DNA of 61,447 nt, filler included, from Basidiobolus ranarum (lineage: Eukaryota), in NCBI GenBank assembly GCA_040143965.1. It is 4 parts of 4 records of this genome, joined end to end, with 100 filler letters (N's around TTAATTAATTAA, not from the genome) between each part and the next. Parts side by side here need not be neighbours in the genome. Positions count along the whole stretch, not along the records: positions 30,822 to 46,101 come from JASJQH010007260.1; 3 more parts are not named here. One strand, 5' to 3'. This document shows positions 1 through 61,447 of this stretch, piece after piece (within the stretch, counting starts at the first letter, position 1; each line of letters starts with the position of its first letter). A program made the position numbers and the translations under genes. The notes beneath the pieces are model-generated. The model worked only from the letters and a program-made list of their open reading frames with translations, had not been told where the DNA came from and ran no database searches.

Positions 1-760
1 CTCATGAAGCCAAAGCACCAGCAAATAAAACTCGCAGCTCTCCAACCTTGACTGGTACTCTTCAAAGTTTTGAAATTAGCCCCAAAGGTAAAGACAAGCA
101 AAAAGCTACACAATCACTGCAAAGCAACCTCAGTAGTGTCACACTACAAGGATGTACAAAAATAGTCAAAGTGCTTGAGGAGTATTTTCAAAAGTACGAA
201 GGGAAAAATGCAGTGCAAGTATGCAGAAAGTGGCTTCAGAAGAAGAACATTTAACTTAACACTCAGTCTGGGGTTGACCCTGCTGATATCTGGGAAGAAC
301 TTAATACAGAGTGGCACAATATCACTGGGTATCTGCTAGATAGCTGGAAGAATGTTGATTCAGCAACATTAATACTATGGTGGGCTTTGATGGAGATATT
401 GATACAAACTTGTGTTGGGTATGAGCTAAACCTTGGGTATGAAGAACTCTATAAAAATATTCAGGAGAATGTATCAAAGAGACTAAGGATTTCAAAGTTT
501 ACAAATTATCATTGAAGTTGTAATTATGTAAAATTTGAGTTATGTTTTTTGCACATGTGTTGATCCATAGTTCTTTGAGATTGTAGCCAATCATGTGCAA
601 CAATTTTGCAAGATCTTGAAATTTCACTCCTGAAACTGAAAAAATTGATTAAAATCAAATCTAACTTGACAATTTTATGATGGTAAGTAAATGGTCAATC
701 CCAAATGGATTAAATTGTGATGGCTTTCCTATTATAACAATCCTCAAATTTCTGTTAGGG
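1..760 (+). mobile_element. Right end of a CMC/CACTA-type DNA transposon (copy A): 3' part of ORF2 plus putative terminus
   Basis: Diverged direct repeat of ~4225-4979 (shared peptide TKIVKVLEEYFQKYEGKNAVQVCRKWLQKKNI). Homology stops at exactly TCCTCAAATTTCTGTTAGGG in both copies; its reverse complement starts CCCTA, matching the CMC terminal consensus CMCWR. Confidence 0.7.
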
Positions 761-2322
761 ATTCATATTGAATTTTGGACTATGTAGCTGAGTAAGTAGT
801 ATTGGAATGTTGTAGAATAGTAAGTGCATTGTTCCTAATGGGGAGCTCTGGCTCCAGCTGATCTCCTTTAGCAATATAATATTAGGCTTATGGCTAATAC
901 CAAGTTTGATGTCAGACTGACTATCTGGTGAGTTGATAGCAGTGATCATATTGAAATCCAACTGAGCTCTTGATGGTAAAATCATGGAGTTTAATATTGT
1001 ATTTAGATAGTAGTAATGTGTATGCCTGATTGAGTAGACTCCATTGATTAGACAATATTACAGCAAGATAGTGCACGGTGCCTGCAAAAACCTCCAAGTT
1101 TACTGATGGCATGAGTGTCATCAATACATATAATTATATTAGCTTTAATAAAATATGCACCCATCTGAACCCCATTAGATAACCATTCCTATTTGACAAT
1201 CAAAGGCTACAAGAACCTATCTGTAAGCACTGGTGATTTAGGTCCAGATATGATGGATAGTATCAAAATATTATGACTCTGATACCACTCAGAAGGAGGG
1301 AGATTTAAGGTAATTAGAATTTTTGGCCAGCAAGCCATTCCAATGGTATATTTGTTTAGCAAGAAGCCATCCAGAGCCAATGCAAATGCATGATCATACA
1401 TGTTCTCAGAGAAACCTTGGCTTTTCAGATTTTGGTAGTGATATCCACAAAGTATTTTAGTAATACCATCAGCTATATGGTGAGTACTTTGGTATTGCAT
1501 CAATGATCTCTATTTGGGTGATTTCATCAAAACTTTAAGATGGGGAATTAATGGTGTGTAAGCCAAATGTGAACAATATTTACCTAATTCAGTGATTGCC
1601 AATTGTGTGCAAACAGTACATGACTTCAGGTTTTTCAGATAACCAGTGAAAGCCAAACAGTCAATTGGACATGAAGGTGGTTTAATTACTGAAGGATTAT
1701 CAGTTATATGATTGACAAGTGTTTTCCACTTGTACCAAGTCTGTGGCAAGCAGCAGTTGCCAATCAACTGTGCTAAAAGTGTAAGAAAACCCATTAACAC
1801 CTGGTTACTAAGATTAGATTGAACTCTCCACTCCTCAGTAATCAAGTCTGGTTCCTTTACAGTAAGTATTAGGCATGGACTAATGTTTGCTAGTAACAAA
1901 GGGTCTGTAAAAAAACCATTGTCTTCTTCTTGAACTTCTGATATACTACCATCAGTACTAGAATAAACAAGGTCAACAACTAGCAGTAAGTCCTCAAAGT
2001 TGGCTGGACTTACTGGTTTGACCAAAGTTGCATATGTATCTACATGATTCTGGTCATATAACTGTGGTAACTCCATGGTATCTTGACTTTTGGCAGTGTT
2101 ACCAAAACTTTGAGGCACCATACAGTCAGTGGACTCAATGGGCAAAACTAAAGTTGATTTAGTGCACTTACTACTGTTGTTGTACACCAGGCTTTGTGCA
2201 GCTGGTGGCTTTGTAAAGCAATCATGCTTGTGATTATTTTTTCTATGAAGCCTCTGGCTTTCACAGCACAAGAATTGGTGACAATAACAGCAGGGCTTCT
2301 CTAACCATTTGTGTTGCGGCAT
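761..2322 (-). pseudogene. CACTA/En-Spm (Tnp2-family) transposase, frameshifted and 3'-interrupted
   Basis: Fragments CPIDCLAF..LKSCTVC..YTPLIPHLK, AFALALDGF..CWPKILITLNLPP..NILILSIISGPKSP and PLGTMHLLFYNI match the Tnp2 motif order (CxxDCxxF, LxxDGF, WPxxxxxxNLPP, IxGPKxP, DxMH). Confidence 0.85.
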
Positions 2323-2458
2323 GAGAAGGATATTGTGGAAAAAAGAACATCTCCTACATAAGGGTGGTATTTTAGGTATAGCCCAACAATATCAGCAGCT
2401 GATTCTGAGATGGTGTCACAGATGAGTCATCAGGGGACTTACCAGATATTTCTGGTAA

Positions 2459-3328
2459 TGGATGGCAAGTTTCATTTAGTATCAGCTATTCCTAAGCAAT
2501 TTCATTAAACTAAGTTCACCAACTGAAAATTTCATTGCTATTCAAAAAGCATTCAAAATCTAAATCAAAATTGGCTTCCAATCCAAAGCCTGCTGGCACA
2601 AAAGGAAAAGAACCAGCAAGAACAGAGGACTTATTTGATGAGCAGTCTAGCAATCCACTATCCACTTTGGAAGGTATTAACATGCTGGAAACTAACTCAA
2701 GTAAAGATAAAGCATTAATCAATTTTCCAGATGTGTTCCTTTCCATCAATAGTGCAAGTGAAGAGATTGTAATCCCCCAATTACATAGTAAATCAATAGT
2801 TGAGCAAAGTTCAACCAACACACCATCAAGACCATCAGCTTCCAAAATGGCTACCTTGCCCACTATTGAACCACTCTCCAAAGAAAATTTTATTGGATGG
2901 CAATTTTGGTTTATTAGCAGCTATTTCTAAGCAATTTTATTACCCTGAGTTTACTCTCTGAAAATTTCAATGCCATTCAAAAAGTATTCAAAATCTAAGT
3001 CAAGATTGGCTTCCAAGCCAAAGCCTGCTGGCACAAAAGGAAAAGAACCAGTAAGAACAGAGGACTTAATTGATGAGCAGTCTAGCAATCCACTATCCAC
3101 TTTGGAATGTATCAACATGCTGGTAGCTAACTCAAGTAATGATGAAGCATTTTTCAATTTACCAGATGTGTTCCTTTCCAGCAATATTGCAAGTAAAGAG
3201 ATTGTAATCCCCCAATTACATAGTAAATCAATAGTTGAGCCAAGTTCAACCAAAGCACCATCAAGACCATGAACTTCCAAAATGCCTACTTTGCCCACTA
3301 TTGAATAACCCTCTGTAGAAAATTGGGA
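2459..3328 (+). repeat. Tandem duplication, ~435-bp unit, covering the 5' end of the transposon ORF2
   Basis: ORFs at 2535 and 2970 (offset 435) encode near-identical peptides (FKKxSKSKSxLASxPKPAGTKGKEP...). Confidence 0.9.
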
Positions 3329-4715
3329 TAAAATTATTATAACAAGGCAATTGCAGGCAGAACACTGTAATGATTTATATGCAATCATAAGTAAAAACTA
3401 TGAAGTTGTTAATCGGGCCATGACAAGCAAGAATGCCATAATATTGCAATTAATTCAGCATTTGGAAGAAACTAGTTGACAGTTAGAGAGTCACTCAACA
3501 ATGATACAAGACCTTCAGAATGCTGTACTTGAGCTACTGCAACATGATGCTCCCTCCTTTGATTCTCAGATAGGATTTCAATCAATCCCACACCATACAT
3601 ATGAACATTACCATGACAATCTAGCAGAGCAGAATATGTGTTGGACCATTGAGCTGACACAACAACCCAAAATTGCTTGGGCACATGAAAAAAGAAATCT
3701 AATAGGAGAACTGGCAAACCAAAAGACTCTGAATGTCATTGCTGGTGTCACTTGCTCTGATGATGAATGGTTTAACATTTTGGAAACTGTGTGGAATCTT
3801 GCCCAAAATCACAAGCATTTGAGCCAATTGTGGAAAAACCAAAAACCAGGTGCTATTCTGAAGGTTCTTGACTTATTTCATGGGGCTTATCCTGGGTTTT
3901 TGAAAGCAAATGGCAGTTGGGCTAGTATATGCCTATTCACAAAACATCTCAAAAATGTACACAATTATCAACTTGGAAAAGGAAGAACAGTAGCTAAAGA
4001 AGTACTCAAGGAGCTGGAAGTTGGTAAACCCAACAGAAATGCAAAGGAGCCAGTGAGTTTAGGCTCTACTGTCCCACTTATCAAATTCTTCACACCATTA
4101 CAAAGATCTGTATTTCCATAGTCAGATATACTGGCAAAAAAGCTTAATTTCACCATGACACCAGGTACACCTGTTGGAAGAGTGCTAAATTTGGAAGTTT
4201 ATCCTATACCTGGAACCTCTCAAAAAGCAAAAACACCAGCAAATAAAGATCACAGCTCTCCAACCTCAACTGATACTTTGCAAAGTGTTGAAATAAGCCC
4301 CAAAGTTAAAGGGAAGCAAAAAGCTGCACAAACACCACATAGCACCCTCAGTAGTGTCACACTACAAGGACATACAAAAATAGTCAAAGTGCTTGAGGAG
4401 TATTTTCAAAAGTATGAAGGGAAAAATGCAGTGCAAGTATGCAGAAAGTGGCTTCAAAAGAAGAACATTCAACTTGATATTCAGTCTGGTGTTGACCATG
4501 GAGATATCTGCAAAGTTCTTAGTAGAGAGTGGCACAATATTGCAGGGTATCTGCTAGATAGCTGGAAGAATGTTAGTTCAGCAATGTTAAAACAAAGGTT
4601 GGCTTTGATGGAGATATTGATACAAACTCATGTTGGGGATGAGCTAAACCTTGGGTATGAAGAACTCTATAAAAATATTCAGGAGAATATATCAAAGAGT
4701 CTAGGGATTTCATAG
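2970..4715 (+). pseudogene. Degenerate ~580-codon accessory ORF (ORF2) of the CMC element, divergent from the transposase
   Basis: ORFs 2970, 3501 and 4155 share one reading frame, broken only by isolated stop codons. It lies between the Tnp2 start and the putative terminus at 4979. No recognisable domain. Confidence 0.65.
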
Positions 4716-4979
4716 GTGACAAATCAGCATTCAAGTGGTAATTGTGTAAATTTTGAGTTACATTTTTTGCACATGTGTTGATCCATAGTTCTCTGAGATT
4801 GTAGCCAGTCATGTGCAACTATTTTGCAAGATCTTGAAATTTCACTCCTGAAAATGAAAAAATTGATTAACATCAAATCTAACTTGCCAATTTTATAATG
4901 GTAAGTAAGCAGTCAGTCCCAAATGGATTAAAACTGTGATGGTTTTCCTACAATAACAATCCTCAAATTTCTGTTAGGG

Positions 4980-7900
4980 TATAGCCAAGAGTGCATCGCA
5001 AATTTTGCTTCCAAACTTGGTTGACTCTGTCTGTTTGGCTATGAGATTGATGATAGAAGGTTGTGGAGAGATTGGGAGTGATACCCAAGGTTTGGAGAAA
5101 ACTTTTCAAGAATTTGGAAGCAAACTGAGGTCCTTGGTCTGAGAAGATAGCTTTGGGGAGTTCATGTAGGAAGAAGATATTTTGAGATATCAATTCTGCT
5201 GCTTGTTTGCATCAATTGACTTGTTGGAGGGCACAAGGGGGGCCATCTTTTATAGACAGTCAACATTTACCAGAATTGAGTCATATTTGGCAGACAAGCA
5301 TAGATCAGTGATGAAACATAGGGATATGGATTTCCACTGCTGATAATGGATTGGAAGTGGCTGTAGGAGGCCGTAGGTCTGATATCTGGAGTTTTTGCTC
5401 AAGCACAAGTATCACAGATGGAAACATACGCCTTAACAAATGCAAGCATTCTGGGCCACCAATAATACCCAGATGCCAACATATGTGATTTGGCAATACC
5501 AAATTGTCCTGCAATTGGTGAGTCATGTTGTTCCTGCAAGTATGTGAATCTGGAAGGGTGGTATGGGATGTAAAGCCTCTTCTGATAAAACAAGAGATTG
5601 TTGATGATGGAGAAATGGGGGTACATGTTCAAGCTTGCAAGGCCTTTGGGTGTATCCTGGGCTTTCCTGATTGATCTAATCAATGGGTCTTTAGATTGAA
5701 GTGTACAGAGGTCTTCCTGTAATGTGCTTAAACTTGGCAGAGAAAGAGCAGTTGCATTGATTTGAAGTTGGTAGGGCTTCAGTAGGGAAGTGTTTTTGGT
5801 GGCCACAGGCCTCATCCCCTTCTTTAGGCTCATATTCTGCTCTACATGATAAGTCATTGGGTTTTCCTTGTTGGCTACCTGGTCAATGTGTAATCACAAA
5901 ATCAAAACTGACAAGAATGATGACTATCTAGCTTGATGGTTGTTGAGAACTTTGGTTATACTAAAACACTCAAGATTCTAGTGAACTCAATAGACCACAA
6001 TTATGTGACATGCTCCATTCAAGTATTGTCACCATTGTTCAAATGCAGCAATAATTGCCAACAGTTTGTTGCCATAGATGTCATAGTAGATTTCTGTGGC
6101 ATAGTACTTTCTTGAGCAAAAGGCAACAGGGTGCAGTAAGCTGACATTACTGTATCATGATAGTATTGCTCCTAAAGTAAAGTCAGATGCATCAGTCTCA
6201 ACAATGAGTGGCTTGTCTAGCTAGGGGTGTGCCAGGATTGATGCTGAGGTAAAAGCATTCTATAAGGTTACAAATGCTTCTTGGTAAGATATGGTCCAGT
6301 TAAATGGGAGCACTTTCTTGGTAAGGTTTGTTAATAGGGCTGATATATAGCAGTAGTTCCTGACAAACCATTGATAAAAATTTGCAAATCCAAAAAGATA
6401 TTGGACATCTTCATATTCTTGGGAGTAGCCCAAGACAGAACAAATTCAATCTTCTTGGGGTACACAGAGATGCCCAATGCGCTGATGCTATATCCAAGGA
6501 ATTTAGCTTGAGCTTGGTCAAATTCACATTTCTCAAGCTTAGCATAGAGACAGGAGGTTTCCCACTTTTCCAGGACTTGGGAAGCATGAACATTATGTTC
6601 TTATTGAGAGTTTGAGAAGACCAAGATAATATCAAGGCAGATTACCACAAACTGGTCAAGATACTCTCTGAAGATATCATTCATTGTGTGTTGGAAGACT
6701 GCAGGGGCATTGGTAAGTCCAAATGGTGAGACATTATATTCAAAGTGTTCATAGCAAGTTCAAAAGGCAGTTTTCCATTGGTGTTCTGGTTTGATTCCAA
6801 CAAGATTGTAAGCATCTCTTAAGTCAATCTTTGTAAATATCTTTGCAGCAGCAAGTGAATCCTATAGCAAGTTAATTAATGGAAAGCGGTACTGATTTTT
6901 TACTGTAATGCTATTTGGGCCTGGATAAACAACACAGAGATGGAGGGATCCACCCTTTTTCTTAAAAAATGAGATTAGAGAGCCTGCTGGAGACTTTGAA
7001 TGTTAGATAATCCTTTCTCCAGCTTCTCTGCAATATACACTTTTGGAATGTTATGTTTAGGCTGGGTCAGTCCCAAGATTGGTCCAAATGGAAGTTGTCT
7101 TTCTTCTTGTAGATCTCTATGGCCATCATATGGGTGGTGAGTTGGGAGAATATTGAATTTCTTTTTTTCAAAGACATTGGCAGAGGCTAAGAGTTTGGTG
7201 CATGTTTAGGAATTATAGGTTTTGTTGGTTTTGGCTCTTCAGCAACACTGTCAATGGATATTGGCTTCATAGATATTTTGAGGATTTGAGCTGATGATGA
7301 GTCAGATACTTTGCAGATTGACAAATATATGCTAAATGGTGGAGCTTGCTTGAACATGATGATCTTCTTCTTCCAGTTGATTACTGGATTTTGCTGCATG
7401 AGCAATGAGATACCATGGATGACAAGATGGTGAAGTGAAGAAATGATGTTAAAGGCTTTTTCTTCTTGATGAGTAGTGGATAAGAGTGTCATAAAGGTTG
7501 TCTCATGTGTTACAGCACCTGATGATAGCAGCCACCCATCAATTACTTCAACAAAGACTGGCCGAGATTTCTTGATTATTGGGATTGAGTGGGAGTTGAC
7601 AAAGGCAGAGTCACAAAGACAGGAGGAAGCACCTGAATCAAAAAGTGCAGTTGTTTTTATTGACTTGGAACTAGGTAGCAGGAGTGTAATGGGCAGCTTT
7701 AATGATTGGTAAGACTGCAGAGATTGCAATATATGATGAAGAAACATTTTTGAAGATGGTTGGCCCAACTGCATGCCCATTATTGCAGCTAGGCATTGAA
7801 GTTTTCTGATGGTTGAGGACAGTTCTCTTCTACTTGCACTTTGTTGATCTTAAATCCAGGATTTTTTTTTGGACAGTGTCTGGCTACATGTCAAGAAGCT

Positions 7901-9245
7901 CCACAATAGGGCCATAGATTCTGTTGTTGGCATGAATATATCTCCTCAGGGCTAAGCCTTGTGAATCAAGTTCCATCAGTTTGCATTGAGTCATCTACTT
8001 GAGCTATATTTTGCATTTGATGGGAGGGATACCTGAAAGTAGTTGAGAAAGGAGAGTAGAAAGGAGCCATATTTCTTTGTTGTTGTCCTTCAAACAACTG
8101 GTTGTCACATTTAACTGCCTGATGGATAGCATCAGTTGAGTTCACTGGGTCAGCTATAGTGAAGAAAGGATCGTTAATATTTTCTCAAAGTTCATATTGG
8201 AACTGGTTGATTAGGGCAGATTCTCACCATTTGGGTTCACAGGCAAGAAGACAAAATTCTGCAGCATAAGTTGATGCAGGCTTTGACCCTTGTTTAAGTA
8301 CACAGAGCTTGGAAGCTGAAGTTCTTTTCTTGTCTTTTTTTCCAAATGTAGCTTCCAGTTCAGCAAGGAAGGCAACAAAGTTTTACAAAGGTAGAGATTG
8401 ACTATCCATCAAAGGAGCAAACCAAGATAGAGCTGTTCCTGATAATAATGTTCCCACTAAACACTTTTGTTTGGTCCAAGGGGTAGAAAGGGGGATGCAG
8501 CTGAATGATGAGTTTCAGTTGGTTGATAAAGCCAAAACAGTTTTGGTGAGTGGCATGAAACCTGTTTGGTAAGGAGATCCTAAATTTGGGCATTGAAGTT
8601 GCAGGATAGTTGGGTGGAGCTGGATTCTGTACTTGAGCAAGAGAAACACAAAGTTCTTGATTTTCTTGCTGAGTCTGAGCAAGGGCTTGCATGGTATTTC
8701 CCATTATGAAGGATGGTGTAAATATAATTCTTAATACATTGGGAGGGGGAAGTTCTAAAACCACAAGTTTCTCTAGGAATGATAATTACAATGCAATATC
8801 CTACTTTCTGTTAAAGAAATGATTGGCACCTTGCCAAAACAATACGCTAGTATCAATGTCCTTTGATCTTGATCAAGTATTAAAGCTTCTTTGATCAAAA
8901 ACAATTTGAAACCCAACCAGTAGCATCTTGAAAAGGATGCACATAGAACAATTATCCAAAGGTGGAAGGTACCTTTGCCATAGCAGGAAAGCTTGAAAAG
9001 ATGGGTAATAAGAGGGAAGCCAACCTGGGGGGTTTCAAGGTTGAAGAATAAGGATGGAGAGAGGCCTATTGGCAAGTGTAAGCAGTCCAATCAAAATGTC
9101 ACAAGAAGGAACTGGCCATGGACTGGATACAGCAACAAGAGGCTAGAAAGCAGGAGGGTACCTGGGTGTAGACCACAAGGCAAGACAAGACAAGACTAGA
9201 CAGGGAAGATACTTTGGCAAGAATCTTTATTGGTAACTATTGTCA
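4980..9245 (-). mobile_element. Degenerate Ty3/gypsy (Tf1/sushi-like) LTR retrotransposon: LTR remnant, gag, PR, RT, RNase H, IN
   Basis: gag PKFRISLPNRF..FGFINQ; decayed zinc knuckle near 7880-7920; protease [35 protein letters not shown]; RNase H VETDASDF; IN zinc region HDSPIAG..YWWPRM..CDTC; IN core SDQGPQFASKF..QTDRVNQ. Order PR-RT-RH-IN is gypsy. Putative 5' LTR end (..GTGACA) at 9097 with upstream AATAAA. Confidence 0.93.
7757..7807 (-). promoter_or_regulatory. Putative gag-pol -1 ribosomal frameshift signal of the gypsy element
   Basis: Minus strand reads TCAGAAAAC, an 8-nt spacer, then the hairpin CTAGCTGCA/TGCAGTTGG containing the gag TAG, located between the gag knuckle and the protease. 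Confidence 0.5.
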
Positions 9246-9349
9246 CTCAGACTGCCCTTACAAAATTAAAAATCAATTTGATCTGGATTGGATCCACCCT
9301 TCTGGATTGCAAAACAATCAGATAACAATCGAAATATTGGTGGCTTGCA

Positions 9350-10360
9350 TTCTGCCAGGTATTTTGGAGGTGTAATGTTAGCTTCTTGACAGTGTTTTGA
9401 CAGTATTCATGCATGTTAAAATTTTTACCCTCATATTTGGCATCCATTTTTTAGTTTCTGGCAATTTTTGCAAAAATATAATTTTCAAATGGCAAATTAC
9501 TGGGTTTACTGCTGCTGAAATTTGAATCAATATGCATGCCTTTATGGAGATATTTTTGGCTTTGCATTCCAGCCATAATGAGAATCAAAAAATACAATAA
9601 TCTTGTTACATTTATTCTCTACATATGCACATACTTGACTGATCAGACATAACTCAACAACATCAATATGCTTTACTAGCAAACTAATGGTGGAAAATTG
9701 CTAAACATCTGAAATTTTGAATAGTACTGATACTTGGCAAATAGCTGACTCTTATTACCATTGTAGTTGTTTTAGAGTGTAAGCAGCAACTATAGCTTCA
9801 ATATCCTAAAGGTTTTTTGAGATGTTCAAAGGATGCAATAACCAAAGTTCAATAACTGTTTACTGGATGCTTTACCTGCAAACTAATGGTGGAAAAATTG
9901 CTAAACATCTGAAATTTGGAATAGTACTAACACTTGGCAAATAGCTGACTCTTGTTACCATTTGCAATGAGTATAAGCTCTTGGATTTTAGCAAGTTTCA
10001 ATAAAGAATTGAAACAATGTATCCCCAACTTGCAGTCAACAAATGTCCTGCCACAAGTAGATGTGTCATTGCTTGAATATTTTACCCCATGACTAAAACA
10101 ATAATACTATGTATCTCAATCTATCTCACCAAGAAGTCTGTCTTACAGCTTTCCTAAAAAAGCCATCAGAGTATTACACAAACAAATTAGTTCAAATTAT
10201 AGAGGTACTTACTCTGTGTCCATGGATTAGGCTTTGTTGCTGTTATTATGCTCAAACAATGCAAAAACCTGTGAACACATTGGAAAGAGCCCTTTGTTGG
10301 AAGGTTAATGTACTCTGGAGTCTCCTGAACCAATTACATTACATCCATAACTGATTTTGC
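9350..10360 (-). repeat. Repeat family copy 1, inverted relative to 11890-12700, with internal short duplications
   Basis: For example TTTTCAAATGGCAAATTACTGGGTTTACTG (~9482) and CCATGGATTAGGCTTTGTTGCTG (~10220) are reverse complements of sequence near 12540-12570 and 12008-12030. Confidence 0.85.
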
Positions 10361-10982
10361 TGATACATTATTAATCAGATTAGCATACAGTAATACTGAC
10401 ATTTGCACATGATGTAGTTGTTTTAGGATGTAAGCAGCAACTATAACTGCAATATCCTAAAGGTTTTTTGAGGTGTTCAAAGGGTGCAATAACCACAGTT
10501 GAATTACTCTGGGATGTACTGTAATATGGGTCTGTGTCTTGCCTCTTGGGTCTTTGTGAAAGGGAATTAAGCTTCAAGAAATGTCCAAGGACTGTTAAAC
10601 CACAATGCAATGTCCAGCTCTCTGTTGAATAATATCTTGGCACCTGACAAAAGAATATACTGGCTTCAATGTCCTTTGGGAATGATCAAATAAAAAGGGT
10701 ATATCCAATCAAAACCAACTGTAAACTCAGTCAGCAGGGTCTTGAACAAGGATGCACTGGTAGTGATTTATCCAAGCATATGAAAAGTTCCTTGCCTATG
10801 CAGATAAAGCTAGGGAAAAAAATACAAAGTATCAGAAATATCATACCTACCTGTCAGTACTTCCCTTGAGCCAGTCAAGTCCTTTCTAGTCACACAGTAG
10901 CCTGTAATTGCTCCTAGTAGTCTCTCTTGAACTTCCTTTTCAAAGGTCTTGCAAGTGGTGATGAAAATAAGGGGTGATCACA

Positions 10983-11503
10983 AGTAGTAATTGTTAGTTA
11001 AAAACCGGGATGATTTTTATTTGAAAAGATATGGCTCCTATTTATACTTTTCTGATGGCAGACATGAATACTAAGGGGCATTTTTGGGAAGTTCCAGAGA
11101 ATTCTATTGGTGGGGATCCGGGGTGATGATTTCACCATAAATCTTAAAATTAATAATTCATGGAATGTTCTGGAAGGTTGTGGAATAATCCAGAGAGTCA
11201 TGGAATGTTCTGGCAAAACAAGTTTTGATTGGTCAAAACTCAATCAATTTTCAAATATTCCAAGAATTTTGTGGAATGTTCTGGAAGGTTATAGAATTTT
11301 CCAGAAAATAATACGGCTAATGTGGGTTAATACTGATAAATCTGAATTAATAGGGGATAATACTAATGGTGTGATATGATTGGCTAGAAAATGTGAGTAA
11401 GTCAAATATGGATAATAAAATAGAAATTGTGCAATGGTAATGATATGAGTTTGGAGTAGAAATAAGTCAACCTGCCAGTGTGTAGCAAGGCTATCCCACT
11501 ACA
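10983..11503 (-). mobile_element. 3' LTR of a second gypsy lineage
   Basis: Minus strand: purine-rich tract AGAGAGAGATGTGGA, then TGTAGT start, internal TGGAATGTTCTGG repeats (plus strand), TATAAATAGG, AATAAA, and an ACTACT end (one change from ACTACA). Confidence 0.6.
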
Positions 11504-11569
11504 TCCACATCTCTCTGAATTTTGAACTCAGGTGAAAAACCAAACTCAGCAGGTTGAGTTGTTTCCTCT

Positions 11570-11890
11570 AGTCTTTAATAACTTTAGTTGGTTCCCTGCA
11601 ACTGGTAGTCTGAGTTCTGTTCCATCTATTTCTGCAGTGTAATAGCTTCCATTACCTACAACTTTAACAACTTTGTATGAGCCTCTCCGTTGGTTGTCAA
11701 ACTTCCTGCTCCATTGTTTTTCAAGAGTGGAATCATATCCCAGGACAAGGTGATCAACTTTTAGTGGCTTAGGCCAGAGGGGATGGGTTTTGTCAAAGTA
11801 GTCCTTGTTAGCATTTGTGGCTTTCTTCAGTTCTTCAGCAGCTTTCTCTACATCAATATGGTGTCTGTCAATTTGGGCTATCCTATTGAT
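11570..11890 (-). pseudogene. C-terminal fragment of a fungal Ty3/gypsy integrase
   Basis: Translation PLKVDHLVLGYDSTLEKQWSRKFDNQRRGSYKVVKVVGNGSYYTAEIDGTELRLPVAGNQLK resembles the GPY..NGSY..ELDGT..GNRLK integrase tail. Confidence 0.75.
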
Positions 11891-12700
11891 GAGAAGTCAG
11901 TGATGGATGTAATGCAATTGGTTAAGGAGACTCCAGAGTATATCAACCTTCCAAAAAAGGGCTCTTTTCAATGTGCTCTAGGGTTTTTGCATTGTTTGAG
12001 CACAATAGCAGCAACAAAGCCTAATCCATGGACACAGAGTAATTACCTCTATAATTTAGACTCATTTGTTTGTGTAATAATCTGATGGTATTTTTAGGAA
12101 AGCTGCAAGATGTACTTCTTGGTGAGATAGATTAAGATATTCAGTATTATTGTTTGAGCCATGAGGTAATATATACAAGCAATGACACATCTATTTGCAG
12201 CAGTACATTTGTTGACTGCAAGTCAGGGATATATTGGCTGAAATATTTATGGAAATATGCCAAAATCCAAGAGCTTATGCTCATTGTGAACAGTAACAAG
12301 AGTCAGCTTAATGCCAAGTGTCAGTGCTATTCAAAATTTCATATGTTTAGCAATTTTTCCACCATTAGTTTGCTGGTAAAGCATATTGATGTTGTTGAGC
12401 TATGTCTGATCAGTCAAGTATGTGCACATGTAGAGACTAAACACAACAAGATTGTTGTATTTTTTGTTTCTCATTATGGCAGGAATACAAAGCCTCAAGT
12501 AACTAAATAAAGGCATGAATATTAATATGAATCCTACCACAGTAAACCCAGTAATTTGCCATTTGAAAATTAGATTTTTGCAAAAATTGGCAGATATTGA
12601 ATAATGCATGCCAAATTTGAGGATCAATATTTTAACATGTATGAATACCATTAAGATACCATCAAGACACTGCCGCCACACCATCAAAATCCCTGGCAGA
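11890..12700 (+). repeat. Repeat family copy 2 (inverted partner of 9350-10360), cut by the copia LTR at 12704
   Basis: Reverse-complement similarity to copy 1 over ~800 bp, ending at CCCTGGCAGA immediately before the LTR. Confidence 0.85.
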
Positions 12701-12703
12701 GTG

Positions 12704-13049
12704 TGTTGAAATTAGCATTGCCTAAACCCCTATATAGTCATGTATAACTTAGTACTTTGTTGTCTTATAACTCACTAAGATATTATCAATTATTCTCAAT
12801 TGGAATTTTATTAGAAAATTTTACCAACTTGGAAGTTCTCAGATATATAGATTTTTAAACTTGTGCTAGAAGCCCTAAACTTTGCATGCATGTTCCTGGG
12901 ACCTTCCTTAACACATTCTGTGTGTAAGTTTGCTTACATCTTGACAAAACTATAAATGTTAACTTTCTACTCCATCACTCAATAAGTGAAAACCACCAAT
13001 TCCTCTAATTCTCCAAACCACTTCCAACAGGCTCCCAAATACTTTAACA
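12704..13049 (+). mobile_element. 5' LTR (346 bp) of a Ty1/copia element
   Basis: Termini TGTTGAA...TTAACA, followed immediately by GGGTGTGAGCCC (copia-type GGTTATGRGCCC PBS) and gag. Homologous solo copies lie at 60176-61278. Confidence 0.85.
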
Positions 13050-15240
13050 GGGTGTGAGCCCCAAGCTTGCACTCTCTGTAATGTCTACTTCTCAAATTCA
13101 TGGTACTTTTCCCTCTTCTGAAAAATTGGATGGAACCAATTCTCAAGTTTGGAAAATTAAAATGAAAATGCTGCTGCAAGAAAACGGAATATGGGACACT
13201 GTTATAGGAGAAGAAAACAATGCAAAACTATCTGAAACCAAAGCTTTACTCCAGGTTAAAAAAGAACAAAGTGTCTTCAACTCAATTTGTCTTAATTTTA
13301 AGGACAAATTGCTAATTCAATGTTCAAGAGCTAAAACTGCCAAGAAGGTATGTAAATCCTTGGAAGACACCTACCAAATAAGCTCTGCTGCCAAGAAGAT
13401 GTTTCTCAGCAGGCAATTCCTTAACTTAAAGATGAAGCCAGGAGAAGACATTACATCACTCATTAATAGAGTCACTATTTTAGTGGATGAAATGGAATGC
13501 ATTGAAGTACCTACCACTGATCAAGATATCATAGTTACAGTCGTGAATAGCCTGCCACCCAAGTTTCAGAGCCTAGTAACGGCTCTAAAGTCAAGAACTG
13601 AAAATTCGACCTTAAATTATGTATTTAGCAGACTTCTGGATGAAGATTTACACAAATCAGGATTCAACCAAAAGAATAAGGAAAATGCTTTAATAGGCTA
13701 TGGGAAGCCTTGCTACTAAGGTCAAAAGCACTTTAAGAAGAAAAGTAACACATTCTGTGATTACTGTAAAAGAACTGGCCATTTCAACAAAGATTGCTAT
13801 AAAAGAATTGCAAAAGAATAAAAACAAACTGAATCAGGAAATGTGGTTACAACAGAAGATCACTAGTTCAGATCTGCTCTATTTATGACTACCAACAAGG
13901 ACTCTCAGACATGGTATATTGATACTGGAGCTTCCCAACATTTCACAAATAAAAACATTGGTTTATGGAATATGAAGAAATCCCAATTGGAAAGGTTTTC
14001 TTAGGAGATGACCACACATTGAATGCTATTGGAATGGGAACAACTCAAGTCAATTTAACTGGAGCTTCTGAAGAGAAAGTGTATATTTTTAAGGATGTAC
14101 TACATGTTCCAGATATTGCCAAGAATTTAATATCTCTATGCAAGGCCATCTCAGAAGGGCTAAAATTTAATTTTGATTAGTCAGGATGCACCATCACTGA
14201 TCAATATGGGAATTATTTAGCTTCAGGAGAAAAGGATCAAAACTCATACAAACTAACATATAATCCAAGAAATATATGTGCAAATATAAGTTATTCAATC
14301 CAGAAACTTTTCAATTATGGCATAAGATATTTGGCCATATTGGATTTGATTGTTTGAGAAAAATGATCAAAAATTGCCTAATTTCTGCAATTCAAATTAA
14401 CCCCCCAACCAAAATGGAAATTTGTGAGGGTTGTATATAGGGAAAACAAGCCAGGCAACTGATCAAGAGCTCTGGTTTAATTAAATCTGTCAAAAAGTTG
14501 GATCTAACTCATTCAGATTTGTGTGGACCTATGCAAAATTTATCTTTAGGTGAAAATAGATATTTAATTACATTTATTATAATTATACAAGATACACTTG
14601 GGTATACTTTATGGAAAGAAATAAAGAAGCTCTCTCTATCTTTAGAGATTTTAAAACACTTATGGAGACTGAAACTGGAACTAATATTAAGAAAATATGT
14701 AGTGATAATGGTGGAGAATATACTTTAACACTATTTAAGCTCTTTTGCAAAGTTCATGGAATTAAGCAAGAAGCTACTGCCCCCGATTCACCTCAACAAA
14801 ATGGAGTTGCTGAAAGAGCTAACAGGGCTGTAATAGAAATGGCCAGATCTATAATAAATGCATAAAATTTATCTCATAACTTTTGGGCAGAATTTGTTGC
14901 TAAAGCTATATATCTGAGGAATAGGAGTTTTACTAGGAGTCTGTCTAACCCTACACCATATCAAACTTGGTATGGAATTAAACCTGATGTAAAACATTTG
15001 AGGATCTTTGTATGCATTTGTTATGTCAAAATTATAACCAAAAATCAGTCTAAATTTGATCCAAAAAGTAAGAAATGCATATTTCTGGGTTATTGTACTC
15101 AAACTAAGGCCTACAGACTCAATGATACCAAAATTTCCAAGTTAATCAAGTCCAGGGATGTTTTGTTTAATGAAAATGAAAAATATTTATTGGGAAAATA
15201 TGGGCTGTATGGAGGAACTTTAGAAAAGTGGAGTTGTGAA
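13050..15240 (+). mobile_element. Degenerate Ty1/copia internal region (gag, PR, IN), truncated before RT
   Basis: EKLDGTN..WKIKMKMLL gag; knuckle CDYCKRTGHFNKDC; protease WYIDTGASQH; HSDLCGPM; SDNGGEY; PQQNGVAER; KFDPKSKKCIFLGY..SRDVLFNE. Multiple frameshifts and stops. Confidence 0.95.
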
Positions 15241-15320
15241 TAGCTTTGTGAGATAATTGTTTATTGACCAGAAATTAAGCATTTATACATTTTGGTGGAA
15301 ATACAGAAAACTAACACTGG

Positions 15321-15420
15321 NNNNNNNNNNNNNNNNNNNNNNNNNNNNNNNNNNNNNNNNNNNNTTAATTAATTAANNNNNNNNNNNNNNNNNNNNNNNN
15401 NNNNNNNNNNNNNNNNNNNN
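15321..15420. other. Artificial contig linker (N44-TTAATTAATTAA-N44)
   Basis: Six-frame-stop palindrome flanked by Ns; identical to the other two linkers. Confidence 0.98.
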
Positions 15421-15689
15421 TGTATGTAGACTGGGTAAAGATCGAATGCAAATACAAAGGCAATGACACTGTCGCTTGGGTTACTCCAACTCCAAGCACC
15501 AAAGCCACTGCTATCACCACACTTGGTTCCGGTACTCCCGTCCCTACTAATGTCATTCCTGGGGAGACTAACAATCACGAAGCAGGAGACAAAGAAAATG
15601 TAAATGCCGCTAAGAGTGGTGCTTCATCCCTTTATGCTGGTGTTCTTCCATTAGTACTAGCTGCCGGTATTGGACGCCTCTACAATTAA
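15421..15689 (+). CDS. 3' end of a probable GH16 (Crh/Utr2-like) GPI-anchored cell-wall protein (partial)
   Basis: Frame from 15423 reads YVDWVKIEC (GH16 terminal strand, cf. YVDWVRV), a T/P-rich linker, then KSGASSLYAGVLPLVLAAGIGRLYN* (GPI-signal-like). Confidence 0.65.
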
Positions 15690-16683
15690 TTGTCATCATT
15701 TTATCCAATAATTGTGATTAGACTTAATCCATTTATGATCAGCATGAACTTATCCATATTCGTTTACCAATAATTGACATTCACCCTCAACGTTATTCAG
15801 TTTCGATAGCTGAAGTTATATAATTTTGACCATCTTTAATGAATAAAACTTCCTTTCAACGTACACGAAATAATTGAACTTCAATTATGGAGATTATCGA
15901 TATAACGAAACGCGTTCATTGGTTAATAGAAATAGATACTCGATCGTATGCTAGTTGTTGTTATTGTCATAGGTTTCACCAGGAATCCATGGAAAAGTCT
16001 AGATTACCAAGAAAAAAACCCTCCCCATATGTTCCGAGACATTTTTGGTATTTGTGTAAGGCCGGAAAAGATCGCCCATTTGAAGGACAGGATCGCGGGA
16101 ATTGACACATAATTCTCACCATCATAAAGGAGACAAATATCACTTATGACATAGTTATACTTTGCAATATCATCAGCTCGGCTATACCGCAAATATGGTA
16201 TTTCGCCTGTACGACTGTAAGCCTCACGGTCTTAATCAGTAAGTACGCGGTTCTAGCCGCTCACCGATGCTAAAGAAATAAACCCATATAATGGTTGGTA
16301 AACCACCTCATTGATGAGATTAGATTCTGTCTCAGCGTAGTAAGGAGAGAATGTACACGGATCTAATGCGTGTTACCTCGATGCAATTTCGATGATATAT
16401 TTGCAATATTAAGCAAGATAATATTGTTAGGTTGTTCTAAAACGATCTCCTTCATTTGATAGGAATCCTCGGAATTTGTGGACATCAAGATGATAGGGAA
16501 ATTATCAAAAGTGATTTAAATATCATTTCGAGTTACCGAGGTTAAAAAAATGTGTTTAATTTATGCAATTTACGAATCAATCAAATTTACTAGCGATGAT
16601 CCCAGACGAAAAAAACAAGATACTTATTTATCACCAGTTGTAAAGAAAGTCAATATATTACACAAGTACAGCTTACTTTACTT

Positions 16684-17463
16684 ATGGATAGAAAGAGTAA
16701 ACTTCTGGCTCTAGCAGCCAAACGTCGTGCCGAGGCTGAAAGCACCAGTGATGTAAAGAAAAGTCCTAGCAAAAAGTAGGTGTTTTTTGTTCAATATTGT
16801 TTTCCCAACGATATCTCCAACTTTCTCATCGGTCAACTCTCTCATTAGGGTAAAACAGTCGCCTCCTTCGAAGAAAGCCACCGAGAGTCCTTCTTCTTCG
16901 AAAAAATCCACTATAAAATCCACAGGCCCAGTTAAAATTAAAGCAAAATCTACTGTTTCTGTTCATCGCCGCTCTCCACCTCCACGTAAACCTCAAGTAT
17001 CAGCCCGGGAGCGTGACTTGAACGAAGATGAATATGATACTAACGATGGGTTTTTAGTTGATTCCGATGAAGAAGGTCAGGAGCATATCTTTTATATATA
17101 ACATTTGACCGTTGCTCAATTGGGTATATTATATAAATATTTAGAAGCATCTGCTGACTCTGAAGACAATCTTTCTTTCGAATCAGAAGAAGAGGACCGA
17201 CCAAAGAAGAAGAGTTCAAAGAAAGAAAAATCCAAGAAAGAGAAGGTAAATTATCCATTTTCAATGAAGTTTTGATGTTCTGACACACTAAGCGTTTTCT
17301 GATAACTGAGTAGAAGCCTAAAAAGAAGCATACTAGCGATGGTTCAGAATCTGAAGAAGACTTAGCACTAGAGGAGGAATTAGAGGATTTAGATACAAGT
17401 TTAATTATCAAAACTAGTCGTAGAACTCGAGGTGGTCGCACGTCTTACCGTGATTTAGAATAA
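16684..17463 (+). CDS. CHZ-motif (Chz1/HIRIP3-like) histone H2A.Z chaperone, 4 exons
   Basis: MDRKSKLLALAAKRRAE start. GT-AG introns at ~16776-16848, 17076-17144 and ~17246-17313. K-rich and acidic tracts; C-terminal EDLDTSLIIKTSRRTRGGRTSY resembles the CHZ motif. Confidence 0.7.
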
Positions 17464-17801
17464 CCACACTTTTTTTATCAAGATTTATTACACTTGCGTA
17501 GCTTAAATTAAAAAACAGCTCACTTCCAAATGTAGTTTGGTAGTGTGTTGTGCTTGTTTCAATTACATATTGTGCCAAGTTGAAATAATGAAAAATCAAT
17601 AACAATGACAAAGACTTTACAACGATAAATGACAATGAATGCATATTCGCTCGCTATGGAGATTATGTCTAAGAAAAATACAAATAGAAGATAAATTCAT
17701 TAGTAAATAATGGGATCATAGAGCTGTATATTGAGAAGAGATGAAGCAATATATAAATATATCATTAAGTTTCAAAAGCACCAACCACCCGGGTAGGATA
17801 T

Positions 17802-20800
17802 TCAAGACTCTCGGAGATCAACAGAATTACTGTAAGTAATATCTCTTCGGGGTCTTAATTTCCTTCTAGGCTCTGATGTATTAGTATCATCTTCATCTCG
17901 GGGTCTTTTCGAGGCACTATTTCTTGTCTGTCTAGTAGTTGGTAGGTTGTCCCGTTTAACTGGCGGTTCAGGTTCTTCCTCAAGGTCACTGGATTGACGG
18001 TGTGTTGCTTTACGAGTACGTAATTTACGCTTTTTGCTCGGTGAAGCTAAGTTATCGGTAGTAGAAGGTATGCTGGCTTTATCTTCATTGGATTTCTGAT
18101 CGTCTTCGATGATTCTGTGGGATCGACGAGTTGACTTTTTCTGAGTGCAGATATCATTTTCGGTCTCATTATTGACTTCTTTAGTTGAGGTTCTGTTCCG
18201 AGATTTCCGATCTCGCAAATTTACCTGACGATCTTGTTTGGTATTAATGGCATCATTGTTTTCTTCTTCGTCGGGCTCTTCTACGGATAATTCAAAGTTC
18301 TCAATATCTTTCATACACATTTCAAGGTTTACGTTGAGTGACGAAAATGTTTTGATATTTTCGTCGAAATCATCCTGAAAGTCAGTAGTTCGTAGCCATC
18401 GAATTCGCTTCTCTGCTTCAGCTGGGAGTTTTGATAACTGAGTGTCTCTAATATCCTTTATCCGTGCAAATAACAGCTTGATATGTGAAAGGTACTCGTC
18501 AACCGATGAATCCAATCCAATTTCAGGTAACCTAATGGTTTTCATCATCATGAACAGCATGGAACCAAGCTGATCAACTTGCTTTTGAATAGTACTTCTA
18601 AGATCTTGTATGTATGCAGCTGACTCTACTGAGTTGTTGGTTTTCTCAGAGTTTTCTTTCGGGATTTGATCTTGCGAATCATCTTCTATATCATCGATTT
18701 GGTTTTCAGCTTGAGATGCAGCTTCGTCCATTGGCGATGTCTCCTCTAAAGGCCGCTCAATGCATTCAGATAGCTGATGATCTTCTAGAGTGTCCGTAAT
18801 ATCAGTGACAGATAGTACTTCTGTTTGATCATAGGCTTCTCCAATCTCTCTTTTCAACCACTTACGGAATCTTCCAAGCGAGTTTATAAATAGTGGTCTA
18901 GTCGATGTTAACATTGAACGAAGGTTTTTTTCACGAATACCACGGTTATTTAAAGGCCTGATCAATAGTAGAAGCTGTCTACTATCATCCATATAATACC
19001 ACTTCGTTTTAGGTTTCCTGTAGTCATCGTTCACATGAATTTCCCTTTTCTTGCTTTCCGCCTTCAGTATATCCATAGGTTGTTCGATTGGATCATTTGT
19101 AATTGTTGAGAGATCTGGTTTTTCGGGCTTCTCGGAATATTGATGTTCTTCAATAATTATTCCACCAATGGGTTTCCAATGCCAATAAGCTCGGGCGTAC
19201 CGATCATATCCTACTAGCAATATCTCCTGTGATGTGGGAGCAGTACCTCGACTGGGAATTACTCCACCGCGATATTTGGAAGCTACAGACTCTACTAGCG
19301 ATTGATGCGCGAGATCTTTTGTATTGAGGTCCGTTATCGCCTTTCTTTTATTCTCACGTTGGCGTACCATTTTTTCCACATCTTTAATCAATTTCGTACA
19401 TTTTCCCTTTAATGTGGCCATGAGTTTTTTTCTGGATTTTTCCTCTGCCAGCATCTTCTGACGTGAAGTCCGTTCATCTGGAGACTTCTGCCTTTCTTGT
19501 ACTTCAGATATTTCTTCATCATGCGAATTTGATTGAACTTCATTACCGCCCTCAGAGTCTTTCTCCTCACCATCATCTCCCGATTCCTCATCTGATGTGC
19601 GAGATCTAGCCAACCGCTTCATCTCTTCCTCGGCATCCACTACACTTTTTTCAGCTAGCTGGATATTCCTGGTCAGATCAGAGATTTGAGTCTCGAGTTG
19701 GCGTCTGGTATCAGCACGTTCTCGCTTTTCTTTCTTCAATTGCAGTATCCGCTCATCTACTCCAGTATGTAAGTACTGGCTAAACTGATCAGTGTCCATA
19801 GCAAGGTCTATCAAATAATTGAGAGCCCGGAGTCGATCTTTAGGAGGAATCGCGGGGAATTCGGTTGTGGCGAAAATGTTTGCTTTATCTGGGAGAATTT
19901 CGCTTATGTACCATTGGAAATTAACAGGAGTGACAGGAGGTAACTCTGGAGCATCTTGGTTATGCTCCTCCAATTCAACAAACTCAATCAAATTGCAAAT
20001 AAATTGAATACCATCTCTATTAATAGTAGTTGTGTTACAAACGAGATCTTCCAAAATATCTAAAATGATCACAAGTTAACATTTACCGACAAAATTTGGT
20101 CCAATAATTTGAAAGAAAATACCGTAGGTGTAATCTTCTGACTTCAAGATATCTGACGAAAATTTATAAAAAAAATCGTGAACTACCATCAGCTGCGCCC
20201 ATTCATCCATTGTCAGGCGAAGATCGTCGTCGGGGATCCTGATTTCTTTGAATTTTGGAAGTGGTAAGCTAAAAGGTACCAAAATCGGATCCAAATCATC
20301 ACTTATTGGGGTTAATTTTGGAATTCCAGGTTGTAGATAATCGCGTAAATCCGTCTTCTTTCCAAACGTGTTTTTTAACTGAAATATTCTTTAGTGAAAA
20401 TCATGTGGTATTAAATAAAACATTTTAATATGTACCAAAGGACCTGGCGATGACCGTGTTGAGGGTGCAGAGGTAGTAGGACGTTCCGGAACTGGCGATG
20501 ATTTTACAGAATCCGTAGACACGAGAGAAATGGTCTGTGGGTGATAGTTGGGAAGTATATGAGAATTGAAGTGCGTAAATAATTAGTGTTTCTTATGACA
20601 GTTCGAAAAACTTTACCTCGTCTTCGGAAGAATCTATAATTTGTACTGGTTGGGATAACATGGGATGTATCGTCAGCGGTTGTTCAACAGAGCCCTATTG
20701 TCGAGTGAATAACGAGTAAACAGTTAACACTAAGTGATATGGAAGACAGAGTGTGCCATCTTGTTGCCCTAACATTCGCGGATATTGGCATGTAAACCTA

Positions 20801-21150
20801 CTAACCTCAAAATCAGGTTTTATTCTCTTGGAAGAATGTTGAGCTTGAAAGTAATTATGTAAGGAGTTTTTCTGTGGGGTAAGTGTGTGACCATCTGTTC
20901 CAGTGACGCGTAAAGATTTTTGCTTGCTTTTGCCTACAGATTTTGGTGTTGTAGCATTTGAAGCATTTGCCACGGGTAGATACACGATTTTCTCGGGAAA
21001 TTCATCATCCTCTAGATCAATCACGGTCACATTTCTAGAAGCCTCAATTGGAGAATTCAATTGGAATTGAATAGAGCCTTTCTTTGGAGGAACAGGCGGT
21101 AATTTTGGCAACGGAAGTTTTGTTAGTGGGCGCAAAGGAGAATCGGTCAT
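17802..21150 (-). CDS. DDT-WHIM1-WSD domain ISWI-complex accessory subunit (Itc1/BAZ-like), 5 exons
   Basis: DDT-like LMVVHDFFYKFS; WHIM1 IPPKDRLRALNYLIDLAM; WSD LVGYDRYARAYW; WHIM3-like WYYMD..LNNRGIREKNL. Canonical introns join the ORF pieces. Confidence 0.8.
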
Positions 21151-23207
21151 GTATGCAATAGCTGTCTGTATGCAACTTGAAAGTGGCCACTAACCAAGGT
21201 GTTTGAAGTTAAATTAGTGAGATAACGTATACGGATGAAGTACTAATATATCAATTTAATTGGGATCATATTTTCAGGTACTCCAATCCAAGATTAGTAG
21301 GGCATTTTTCCTAGTCCCTATTTTCGCGATAGTAATCTGACTGTATTTTTTTGTTAAAACATGACTTGAGTATTTGTTTTTATTTCGTAAATTTACTAAA
21401 CCTCATTGGTGGTTTGATGCTTGCTAGAAACAGTAGCAATATTGGGCATTTGGACCTCTAGGATACATACTTCAAGGGAATAACGTGTTTTGTGTAAGCT
21501 TTTCTATGTCAATATTTTGCTTAAAAAGTTCTTAACTTCTAACTCTATGGTCGAGTCAATTTAAGGATACCTTTAGTGCATGTATCTACATATATATAAG
21601 GTGCAGTGATTCGAACCATAATTTAGCTCAACTGTGAAATAAATTTAAGAAGAAATAAATGGAATTGTTTTTGCCATAATAAAATCACCTTTATGTTGGC
21701 AATTCTCTATCATTTATTGAGTTGTTAATATATTCAGGGATCAAACCAAACATTAGCCTGAAAATATACCTTCATTTCGGATTTGATAGGCAAAAGTTCC
21801 GTGATGACCTAGCAATTCGAAAATTTAAACCATCATGAACATCTGTAAATAACGATAATGTTAATCATTAACTTATTGGCTTGATTTATCCAATCTAATC
21901 GGATAGAATCTAGTCAAAACATCAAAGATGAAATGCCTTGAGACCCCAGGATTGAGTGGAAAGAGACCATTTCTGAATTCGTTCATATTGAATGTGATAG
22001 CTTGATGCCACTGATCTTGTTAACTTTTGCACACTAGTCTGAAAATAGCTTTGGTTATGTTGTTCTAAAGCACCAAAAGAAGGGCGAATGGTCTCCATTA
22101 TCAATAAACTCTCATTGTTGAAAGTGTATTTGATAGCTATAGCTTGTATATTTCAACCAAAACTTTTAAGGGTAATTTAAAAAGCAATGTATTCGAAATT
22201 TATAATCAACTATAAAGGAAAGTCAAGTTGCAGAATTAAGACACAGTCAAATGATTCCCACATTCTAGTAATTAATTCTCTAAACTTTTAAAAACAAATT
22301 GTTTGGATAAAACTTAATGGCATCAAAAGTTGGAATTTTGTATTCTCAATTCAGAAACCTTTTTGTTTCTGCTCTATGCCTGTTGTCGATATCCTCTGTA
22401 TTTTGAGGTACAATCTCAGAAAGCACTGTTGTATCTGGAAAGGTTTAGGCCTCAGAAAAATTACTGAAAATACGGCATATGAGCAGCAATTTGAAATTGA
22501 AGCCTGTGGCTCAAGATTGAAGAGTTCCCTGTCTCAATCTTTTGACTTTATTGTATATTCAACTACTCCTATCGCGGACTCACTACACTGTTGAATAGTG
22601 GGATATAAATGTTTGTTAAGGGAGCATCGCTACGATTCTGGATTCATGCAACGAATCTTCAGGCCTAAATGATAAGAGTGATGCCCAAGAAATCCAAATT
22701 AGATGAAAGTTCTGGATTACTCTTCAATTCCTGGTAGAAGCACTCTACCAAATGTGTCCCCATCAACCCCACTTTCTGGTAGAAAACTACTTTTGGTCTC
22801 TACTTAATCAAAAATCATAAAACTACAAAACGGTTACCAGTTGTTTTAGTATATACATTTCAATCGAAGCCAATTGATATCTCACGCTCTGTAAAACACT
22901 GAAATCATCGAATTCAATTTCTCGTAAGTGGGATGTTTCAAATAGGAGCAAATCGGGTAACTCAATTAAACACGGACTATCAATTTCCGCTTATCAGATG
23001 TTGGTGAGGTCTAGCTCTATACTGATTTTGGTATCCAATGATGTCTAGAATTCACATGATCGATTAGCTTTAACCAAGGTTTTGCGACCTCGCTCACAAA
23101 GATTGGCCTCTGATTAGGTATCATTTATTATTCTATATCTATAAACAAGGTGAATTATGAAGGATTATCTACACTATTGCTCTCTATAAGTAATCGGGTA
23201 TGTATGA

Positions 23208-23735
23208 TTAACAATATGTAGATTGGCCTGTAGTTACGTAAGGTTTGGAATAATAATAACTGGAATCATGAGAAATACTCTTCATCAATTCCGAGAAACT
23301 AGGAAGCTTGGTGGTGTTTTGTTCAAGATTAGAGCGATAGGCGGTATACGTTGATGGAAAGTATCCCTGAAGCGCATTGATTTGACTAGTAGGGGGATAC
23401 TCCTTAATCACATCCTCGGAATCGGAAGAGCACGAGGAAAGGGCGGGGCTTAAAGAAGGACTGGGAGTAAGCTCGGGCGTGCAAGCTATTTGAGATATGG
23501 GATTTGCAGGTGACTGGCTATTAGTGCGTGGTTTCTTCGTAGACTTATTGTGAATACGTTGATGTCTGACAAGCTCATCAGATCTAGAAAACTTTTTGCC
23601 ACATTCTGGTAGCGGACATTGATGAGGTTTTTCACCTGTATGGATCCGGATATGACGAGTGCGATGTTCTAGCCGATAAAATGCCTTCTCACACATTGGG
23701 CACTTGTAAGGACGATGACTCTTGGACTTATCCAT
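23208..23735 (-). CDS. creA: CreA/Mig1-type C2H2 carbon-catabolite repressor
   Basis: [53 protein letters not shown]-rich region; LPSFSEL effector-like motif. First ATG at 23735. Confidence 0.88.
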
Positions 23736-25257
23736 AGTAACAGTAACAGTGATCGTAGTAGTAATGGTAGTGGTTTTGGTTGTAGTACAGCTTACTGGTT
23801 CTGGTGGATTCAAGTAAGTAGTTTCTCGCAAATGAAACGATGAAAGGTGAACTGAACGGTAGCACAAATAACTACCACTCCATCTGGTTTTATAGTCGAA
23901 TTTCTGTCAAACTTTCAAGCTTAAACCCAGGCTCTAGGTTGAGTTATCGATATATGGACAAACTGGATCCTTCGAATATTTACTTTTTCAATGTGGAGTT
24001 TACCAAGCCGATCTCTAGAATACCTTTCATCGAATGCCGAGTATAGAAACTGACCCCATTTGAAGCCAAGTTAATCTATGTTTTTGACAAATAGAGGCTC
24101 TCTGCATAGACTAGTACTAACTGGTCTAGGCGGAGCTAGGTTGTGAGCTTTATAATTCAAACCGATTGGTTGATGATTTCGAATACCATTTCCCCGCAGT
24201 AGGGTACCAAACATCTCGAACCAGGATTCCACTATCAAATTTTTAGGTACATTATCAGCAAGAAATAATCCAGTATAAAGCTGTGATTGGACAGCATTTG
24301 AAAGTTTCATTGCCTGTGTTGCAGCTGCTATGGTGTTCCATTATCCCTAATCATTACTATGCAAGAATAGTCGGAATAGCCAAATTGTTTGTGGTAGAGA
24401 GGTTTTGTTCAGTGCGGGATTCATAGCTTCTTATTGACATCAACTCATCTTCGCTCTCAAAGCGAGGTCCAGTTCGCTCCAGCCATCGTCAACTCTTTAG
24501 ATTTCCGAGAACTTCTTTATCTAATTTTCTGCCTAATAATTTCCATACCCAATTAGGTCGTAGATTTAGCTTTATTTCTTAGAAGTGGGTTTTTAAGCAT
24601 CATCTTCCGTATTGTATGGCTAATCCTCCAAATTGGATAATCGCAATGGTGCAAAGTCCATTGTTGTCTAGACACTCTGCATAGAGGCCCAGGAAAGTGT
24701 AAATGTAAAAAAATACTGATGCAAGATTTATCTAATGGAAGTCCAATAGGCACCTCATGGAACCACATCAACAGATATAGTTCTGCTTGATCTGAGAACA
24801 CTAAGGCAATATTGTCATACTTGGGTGCTTATCATAGCAACTGAGAGTCTCAATGCAGTAGTACTCATATGTTAGCCCTTGTCCTAGTGGGGTCAGTATA
24901 GAGTTTCCTAACTTCTACATTGAAATAGCAGAAAGGAGATCTGTTCCAAATAAAAGCTTTGCTCAGCTCTACTAGTAACAGAATAAAGAGAACCAATAAA
25001 CTTTTTTTACCCCAACCTGGATATAAATTTACAAATGGCTGCGATGGGGAAACTGGGGAAAACTTCATCGATTATGAGGAACAAAAATCCAACCGATTTA
25101 TTTGATTAGCAATATTTAGCTACTACTGCTCCATTTTATTCATAGTGTGTACTTATTTTAGGCACTTCGTAAAGACAGCTTTCGAGTAGAAAAGCGTACG
25201 ATATTTTTAGTCCATTTCATTTATTGAAAAGAATCAAGAACCATCCATATTCTTCAA

Positions 25258-26051
25258 ATGAACGCTCTACGTCAAGTTGCCACTCGTAGATTCACTACTT
25301 CTTTGCCTCGCTTAGAGCAAGCAAGCACTAGTTTCACTGAGCGTGTGGTCACACCCCCCAAGATTGTCATCAAGAAGACTGGTAGTTTCCGTGGAGGGTA
25401 AGGGTTATTCATTCCTAATTAGAGTCTTTTTCATTTGGACAATTACGCTGCTGCACATTACTATTGTAAAAACAAAAAACTTACAAACTACTACAGGCTT
25501 ATGGGTTTTCTATTTGGTTTAACCTGTGCCGGTGGTGTTGGCTATTATTATCTTTTGGAAGAGTATCAGAGTGCCTCTGACTTGTTACTTCGATCTGTTG
25601 AGGAATTGCAAGCCTCCACTCATAAGGTAGCTTCAAAGTTTGTGATACCTGGATAATATATTAGTTTACTCAGACTCGAATTCTACATATTTTGTACAAA
25701 GGTCAGAGAATACGCACAGAAAATCGATGTAGTTGAGAAGGAGCTCAAGAACTTAAGATCCATTTCCGCTTCTCATGAACAACTCGAAAACACCAAGAGT
25801 GATATTAGAAAATTATATGTAACTTGCATTCGGCTAAAGTTGTCTGTTAAAGATAAAATATCTCATGCTAACCCTTTGTTAAAATTTAGTCCACTATTCA
25901 TTCCGAGCACTTGGCACTCAAGAAACATGTTTCAGGAATTGGTACGTTATCTCCAAGAGTTTGAAGTATATTTCTGCACAAGTGTATTAACTTCATTCTT
26001 GGATTTTCCTTAGAGCATGATATTAGTGCTATCTCAAGTGTCAAAGCTTGA
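25258..26051 (+). CDS. Small fungal single-TM coiled-coil protein, probably mitochondrial, 5 exons
   Basis: MNALRQVATRRFTTSLPRL presequence-like start; GSFRGG|LMGFLFGLTCAGGVGYYYLLEEY TM segment; four GT-AG introns restore a continuous frame to TGA at 26049. Confidence 0.8.
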
Positions 26052-26329
26052 CCACTGCATATTTCCTCACATTTGCATTAAAAAATATATTCAATTATTT
26101 GAACCGTTCGCAAATTGGTTTCTCATAGTTCGAGGATAATATTTCTTATACAAGTTAACATTTAGTTCGAATTAAATGAATTACCACCTACTAAGCGGTC
26201 ATCAGGGACGGACTTTTTATTTCTTATTTGTAAAAGAATTTCAATACCACAATGGGAATAGGGGAAGGGGAGAGTGTATATTAACTACATGGAGAAGAAA
26301 TTGAATATTGACTCACAAGTAGAATCTTT

Positions 26330-27870
26330 CTACTGGATAAATAGTTCTGGAGTCAAGTCTTGCATCAAGTTCGCCATCTTGTCAACATTTTGACTCCATT
26401 CATTGAGACGTAATCTCATTCCATCAACTTGATTGATATCCATATAACGGGATTGCACCCAAGTGATATGCACTGATTGCTCAACTTGATCGATGGAGCC
26501 ACGGATCAAATTAAGTGAAAGTCCTTTCATTACGAGATGTTCAACCTAATAATCATCACTTAGCTAGATTGTTGCTGAATGGAAAGACTATAGAATCATA
26601 CCTCATCAACTGGAAGCTTTGTTTCTGAAGCAATGTCTGAGAAGTCGATGCGTCTATTATCAGCTGAACGTTTGAAAATAGATTCGATGAGTGACATCAA
26701 GCATATCTTTTGTCTAAGGAAAGCTGAGTAGCTTTCAAGAAGAGGCTTTGATGCGATTTAGTTACTACTCAAGCGATAGATTTTAGGTAAATGCAGGTAC
26801 CTGCTTAGTAAATTGTGTAGATAATGCCTCGAACTTGCCAATGTCACCGCCATTGACGGCAAAGAGAAGTTTATAAAGCCATTCGTGTTCACCTACTTTT
26901 AGGACTTCGAGGATAGGATGCATAAGCTAGAGAATGAATGACCGTAATATGTTAATGCGACTATCTTTGGGTAATCTTTTCAATTCTTGTAGCCTACCAA
27001 CTCGCCAAAATTATAAATAGTTTCGCCAAGGAGAGCGGCTAATGATAGATCATATGCACGCTCGACCTTTTCAACATCCGATAGGTCATCAAGGTTGACA
27101 CAGGCTAAGAATAGAAGAGCACACTTGTAATATTGAACAAAGTCTGCCTTGGCCTATATATAGTATGATTAAAAGATGTTGGAACGCTTGGAGACCACAT
27201 ATATATATTGATATTACTTTGTAATATTGTGCGGAGACTCTGTAGAAGCTAGCATGAATGATCGTTTCTACACTGTCAAATTTTTCTAGGATTTTTTCGC
27301 TCTCGTCCATAGCTTCCTTGGTTCCATCTAAATCACTAAGAAGTAATTTGAAGCTGGCAGTTTCCATGATCGCAAGAACATAAGCATCTTGAGTCTCAGG
27401 AGTATTTACTTTCTCAGTCAGAGGTGATAGAAATTTAATAGCTTCTTGAAAGTCTTCAAAATGGAATATTAGAACTATGTACTTGTGATTTTATCGAAAT
27501 TATCGGTGTATCATTGTACCTTGGAACTGAGCAGCAGCAGAAAGGGCGAAACCTACAAGTTTCAATTTATTCATCTTCTTAGCCCAATCAGAGACAAAGT
27601 GCTGATACAAAGGGACCAAAAAAGGACCGCACTCTGGTTGAGTTACGAATTCTTCCAGGCGACAAGTAAGTTGATGCCATAATCTATTGGATGGAAGGTT
27701 ATTTTCTATAGAATACATTGTCGGATAATAACATTAAATAACTAATCTTACTTGCGCTCGTAGAGATCCTCAAAGGTCATGTAGTACTCTTGTAAGTGTT
27801 TAGGAGCCTTCTTTCTTTCTTGCGCCAAAAATTCAGTTACGGGCACATCAACTTCCATCTTTTCAGCCAT
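26330..27870 (-). CDS. RPN9: 26S proteasome lid subunit Rpn9/PSMD13, multi-exon
   Basis: FEDLYERK|LWHQLT, ALLGETIYNFGEL and VMKGLSLNLIRGSIDQVEQSVHITWVQ (PCI domain). Confidence 0.95.
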
Positions 27871-30325
27871 TTTAGGAATATATAAATGCTTGATAAATAC
27901 TTTAAAAATGAACTATTGAGAAGGGGGAAATAAATTTCAGGTATGTATTGCTTAGCGTTGAAATTGGAAACAGAAAGACAATCACTTGGAAGTATTAATC
28001 ACGTTTACGTTCGTCTTACTTTTCTTTCTATTCTCACTGTTGCTCCTCACTAATTGATTGCTCAGTACGTCAGCAGAGTTTATAAATCACGTGATCCTAC
28101 ACCTATACGTGCAATCGTAAAACAAATTTTTATATTCAAGACTTACTCCGTACTTAAGCTACTTACACTCTTAGTGTGAAAAACACAATGGTCATGCTAC
28201 ACCAGAAATAGTGCTCAAGTGCGTTTAACTTAAGTCAGATTGAAGACTATTTTATATAGGCAAATGAAAGTAATATAAATAAGTCCAGTGAAAACGGTCT
28301 ATTTTTAGCACGTGTATTACAAACTTCCCTTAATCATCCAAAGTGTGTTAGTCGGCTATTCTGAGATGAAAGTCTAACAAATTGACAAAATATTGATTAT
28401 TATTATTAGCCAACGATGATCCCGCCGATCACTGCTGACTAAGAACGTAGATCGTAGAGAGTAGTATGCTAACTAGCTCCATGTTACCAATAACAGTCAA
28501 CTAATATGCTTAATAATCTGCTGATCTTGGGGTGCATTAAATTTATATTCATGAATCATCAATTAATACGAAGATCTCTTAACTTTTGAGGGATGAGTAA
28601 GCATGGAGTGATTTAGGTCATTCACCTAATCATACCGCCTGCAACGCTATTGAATAGGCGAATATATATCAGAAATTTAAGTAAATTCTCTGCAATTGTT
28701 GGTTTGGCGGCAAGACCAATAGTTTGACCAATTGATTGACCGTAACTTAAGAAAAAATACTGGGTATATGTGTAGCATTGATGGTCGAAACATGACCAAA
28801 GAAATACTAGCCTAGGGTTTGCCAGTGGCCCATGCAAGCACATAATTGAACTATTATGGCTGGCTAATCGAAAAGATAGGTGCAGTTGTACTTCAATTGG
28901 ATACAGATCAGCTCGAGAATTCACAAATAGATAATATGAGCACTTTTAGATAGGAATGGTTCAAGCACTAAACGGCCCAAGCTTTGATTCGCAGTAGATG
29001 AGTATCAAATGGCTAACACGACCATTGGGAGTATTTAATGAGTATTTTATCCATCTTTCAGCTTTATAACATGTCCTACAAACTTGATCATCTTTTTGAA
29101 TCGCTGAATGGGAGCGACCGCTCTTTAAATATCGGCAACCGAGGCTTCGACGAGCCAATGGACGTGAAAATGGAGAAAGTGACTTCTCTTCATTTTCATC
29201 TTAACGGGCGACCTCTCACGCATAATGAAGCTCGTTACCATTGGAATCTTGCAGTCAGACATAAACAGTTGTTGGTTATGACCCAATTTACCCATTGAAG
29301 GTGATGAAGGGACACCTCTATTTTTCTCCTTTGTATTTACTTAAGATCAAATCTTGGTCGAAATAGTTGAGAGTATTTACTGTTGTATAGCTTAAATTGT
29401 AGTACTTTCCCAATTAAACAACTATGTACCTGCATCCTTGAACAAAACACATTGCGCTATGTTTGATCTTACTAGAGCCTTGTGTATATGAGAGATAATC
29501 ATGCGGCGTTTAAACAGCATGATAGCTGTCATTTTAATCTACTTCAAAGCGTAATTTAACTAATGATTTGTTGTTAATGGGGGGTTTATAAAAAGCCAGC
29601 AGTTGATATGTCATAATGTATGTTCAATGTGAGTTGACCCAGGCATGAATCGAAAGCTACGCACTCAAACAAATGCCTCTACAACAATATAATAAGGACC
29701 AATACGAAAGTACTGCATTCTAATCATGTTCGGTATGGCTAAGATATGCAAATCAATGGAGCATTGAATATTAGTGTTACGGTTAATATCTCTTCAGCTT
29801 TAGAATGAATTTTCGCAATCACACTGCCAAGATTATTCGCTCACTCATAGGGTAATACTGTTACCTGCCACCGCTTAGAGCATGAATTGAAGTTCTGGAC
29901 CATGCTCAATTCTGACTGTCGTAATTATCGATCTAGAATTGCATAATATATTGTACCTGTCAATCATGTCCGGCTTTGGAAATACGTGTATTTGTCATCC
30001 AGGAAATTTTCCTATTGTGATTGATTCTGGTAATGGTTTGTCCTATTTGGTAATTGAATATGAGTCTCGCCCACATCCACGTGAGTCAATTCCATCTCAG
30101 TTTATATTTCTTTACAATAGAATAGCATCTCCAGGCAATACCCGATAGATCAATGAGCTTACCAGGTTAAGTACAAATATTTTGTGAATTACCTGTTTTT
30201 ATATCATATAGTAGATTTGTTTCCTTCGATTGTTCTGGGTCTTTTCCTAGATATTTGTAATAAAAGAAGTTGATTTTGATAGTTCTACTTCACAACTCTT
30301 CTGTTTGTGGTGACACTCGTTCATT

Positions 30326-30721
30326 ATGGATATTGTACTGTGTGTAGCTGACGAATATCTCTTGGATAAATTTTATTCAGCATTTTCTCTGGTCGGATTA
30401 CCTGTCCTTCCTCGAGATGCTCTTCTGCGTCAGTTTGGGAGTTTGATGTTTATCGCTGCCTTCGGTGCCTATTCTATCTACATCGTTTTCTCTACTATTT
30501 CGTTTCATCTGTTTTTTGACAAACGTCAAATGAACCATCCCCGCTTTCTCAAAGACCAGATTAAGCAAGAGATCAAAATGGCCACTGATGCTATTCCGCT
30601 TATGGCACTCCTTACTGTTCCTTTCTTTCTGCTTGCGCGCCATGGTTATTCACGTCTCTACGAAAATGTCGATGACTACGGTTGGGGCTATTTAGTCTGC
30701 AGTATTTTCATGTTTCTTTTG
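30326..30721 (+). CDS. ERG3: C-5 sterol desaturase (5' part, cut by contig end)
   Basis: MDIVLCVADEYLLD start, FDKRQMNHPRFLKDQIKQEI, GYSRLY. Confidence 0.92.
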
Positions 30722-30821
30722 NNNNNNNNNNNNNNNNNNNNNNNNNNNNNNNNNNNNNNNNNNNNTTAATTAATTAANNNNNNNNNNNNNNNNNNNNNNN
30801 NNNNNNNNNNNNNNNNNNNNN
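30722..30821. other. Artificial contig linker
   Basis: N44-TTAATTAATTAA-N44. Confidence 0.98.
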
Positions 30822-32258
<1,437 letters not shown>

Positions 32259-35200
32259 ATCTAGGATAGTGTGAAAAGAAGTAGGTTGAAAGTTGTAGAA
32301 GAGTAGTCGACAAAGTTAGCTAGTGTAAGTGAAATAGAGCTAGCCAAATGATTATCTAACAGTTGTTGGTGAAGTTGACTTTGACCCGGGGTAAAAAAAC
32401 ACTACAATATCTGCTCTTGACAGTCTAAGTAGGTAAACGAAATTAGCGAAATATAAAGGCAGCAAAGATATGATTCAGATGAGGTCAATAGACACCCAAG
32501 CAGCGATTGCAATCAAGATATAGTCAATTCCCACTGGCAGTGACAAGGGCTAAAGTTCCTCCATCAACACCAGAATCATCACGCGTATATGGTGCCTTAG
32601 ACCATGACGTAACAAATTCGAACTCAGAGCTTACTCAAATAGATAGCGAAATGCGATCAGCTCAACTGTCCCTCCTATTATTTTCCCATGCTTTCATATA
32701 GAATGGACGCATATAGTTTTGGAACTGATCTGGACACGAAAGAAGATGAATGATGTCACTGTGCCCTACTATGGAACCAGTCGTACCAATCACACGCTTT
32801 GTCGGGACCCACCTTTTACCGGATTGCTCGCCAAAACCACCGACTAAGAAAACAACTCGTCTATTTTTGTATGATGTTGCTTCTGTCAAGGTCCAATCAG
32901 CTTCGGTTCAACTTGAGAGTCCTTTGATGGTGAGACAATCGTCTATCGATAATCAATGAGCAAGTGCTTCAAGCAAATACGATGATGGCTACGGGCTCTC
33001 GTTGGTCTAACCATTTAAGTCCATACCCGAGTGAGAAGTTTAAGTTTTGCAGACTTGCTTCACGTAGAACAGGTTATCTGTGTTGAGTGGAGGAGGAGCT
33101 GTCAAGATTCATTCTATTTAGGCCAAGGGATGATTCGTGACGTAACAATAAATGAAAGACGACGTCAATAAACACAATCTCCAGGTTTGTGAAAACCACA
33201 ACAATGAGAGCTCCACACAAGCTTCTTCTTCAGTACAAAGAGCGGCCATTCTCCGTCGGGCGGAAGTTCATCCCAGCGTCCTTGGTCCCAGACTGTTTGC
33301 GCTTTACACTACCTTCCCAGCCATCTGCATCGCCAACAGATGCACTGGCTACACATTAGAACTTAATTAGGCTTGAATTTCATTGTATCTGGATTTCCAT
33401 GACTATGATTGATACAATCTCATATGCTCTCAAACACTGGAGGGGAAGCTTTCATTTCGCGACGAGATCCAGACTTGATTTGACTACTTTTAATGATGGA
33501 GTGTGATTCAAATCCAGGTCTCGGTCTTGGTATACATACAGCAGGATCAGTAGCGAGCAATGAAAAAATCACACCCTTAGATGGCCCTCCGATCATATCT
33601 ACTCTATCTCATTTCCTATAATAGTAAGCCAATGACGGCACTCGGGAATCAGAGATTAGGGTTGTGTCAATTGTAACCCTAAAAACATAGTTGATCGACA
33701 ATATGCGGTATGCTATATGATATATATTGGAGTGACAACCTGGGGCAAACTTCACCTAGCCAGCTGCTCCATCCAGGATACTCTTGGGAGGCAATGAGTC
33801 TGGCACTATCGACATGCAATGGGCGTTCATGGAATTTTCTGGAGTATTTGCCTTTGAAACTGCCAAAACCATGCCACCAAAGATACACATTATATTCAGA
33901 ATACCCCCTAGGTTGGAAATTTACTTATCAGGTTATTTCTCACTTCTGAATTACATCGTGATGATATCATATATCACAGGGGAGTGCAATTTGAAGTGCT
34001 ACAAGCAATGCCAGATTTGGTTCGATCAGCTTAGCTAGCCTGTGCTTAATCCATAGGATTCCAATCATTCCCTCCTCGAATATGCTGTACTCTCATCAGC
34101 AACCAAACACCTTGATGACGTTTAATCAGACATAGCATCTTATGTATATATCGTAAAAGAACTCAACAGTGGCTTACAGTACAGCCATAGCTTTCTGCTC
34201 TCCTTCATATCTCCTTGAGATCTCAACAAGGTTAGTGAATGTTTACACAGAAAGTTACTACGCATATTCTCCACGCTTCTGTTAGCATTTGTCACAACTT
34301 GTATGCTATAAGAAACACTGATGGACTATAGCCTCGCTGTGAACTCTATTGTGAGAGATACTTTACTTAAAAAAAATGAGCTGAGGGATTATTACTTGAG
34401 TGTTGTAACTCAAATGCTTTTGCTTATGCATGCTTATATGAGCTTTCTAAACAAATATGGGAGTAAAGTAGTTTGTAGGGTTAGTATCCATACTGTTGAC
34501 AGTTGAGATCGTAGGGTTAGGGTTAGCTCGAGCTACTAGATATCCATGTACGGAAAATGTTTAATTTACGTTTATAATGTGCTTAAACTCGGTTAGGGTT
34601 GTATATGATCATTGATTGAACAAACAGGGCCTAACTATCAGCATATCCTGATCATTAGGCCTTGTAGGGTCCAGTCCAAACGAGTTTGATCTCCTACAAG
34701 AGTGGGCAAAGAATCGCAAGGGTCAATAAATAATAACAACTCATATACTTGATTGCATTTAATAACTGTTTAGAGTGAATCAATTTTAGCCGCATAAAGA
34801 TGAGGTACAATTGTCAGAAGAGGCCCCCACCTTCAAGTCGTAAATGTCATGGTTCTTGGTTTGAGAGAAACAATGAGGCACTCTACACAGCTAGTCTACT
34901 ATTTAATCTGTCTAAAAACAGACATAAAACCAACCTCTGGCACCATACAACCCCTATAAGCAGGATTCGAGCTAGGGAGCATTTTCAGCCATGCCCAATG
35001 ACGTAGATCATGGCTCATGTGGCAAGCCTCTGTTGCTCGCTACAGCAAAACATAGCATTTGATCTAGACAACCTCAACGCGGAATTCATGATTTACCCAA
35101 GCGTGGTGTCTAAATAATATCATGTCCAGGACAGTCTCAGGTAATATGATTCTAATATTAATTTGGTAACCACTGCTAGATATCTATACCAATTTAGGAA

Positions 35201-36102
35201 ATTGGATTGATTTATTTCATTCCAAAATTCCCTTAATCGTATTGCTAATACAAAAGGCATACACCAATTTAATTGGTTTTAGGCTCAACTGTGAGAATGC
35301 CTGAGTCTCACCTTGGTTGTGGCAAAGTTGTCGATATTTAATACATGTCCTTTAACCCAGACTTGTGATGAACTATAAGGGCACTTAGAGCGGAGTGATA
35401 GAAATCACGCAAATCTCAAGTTTTTCTCAACGTGGCAAAGGGGCTAACAGAGGTTGTAGAGCCTTTGGACGCATATGCTTATGCATACACTTGCTCAAAT
35501 GTTGATATTTGCGTTGATCTAATCTCTGATATTCCTTAGAATAAATCATATAACTAATTAAAAGTATATTAATTGAAAATCAATATTGGGTTTGGATGAA
35601 TATTTCTCTATTCCTTATATTGTTAACACGAAATTAAACTACGGCATCCTTTCTTTCTGTACGTTTGGATTAATCAAAGCAGCCCTAACTCGTATTTCCC
35701 TCTCTCGCTTCACTATTAACACTGTTGGTGTTTTCACAAGTCCTTACCTATTTCACCTCTCCCAAACCATATTAAGCTATTTCTCTTCTAATTCTCGGTT
35801 TTCTTTTGGTTAGAACTTTTGCACTTTTTACTCCTCGAGCTTCTTATTTTACAAGCGCTTTTCTCTATTAAGCTTCTGCTACGCTCCAAGCTACCTACGT
35901 ACATTTTTATCGGATAAACGCATCTCTTACGGTTAGAGGTGAAGACTCTAGTCAGTCAAATATAGTCTAAATGCAGAAATAGTAAACTCACGAACACCTA
36001 CCGAATTCATCTTATTACACTTATATTACCTCACTCCTTCCTCGCTTATATACCTCATTTTAGTTTCTTCAACTTGGATATCGCTTCTAGAGTCTCCACA
36101 TC

Positions 36103-39100
36103 ATGAACCGATTATTCGAATCTAGTTGCGGTAACTTTCTTACCAGTAAAAATGGTAGAGGACTCTCTTCAGATATTTCACGATTCTCTCCTGGTGAGTG
36201 GGTCGAAATTAAAGACCCACAAAGTACCGAGATATATTATGCTAATCCAGTAAGTGTCCCTGTAACTACTATGGCGGATTCTGACGAGATTGTGCTTATC
36301 CAACTAATATTTAACCTTTTTATTGTTAGCTTACTGGGGAGTGTGCTAATAAAATCCCTTTGAATGCTAAAATGTAAGAATATTTTTATTTCAATGCCAC
36401 TTTTATGAATCTAGAGCTTCCGTTAACTCATCTGTTTCTTATAGACATCCCAGTGATCCCAACGGAGAGTGGTGGGAGCTTTATGACGAGCAGAACGATC
36501 TAAACTATTATTATAATACACTTACGAGCCAGACTGAATGGATTAGACCAGATACGGGGCTTATTGTGCCTTTGGCAACAATTCAAGTATACACATTGTT
36601 ACAATTTTTGTACAAAGTAATACATAGTACTAAGGTCATTCATTTTGATCTGGATAGAATACCGCGATGGGACGTAGAGTTTCGATGGTATTAGCAAATA
36701 GAGGCTCATTAATCTTAGCAACAAATGGAATCAAGCCTCCGGAGTCTGAAGGCGAGAAGAAACCTGGGAGCTCAGCTTTTTTATTAGGCAATAATAACAA
36801 CCAAAATAATTCTAACATCGATGAGCTTACGGAAGCAACACCGCCCCTATTAAGAGCATCACAGGTTGGTTTTTAATGTTTCAACTGTCTCTGTCCGTCA
36901 TTGTTTTCTTTTCTTAAACTTGTATAATAGTCCGCTGCACCTGAATCATCAAATCTGAAGAGGCAGGATAGCCGCTGGTCAGTCTCTGCAGGTATTACTG
37001 AAACTTCTGACAAAGATATCCAGAGTTTCAGTGAGACTTCGTCCAAGATTTTGGAGTGCCCGATGATTCCTCTCGAATCTCGGGAGGAGATCCCCCAAGG
37101 GCCATCCAGCTCAGGTATTCATTTATCTCTGTATAACATGTTGTATGAATATCTCCTTATTTTGAAACTACATCCAGCCATTTCCAATTTCACTCCACAA
37201 ATTAACAACAACGATGCTCCCCTCCCTCCTGCTGGGAAAGAACGAGCCTCTGCGTCTTCTGTTAAGAATGATAATTATATGTAAGAGTTGCTGTTATGGT
37301 GCTGATCTTATGGAGTGCTTACCGCGACTATATCTTCTTCTTTAGTCCTCCTACTCTCCCACCACAACTTTTAGAGGAGATGAATCAATTTCAAATCGAT
37401 GGATTTTCTCCAAAGTACTTTGCTGTGCATAAAAAAGGAATTTTCAGAAGAAAGGTGTCCATGGAGAAACTTTTACAATGGTCCAAGGTAACGGTAATAT
37501 TCAAATGACGGATTATGGATAGTTATTTATCAGAAGTGAGGTGTTTTGATTAATTTGTAAATAGGACTCTCTAAAGCAACCTTTATTGATCTTGAGCAAA
37601 CCGGTTCAAAAAGACGCGTTAAAGTGCTTTAAAAATATCCTTTTAAGACGAATTTGGACTTATTTTATGACTTTGATTCCATTATTCCTTAACTCTTTTT
37701 TACTCATTCAGAAGATTATGGGAGATCGAGCTTACATACTAGGTTCTTCTCTCAATAAAGACACTCAGTGGTTGCTTGATAGAGGCATAGTGGAGGGTGA
37801 ATTGAGAGATGAAATTTACGTTCAGCTATGTAAGCAGTTAACACATAATCCTAGTAGGTAAGACAAAGCTCAAGTAATTCTAAATTATTTCCAAGTATTT
37901 GATAATCGGTAGTAACCTCTCTCTATAACAGCCAAAGCCTTTTCAATGGATGGCAACTCATGTGTGTACTAGCAGTTACATTTCCTCCATCACGAAATTT
38001 CGAAAAGTACATGCAAAACTTTGTCAAGGCACATTTTGATATTCAACAAAGCAAAATCAATATACTTTCCAAGCATGCTCACAACAAATTACTAAGAATC
38101 TCCAAAAGTGGGCCTCGTGGAAAAGTCCTCACTAATGAAGAGATCGAACAAGCCAAAGTAAGTATCCTGAGAAATCCAATTTATCTTGTTTGATTTAACC
38201 CAAACTATCATCTTACAGGAATCTGCTTTTCATCCTACTGTGTTTGGAGAGTCTTTGGAGTATGTGATGCAAATGCAGGCTCAGACGCATCCAAGCTTAC
38301 CATTGCCTAGGATTCTACTGTTCCTGGCGGAAAGTGTATTGAAGTTGGATGGTCAAAAGTCTGAAGGTATTTTTCGTCTTTCTGGTGACCCTGAGGCCGT
38401 AACTTCACTGGTAACATCCAAAGCGTTTGATCTCCGTTTTATAAGCTCTCTAACCTCAGTATATTTATTTAGCGGTTGAAAATTGAGAAAAGTAAGTATT
38501 CTAATGCACATTTGACTCACTTGGTTTGTAACCATGCCTAAGATTTGCTTAGATCAATACGATATTCAAGGGATCACTGATCCAAATGTACCCTCTTCTC
38601 TGCTGAAGTTTTGGCTTCGTGATCTAGCAGAGCCTTTGATCCCTGCGAAGTATTAATATCCTTTTTCATACGAGCTTCAGTTATTCATCATCAATCCAAT
38701 ATGCTGCCCTATTAACCCTTAACTGAGGCTTACCGATATGTGTATTCAAAGCGCAGAGAATCCCCAAGAGTCGGTGGAGATCATTGAAAAGCTTCCAGAT
38801 ATCAACCGGATTGTCGTTCATTTTACGCTATATTTTCTACAGGTATAGTTATCATTCGGTCATGATAAACCTGTCAACCACTAAATATCTTTTGATTAGT
38901 TGTTCACTACAAAAGAGGCTATGCTTCATACAAAAATGACGGTAGCGAACTTGGCCATGGTATTTGCACCCAATTTTCTAAGATGTCCAAGTGAGAACTT
39001 GAACGAAATCTTTGAAAAAACTCGACATGAACAAGCGTTTGTTAAAACTTTACTAGCACATATGAAACCTATATCTTCCATTACATTAAAATCCATTTTT

Positions 39101-39103
39101 TAA
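36103..39103 (+). CDS. WW-WW-MyTH4-RhoGAP protein (ARHGAP39/Vilse-like), many exons, two AT-AC introns
   Basis: WW: EWVEIKDP..YYANP and EWWELYD..YYYN..TEWIRP. MyTH4: ELRDEIYVQLCKQLTHNP, GWQLM..TFPPS. RhoGAP: EGIFRLSG, LLKFWLRDLAEPLIP, KMTVANLAMVFAPNFLR. Confidence 0.92.
37635..37703 (+). other. U12-type AT-AC intron (69 nt)
   Basis: 5' ATATCCTTTT, branch TTCCTTAAC (37685-37693), 3' AC. Removal gives KCFKIIQKIMGDR. Confidence 0.93.
38656..38733 (+). other. U12-type AT-AC intron (78 nt)
   Basis: 5' ATATCCTTTT, branch ACCCTTAAC (38715-38723), 3' AC. Removal gives EPLIPAKYYDMCI. Confidence 0.93.
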
Positions 39104-41304
39104 TATTGGTTTCCTTCTAAAATAAATGTTGCTTGTATCCTCCACTTTTCCGTACGTTTGTAAATTGAAGCAATTCCTATGTATTGTGGTGAAACTCCTC
39201 ATTCCCAATTCAAACTTGGTATCTGAATCATGCAAGAATGACAACTTTCTAAAGTTGCGTATGTAGTGGTGGCGGAAGTAATGGAAGTGTATGCCATCAC
39301 CAAGTATCTCAGTAACTTTGGTTTACTCTTGACTACACTGGCTATACACACTGAAAAACAAGGTTCATTTCGTGAAAGATATGTCAACCATAGTAAAGTG
39401 ATCCAATAGATCCTAAGAGGAAGCACCACTTTCCTATTGCCATGAAGTTATCAGCAAGACACGGTGATAATAAGCCAGGGCCAAATCTCTAATTTTTAGG
39501 TTTTAAGTTTATTTATGAATTTCTTGGTCTACTCTTTAAAGTTTGCACTACGTCATCTTATTTGTTTTAATCTCAGGGAACACCGTAGAATCAACCATAA
39601 TTGTCACGAATTACGATGAAATATCTTGTGTACGCTTAACTGTCCACAATACCCAAGAATGTGTTTCTGTAATTATGAGTGAGAGAGAACGTTTTCAGGT
39701 TAGCATTGTAGCTTGGTGCACTCATAGAAGAGTGACTTCTAGCTCTAGCTGGTTATCGGTCCAGACAAAGGCCTCGAAGATAACGAGGTTATTATAATGT
39801 GAACAAAGCATCCTCATCAATCAACACCTATGACACAATCGTGTAGTGCGATGATATTTCAGTACTTAATGCTACCATGCAGCCTGTTACCGGTTGGATG
39901 TACACCAGCAATGACAATACTCGGCATCACTTGTTACGTAACAATTTAATGATAAGCCAGTATTTCACTAAATTAGAAGTTCTCGTATCGTGTGTGTATG
40001 TGAAATGCATAGTCGGTGTACCAGCAGCAGACTCATTCCAGTTATTAATACGCCAAATCTTAACCTACTTTGGAAAGAAACCTACCATGCTATCCGAGAA
40101 CCCATAAAGCAGGACTGTGAAAGTGCAAGTACAAGCCGAAATCGAGTCAACCACTATCCAAAGCCACATGTTTTGAAGATTGAGAGAATGGAAAGGAGCT
40201 TTCAACACCGTTCCGTCGACCAAATACCTATCCAGTACAGCTCTCATCTCACTGGTAAATTTCCAGCCCTGAGGGGAACAAGAGGGGTGCGATGGAAGAG
40301 AATCGGTACTAAGCCCATTTTGTCAATAATCAGAGACCTATCCTAATTATAGCGTAATGTCTTGACCTCATGGCTGTCAGGATATGGTAGATTGCATCTC
40401 GATTTCCAACGACAAAACAGTGAAGTTTTGGACAAAGAGTAAGGATCCTCACGATCACGAAATAAGTTGAGCTCCTACGAACAGACTGGAACAGGGCTGA
40501 TATGATTTCGACGAATCAACTAGCTTACCTAGCGAGAAGCACCAATTGAGTACCCTCATCATCGGTTATCATATGATCTGATAATCCCGATTAAGTGACA
40601 TCCGACATTCAAATCCTGGATGTTGCTCAAATCTTTCCCACATATATCATTTGTTTTCAGTTGCTCTAGAGAACCTTTCTGATGGGCCCGTGTAGGTTTG
40701 TCTTTCAGAAAATCGCTTACTGCTTAGATGTCGTATGTACCTAGAAAGTCTTGGCACTGATAAAGATCTCTTTCTGCATACTCTTCTGAAAGGATATGCT
40801 TGAATGGGCTGTTCGACTGAGCAACAGTACAATGGTTTACTATTCCAGACTCAGCACAGAGCCACAATCGCAACAAAGATGAAAAAAAGCCGCTCAAAGG
40901 GCACAGATAGAATACGTGATCCAACACCCTCATGTGAGCTGTGTTTCAATCACATATTATATGTACTCTGTGACCTGAAACGACCATCAACTTTAGTCAA
41001 TCGCCACCAAAAAGGTATAGAAATGGGACGATGACCGGTTAAAAGATATTTATAGTATGAAGCCAGATTCCTTACGACTCATTGTTAAGTAATGTCAGTC
41101 TTACCACAGTATATGGGATATTCACTCAGAGAAAAATTGTTTTGGAAGTTTGTGCGACAAATACCTGTTCATCGAACTAGGAGACAGAGGGGATGGTGAT
41201 GGAGTCGGATTCCTATAAATACTTGCATTTGACATATCCCTATAATCATAATCAGCCATTCACTACTTTTCTCTTAGTAAAGCTCTCCGTACATATTAAA
41301 CACC

Positions 41305-41515
41305 ATGTCGATTTTCTCTATCCGCTCTATGACCATTATTGCTGGTGTGTACCTTTGTTACGCATCTGCTTTGGTTATTCCTCGCCGTGAGATTAAAAAT
41401 GAATTTGTAAACTGCGAACTTGTAAGTGTTTCATATGCCAAATAGACTATCATTATTGCCCTGTCTAACTCCTTTCTTTCAGAGTTGCCAAGTTATCACT
41501 ACTTCGAAGCATTAA
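41305..41515 (+). CDS. Putative 49-aa secreted peptide precursor, 2 exons
   Basis: TATAAATA at ~41214; AAACACCATG start; MSIFSIRSMTIIAGVYLCYASA-LVIPRR-EIKNEFVNCEL|SCQVITTSKH*; intron 41422-41482 with GTAAGT, CTAAC, pyrimidine tract and CAG. Confidence 0.55.
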
Positions 41516-44500
41516 AGCCCAAGTCAAGCGGTCAAGTTCATTACTGTAGATACTCCCAGATGCCACACCCATACCCGTTGTTCGAAAAACACCTTCTGAA
41601 TATATTAGATGTATAGTCAACGATTCGAGTAACCAAGCGAATCCACCATCATCTCAGTTCCTTTACTAGTCAGCCACCATTTGGAATTTGTAAATTGTTT
41701 ATTCCTCAAAAAATGAGCCTCACTCTAAATAAAACACCGAACTTGTTCATATGACATTCAACTTGAAGAAATGATTTTCTAACTAAGCTAGACTATAATT
41801 GTGACAGTAGAGAGCTCGGCTACAATGGACGAAGCTGAAACTCTTAATGGCTACTGAGACAATTCAATCGTGATGCTTGTCAGGCATGAACCATCGGATC
41901 GATTTAATATACTGAGATCAAATGACCCTACTGGTGAATGCTGGCTTCATATACAATATAAATAACCCGAGGCCACCCCCATTGGCTAGAATATAGGGAA
42001 GCCTTTTCGAATAAGGAGAGCATCTACTCGAGTTAGTCATGGGATCTCCTTGCCGTAACTTTACACCAGCTTCTAGCCATCATTAATAAGAAATACTCTT
42101 ACTAGTTACAGAAGTCATACCAGTCTCGGCGTTTAAGAATGTCCATGGAGAACAGGAATATCGATTTGAAAAGGGGTGGAACTGTCTTGCCAGGGGAGGG
42201 GGAATACTGTCTGAAGCGATGATCAGATAAGTGCTCTGATTGGAGTATTGATTTCTGATGGTAGTTTTTGTGCCGACATAGCTGTATTTGGCAAGTCACT
42301 TGATGGATCAAAGTGTCTGCAGTAAGTCGTCTGTGGTGTAATGAGTACTGACACATCTCTAGAAATGACACTCAAGCCAACCTCAATCTTGGTGTCAGCC
42401 TGGAAACTAAGCGAAGTTTATACAACGGGAAACTCATGACTCAGAGTCAATGGGATCTTCTTCCCCATCTTCATGAGGAATTTGAGGAAAGATCGGCCTA
42501 GCAAAGGCTGTCAATTCCCCAGAGGACCCATCCCACATCCAAGATTGGAAGGGCCATACATCGTTTCTCTACACAACTAAATTCCAGTCCAGCTTGGGTA
42601 AGAGACATCCTTGGATCCTTCGACTGATCGATTCTTTCACATATGTTGTGGGAAGCCGGGTGTTAAATATGCACTAATTCGCTCTCAATATAGTTCAGAT
42701 CAGGGACCCAATTTCAGAATAAAGGCAGATTAGTAGTTAGGAATCCAGATTGTAGCCATCATTTGATCCTTCATCGCATGATACTGAAATTCCCAGTAGG
42801 CGCACCATTGCATGCTTGGTGCCCCACCAATCATATCGGATGGAATGGCTCCCGCATCACCCCGACGTTCAGCTCGGGTTCAATGAGTTGATCAGGTTGA
42901 ATTCTGATCGGTGGAGCAAGGAATGAAACCAGTGGTATCATCGAGGCCCCTATCTGAGCGAGATCACAAGACTGCAGTGTGGAAAAGCCTGCATGAATTG
43001 TAACTCAAGTGAACAAAGATTGTGGAGCAGAGATATGCTTGAGTAGCACGAAAGTGGATCCAATACCAGCATATATGTGAGCATAGAACGCATAATAAAC
43101 CCAGATTCAACTAGATGCTAGAATTTTGGTAATGAACGAAATTCAACCTGTAGAGTTATGTTTATTATGAGAGAATATGAAGTTCGAGCTAGCTTAAATT
43201 CTATAAACATCGACATGTAAAGTGCATGAGATATTTTCCTTGAACTTTGGCTTATTTGTTCTTCTCTTAAGGCTCATAGCTGGCTGAGTGTTTTTGAAAT
43301 GCTTCAGGTTTCGCTCTACAACTCGTTCACATTGTATAGTAGAAACCGGTATTCAGTTCGATTTCTCCATTGACCCTGCCCTTATGTTGTTGCTCTCATA
43401 GTATCATATAACTCTGTCCAATGGTGCTACGAAAGTGTAGATGAGTATCGATCAGTGGTTTCTACATTTGTTACGACGCCCATACTAGCTTTTGGAGCCA
43501 AACCATCCCATTCTGACTTGCATCATCGGAAGATGGGCTGAGCTAGTTATACCGCTCAAACATACACTATGATAGGCTAGGTTTGGTATGGATGAACGAA
43601 CATCGATATATCTGAATAGTAGTCAGTGCGCTGCCGTGAGTCCTCATAGCTCTAGTTCTTTATGAAACCCAAGAGCAATATTAGCAGGTGATATGAACAA
43701 AATTCCATATAACTCGGAAATTCGGAGCTACTGCTAGTGATAAACTGTCCTGTTGAAGACTCTTTCTGAATTACCCATACTATATGAATTGTGTTCCAAG
43801 GAAGATCCGCTTGGGAGTATGTTGTTTTTAAAAATGATTCGTTAAGCGAAAGATACTGCTGAACGTGCTAGGCAGTTCAAGTAGTTTTTGTCACTAAATT
43901 GAGTACTTTAATGAGGAATAATCATCCATAACAAAATGGATATTTTCCTCCGCGTATAAAGCAAAATGGTGCTTTGTAGATTGAGCGCATATACGAAATC
44001 CAATCATTAGCTGATTACAACTGAGTCATTTGAGGCTTATTATTCTAGTGAACTATATTCGCGTACTAGAATTGTTCATAATTAGAAACCCTTGATAGTT
44101 AAAATGTTAACAAGGTAATAGCCAAGACTAATCAATTGGGAGTAAATAATCTACCCAACTATTTCTATTGCCCAAACTGGTAACCTCCCCCTAACAACAA
44201 TCAAGATTTATTTAGGAGCAAAGAAAGATCGAAGCTTTAGATCATATGTGCATCCACTATAATGTAGATCTCAACGCCTACGTGTCATATAACCAAGTGA
44301 TTCAGTAGATTCCAAGTCATGCTACGTGCAAAAACTGAGTTCTGTGAAATATTTTCAACTCACAAACGCTCAGATTTCATGAACTGTAATTATTCTGGAA
44401 ACAGTGTTGTATACTTCACAAAGGCCTCTGTCACCAGTGATTATACTAGAGTGACGAATTATTACTAACGATGTCGATGAAGAGAAAATTGATCGTTGTA

Positions 44501-44852
44501 TCCCAAGTTTGCTTACTAACAGTATCTCATGAATGATCAAAAGCCAATAGGAAATAGCATCAAATTTTAGCTGATTAAATATGTATCCAAAATGGAAGAT
44601 TTCTATCTAATAATCCTTATTCAAATCGTAATTAATGATGGAAATCGAAGTCACATAATAAAATACTAGTAGAATGAAAAAATCGTCAGCCAAAGGGAAT
44701 TGGGAAATATTGATATGGATATGTTGGATATAGGCAGAGGGTAAAAATATGATGGACTATTCGTTCATTTCTATTGACTCTCTTTCTTTTAGTACCTTCC
44801 TCCCTTATCTTCTTTCTTACCCTTTCTCTCAGAGAAAATAGTCGATGAAAAT

Positions 44853-46002
44853 ATGACATTCATATCACGGCCAAGAAAATCTAGTCTTAGCTCCTCTCAC
44901 GACAATTCTAAAAAGAACTCAGGCTGTGACTTCGATTCTGGAGTCATCCATAGTCAAAAGCGCGCCTTTTCAAAACGTAAAGTTGTATTTGTAGATCCTG
45001 ACGATCCAAATGCCCCATATTGGTGGCCTGCGATGGTATGGTTTCTTGTGGTTGTTTAGATGCTTAAGCAGGCATCTAACTATATTCCTGTTCATTTTGC
45101 GATCCTGATCGTAGATTGTGCCCGAACGTGAGATTGAAGCCTTTAAGCAAACCATGGAGAATGATATACAAGAACCTAAAAAAGGGGAGCATCTTGTCTG
45201 TTATTTTGAAGATGGGTCTTTGTATGTTGTCTCATTTAGTACTTAATCTAAATGCCTCTCCTTAGGTACACGTGACAGTCACTTATTGTCTTTGTTTTTA
45301 GCTCAATCGTCCCTGAAACTGAGGTGGTTCCTTTTTCGCCAGTGCTTCCGCCTTACACAAACTACATCAGAGGTGGCGCTGATGGTTTTTTAAATGATAA
45401 GGCGGTCATGCTGGCCACACTTTATTGGGAAACGGGAATTGTGCCACCTACTTTTACCTGGGTACGTGACGAGGAACGATATACAAATGCCTCAGTCTTA
45501 CCTTTGGCTGAATTGCCCACCACTTCGGATCAGTTTCCCGCTATAAATACCACTGCTAAAAGCCCAAGTTTCAAAAAATTCACAGGGATCAAAGGAGAAA
45601 CCTTTGAGACTCGAACGAATTTTATTGACAGTACACCGTTTTTAGAAGACTCGCTAACTATTTCTAGAAATGAGCTTGGCAAGCGTGACAATCAGGGGAA
45701 AAAGGAAAAAATTACGCAGTGCGGAAAAGTAAGCATTGACTTTTTTCTATACTGGTAGAACTATATATTTATTCATAATTTTGATACTATTTATCATGGC
45801 TAATTAGAACAAGTCACTATCGCCATTCACGCCTAAGAACCACAAGATTTCTACAACCAAGAATGGATCTACAGGTGCTCCTAAAAGTGTAAAGCCTTGG
45901 AATAACCATGATCGTAACTTACCTAATGTACTAGTAACACCGTCCACTACGTCTTCACATACTTCATTTTCAGACATGATATCACCATTGGGCTACGTTT
46001 AG
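44853..46002 (+). CDS. PWWP-like domain protein, 4 exons
   Basis: VVFVDPDDPNAPYWWPAM|IVP..HLVCYFEDGSF|SIVPETEVVPF; GT-AG introns; S/T-rich tail ending TAG at 46000. Confidence 0.75.
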
Positions 46003-46101
46003 TACTTTGAATTCTGATAAATTGAGCTAATAAGTAACTATTCAATAAAGGAGATCTTAATCGAATTAGTTTTATATTTACCTTTTTCCCAAATATCAAT
46101 C

Positions 46102-46201
46102 NNNNNNNNNNNNNNNNNNNNNNNNNNNNNNNNNNNNNNNNNNNNTTAATTAATTAANNNNNNNNNNNNNNNNNNNNNNNNNNNNNNNNNNNNNNNNNNN
46201 N
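46102..46201. other. Artificial contig linker
   Basis: N44-TTAATTAATTAA-N44. Confidence 0.98.
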
Positions 46202-46739
46202 GAAGACCCATATATTGCATCGAAACGTTGGCAAATGAGATGGTTCATGATGGACGGTTATTTGAATGTTTTGTATTTCATTGTTTTCACCGGAATTATG
46301 ATCCTATGGAGACCCACAAGCAACAACAGAAGATATCATTACTACCAATTATTTTTGAATTTAATCTAATATATCAACTCATATTCCTTAACCACCCTCA
46401 TACATATGGCCTTCAGGAATTGCCCTCTGATGATGATGATGCTTTTGCGCCGGGTTCCGGAGAATATCGCGAGGATATTGGCTTCCGACACCTCGGAGCC
46501 GAGAATCCCGAAGACGAACAGTTCGATGCTATCTTTGATATCGGGGAGGAGCATGAGAACTTTATGGAGTGGGCTGGAGATGAAGATTCTGTGGACGAAG
46601 AGAGCGGCAAGAAGTAAGTGATTCTTTTTACATATCAAGCTAATCCCCACCAACTGATAATCAATTGAACGATAGGCATGAAGAGAATAACAAAAACAAG
46701 CAGCGTCAGTCTAATGAACAACCTGAAAGTCAAGCTTGA
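46202..46739 (+). CDS. 3' exons of an unidentified protein with an acidic tail (partial)
   Basis: CAG|ELPSDDDD...EESGKK, then a GTAAGT..TAG intron, then a last exon ending TGA at 46737. Confidence 0.55.
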
Positions 46740-47102
46740 TTCATAGACTGAACCTATATCTTTTATCAACCACTACATGGTGTTCTTTTTACTTGTTTGC
46801 CTTGCTATCTTTTTAGAATGTGTTATGTTCTTGACAATATTTCATTCATTGGCAACATCTGTAGTGATCGTTTGATCGAAAGTTGATAGCAGTTATAGAT
46901 CAAATGAAAATATGTAGTCTCCAGCTAGAACAATAAAGATCAGTAAATCATTATTTTTTGATCTTTCTCATGCGAGAGCATCTTTTAGTGCTAATACGTA
47001 AATGAGTTAGCACGATGTTGATTGATTAGCTTCATTGATTACCCGAATTTCATTGTGATAGAACGAATTTTGTTCAATTGATTTCCATCAATTCAGGGCC
47101 AG

Positions 47103-47966
47103 ATGATAAGTAAACTCCAATCTCCAAACCATACGATGGCTGCGAAATCAAACACTCTTGTTAAGCGTATTGAGTTTCTTTCTCCTGAAGGAATTACTCT
47201 TTCTGCCTTACTTACCGAAAAACCTAATACATCTTCTAACCAAGTTGTAATCCTTTGCCATGGATTTTTGAGTCATTCAAATTCCATTATCATTCGTGGT
47301 TTGACCAGTCAGTTACCTTATAATATCTGTGCAATCGACTTTCGTGGTAACGGATTTAGTACGGGAACTACAAAATATGGAAACTATCTTGAGGAGGTAG
47401 TGGACTTGAAGAATTGGGTAGATCATTTAAGAGAAGTCTTGAACTTCAACGTGCTGGGCATTATCGGTCACTCTAAAGGTAGTTCAGTGGTGTTACTATA
47501 TGCGTCAAAGTACAACCAAGTTCCTCTGATAGTTAATATTGCCGCTAGATTTAATATGACAGACCTACCTATGCATAGATTTACCCCGGAACAGCTGACG
47601 GAACTAGAGGTGAAAGGAAATATTGTTTGGCGTAGATATCAACATAATACTGAAGAAAAAGACTTTATTGTCAGTCAGTTGGATCTGACGACCAAGAAAA
47701 ATACTGATATGTCAGTGGTAAAGAATATTGATAAAGAACGTGTTCGAGTTCTCTCTGTTCATGGTGAGAAGGATACAACTATACCAGTGGAAGAAGTTAG
47801 CATGTATGATCGACTCATGGGACCTGAACCTTATCATGAAGTCGCAATTATTAAAGAAGCTACGCATTTCTTCAGAACGCCCGAAGAGCTACGAGAATTA
47901 AGTAAAGTTATCATAAATTGGATGAATAAAAATTTCAACTGGGCTCAGGATGTCTTATTCAACTAG
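47103..47966 (+). CDS. Alpha/beta-fold serine hydrolase, intronless
   Basis: LCHGF oxyanion motif, GHSKG nucleophile elbow, HGEKD acid, EATH histidine. Confidence 0.92.
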   Translation: MISKLQSPNHTMAAKSNTLVKRIEFLSPEGITLSALLTEKPNTSSNQVVILCHGFLSHSNSIIIRGLTSQLPYNICAIDFRGNGFSTGTTKYGNYLEEVVDLKNWVDHLREVLNFNVLGIIGHSKGSSVVLLYASKYNQVPLIVNIAARFNMTDLPMHRFTPEQLTELEVKGNIVWRRYQHNTEEKDFIVSQLDLTTKKNTDMSVVKNIDKERVRVLSVHGEKDTTIPVEEVSMYDRLMGPEPYHEVAIIKEATHFFRTPEELRELSKVIINWMNKNFNWAQDVLFN

Positions 47967-48648
47967 ACACGTCGTAATAAGCCTGATCCCCATTAAACTG
48001 TATTTGAAAATATTCCATGTTCAATATTATCACTGAAAAAGTAAAAGAAACACAAATATTACTCATGGAAGATAATATACTCACTGCATACATTCAAATC
48101 CGTTGATTGAAAGAGTATTTATGATCTGCAGGGCCCTAGGCAGTTTGTAGGGTCTACCTATATATTATCTGTGCTTGCGCTACTCCTGCACTATGGTTCA
48201 GAAAAGGGATTCTAATTAAACAATGTTTACCAACGAAAATTGTAAATACAAAAACGAAGAACGGCATTGGATACATAGAGGGTTGAAATCCTGGTTACTT
48301 GTGGCTTGCCTAGTCAAAACTACAGTAAGATTTTGCTTCATTTAATGCAACCTTTTCATAGAAACAACTGCATATAGTCAAGATGTAGCTAAATGCAGTC
48401 AAACTGTCCAGCTCATCAACTTCATATGAGCCTATTTTTAGAACAATAAGACTTGAGCTTGCTCATTTCATTCATATAGTTCAAATCTCCTATGCATTTG
48501 ATATAACTAATCGCTTTCAATGCTTTCCTACTTGTTTGAAACACGCTTAATTGAATCATCTGAACTTTCTCCTGAGCTTTATTTCTTAACGATATCTCTT
48601 CACCGCCAGAGTTGAAGTTCCTTGGCTTATTTGTAATATTTTCTTACC

Positions 48649-50187
48649 ATGAGTAGAGACCGTCTAGCAGGTTTAAAGGTAAAAACCTTCACCGAACTTG
48701 ACTGCCTTTGTTTGACTAACATATCTATTAAAGAGCGGATACGCAAACCTAGAAGACCCTGGAGCCTTAGAGCTAGGCAGTATTCAACACGGTGACAATA
48801 CCGCCTCTCTTAATACTTTTCTCGAAGAGGCAAGCTAATATTCTCTTTCACTTTGAGTGATATATAAAGCTAATTTTCATATACTGGGTACAGGTAACAG
48901 AAATAGAAGACGTTATCGCACTTTTTCAACAAAATGTGAAAAAGATTCAAGACCTTCATGCTAATGTACTGGATGCATTTAGTGAGGAGCAAACAAGTGG
49001 TGACTTAATTTGCATCTGTTTACTCTTTCTATCGTATCTTCCTAATACAAGATATCTGGTGATTTCTAGCCATTAGTAAACAGACGGATAAGCTAGTATC
49101 TGAAACATTTCAACTGGGAAATAATGTAAAGGAGCGTTTAAAAGGTGTTGTTTTAATTCACATTTTTATTTAGTTAAGAGGACCTAACCTACTTGAGCTG
49201 GTCTATTCTTCTTCTTATTAGGAGCTCTTCTAACCACTTTTCTTTAGCCATGAATTTAGCCAACAGAAAAGCGACGGGCGGACCAGGACAAGCTCAAATA
49301 AGGAGAAATAAGGTATACTATTACCCATGGTGAATATTTTCTATATTGAATTGAATCCAACATTTCACACGTCCTTTCAGTATCAAGCTTTACAAGAAAA
49401 ATTCATAGAAGCCATCAAGAAGTATCAAACAGTTGAGTATGAGTCTCGATCTCGATATAGGGAAAGAGTGGAGAGACAATATCGTATTGGTAGGTTATTC
49501 TTTAATTTGATGGCGGGGTATTTCCGATTGTGAAATCCTCATGTTATCTGGACACCACTCTCATGAATTTTTACAGTTAAACCGGATGCCTCTGAAGAAG
49601 AGATAGATAATGTTTTGGATGAAGATGGTGGAAATCAACTTTTTGCTCAAGCAGTGAGTTGTCTTAATAACACATACACTATGTGCTCCAGTTACTGATA
49701 TAATCATAGTTAATGTCCACCTCAAAGTCTTCCGAAGCTCGTGAGGTTTTAAGGGAAGTTCAGAGTAGACACGATGACATTAAAAAGATCGAAAAAAGCA
49801 TTGTGGTATGGCATTAATTTGAAGCAAAATTCTCTTTTTAAATACTGACTTGCACTTTATTTTCAACCTTAGGAACTTGCACGTTTATTTGAAGAAATGC
49901 AAACTCTAATCACACTTCAAGACGAGATGATACATCAAATAGATGATCATATGGAAACAACAGTGACCCATGGCTTTGAAGCTAACAAGCAGATGGACCA
50001 GGCCATTGTATATGCAGAGGCTAGTAGAAAGGTTAGAAATAGGTTCATTTTTTGATTTCATCCACAATCGCTTCTCACCTCTCTAATTATCTAGAAAAAG
50101 TGGTGCCTGCTTATATTTTTCATATTGCTAATTATAGTTATTGCACTTGTTGTTTACTTCACTCAGTTTCGTAAACCCACAAAATAA
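48649..50187 (+). CDS. Plasma-membrane syntaxin (Sso1/2-type Qa-SNARE), paralog 1
   Basis: MSRDRLAGLK N-peptide; RQYRIVKPDASEEEID; EVQSRHDDIKKIEKSIV|ELARLFEEM..LQDEMI; C-terminal TM. Includes a GC-AG intron at 48830-48893. Confidence 0.92.
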
Positions 50188-50882
50188 GTTTGCCAAATCT
50201 AGGGGCGAGTGTTAGTTATATGTACCAATACCTATATATGTACGTATGTATAATACTCCCTCCATCCATGAAGCCCTTACGTTTGGGGGTGATAGACGAA
50301 ATATTATACCCACGCCTATCTTTTGTTTTACGCAAACCCCTCACTGGGTAAAATGATCAAGTACCTAAATCGATTATCCCACTTGTTTTAGAACTTCCTA
50401 ATAGATATTTAACGTGGAGAAATAGCTAAGCTTTCTGTTTATAACTTTAAGTCGGTAATAAATACTAATTGAACCTTTATCGCTCTGTACTGTATTTACT
50501 AAATCTCATCGGTAATATCCCCATGTATCCTGTGACAGATTCCCAACTGGTTTATTGATAGAATCCCATATCCGTGTGTACTATTCCACAACCCTGAGTA
50601 TTTCGAAATCGATAAATTGATTGGTAGTTATAATCTTGTTGCAAGGCCTCAGCTGGGCTAAGAAATATGATAGTGACTGCTGGAGTAAATTACAATCTAA
50701 GCCTAATCCACAACCAGACAAGGAATATAAGCCGTATCTGTGTACACATGGAGTATATTAAGAGCAAAGAAGACCTCTCCATTGATAAAAAGTTTTATAA
50801 CTGATTAGTCTCCCTCTCCGAACTGCGGTTGAAACTTTTCTTTTTTTGTTTCTATTCTTGACACACATCAAATTTACTGGAA

Positions 50883-52328
50883 ATGGTAAAGTAACTTCAT
50901 TCATGATACATTCAATATCTCGTAGAATCTCTACATTTCTTACACCTTTCTATTCCAGTATGGAACCAATCGTAACGGCAAAGAGGTCCCAGCTGATGCT
51001 TTTTGGGATGAGGTAAATTCATGGTATAACTGCTTGATACCTGGAAGGGATTCCCTTATCAATTAATTTGCTCGTCGATTTAGTATTCAAGACTTGATAC
51101 GACCATTCAGATGATAGAGAATCATGTGAAAAGCATCGAGGGAATCCGTTCACAGATGTTGGAGACACTCTCCGAAGCTGAACAAACTCGTATCCTTTTT
51201 TATTAAGCTAGGAATATAAGCCTAAATTAAGAAATCTCTTCTCTTTAACTCAACCATGTTTAGAATACTCGAAAAGGTTGAATATTTTGGTGACAGAAAC
51301 CTCACAAATGATGATGAACGTGAGAAGTAGAATTCAAGGTAGTTCATTAGGTATTCCAAAATGTTGAGCTGAACACTGAGTGACACATTTCGCTTGTATT
51401 ATTTAGCAATAGAAGAACTTACCAGGGATCCATCTACCGCTCCAGCTAATTCGAAAGCGTTCCGTAACCGCGTAAGCAGTATATTTATCTCTTGTTCCAT
51501 CTTATCCTCTAATTAACACGTATCTCTTTCTTTGCTGTAGCTTTTGGGACTTCGCGAGAAACTAAAAAATGCATTACTAGAGTATCAGAGGATACAACAC
51601 AAATACGATGAAGAACATAAAGAAACCATTGTTAGACAGTATGAGATTGGTAAAGAGTACTATTGAATTATCAAACCAAACCAATCGCAACTGAATGATT
51701 TTCCCCCTTAGTTAACCCAAATGCCACCCCGGAAGAAATCGATACCATGCTAAATGATTCAGACTATCAGCAAGTTTTCGCACAAGCGGTAAATGACAAG
51801 TTCAGCTAATTATATAGATATACAGACTTCCTCATCAGAATCTTTCGTAGGTTCTTCAGAGTAACCGTAAGGATCATGCAATTCGTGTATTGGAGGCTGT
51901 ACAAAGTAGAGATAAAGATATTCAAAAGATTCATGACAGTGTTCTGGTAGGATGACAATTGCTATGAGTTCGAATAGTGCTCGGATTCTGACCTCTCCCT
52001 TTGATCAAATAATATAGGAACTGGCTCAACTATTTCAACAAATTGATCTAATGATTGAAAACCAAGGAACTGTCATCGTAGATATTGAAAACACAACCGA
52101 ACAAGTGGTAGAACACCAAGTAGAAAGTCAGAAAGTCCTGGACCAAACTGAAGGAATATTAAAGAAGATCCGACAGGTACGCTACTCATATCTGAAAGTA
52201 AATGCGTGCATGTAGCTAACTTTTCTTCCAAGAAAAAACTGATCCTGTTGAGCGTCGCCTTAATCATCGTCATATTGGTCATTGTGACGGTGGTCCTCCT
52301 CACTAGGCCAAACACTGCTAGTTCATGA
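50883..52328 (+). CDS. Syntaxin (Sso-type) paralog 2, divergent, with one U12 GT-AG intron
   Basis: First coding exon is apparently ATG only. RQYEIVNPNATPEEID; VQSRDKDIQKIHDSVL|ELAQLF..ENQG; TM anchor. Intron positions match paralog 1. Confidence 0.88.
51190..51263 (+). other. U12-type GT-AG intron (74 nt)
   Basis: 5' GTATCCTTTT, branch CTCTTTAAC about 15 nt before TAG. Removal gives SEAEQTQYSKRL. Confidence 0.88.
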
Positions 52329-52874
52329 TAGACTTTGATTCGTCTAAATTTAGCTCTTATGTGCTCTACTATCGCTGAACTAGCATGTAGCCGTAGGGCG
52401 AGTAATTAGAGTTCACATTACCTTTCGACCCAACATCCTTCGATCTCCTATCTACCCAACATTGCACCTGGTCAAATCACCCAGCATTTATACGTTTTTC
52501 TGCATCACCAATCAGCAACAACTAACCATACTCTTCTTAATTCGCTATCACCCAAAAAGGGAATCAAATAAAGTTGATAGGCACCAAATGTTGTGACTTC
52601 CAGTACTCATCGCGTAGATTTCCTTAATTATTGTTACTATAATCGGTTCGAGACTGGTGGTATTTGTTTTTTATCCCAATATTTGAGAAAACTTTTGGGA
52701 TAGAACATTCGTTCGATCAAATCTGAATGTCTAGCAAAGCATTAAGAAAAAAATTCCATTTAAAAAGCCGGCGAAGTTCCATTTATAGAACTTTCTTGTA
52801 ATTGATCTCTCGTGTTTGGCTGGTCTAACCTTGAATTTTTCCTCACAGTAACACAAGTACCTTGCCTGCTCTTG

Positions 52875-54439
52875 ATGCCTACACTCATAGATATCAACAC
52901 TCCTTCACAAGCCCCCAGCATTGTAACCCATTTTGACAGCAGTAGTCTGGGCGATGATTTCCGCTTAACTCGAGAGGATCTCTTACGGGTCAAAGCTCAC
53001 TTTGTTAGCGAGATTAAGAATGGGCTTTCCAACACTGGCTCAAGTTTGGCTATGCTTCCTGGGTATGTCTCTTCTCTCCCTACAGGTGAAGAAACGGGGA
53101 GATTTTTGTTGGCCATGGTTGATGAGGCGACACTGGGAGTTGGTTCTGTTACATTTTTAGGAGATCGAAAGTATGAACTCACGTTGCAAAAATATGTGGT
53201 TACTACACACGTTATCGAAAATGCCAAGAGCTTATTTGATTTCCTGGCCAAATGTTTGGCTTCTTTGTTGACCGAACTTCGAATTCCTCTAAACTCCAAT
53301 CTTCCTCTTGCCACTAGTTTTGCGTTTCCATTAAGGTTGGTTTCAATATCCTGCCTTTTTTTCCATTCCATTTCATTAATGTCCTCATTATAGACATCAG
53401 GACTTAGGAAGGACTCATATTACGTCCTCCTGTAAGGGGTTTGAAGTACCTGGTCTATTGAGTAAAGATATCGTAGAACTGCTTGTTGAAGCATTAAAAC
53501 GAAAAGTAATTGGAAAGTTGATCCCGGTCTTTTTCTTATGCAATAATTAATCTGTTTTCAGAATATTCTAGTGGATATCCTAACCATTCAAAATGATACG
53601 GTGACCAGTCTTCTTGCACACGCATATACTGTTTGTTCACAGACCACCATTGGATGCTTCATTAATTCCGGCGTAAACATCGCCTATCTCGATTCGTTGG
53701 AACAATTACCCAAATGGAAATCACTCTTGGGCGTTGATAATATGATCTTCAACACAGAATGCGGAGGATATAATGTTCAAAGTGCGCAAATTAAGCGTAA
53801 CAAGTTTGATATTAGAGTGGATGAAGAGTCTTCATCGCCTGGACATCAGCAATTTGAAAAGATGACATCTGGGTTATATATTGGGGAGATTGTTCGCTTG
53901 GCTATGGAGAGCATGGCTATGGAAGGTGTCCTTTTCGGAGGAAAATTACCGATCGATTTAAGTACACGATACCTTTTTGATGTCGAACAAATGATTGCCA
54001 TGGAAAGGTATGTCTCCTTGCACTGGGTCTATCAAATGCTAATTTTAACTAGTTTCTCTTTCTCTGCAGTGACAAGTCACCTGATCTGCTAACTGTTAAA
54101 CGATTGTTAAAGCATACCCTTAACATCTCCACATCACATTCGGATAGACAGATCGTCAGGTGTTTGTGTCAAAAGGTTTGTACCAGAGCAGCCAGTCTTG
54201 TGGCGGCATGCCTCGCTGGACTGATCGAGCAGCACATCCAAAAGCAACCCGAGAGAGTGATCATGGTTTCTCTTGATGGACAAGTTCTTCATCGGTATCA
54301 CCAGTACCGTCATCGTTTGTGTGCTACCATTCGAGAGCTACTTGGTGAGAATAAGAACAAGGTTCAATTCGATCTGGTGGGGAATTTGAGTGTTGGGGCG
54401 GCAGTTGGAGCGATGCTACAACTTAAGCTTCGACATTAG
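52875..54439 (+). CDS. Hexokinase-like protein with degenerate catalytic motifs, 4 coding exons
   Basis: LAMLPGYV..LPTGEETG, NDTV, NTECG, FEKMTSGLYIGEIVR and RAASLVAA identify the fold. The exact start is uncertain. Confidence 0.88.
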
Positions 54440-55504
54440 GTTTGTTGCAGAACTTTACTCTTAGGGTTAGTTAAGCCAACTTAACATATTCGCTGTTGAT
54501 GCTGAATCGATATGACAACCATAGATAGAGTCATGTTTGCCATTTGCTACCTATTTTGGGATTGGGAATGAGATAAACACTCCCCTGCCCTACTAGTCTC
54601 GGCACCTTGTTGAAACAGACTCATATAATGCTAAATAAATTCGTGTGTAATAATCATTGTAGTTGGTGCATTTGTCCCAGTGAGTGATGTCATCAATACA
54701 TCTCCAAAATCCCTGATGTCGTTGAGTTTCCAAGTATGGTTCAACTGATTCTTCGATCAAGCCTATATTGAGTTGTTGCAACAACCCAATCGAGTAGATT
54801 CAGGTGATATGCACAGAAGTATGTAGTTACTATCCTCTAATAGTAATGTTCGAATGAGATGAGCATTTATTCAACATCCGATTTAGTGTAAGCTTGGAGT
54901 ATTACATAACTGATGAACCATACCATTCGCTAGTTATGTGACCCTTCTTCCAAACGAACATTACAGCCACGCCTTAGCTCATGCCTAGTGGATGATCTCC
55001 TTGCCCTTGTGGCCCAATTATACGCCCAAGGTTGACTCCCGTGTACAGGATTTATTAATGACTCTGAATACTGCGTCTTCGTTTAATCACTGATTCAATC
55101 ATTGATAGACAATAACCTTACTATGTACAGGGTGTTTAAAAGTACTATGCGCAGGGAGCGTGACGGCAGAGATCACTCAAGACTCTGAGGCATAATCTAC
55201 AGGTTTCTTGTACTTCATTATGCAGTTACAGCCGCGAGAAGTGAGGTCTGAATGGAAGGTCATCGTTTCACATTGTAATTTGATCAAATCATAAAATTCT
55301 ATTTATGGAAACATACTAGTTTTAACTCCTATATATTCGGCCAATGAACTCGTGCTAATCCTTGATTAATTGGCTGGTGTGATGACGTTGTCTCGGTATG
55401 TCGTATATCGTCATCTTCATGTTTCGAACAGTATTTAAGTCACTCAAATCCTTCGTTCACTTACAAAAATCCATCTTTAATCCTAAACCCATTTAACTCT
55501 CAAC

Positions 55505-55745
55505 ATGGCTCTTACCTGCACCGATATTTTCAAGTTCTTTTTCGCCATCATTCTTCCTCCTCTTGGTGTCCTCATGGAACGTGGTTGTGGTGTTGACTTG
55601 CTCATTAACATTGGTTTGACACTCCTTGGATACATTCCTGGTCAGTATATTCTTGATATCGAGTCTATTGAATTAGTCACTAATAATTCATGCTGTTTAT
55701 TTTATAGGTATCATTCATGCGTTCTACATTATTCTGAAGTACTAG
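55505..55745 (+). CDS. PMP3: Pmp3/RCI2 plasma-membrane proteolipid, 2 exons
   Basis: AIILPPLGV..GCGVDLLINIGLTLLGYIPG|IIHAFYIILKY*. Confidence 0.95.
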
Positions 55746-56510
55746 CCACTCTGAAGTGATGGCACACCTGTAAAAATTATGCTATCTCCAATTATACAGA
55801 AATTCTAATTTGTACTCAGAAATAAACGACCTATTATTACAACCAACATACATACTTTAGTACAAGTGGGCAAGAAGCAGTATTTTTGAAGTGGCCTAGA
55901 TTTTATCAAAGTGATCGAGATCGTTTGTTTATAGCCAACGGATGTAACCTCAACCAAATCAAACATCTACGTTGTTGATGGATTATGCTCGATTTGTGTA
56001 ATCAAACTATCTCCCTGATCGTGCCATGTGACACTTATAGAAAAGTCAATCACATTACAAGGTTTACCTGAATTCAAACTCCAGGGGGATACCCATCTAG
56101 TTTAGCATCGTTACTAGTCTTAACCAATGAAGGTAAAGTAGAAAAGAACAAAAACCGATGAATTCATTGTGATAGTTAGTATGATTATCGTATTATCTGA
56201 GTCCAACGTGTGGAGCATGATTTCCAATATCAAAGATGGTGAAGATAAATGTTGATGTTAATCTTATTCACATTGAAGCAAATTACGCGCTTCTTACGCA
56301 TTGTGATTAACACGAACAATAAATTGAACTTTGTATCAATATTTTGTACTATATGAACCATTGTGTGTGTTTAAGGGATTAAACTGGTCACACTTACGAG
56401 AAATAGGAGTATACTATATGTCTCTCAAGTGGCCTGGTCGACTGCATACTTAAAAGAACAGGATGAAGTTAAAGGGTTTTCAGATTTCTTTATTGTTAGG
56501 TGATATTTTA

Positions 56511-57466
56511 ATGCCGAACAACTTGAATATCTTTACCTTTCCTCTCTTTTATTTATCACTTTCGGTGGTAACTGCGTTCCATCAGACACCTTTCACCGTT
56601 GATACTCTCAAAGATGCCACCTGCCCTGACGTATTGTCATGTCAAACTAATAACGTGGATACGTGCTGTAGCCCAAAATATGGTTTATTAGTTCTCGCTC
56701 AGCAGGTTAGTAGTATGAAGCAGAGAGATATTGAAAAGGTAGTAACATGGTGCATGTAGTGGATTGTTGGCTATGGACCTGAGGATTCTTTTACTGTTCA
56801 TGGCTTGTGGCCTGATACATGGTACGTATAATTCTTTTTTCAACATTTTCCTGACAATCAACTGATTTATCTACAACATACTACAGCGACGGTGGTCATG
56901 GACCTGGAAACGGTTGTGACAACTCACGTCATTATAGTAATATTAGTGCAATCGTACAAACTGATGCTTCACTTTACGAAGATATGAATTTGTATTGGCC
57001 ATCATACAAAGGACATAACCCATCTTTTTGGTAAGGAGTGATGAGAAGAATTTATTTCCCAGTTTAACCATTGAAAATTTCCATATCAAGGTCTCACGAA
57101 TGGAATAAACATGGGACTTGTGTTACTACTATGAACCCTAGATGTTATAGTAATTATACAACATACTCAGAAGTTCGAGATTTCTTTCGTACTGCGTTAG
57201 ATCTACGTAAAAAGTATGATATTTACAAAGCACTGGCTAATCAAGGGATCACTCCTGGTAAAACGTACGATCGTAATAAATTCGCAGATGCTATAGAAAC
57301 TGAATTGGGTGCTGAGGTCTTCTTACGCTGTCGAGGTAAAAGTATGCTACAAGAAATTTTCATGTGGTTTCATGTTCGTGGATCTACAAATTACGTACCC
57401 AGCAAGAGACTAACTGGTAATCGCGGATGCTTCAAGACCATCTACTATCCGAAGAAGTATGTCTGA
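56511..57466 (+). CDS. Secreted ribonuclease T2, 4 exons
   Basis: Signal peptide, DTCC, CAS I FTVHGLWPD, CAS II FW|SHEWNKHGTC. An alternative in-frame ATG exists at 56463. Confidence 0.95.
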
Positions 57467-57628
57467 AAGGCAATTACTAAAGACCCACCATATTGGATAA
57501 GTGGGTCATGGATTGGATTCGTTACTCTAAGCATAGTTTATTAATAATGATGCATAAGTAAAGATACCATTACGTGAAAAAAAAACCAAACTGATATTTT
57601 CTCTATGATTATATGGTACTCTTACTAC

Positions 57629-58651
57629 TCATTCCTCCTCGAACACTTCATCCAAAATTTCTTCGATGTCTTCTTCTTTATCTTGCTGTTCTTCCTCATC
57701 GTTTTGTGAGTACGTATAGCACAAATCCTGAATTTCAAGCACTTGCGATACTGGGAGGCCAAGTCTGGGCAAGTAATCGTTTAGACTGGCTGATCGTCCC
57801 TCGATTGTTCTTCCATTATATTCATTTGCAGTGGGGTGTGTGCGCTGCCAATTCCACCATACTTTATCTACATACGCATGATGAATCCAAAATAATGGGC
57901 TAGAAAGATACATTTAATTGGATGATGAGAGAGTGGGGGAGAATAGGAAGTCCATGAACTTACTCGTTAGAACCCCACCTCTCATCCATATCCCCTCCTA
58001 TGGAATGATGAATTCCCCCATGAGGCTCTCGTTCAAACAATGTTCTAAGTTCATGGTAACTATTCGCTGAATCAATAATTTCATTGATTTCTTCGGAGGT
58101 GCTATACAACCCTTTGAAATCCTCCCGGTTAAAGGTTCGCTTCAAGCAATGCCGATTAGGGGTACTAACCATCCACCCAGCAAATGGCCCAGTGGTGACA
58201 CATCCATCTTCCCATCTTCCATCCCCTCCAAACCAAGAAAATATTGGGGAATCCTCAGGAGAATCGGCGTCTTTAGTCCAATCCTGTTGCATCGTATTAA
58301 GTCAAGTAGAGAACATCTTCATATCAATACACCACCTACCCAATAAGGCAATGTAATGGCCGGGTTTATTCTCTGCAGGGCTTGTTCAAATCGACGTATA
58401 TACAGTCGATGCCACGGAAAGAATAAAGGAGTTCGATGAAAGTAGGAAAATTCTTCGTTATGTGAACGAGTTATACGATCATACTCTCCATTGCGTTTGA
58501 GTTGGTTGATCGCTCGGATAAAACGCAACCTATTGGTAGTGGAAAGCTCTCTAATCTCCTTTCTAATATGGATCCTTGAACATCTTGCAGCGCAACCTAA
58601 ATTCCAAAGTAAAATGAAGACAGTATAAAAGAGCACGTTCAGTGGAGTCAT
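57629..58651 (-). CDS. Secreted tyrosinase / type-3 di-copper protein, 3 exons, acidic tail
   Basis: Signal peptide; RKEIRELS; CuA histidines in SHN, FHR and FFPWHR; LPYW|DW; CuB PHGGIH..GGDM and PLFWIHHAYVDKVW. Confidence 0.93.
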
Positions 58652-58909
58652 GATGGAGTGAGTTATAGCAGGAGCTTGGTGAATCATGTGTCACCTAAGA
58701 ATATCATACTCATCGACCTGTTTCATGATGAAACATTTTGCCAGTATAGGGTCTTCCCATGTAATTCGGGTGAGTGATGAAAGTTTCAGAGCTATAACAT
58801 GATTTATTTATAAACGTGGATGTTGTGTAACTAGTGTTGCATATATATATAAGAGTACGTTAAATGAAAGAATGGACTTACAAGGTTTGAGTGATGCCTA
58901 TCCATTCCT

Positions 58910-59542
58910 TTAATGTCTCGAAAGTTTCTTGGGAGTTCTTGAAATTCCACCAGATTTGGGTACAGTTATACCTTCCCAATGACTTCGCAGATCCTGTATT
59001 CTACCATATAGCATCTGCCGAAGTTGGTCGAGTGGTATTTCCTCCTCAGAACTATCCAAGTCGTTTAATGATGGTAGCGGCTCCATGATTTCATAGTTGT
59101 ATGTGGTATCCGTCTGCTGGGGGATGATATCAACTGGCTCTACACTGTTGCTGGAGATACATGTATCGTTATTGTCTGTGGATATGTGGTGGGTCTTTCC
59201 ATCGTCGAACGGAGCGGTTTTGATGTGATTCATTTCCTTTTCGAAGTTGATAGTCACACATATTCTAAGTGATGATAAAGGCGTACCTGAGGAGTGAACA
59301 TGAGTGATGTTCCTTAGGAATGCAAGAGTCGTATTCAGAAGCAGGAAAATAAGCATATAAGCGCTGTTGATCAGCATAGCAGTGGCCTCAACGACGGTAA
59401 TAGCCACAGCGTACTCAAGGTATATGCCCTTTTCTAGATTAGCTATCATATTTAACATTAACAGCTCTACGGCAGCGTAGAAAAAAATCATTTCAGTGTG
59501 GATAGCAGCGTTAGTGGAGATGTACAATTGAACTGAGAACAT
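58910..59542 (-). CDS. Hypothetical membrane protein (210 aa, intronless)
   Basis: Long ATG-initiated ORF with two hydrophobic segments and a polar tail. No family recognised. Confidence 0.4.
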   Translation of the reverse strand: MFSVQLYISTNAAIHTEMIFFYAAVELLMLNMIANLEKGIYLEYAVAITVVEATAMLINSAYMLIFLLLNTTLAFLRNITHVHSSGTPLSSLRICVTINFEKEMNHIKTAPFDDGKTHHISTDNNDTCISSNSVEPVDIIPQQTDTTYNYEIMEPLPSLNDLDSSEEEIPLDQLRQMLYGRIQDLRSHWEGITVPKSGGISRTPKKLSRH

Positions 59543-60175
59543 ACAGAGTGATCTCCGTTAACGCTCCCTTTATAACAAACCAGGTTTTTGTGTTGATTAT
59601 TTGGCACTATTATTTTCATAAATGTTGGCCAATTAACACGAAGATTTTCATTCTATCTAACATAAAGAAAACAACACGCTACAGCATAACCTTGGTTTAT
59701 ACCTGATTGGTAGTGACCGAGCTATTTTATCTCTTGAAGACGAATGGCAAGCCTCAACACCCCAAATTGTCTCACTCTTCGAGTAAACATACATTCTGGG
59801 TACTTGTTTCGTTCTATTTCTTTGAATGGTTTTGGAAAGAGTGTGTAAATAGTTGATGGTATGATTCAAATTTAATTAGCTAAACAATCCCTGATCATTT
59901 ATTAAACTAACCTGGACCCTGATCAGTCCCTCAGAGATATCCCACAAATCAGAAGTAGATTAGTGACTTGTGTTAGATTGATTGTTTACCCAGCGAAGCC
60001 TAGTGCCTTCGCTTATTACCACTTTGTCAACCTCAAAGATAAAGAGACTTGGAAATTCATGATATATTACCGATACAAACGATACTAAACTGCACATCTT
60101 ACCTATCAAATTTTGTGTCTATTTGCTCGGATTGCTAAAGATAGTTCATGTACTAAACTAAAATAAGTCAGTTTG

Positions 60176-60690
60176 GGTTGAAGTATTTTGGGAGTTGTTG
60201 GAAGTGATTTGGGGAACTAAAAGAATTTGTCCAAATGAGCATTACCTAAACACCTATATAGTCTTATAGAGCTTAGTATTTGGTTAGTCCATATTGAACT
60301 AAGATATCACCCACTATTTGATATTGGAATTTACTTGGAATATTTTTACCAACTTAGAATTTCTCACACATGTAGATTTTTCAAACCTGTACTGGAAGCC
60401 CCAAACTTTGCGCACATATTCCTGGGACCTTTCGTAACACATTTGCACATTGTTTACAGCTTGACAAAACCATAAATGTCAACTTTCAACTCAATAATGT
60501 TGAAATCAACATAGCTTAAGCATATATATATAGCTTAGTATTTAGTTATCCTATGTTTCACTAAGATATCACCCATTATTCAATATCAGAATCTACCTAC
60601 ATGTTCTCAGATATATAGATTTCTTCAAGCTTCTGTTAGAAGCCCAAAGCTTTGCACACATGTTCCTGGGAGCTTCCTTAACATATTCTA
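60176..60690. mobile_element. Cluster of truncated copia LTR fragments (same family as 12704-13049)
   Basis: Shared blocks such as AAACTTTGCxxxCATxTTCCTGGGACCTT and CTAAGATATCACCCA; one copy starts TGTTGAAAT at 60498; an inverted end fragment lies at ~60176-60230. Confidence 0.8.
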
Positions 60691-60946
60691 CTTATTGGAT
60701 AATTAATCTTTATTCAACATCTTGGTTAACTTTAGTAATGCTACATATATCAGAAACAGAAAGAAACATATCTATTGCCCCCATATTCTAATTAGAAATA
60801 TCTCCATATCTATATAACTAGTATGTCTTATTACCCCCACTTATCTATCATATCTTATTACACAAACTCCGGAATATCTCAAACAATTGATTTACTTCTC
60901 TGCTAAATAAGTCACCATATTCTCTTAAGAATAATGTAACTAAAAC

Positions 60947-61278
60947 TGCTGAAAAGTATTTGGGAGCCTGTTGCAAGTGATTTGGAGAATTAGAGAAATT
61001 GTTGGTTTTCACTTATTGACTCATTGAGTAGATAGTTCACATTTATGGTTTTGTGATGATGTAGGCAAACTAGCATGTAGAATGTGTCAAGGAAGATCCC
61101 AGGAGCATGTGTGCAAAGTTTGGGGTTTTTAGAACAAGTTATCAGAATCTATATATATCTTCAAACTTTTAAGTAAATTCCAATACTGAATAGTGGGTGA
61201 TATCTTAGTTCAATATAGGATAACTAATATTAAGCTATATATGACTATATAGGTGATTAGGCAATGCTAATTTCAGCA
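60947..61278 (-). mobile_element. Full-length solo copia LTR
   Basis: Reverse complement aligns end to end with 12704-13049; termini TGCTGAAA/TTTCAGCA. No target-site duplication is visible. Confidence 0.85.
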
Positions 61279-61447
61279 ATGCTTAGGGTACTCATAAATA
61301 AGCACTTGGTGTTTGAGTTGAAATAGGGATTTGTACCTGTTGGAGGATCTTGACATAATGGGGTAGACTTTGAGTATTAGAAGCAACTTATGATAGTGTG
61401 TTTTAGTTAGTTTATTCTTAAGAGTATATGGTGACTTATATAGTAGA

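Follow-up and report, generated by a model that had tools for sequence, protein, structure and literature searches.

A 69-nt segment of a Rho-GAP gene of Basidiobolus ranarum (37635-37703) raises the question of whether it is coding sequence or an intron, which spliceosome would remove it, and whether its in-frame, stop-free state has any regulatory meaning. The locus was examined in the window, i.e., the whole 61,447-nt stretch of DNA analyzed here (264 N, 37.8% G+C). We regard 37635-37703 as very probably a constitutively removed U12-type AT-AC intron, which would be intron 8 of the B. ranarum ARHGAP39-like gene. The sequence comparisons on which this assignment is built are described below.

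The Rho-GAP gene and its public annotation

The gene was modeled by mapping the public protein P0001 onto the window and then extending the model by coordinates to 15 exons, as follows.

36103..39103, + strand: WW-WW-MyTH4-RhoGAP (ARHGAP39-like) gene, 15 exons, 14 introns, 681 aa
36103-36249, 36330-36373, 36445-36586, 36658-36864, 36931-37114, 37178-37280, 37346-37487, 37565-37634, + strand: exons 1-8
37704-37857, 37932-38157, 38219-38410, 38473-38491, 38553-38655, 38734-38842, 38900-39103, + strand: exons 9-15

Mapping of P0001 was exact and unique and gave ten exons, with an eighth intron at 37635-37703 that has AT-AC ends. The 681-aa spliced model was identical to P0257, which is KAK9711722.1 of Basidiobolus ranarum, so that the public annotation already has the junction 37634/37704. 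It was also colinear with P0002 of B. meristosporus, sharing 515 of 681 residues (76%) and showing a gap at no junction. A search with the read-through ORF returned 106 matches, the best of which was P0001 (K7432_007622, 'hypothetical protein', Basidiobolus ranarum, 484 aa), followed by P0002 and then by a wide range of early-diverging fungi. Pfam detected MyTH4 (1.7e-16), RhoGAP (3.2e-05) and, weakly, WW (0.0085) on the exon ORFs; PF00397, PF00784 and PF00620 were precomputed for the orthologs, and the PDB matches of the spliced protein were MyTH4-FERM myosins and RhoGAPs. The gene at 36103..39103 encodes WW, MyTH4 and RhoGAP in the order of ARHGAP39-like proteins, and the UniRef name of KAK9711722.1 is 'Rho GTPase-activating protein 39'.

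Two public isoforms constitute the K7432_007622 cluster, KAK9711723.1 (484 aa) and KAK9711722.1 (681 aa). Their sole difference is that the shorter one reads into the GT-AG intron at 38158-38218 (+), where it stops at 38193 and loses the RhoGAP domain. The presence of two isoforms per gene suggests that the public annotation is transcript-based. The first-pass annotation had expected gene predictors based on GT-AG introns to mis-model the AT-AC intron, which did not turn out to be so: all three U12-like junctions of the window, this one included, are in the public annotation. P0001, P0003 and P0107 were considered as predictor failures at U12 introns and were rejected, each being the shorter of two annotated isoforms.

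Splice signals of intron 8 and of other introns in the window

The signals of intron 8 were read directly from the sequence, and the donor, the branch point, its 10-nt spacing and the terminal AC were all as the first-pass annotation had described them.

37635..37703, + strand: intron 8, predicted AT-AC U12-type, 69 nt, phase 1, 3n, 0 in-frame stops
37635..37644, + strand: 5' splice site of intron 8, ATATCCTTTT
37685..37693, + strand: branch-point box of intron 8, TTCCTTAAC
37702..37703, + strand: terminal AC of intron 8

U12-type introns have recognizable consensus motifs at the donor and at the branch box, and the donor of intron 8 agrees with the consensus /ATATCCTT at 8/8 positions. The branch box is of the canonical TCCTTAAC-like form and lies within the expected ~10-15 nt of the 3' splice site; for TTCCTTAAC, the distance to the last base of the intron is 11 nt from the last A (37692) and 10 nt from the end of the motif. 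Joining 37634^37704 gives ...ALKCFK-I-IQKIMGDR, the same join as in P0001 and P0257, which bears out the proposal that splicing restores FKIIQKIMGDR. Translation in frame likewise verified that the 69 nt contain no stop and that the ORF reads through them. Following the mechanism of this intron class, U11 and then U6atac would pair with the ATATCCTT 5' splice site, while the TTCCTTAAC branch box, at 11 nt from the intron end, would pair with U12. The exon ends 37634 and 37704 would then be joined, so that the split codon a|tc would give Ile347 and one continuous MyTH4 helix would be restored (...ALKCFK-I-IQKIMGD...).

Such a combination of signals is rarely generated by chance. A composite pattern of ATATCCTT, 30-60 nt, CCTTAAC, 5-12 nt and AC had two matches in the 61,447-base window, each of them in the Rho-GAP gene and on its coding strand, and 0 of 100 dinucleotide-preserving shuffles contained any match. 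A looser composite was observed 2 times against 0.077 expected per window (Markov-1, 300 simulations). The donor octamer by itself is common (8 observed, 5.9 expected). The sole nearby GT...AG pair, GT 37623 to AG 37711, was rejected as an alternative junction, as it removes 89 nt, shifts the frame and deletes invariant residues; the local sequence around intron 8 offers no in-frame GT-AG alternative.

Removal of this AT-AC intron by the major (U2-type) spliceosome would have a precedent in the rare U2-type AT-AC introns that exist, but the U12-type signature is present, with a ATATCCTT donor and a TTCCTTAAC box at 11 nt from the intron end. Furthermore, the twelve remaining introns of the gene are GT-AG introns of 57-80 nt with major-type donors (GTAAGT, GTATNN, GTAACN or GTTGGT), and none of them has the ATATCCTT donor. 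We consider U2-type removal exceedingly improbable. Rfam gave 0 matches at gathering thresholds within the 61-kb window, a result that carries no information on the minor snRNA genes of the organism.

The same gene carries a second predicted AT-AC intron.

38656..38733, + strand: intron 13, predicted second AT-AC U12-type, 78 nt, phase 2, donor ATATCCTTTTT
38716-38723, + strand: branch box of intron 13, CCCTTAAC, last A 11 nt from the 3' end

Its junction PAKY-Y-DMCIQ is that of P0257 and is colinear with P0002, and its retention would place a TAA right at the junction.

The donor pattern [AG]TATCCT[TC] occurs at 13 sites in the window, of which six were inspected in addition to the two AT-AC donors. 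Four of these (+18451, -47776, -40797 and -2333) were rejected for lacking any branch-like box within 260 nt; -21570 was rejected with only a weak box, 211 nt away. The sixth, +51190, was kept and belongs to a different gene, which lies 12 kb downstream of the Rho-GAP gene in window coordinates.

51190..51263, + strand: U12-like GT-AG intron of a syntaxin (t-SNARE) gene, 74 nt, phase 1, donor GTATCCTTTTTT

Its junction is that of the public 279-aa isoform P0259 (KAK9711713.1). Of 20 syntaxin representatives chosen from 150 listed, 12 are colinear with the spliced length (<=10 residues either side). CTTTAAC occupies 51243-51249, at a distance of 15 nt from the AG. As the ordinary introns of the Rho-GAP gene have TTAAC-like branch sites too, the donor motif is the sole basis on which this intron is called U12-like. 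Intron 8, intron 13 and the syntaxin intron are all in phase 1 or 2, the phases typical of minor introns in the portions of the published accounts drawn on here. The shorter syntaxin isoform, KAK9711714.1, starts at a Met just downstream of the intron. About 2 kb upstream of the syntaxin gene, 49390-49656 (+) is a diverged syntaxin-like coding stretch with 28% identity to P0107 over 89 columns, which may be a tandem paralog.

Relatives, protein structure and the two intron sites

The open reading frame passes straight through the 69 nt, as a coding, lineage-specific insertion of 23 residues without any intron would have it. We aligned 28 relatives, hand-picked among the 106 search matches, across this site, as the first-pass annotation had proposed. 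The 23 residues were absent in 16/16 and 13/13 relatives of two alignments, which make up 28 distinct sequences with P0001 in both. These include two B. ranarum paralogs, B. meristosporus, Glomeromycotina, Mucoromycotina and Mortierellomycotina, and also cover chytrids, Blastocladiomycota, Rozella and one basidiomycete. Solved MyTH4-FERM chains, e.g., 5ejr_A (residues 39-166), aligned with residues 316-442 of P0257 without a gap across Lys346/Ile347. The AlphaFold2 model of P0002, built from a 32-sequence alignment with a mean pLDDT of 70.8, placed the corresponding junction K327|I328 inside helix 316-333, in a block (321-330) with a pLDDT of 91. The location within MyTH4 stated by the first-pass annotation hence stands for the structural domain and not for the Pfam model, as PF00784 begins ~40 residues downstream of the junction.

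The indirect evidence on the borders of removal is thus consistent across the public CDS, which leaves out the 69 nt, the 28/28 relatives and the gap-free alignment to the solved MyTH4 domains, and the AT-AC U12 intron was affirmed with the very junction first proposed. Against a coding insertion stand, in addition, splice signals that are perfect and never arose in shuffles, and the conserved helix that it would interrupt, which makes this explanation barely credible. Two metagenome-derived relatives, P0025 and P0028, were uninterrupted at the intron 8 position; they carry an extra in-frame stretch after ...NNPNK, at the position of intron 9 of the window gene, resembling an intron left in by prokaryote-style gene calling.

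The history of the predicted U12-type introns was examined by scanning metagenome contigs, which gave 54 loci; the positions of introns 8 and 13 are referred to as site 1 and site 2, respectively. Site 1 was continuous in nine loci by motif (L001, L002, L005, L007, L011, L012, L015, L017 and L025) and in further loci by tblastn, e.g., L003, L004, L008, L009, L010 and L016. L007, L011, L017, L025, L008 and L009 look genomic because of stops or an intron just upstream, and cDNA and genomic DNA are indistinguishable for the remaining loci continuous at site 1. Intron 8 is not broadly conserved, because site 1 is intron-free in most other relatives. Site 2 was continuous in 16 loci.

Three loci were interrupted exactly at site 1, namely L023, L035 and L037. 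At 99.97% over 3342 nt, L023 and L035 represent one and the same sequence; the identity between L037 and L023 is 95.8%. The best matches of L023 among the proteins compared were Catenaria, Rozella and Entomophthora orthologs, at ~40% identity. At site 1, L023 has a 52-nt U2-type GTGAGG...AG intron (2350-2401) after the first base of the same codon, matching intron 8 in position and phase. At site 2, it has a 77-nt U12-type GT-AG intron (3364-3440), whose donor is GTATCCTTT and whose CCCTTAAC box lies 13 nt from the AG; this intron matches intron 13 in codon and phase. Conversion of U12-type into U2-type introns is a known process, and the U2-type intron at site 1 of L023 fits such a conversion or an independent history. 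Compared between these two lineages, site 2 would appear to be an old U12-type intron that switched subtype. The intron at site 1 may likewise be old, with conversion in one lineage and loss in others, unless its history was more complicated. In L006, a Glomeromycotina-like contig, ...DLINQPLMVLN jumps to ...DSIKKGWELLSV (1720-1830), apparently skipping the exon that encodes IMGDR and RDEIYVQ; possible explanations are a deletion, a pseudogene and a misassembly.

In-frame retention of intron 8

If intron 8 alone were retained, the protein would gain 23 residues (NILLRRIWTYFMTLIPLFLNSFL), the junction Ile being replaced, and no stop would arise. The first-pass annotation was right on this hydrophobic insert, and it further suggested a regulatory isoform; the corresponding reading is that a real intron 8 undergoes regulated retention, yielding a protein of 704 aa whose MyTH4 domain contains the insert. 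As the 69 nt are 3n and stop-free, retaining them makes no premature stop, and retention is in general higher for minor than for major introns. Retention of minor introns has been measured in Rhizophagus, according to the portion of the literature used here. A related case is the paralog K7432_002844, whose 562-aa isoform P0003 is identical to the start of the 666-aa form and terminates with ...PAEF at site 2. This end suggests that retention of an intron at a U12 position is seen in transcripts; the K7432_002844 comparison (P0003 / P0258) is at the protein level and concerns the stop-creating site 2, the in-frame site 1 not being involved.

The reading frame is, however, far from a distinctive property of intron 8. 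Among the 14 introns of the gene, 5 are 3n and 2 are also stop-free, the other one being an ordinary GT-AG intron.

37115-37177, + strand: intron 5, ordinary GT-AG, 63 nt, 3n, stop-free in frame

The ORF track hence reads through intron 5 too, and the proposal of a regulatory isoform lost ground on this shared property. When the interior of intron 8 was shuffled, it was stop-free in 32% of 20,000 trials, which multiplied by 1/3 for length gives ~0.1. The hydrophobic nature of the peptide follows from the T-rich intron. Moreover, the insert would split the confidently predicted helix of the P0002 model as well as the gap-free MyTH4 match, and limiting minor splicing would also retain intron 13, bringing in TAA at once. 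No insert-bearing protein was found among the matches of the insert-containing query, and no retained form is annotated for this gene, whose cluster holds the 484-aa and 681-aa forms only. We therefore judge regulated retention to be unsupported and very unlikely. A narrower version, in which selection keeps intron 8 3n and stop-free, and a drop in minor splicing yields the 704-aa form in transcripts still splicing intron 13, would be slightly less likely still. If it were true, the 23-residue insert would disable or retarget the MyTH4 module, giving an early-diverging fungus a Rho-GAP switch controlled by minor splicing. That intron 8 is in frame and free of stops is most probably a coincidence.

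Comparison with known minor introns

The genus Basidiobolus is already known to be rich in minor introns. In the portions of the papers considered here, B. meristosporus was reported to have 249 minor introns, or 0.554%, the highest in fungi (Larue & Roy 2023, PMC10639083), or 237 minor introns (Olthof et al. 2024, PMC11347168). The former, within the same portions, describes Ascomycota and Basidiomycota as lacking convincing minor introns (PMC10639083). U11, U12 and U6atac genes are also reported there in several mucoromycote and zoopagomycote fungi, as is a divergent U4atac candidate in B. meristosporus (PMC10639083, PMC11347168), again as far as these portions extend. A working minor spliceosome in B. 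ranarum is consistent with the introns predicted here. Intron 8 resembles the minor introns of B. meristosporus in genus and in intron class, and the ortholog P0002 is colinear across both junctions. It differs from the published set in that the window species is B. ranarum, which is not named in those portions (PMC10639083, PMC11347168). Intron 8 is hence of an ordinary kind already published for a genus rich in such introns, and its junction is already in GenBank.

It is a clean textbook example of the AT-AC U12 type, and its importance is mostly a matter of bookkeeping. The window holds two AT-AC introns in one gene and three U12-like introns within 15 kb, all three of which are spliced correctly in the public models. 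Its host gene has the domain order of the ARHGAP39 / Vilse family (WW-MyTH4-RhoGAP), and the window protein is a fungal member; a literature search gave no paper linking ARHGAP39 with minor introns. The canonical AT-AC U12-type introns of animals and plants were reportedly described by Hall and Padgett in 1994 and by Tarn and Steitz in 1996. The two introns of the window are similar to them in having AT-AC ends, a ATATCCTT donor and a TCCTTAAC box ~11 nt from the 3' end, in the absence of a long polypyrimidine tract, and in a phase other than 0. In contrast, they are very short (69 and 78 nt), as are the major introns of the gene (57-80 nt). The U12-type intron of L023 (3364-3440) shares with intron 13 the U12-type donor, the CCCTTAAC box, the codon and the phase, whereas it ends in GT-AG and intron 13 in AT-AC. 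The locus has modest value as an example of the known subtype switch, conversion and loss of minor introns in early-diverging fungi: site 2 is U12-type in common with a ~40%-identical relative, which has a U2-type intron at site 1, where most other relatives have none.

Follow-up and report, generated by a model that had tools for sequence, protein, structure and literature searches.

A probable U12-type AT-AC intron within the RhoGAP domain of an ARHGAP39-like gene from the Basidiobolus lineage

Background

The highest proportion of minor introns reported among fungi is that of Basidiobolus meristosporus, for which Larue & Roy (2023, PMC10639083) give 0.554% of introns as minor (n=249) and Girardini et al. 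(2024, PMC11347168) count 237 minor introns (0.5%), the latter survey also describing genes for U11, U12 and U6atac together with a putative divergent U4atac. In the former survey, minor introns are described as biased away from phase 0, minor-to-major conversion is treated as the usual direction of change and a low ancestral density of minor introns is reconstructed for the Zoopagomycota. Both minor introns and their high density in Basidiobolus were already known before the present analysis.

The consensus of the U12-type 5′ splice site is /ATATCCTT, and a minority of introns with AT-AC termini is excised by the U2-type spliceosome. Slow minor splicing as a possible limit on gene expression is a concept that is established or has already been proposed. 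A literature search found no paper that combined “ARHGAP39” with “minor intron”.

Here, we investigated an ARHGAP39-like RhoGAP gene in a window of 61,447 nucleotides, which is the whole stretch of DNA that was analysed. We consider it highly probable that positions 38656–38733 of this window form a functional U12-type (minor-spliceosome) AT-AC intron, for which support comes from its signals, the reading frame, the conservation of the residues that are joined and positional counterparts elsewhere.

Results

An ARHGAP39-like gene with two probable AT-AC introns

The gene was modelled by tblastn of the B. meristosporus protein K493DRAFT_336817 (P0001) and by reading the splice sites in the DNA. 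The features referred to below are as follows.

36103–39103, plus strand: host gene with 15 exons and 14 introns, CDS of 2046 nt, product of 681 aa
37635–37703, plus strand: intron 8, AT-AC with U12-type signals, 69 nt, phase 1, in the MyTH4 region (KCFK|IIQK)
38553–38655, plus strand: exon 13, encoding ...QYDIQGITDPNVPSSLLKFWLRDLAEPLIPAKY and TA, the first two bases of a split Tyr codon
38656–38733, plus strand: intron 13, AT-AC with U12-type signals, 78 nt, phase 2, from direct sequence reading and the gene model
38656–38664, plus strand: 5′ splice-site motif ATATCCTTT of intron 13, fitting the U12-type consensus /ATATCCTT
38716–38723, plus strand: branch-site motif CCCTTAAC of intron 13, with the presumed branch A at 38722 (second A of TTAAC)
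38734–38842, plus strand: exon 14 (36 aa), the first base C finishing the Tyr codon, followed by DMCIQSAENPQESVEIIEKLPDINRIVVHFTLYFLQ
38650–38727, plus strand: rival GT-AG intron (GTATTA...CTGAG), 78 nt, yielding AKLTDMCI and judged unused

The reading frame contains the terminal stop only and shows no other defect across the 15 exons, which are separated by 12 GT-AG introns (57–80 nt, all ending in TAG or CAG) and two AT-AC introns (8 and 13). The predicted protein has the domain order WW-WW-MyTH4-RhoGAP and is 75.6% identical over 681 columns to K493DRAFT_336817 (662 aa), its orthologue with the same WW, MyTH4 and RhoGAP domains, and 72.5% identical to the deposited B. ranarum protein K7432_002844 (P0002; 562 aa). 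When the exon upstream of intron 13 was used as a query, two proteins were returned, both from Basidiobolus and both at 89% identity, while the last exon (67 aa) was 88% identical to B. meristosporus; the best matches in two protein searches with exons from the window reached 89% identity at most. Pfam placed WW at residues 30–53 (1e-07), MyTH4 at 348–451 (1.2e-31) and RhoGAP at 494–625 (4.9e-28) of K493DRAFT_336817, and on the exons of the window it recovered MyTH4 (8.9e-16) and a C-terminal RhoGAP fragment scoring 24.3 bits (cut-off, 24.5). The predicted catalytic Arg finger (GxFR) lies in exon 11 (EGIFRLSGD), and R507 of K493DRAFT_336817 is invariant across an alignment of 40 homologues.

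Two further observations concern the gene and its relatives. Within the RhoGAP domain lies a micro-exon of 19 nt (38473–38491, plus strand; RLKIEK+1), flanked by GT-AG introns of 62 and 61 nt, which is required for the frame and matches K493DRAFT_336817 (LRLKIEKNQY); the metagenomic locus L071, which is described below, has no introns at the two positions bordering it. A pair of Basidiobolus paralogues, B. meristosporus K493DRAFT_250939 and B. ranarum K7432_008395 (P0153 and P0154), shows 68–71% identity to the window across the last exon.

Signals of intron 13

Direct reading of the DNA reproduced exactly the limits 38656–38733 given for this intron in the preliminary description. Exon 13 ends in GAG CCT TTG ATC CCT GCG AAG TAT TA and is followed by the intron start ATATCCTTTTTCAT, so that the layout is TA | ATATCCTTTTTCAT...CCCTTAAC (38716–38723) TGAGGCTTAC | C GAT ATG TGT ATT. 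In the DNA read over 38200–39200, the opening is ATATCCTTTT (in a longer reading ATATCCTTTTTCATACGAG), the closing stretch is CTGCCCTATTAACCCTTAACTGAGGCTTAC, and the terminal AC occupies 38732–38733. For the branch site we looked for a TCCTTAAC-like motif about 10–15 nt from the 3′ end and lacking a polypyrimidine tract: CCCTTAAC agrees with this consensus at 7/8 positions (its first base is C, that of the consensus T), the presumed branch A and the last intron base are 11 nt apart, and the spacer between the motif and the 3′ end, TGAGGCTTAC, has no polypyrimidine tract. This combination of ATATCCTTT, CCCTTAAC and a terminal AC bears out the claim that the RhoGAP domain contains an AT-AC intron carrying the full set of U12-type signals. 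U12 dependence does not follow from AT-AC termini by themselves, and the intron might be genuine yet excised by the major (U2-type) spliceosome; we give this almost no weight, since a 5′ site, ATATCCTTT, that is not compatible with U1, a CCTTAAC placed 11 nt from the 3′ end and the lack of a polypyrimidine tract are all hallmarks of the U12 type.

With the putative minor intron removed, TA|C forms a Tyr codon and the joined reading is EPLIPAKYYDMCI. With it retained, the reading is TAT TAA, an immediate stop, and the product has 577 instead of 681 aa, as expected from the earlier suggestion that retention truncates the GAP domain: the 104 C-terminal residues that are lost make up about half of this domain, its C-terminal half, and the Arg finger (GIFR, exon 11) is kept. 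Such a product, ending in ...PAKY without half of the GAP domain, or a gene in decay, would be expected if no splicing took place here. Read-through does meet TAA immediately and the B. ranarum annotation ends at the same point, but the two downstream exons are open and conserved (88% identity to B. meristosporus in the last exon, with the RhoGAP C-terminal motif) and the 15-exon model has no other defect, which makes an unspliced gene extremely unlikely.

Choice of junction in the RhoGAP domain

The residue created by the AT-AC junction corresponds to Y559 of K493DRAFT_336817, in the middle of its RhoGAP match, and falls in the motif P-L-I-P-x-x-[FLY]-Y-x-x-C-I. From 202 family members that were fetched, 199 could be aligned, and in the split-codon column 195 of them carried a residue, which was Y in 189/195 (the remainder being H 2, S 1, E 1, F 1 and M 1, with T 0). 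The preceding column (n=196) is more variable, with F 53, L 51, Y 27 and M 17. K493DRAFT_336817, compared as a protein only and with its intron types presumed, reads unbroken across both AT-AC positions, with KCFKIIQK at intron 8 and AEYYDMCI (...EPLIPAEYYDMCI...) at intron 13.

We listed all GT/GC-AG pairs whose use would take out the stop, preserve the frame and bring in no new stop. There were 25 such alternatives, 24 of which delete conserved residues, and 38650–38727 was the sole length-preserving one. Transcripts that use other GT-AG sites sparing the GAP frame had been named in the preliminary description as what would speak against the AT-AC intron; at the sequence level, the conserved Tyr is retained by none of the 25 in-frame, stop-free pairs.

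One competitor is a GT-AG intron at 38650–38727 that the major spliceosome would use instead, giving ...PAKLTDMCI.... It is in frame, stop-free and of the same length as the AT-AC intron, the Leu that it places at the first of the two junction positions is frequent in homologues (51/196), and the full-length identity to K493DRAFT_336817 is nearly equal (75.3% vs 75.6%). However, it exchanges the near-invariant Tyr (189/195) for a Thr that was found in 0/195 sequences, and the K493DRAFT_336817 model has YY at the junction. Its acceptor is GAG, whereas 12/12 GT-AG introns of the gene end in TAG or CAG, and its sole branch-like motif (TTAAC) lies only about 4–5 nt before the AG. It would also leave unexplained the coincidence of ATATCCTTT, CCTTAAC and AC, which is expected about 0.005 times per window. 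We therefore regard its use as very unlikely and retain the AT-AC junction, which yields the near-invariant Tyr that the GT-AG rival destroys.

Chance expectation and other U12-like introns in the window

By itself, the octamer RTATCCTT shows no excess over chance in the window, with 8 matches over its whole length against 6.26 expected, a number reached by 28/100 shuffles. A strict composite was defined as ATATCCTT, CCTTAAC within 150 nt and AC 10–13 nt past the branch A. It has two matches in the window, 37635–37703 and 38656–38733, both on the plus strand and in the same gene; among 1441 dinucleotide-preserving shuffles (mean 0.0049) one match occurred in 7/1441 and two in none. The composite U12 signal is far above chance. 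Under a looser composite there were four matches (500 shuffles gave 0.59 on average and never more than 3), namely the two AT-AC introns, 51190–51263 (plus strand) and 47776–47496 (minus strand).

The match at 37635–37703 is intron 8, which opens with ATATCCTTTT, has the branch motif TTCCTTAAC and ends in AC 10 nt after it; the view that the gene contains a second AT-AC intron is upheld by it. The phases of introns 13 and 8 (2 and 1) agree with the avoidance of phase 0 described by Larue & Roy (PMC10639083).

The match at 51190–51263 (plus strand) is a U12-like GT-AG candidate of 74 nt in phase 1, reading GTATCCTTTT...CTTTAAC followed by 14 nt that end in TTTAG. Its excision leaves one frame open (...IENHVKSIEGIRSQMLETLSEAEQT|QYSKRLNILVTETSQMMMNVRSRIQG) within a coiled-coil-like ORF that, by eye, looks like the N-terminal region of a syntaxin or t-SNARE. 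At the level of motif plus frame, this candidate and the two AT-AC introns together support the earlier count, for the window, of three U12 introns. The fourth match, 47776–47496 (minus strand), was rejected as a U12 intron on account of its non-coding context with stops in all frames, and the RTATCCTT sites at 2326 (minus), 18451 (plus), 21563 (minus), 40790 (minus) and 47769 (minus), which have no usable branch motif or coding context, were attributed to chance. Intron 10 of the host gene (38158–38218, plus strand) has a strong major-type donor at its 5′ end (GTAAGTATCCTG) that overlaps a near-U12 5′ motif (GTATCCTG) offset by 4 nt, with TTTAAC about 19 nt before the AG, and is probably an ordinary U2 intron. 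A search of the whole window with Rfam gave nothing at gathering score and no minor snRNA.

Introns at the corresponding sites in other lineages

When metagenome contigs were scanned with a profile built from 40 homologues, 80 loci were returned. Some part of the GAP region was matched by 77/80, and 74 had an alignment spanning the intron 13 junction, of which 61 were continuous, 10 had small stop-free indels nearby and three (L068, L069 and L070, identical there) had a stop-containing insertion. The site is intronless in 71/74 spanning loci, an absence that says little at the continuous loci because many of them may be cDNA or derive from intron-poor Dikarya. The insertion in L068–L070 is a GT-AG intron of 57 nt (7009–7065 in L070) in the same Tyr codon and phase as intron 13, with the spliced reading ...PNDLYSDAI....

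In locus L071, which is not among the 74 spanning loci, an AT-AC intron of 145 nt (429–573) has a codon position and phase identical to those of intron 13, the only other lineage with AT-AC termini there among the 80 loci. It reads TTA TA|ATATCCTCTTT...TTTCCAC|T GCT, with the 5′ site ATATCCTC and the end CCAC, and gives ...PLNLYAEAI... (DPIIPLNLYAEAI) when spliced; since no GT precedes its in-frame stop, no GT-AG solution is available. It differs from intron 13 in that CCTTAAC is 31 nt from the 3′ AC, with an alternative A at 24 nt, both beyond the usual 10–15 nt. L071 also shares the positions of introns 10 and 14 with the window, whereas it has no intron 11 or 12. With about 51% identity between its exon and the protein from the window, L071 is clearly not Basidiobolus; identity was at most 60% to any protein returned by the search (chytrids, Basidiomycota and Glomeromycota among them) and 65% over one exon to Fonticula alba (local blastx). 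Its source may be a holomycotan-like organism.

A further contig, L060, is arthropod-like by best match, with 59% identity to a EukProt protein and about 50% identity to ARHGAP39 of insects. Its GT-AG intron (5974–6107) is located 6 nt, i.e., two codons, downstream of the intron 13 site and in the same phase, which could be the result of sliding, of realignment after conversion or of an independent intron.

The intron 8 site was spanned by 66/80 loci, 36 of them continuous and 30 with gaps or stops, and its DNA was read for the gapped locus L059 and the non-spanning locus L029. L059 has a GT-AG intron of 84 nt (957–1040) that coincides with intron 8 in both position and phase (KLFT|MIQSYMGD vs KCFK|IIQKIMGD), and the proteins that it matches best come from amoebozoan transcriptomes (Rhizamoeba, Pyxidicula).

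Probable truncation of the deposited B. ranarum model

The deposited K7432_002844 model stops at ...EPLIPAEF, which is exactly the position of intron 13. We infer that this end reflects a GT-AG-only gene predictor that failed at an AT-AC intron, and the model is probably short of about 100 RhoGAP residues for this reason. GT-AG-only predictors will truncate this RhoGAP at intron 13, as appears to have happened in K7432_002844, so that gene calling in genomes of the Basidiobolus type has to take U12 introns into account.

Discussion

In the mechanism that we propose, U11 and U6atac would recognise /ATATCCTTT of intron 13, base pairing between U12 and CCCTTAAC would leave the branch A at 38722 bulged out, and cleavage after the AC at 38733 would create, from TA|C, the codon for the near-invariant RhoGAP Tyr. 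Because an unspliced intron 13 would bring in a stop at once, with the loss of 104 residues, productive GAP expression would depend on the minor spliceosome, at intron 8 as well as at intron 13. As the preliminary description proposed, the rate of minor splicing could conceivably limit the amount of GAP that is made. The act of splicing, the U12 dependence and any regulatory role are what we infer from the signals and the frame.

That the unrelated contig L071 shares an AT-AC intron with the window in exactly this position and phase, and that a GT-AG intron occupies the site in a further lineage, makes the position of intron 13 probably old. For both introns 8 and 13, the existence of counterparts makes an old origin likelier than a recent gain, and the GT-AG counterparts fit minor-to-major conversion. 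Going further, both AT-AC introns may be remnants of very ancient minor introns in the ARHGAP39 family that were already present before Basidiobolus diverged from the other Holomycota (for intron 8 perhaps also before the split from Amoebozoa) and that were elsewhere deleted or converted to GT-AG. The AT-AC intron of L071 and the GT-AG introns of L068–L070 at the intron 13 site, together with the GT-AG intron of L059 at the intron 8 site, point in this direction, and we advance the idea tentatively, as possible but somewhat short of an even proposition. If it is true, at least part of the exceptional minor-intron load of Basidiobolus would represent retention and not gain, which would be in mild tension with the low ancestral density that Larue & Roy (PMC10639083) reconstruct for the Zoopagomycota. 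With two AT-AC introns and counterparts of both types elsewhere, the gene offers a small, clean test of retention versus gain, and it is also a test case for minor-to-major conversion in early-diverging fungi.

The host protein resembles metazoan ARHGAP39 (Vilse/CrossGAP/Porf-2) in its order of domains, WW-WW-MyTH4-RhoGAP, and in the conservation of both the GIFR Arg-finger and the [FLY]-Y-x-x-C-I motifs, and insect proteins named ARHGAP39 were among the homologue matches. It differs in size, with 681 aa compared to about 1000–1200 aa in animals, and the one arthropod-like genomic contig (L060) has no intron at the intron 13 site, its GT-AG intron lying 6 nt downstream.

The closest known system remains that of B. 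meristosporus, whose U12-type introns are of the same class as intron 13, similarly short and from the same or a sister lineage, as judged from best protein matches to Basidiobolus at 88–89% identity in single exons. With identities of 76% and 72%, however, the window comes from neither of the two annotated Basidiobolus proteomes that were recovered. The preliminary description had proposed an unusually high minor-intron density for a fungus; this is true of the lineage, and it loses its novelty in that the published surveys (PMC10639083, PMC11347168) already report it. Intron 13 is a sound yet ordinary example from a lineage that is already in print for its many minor introns.
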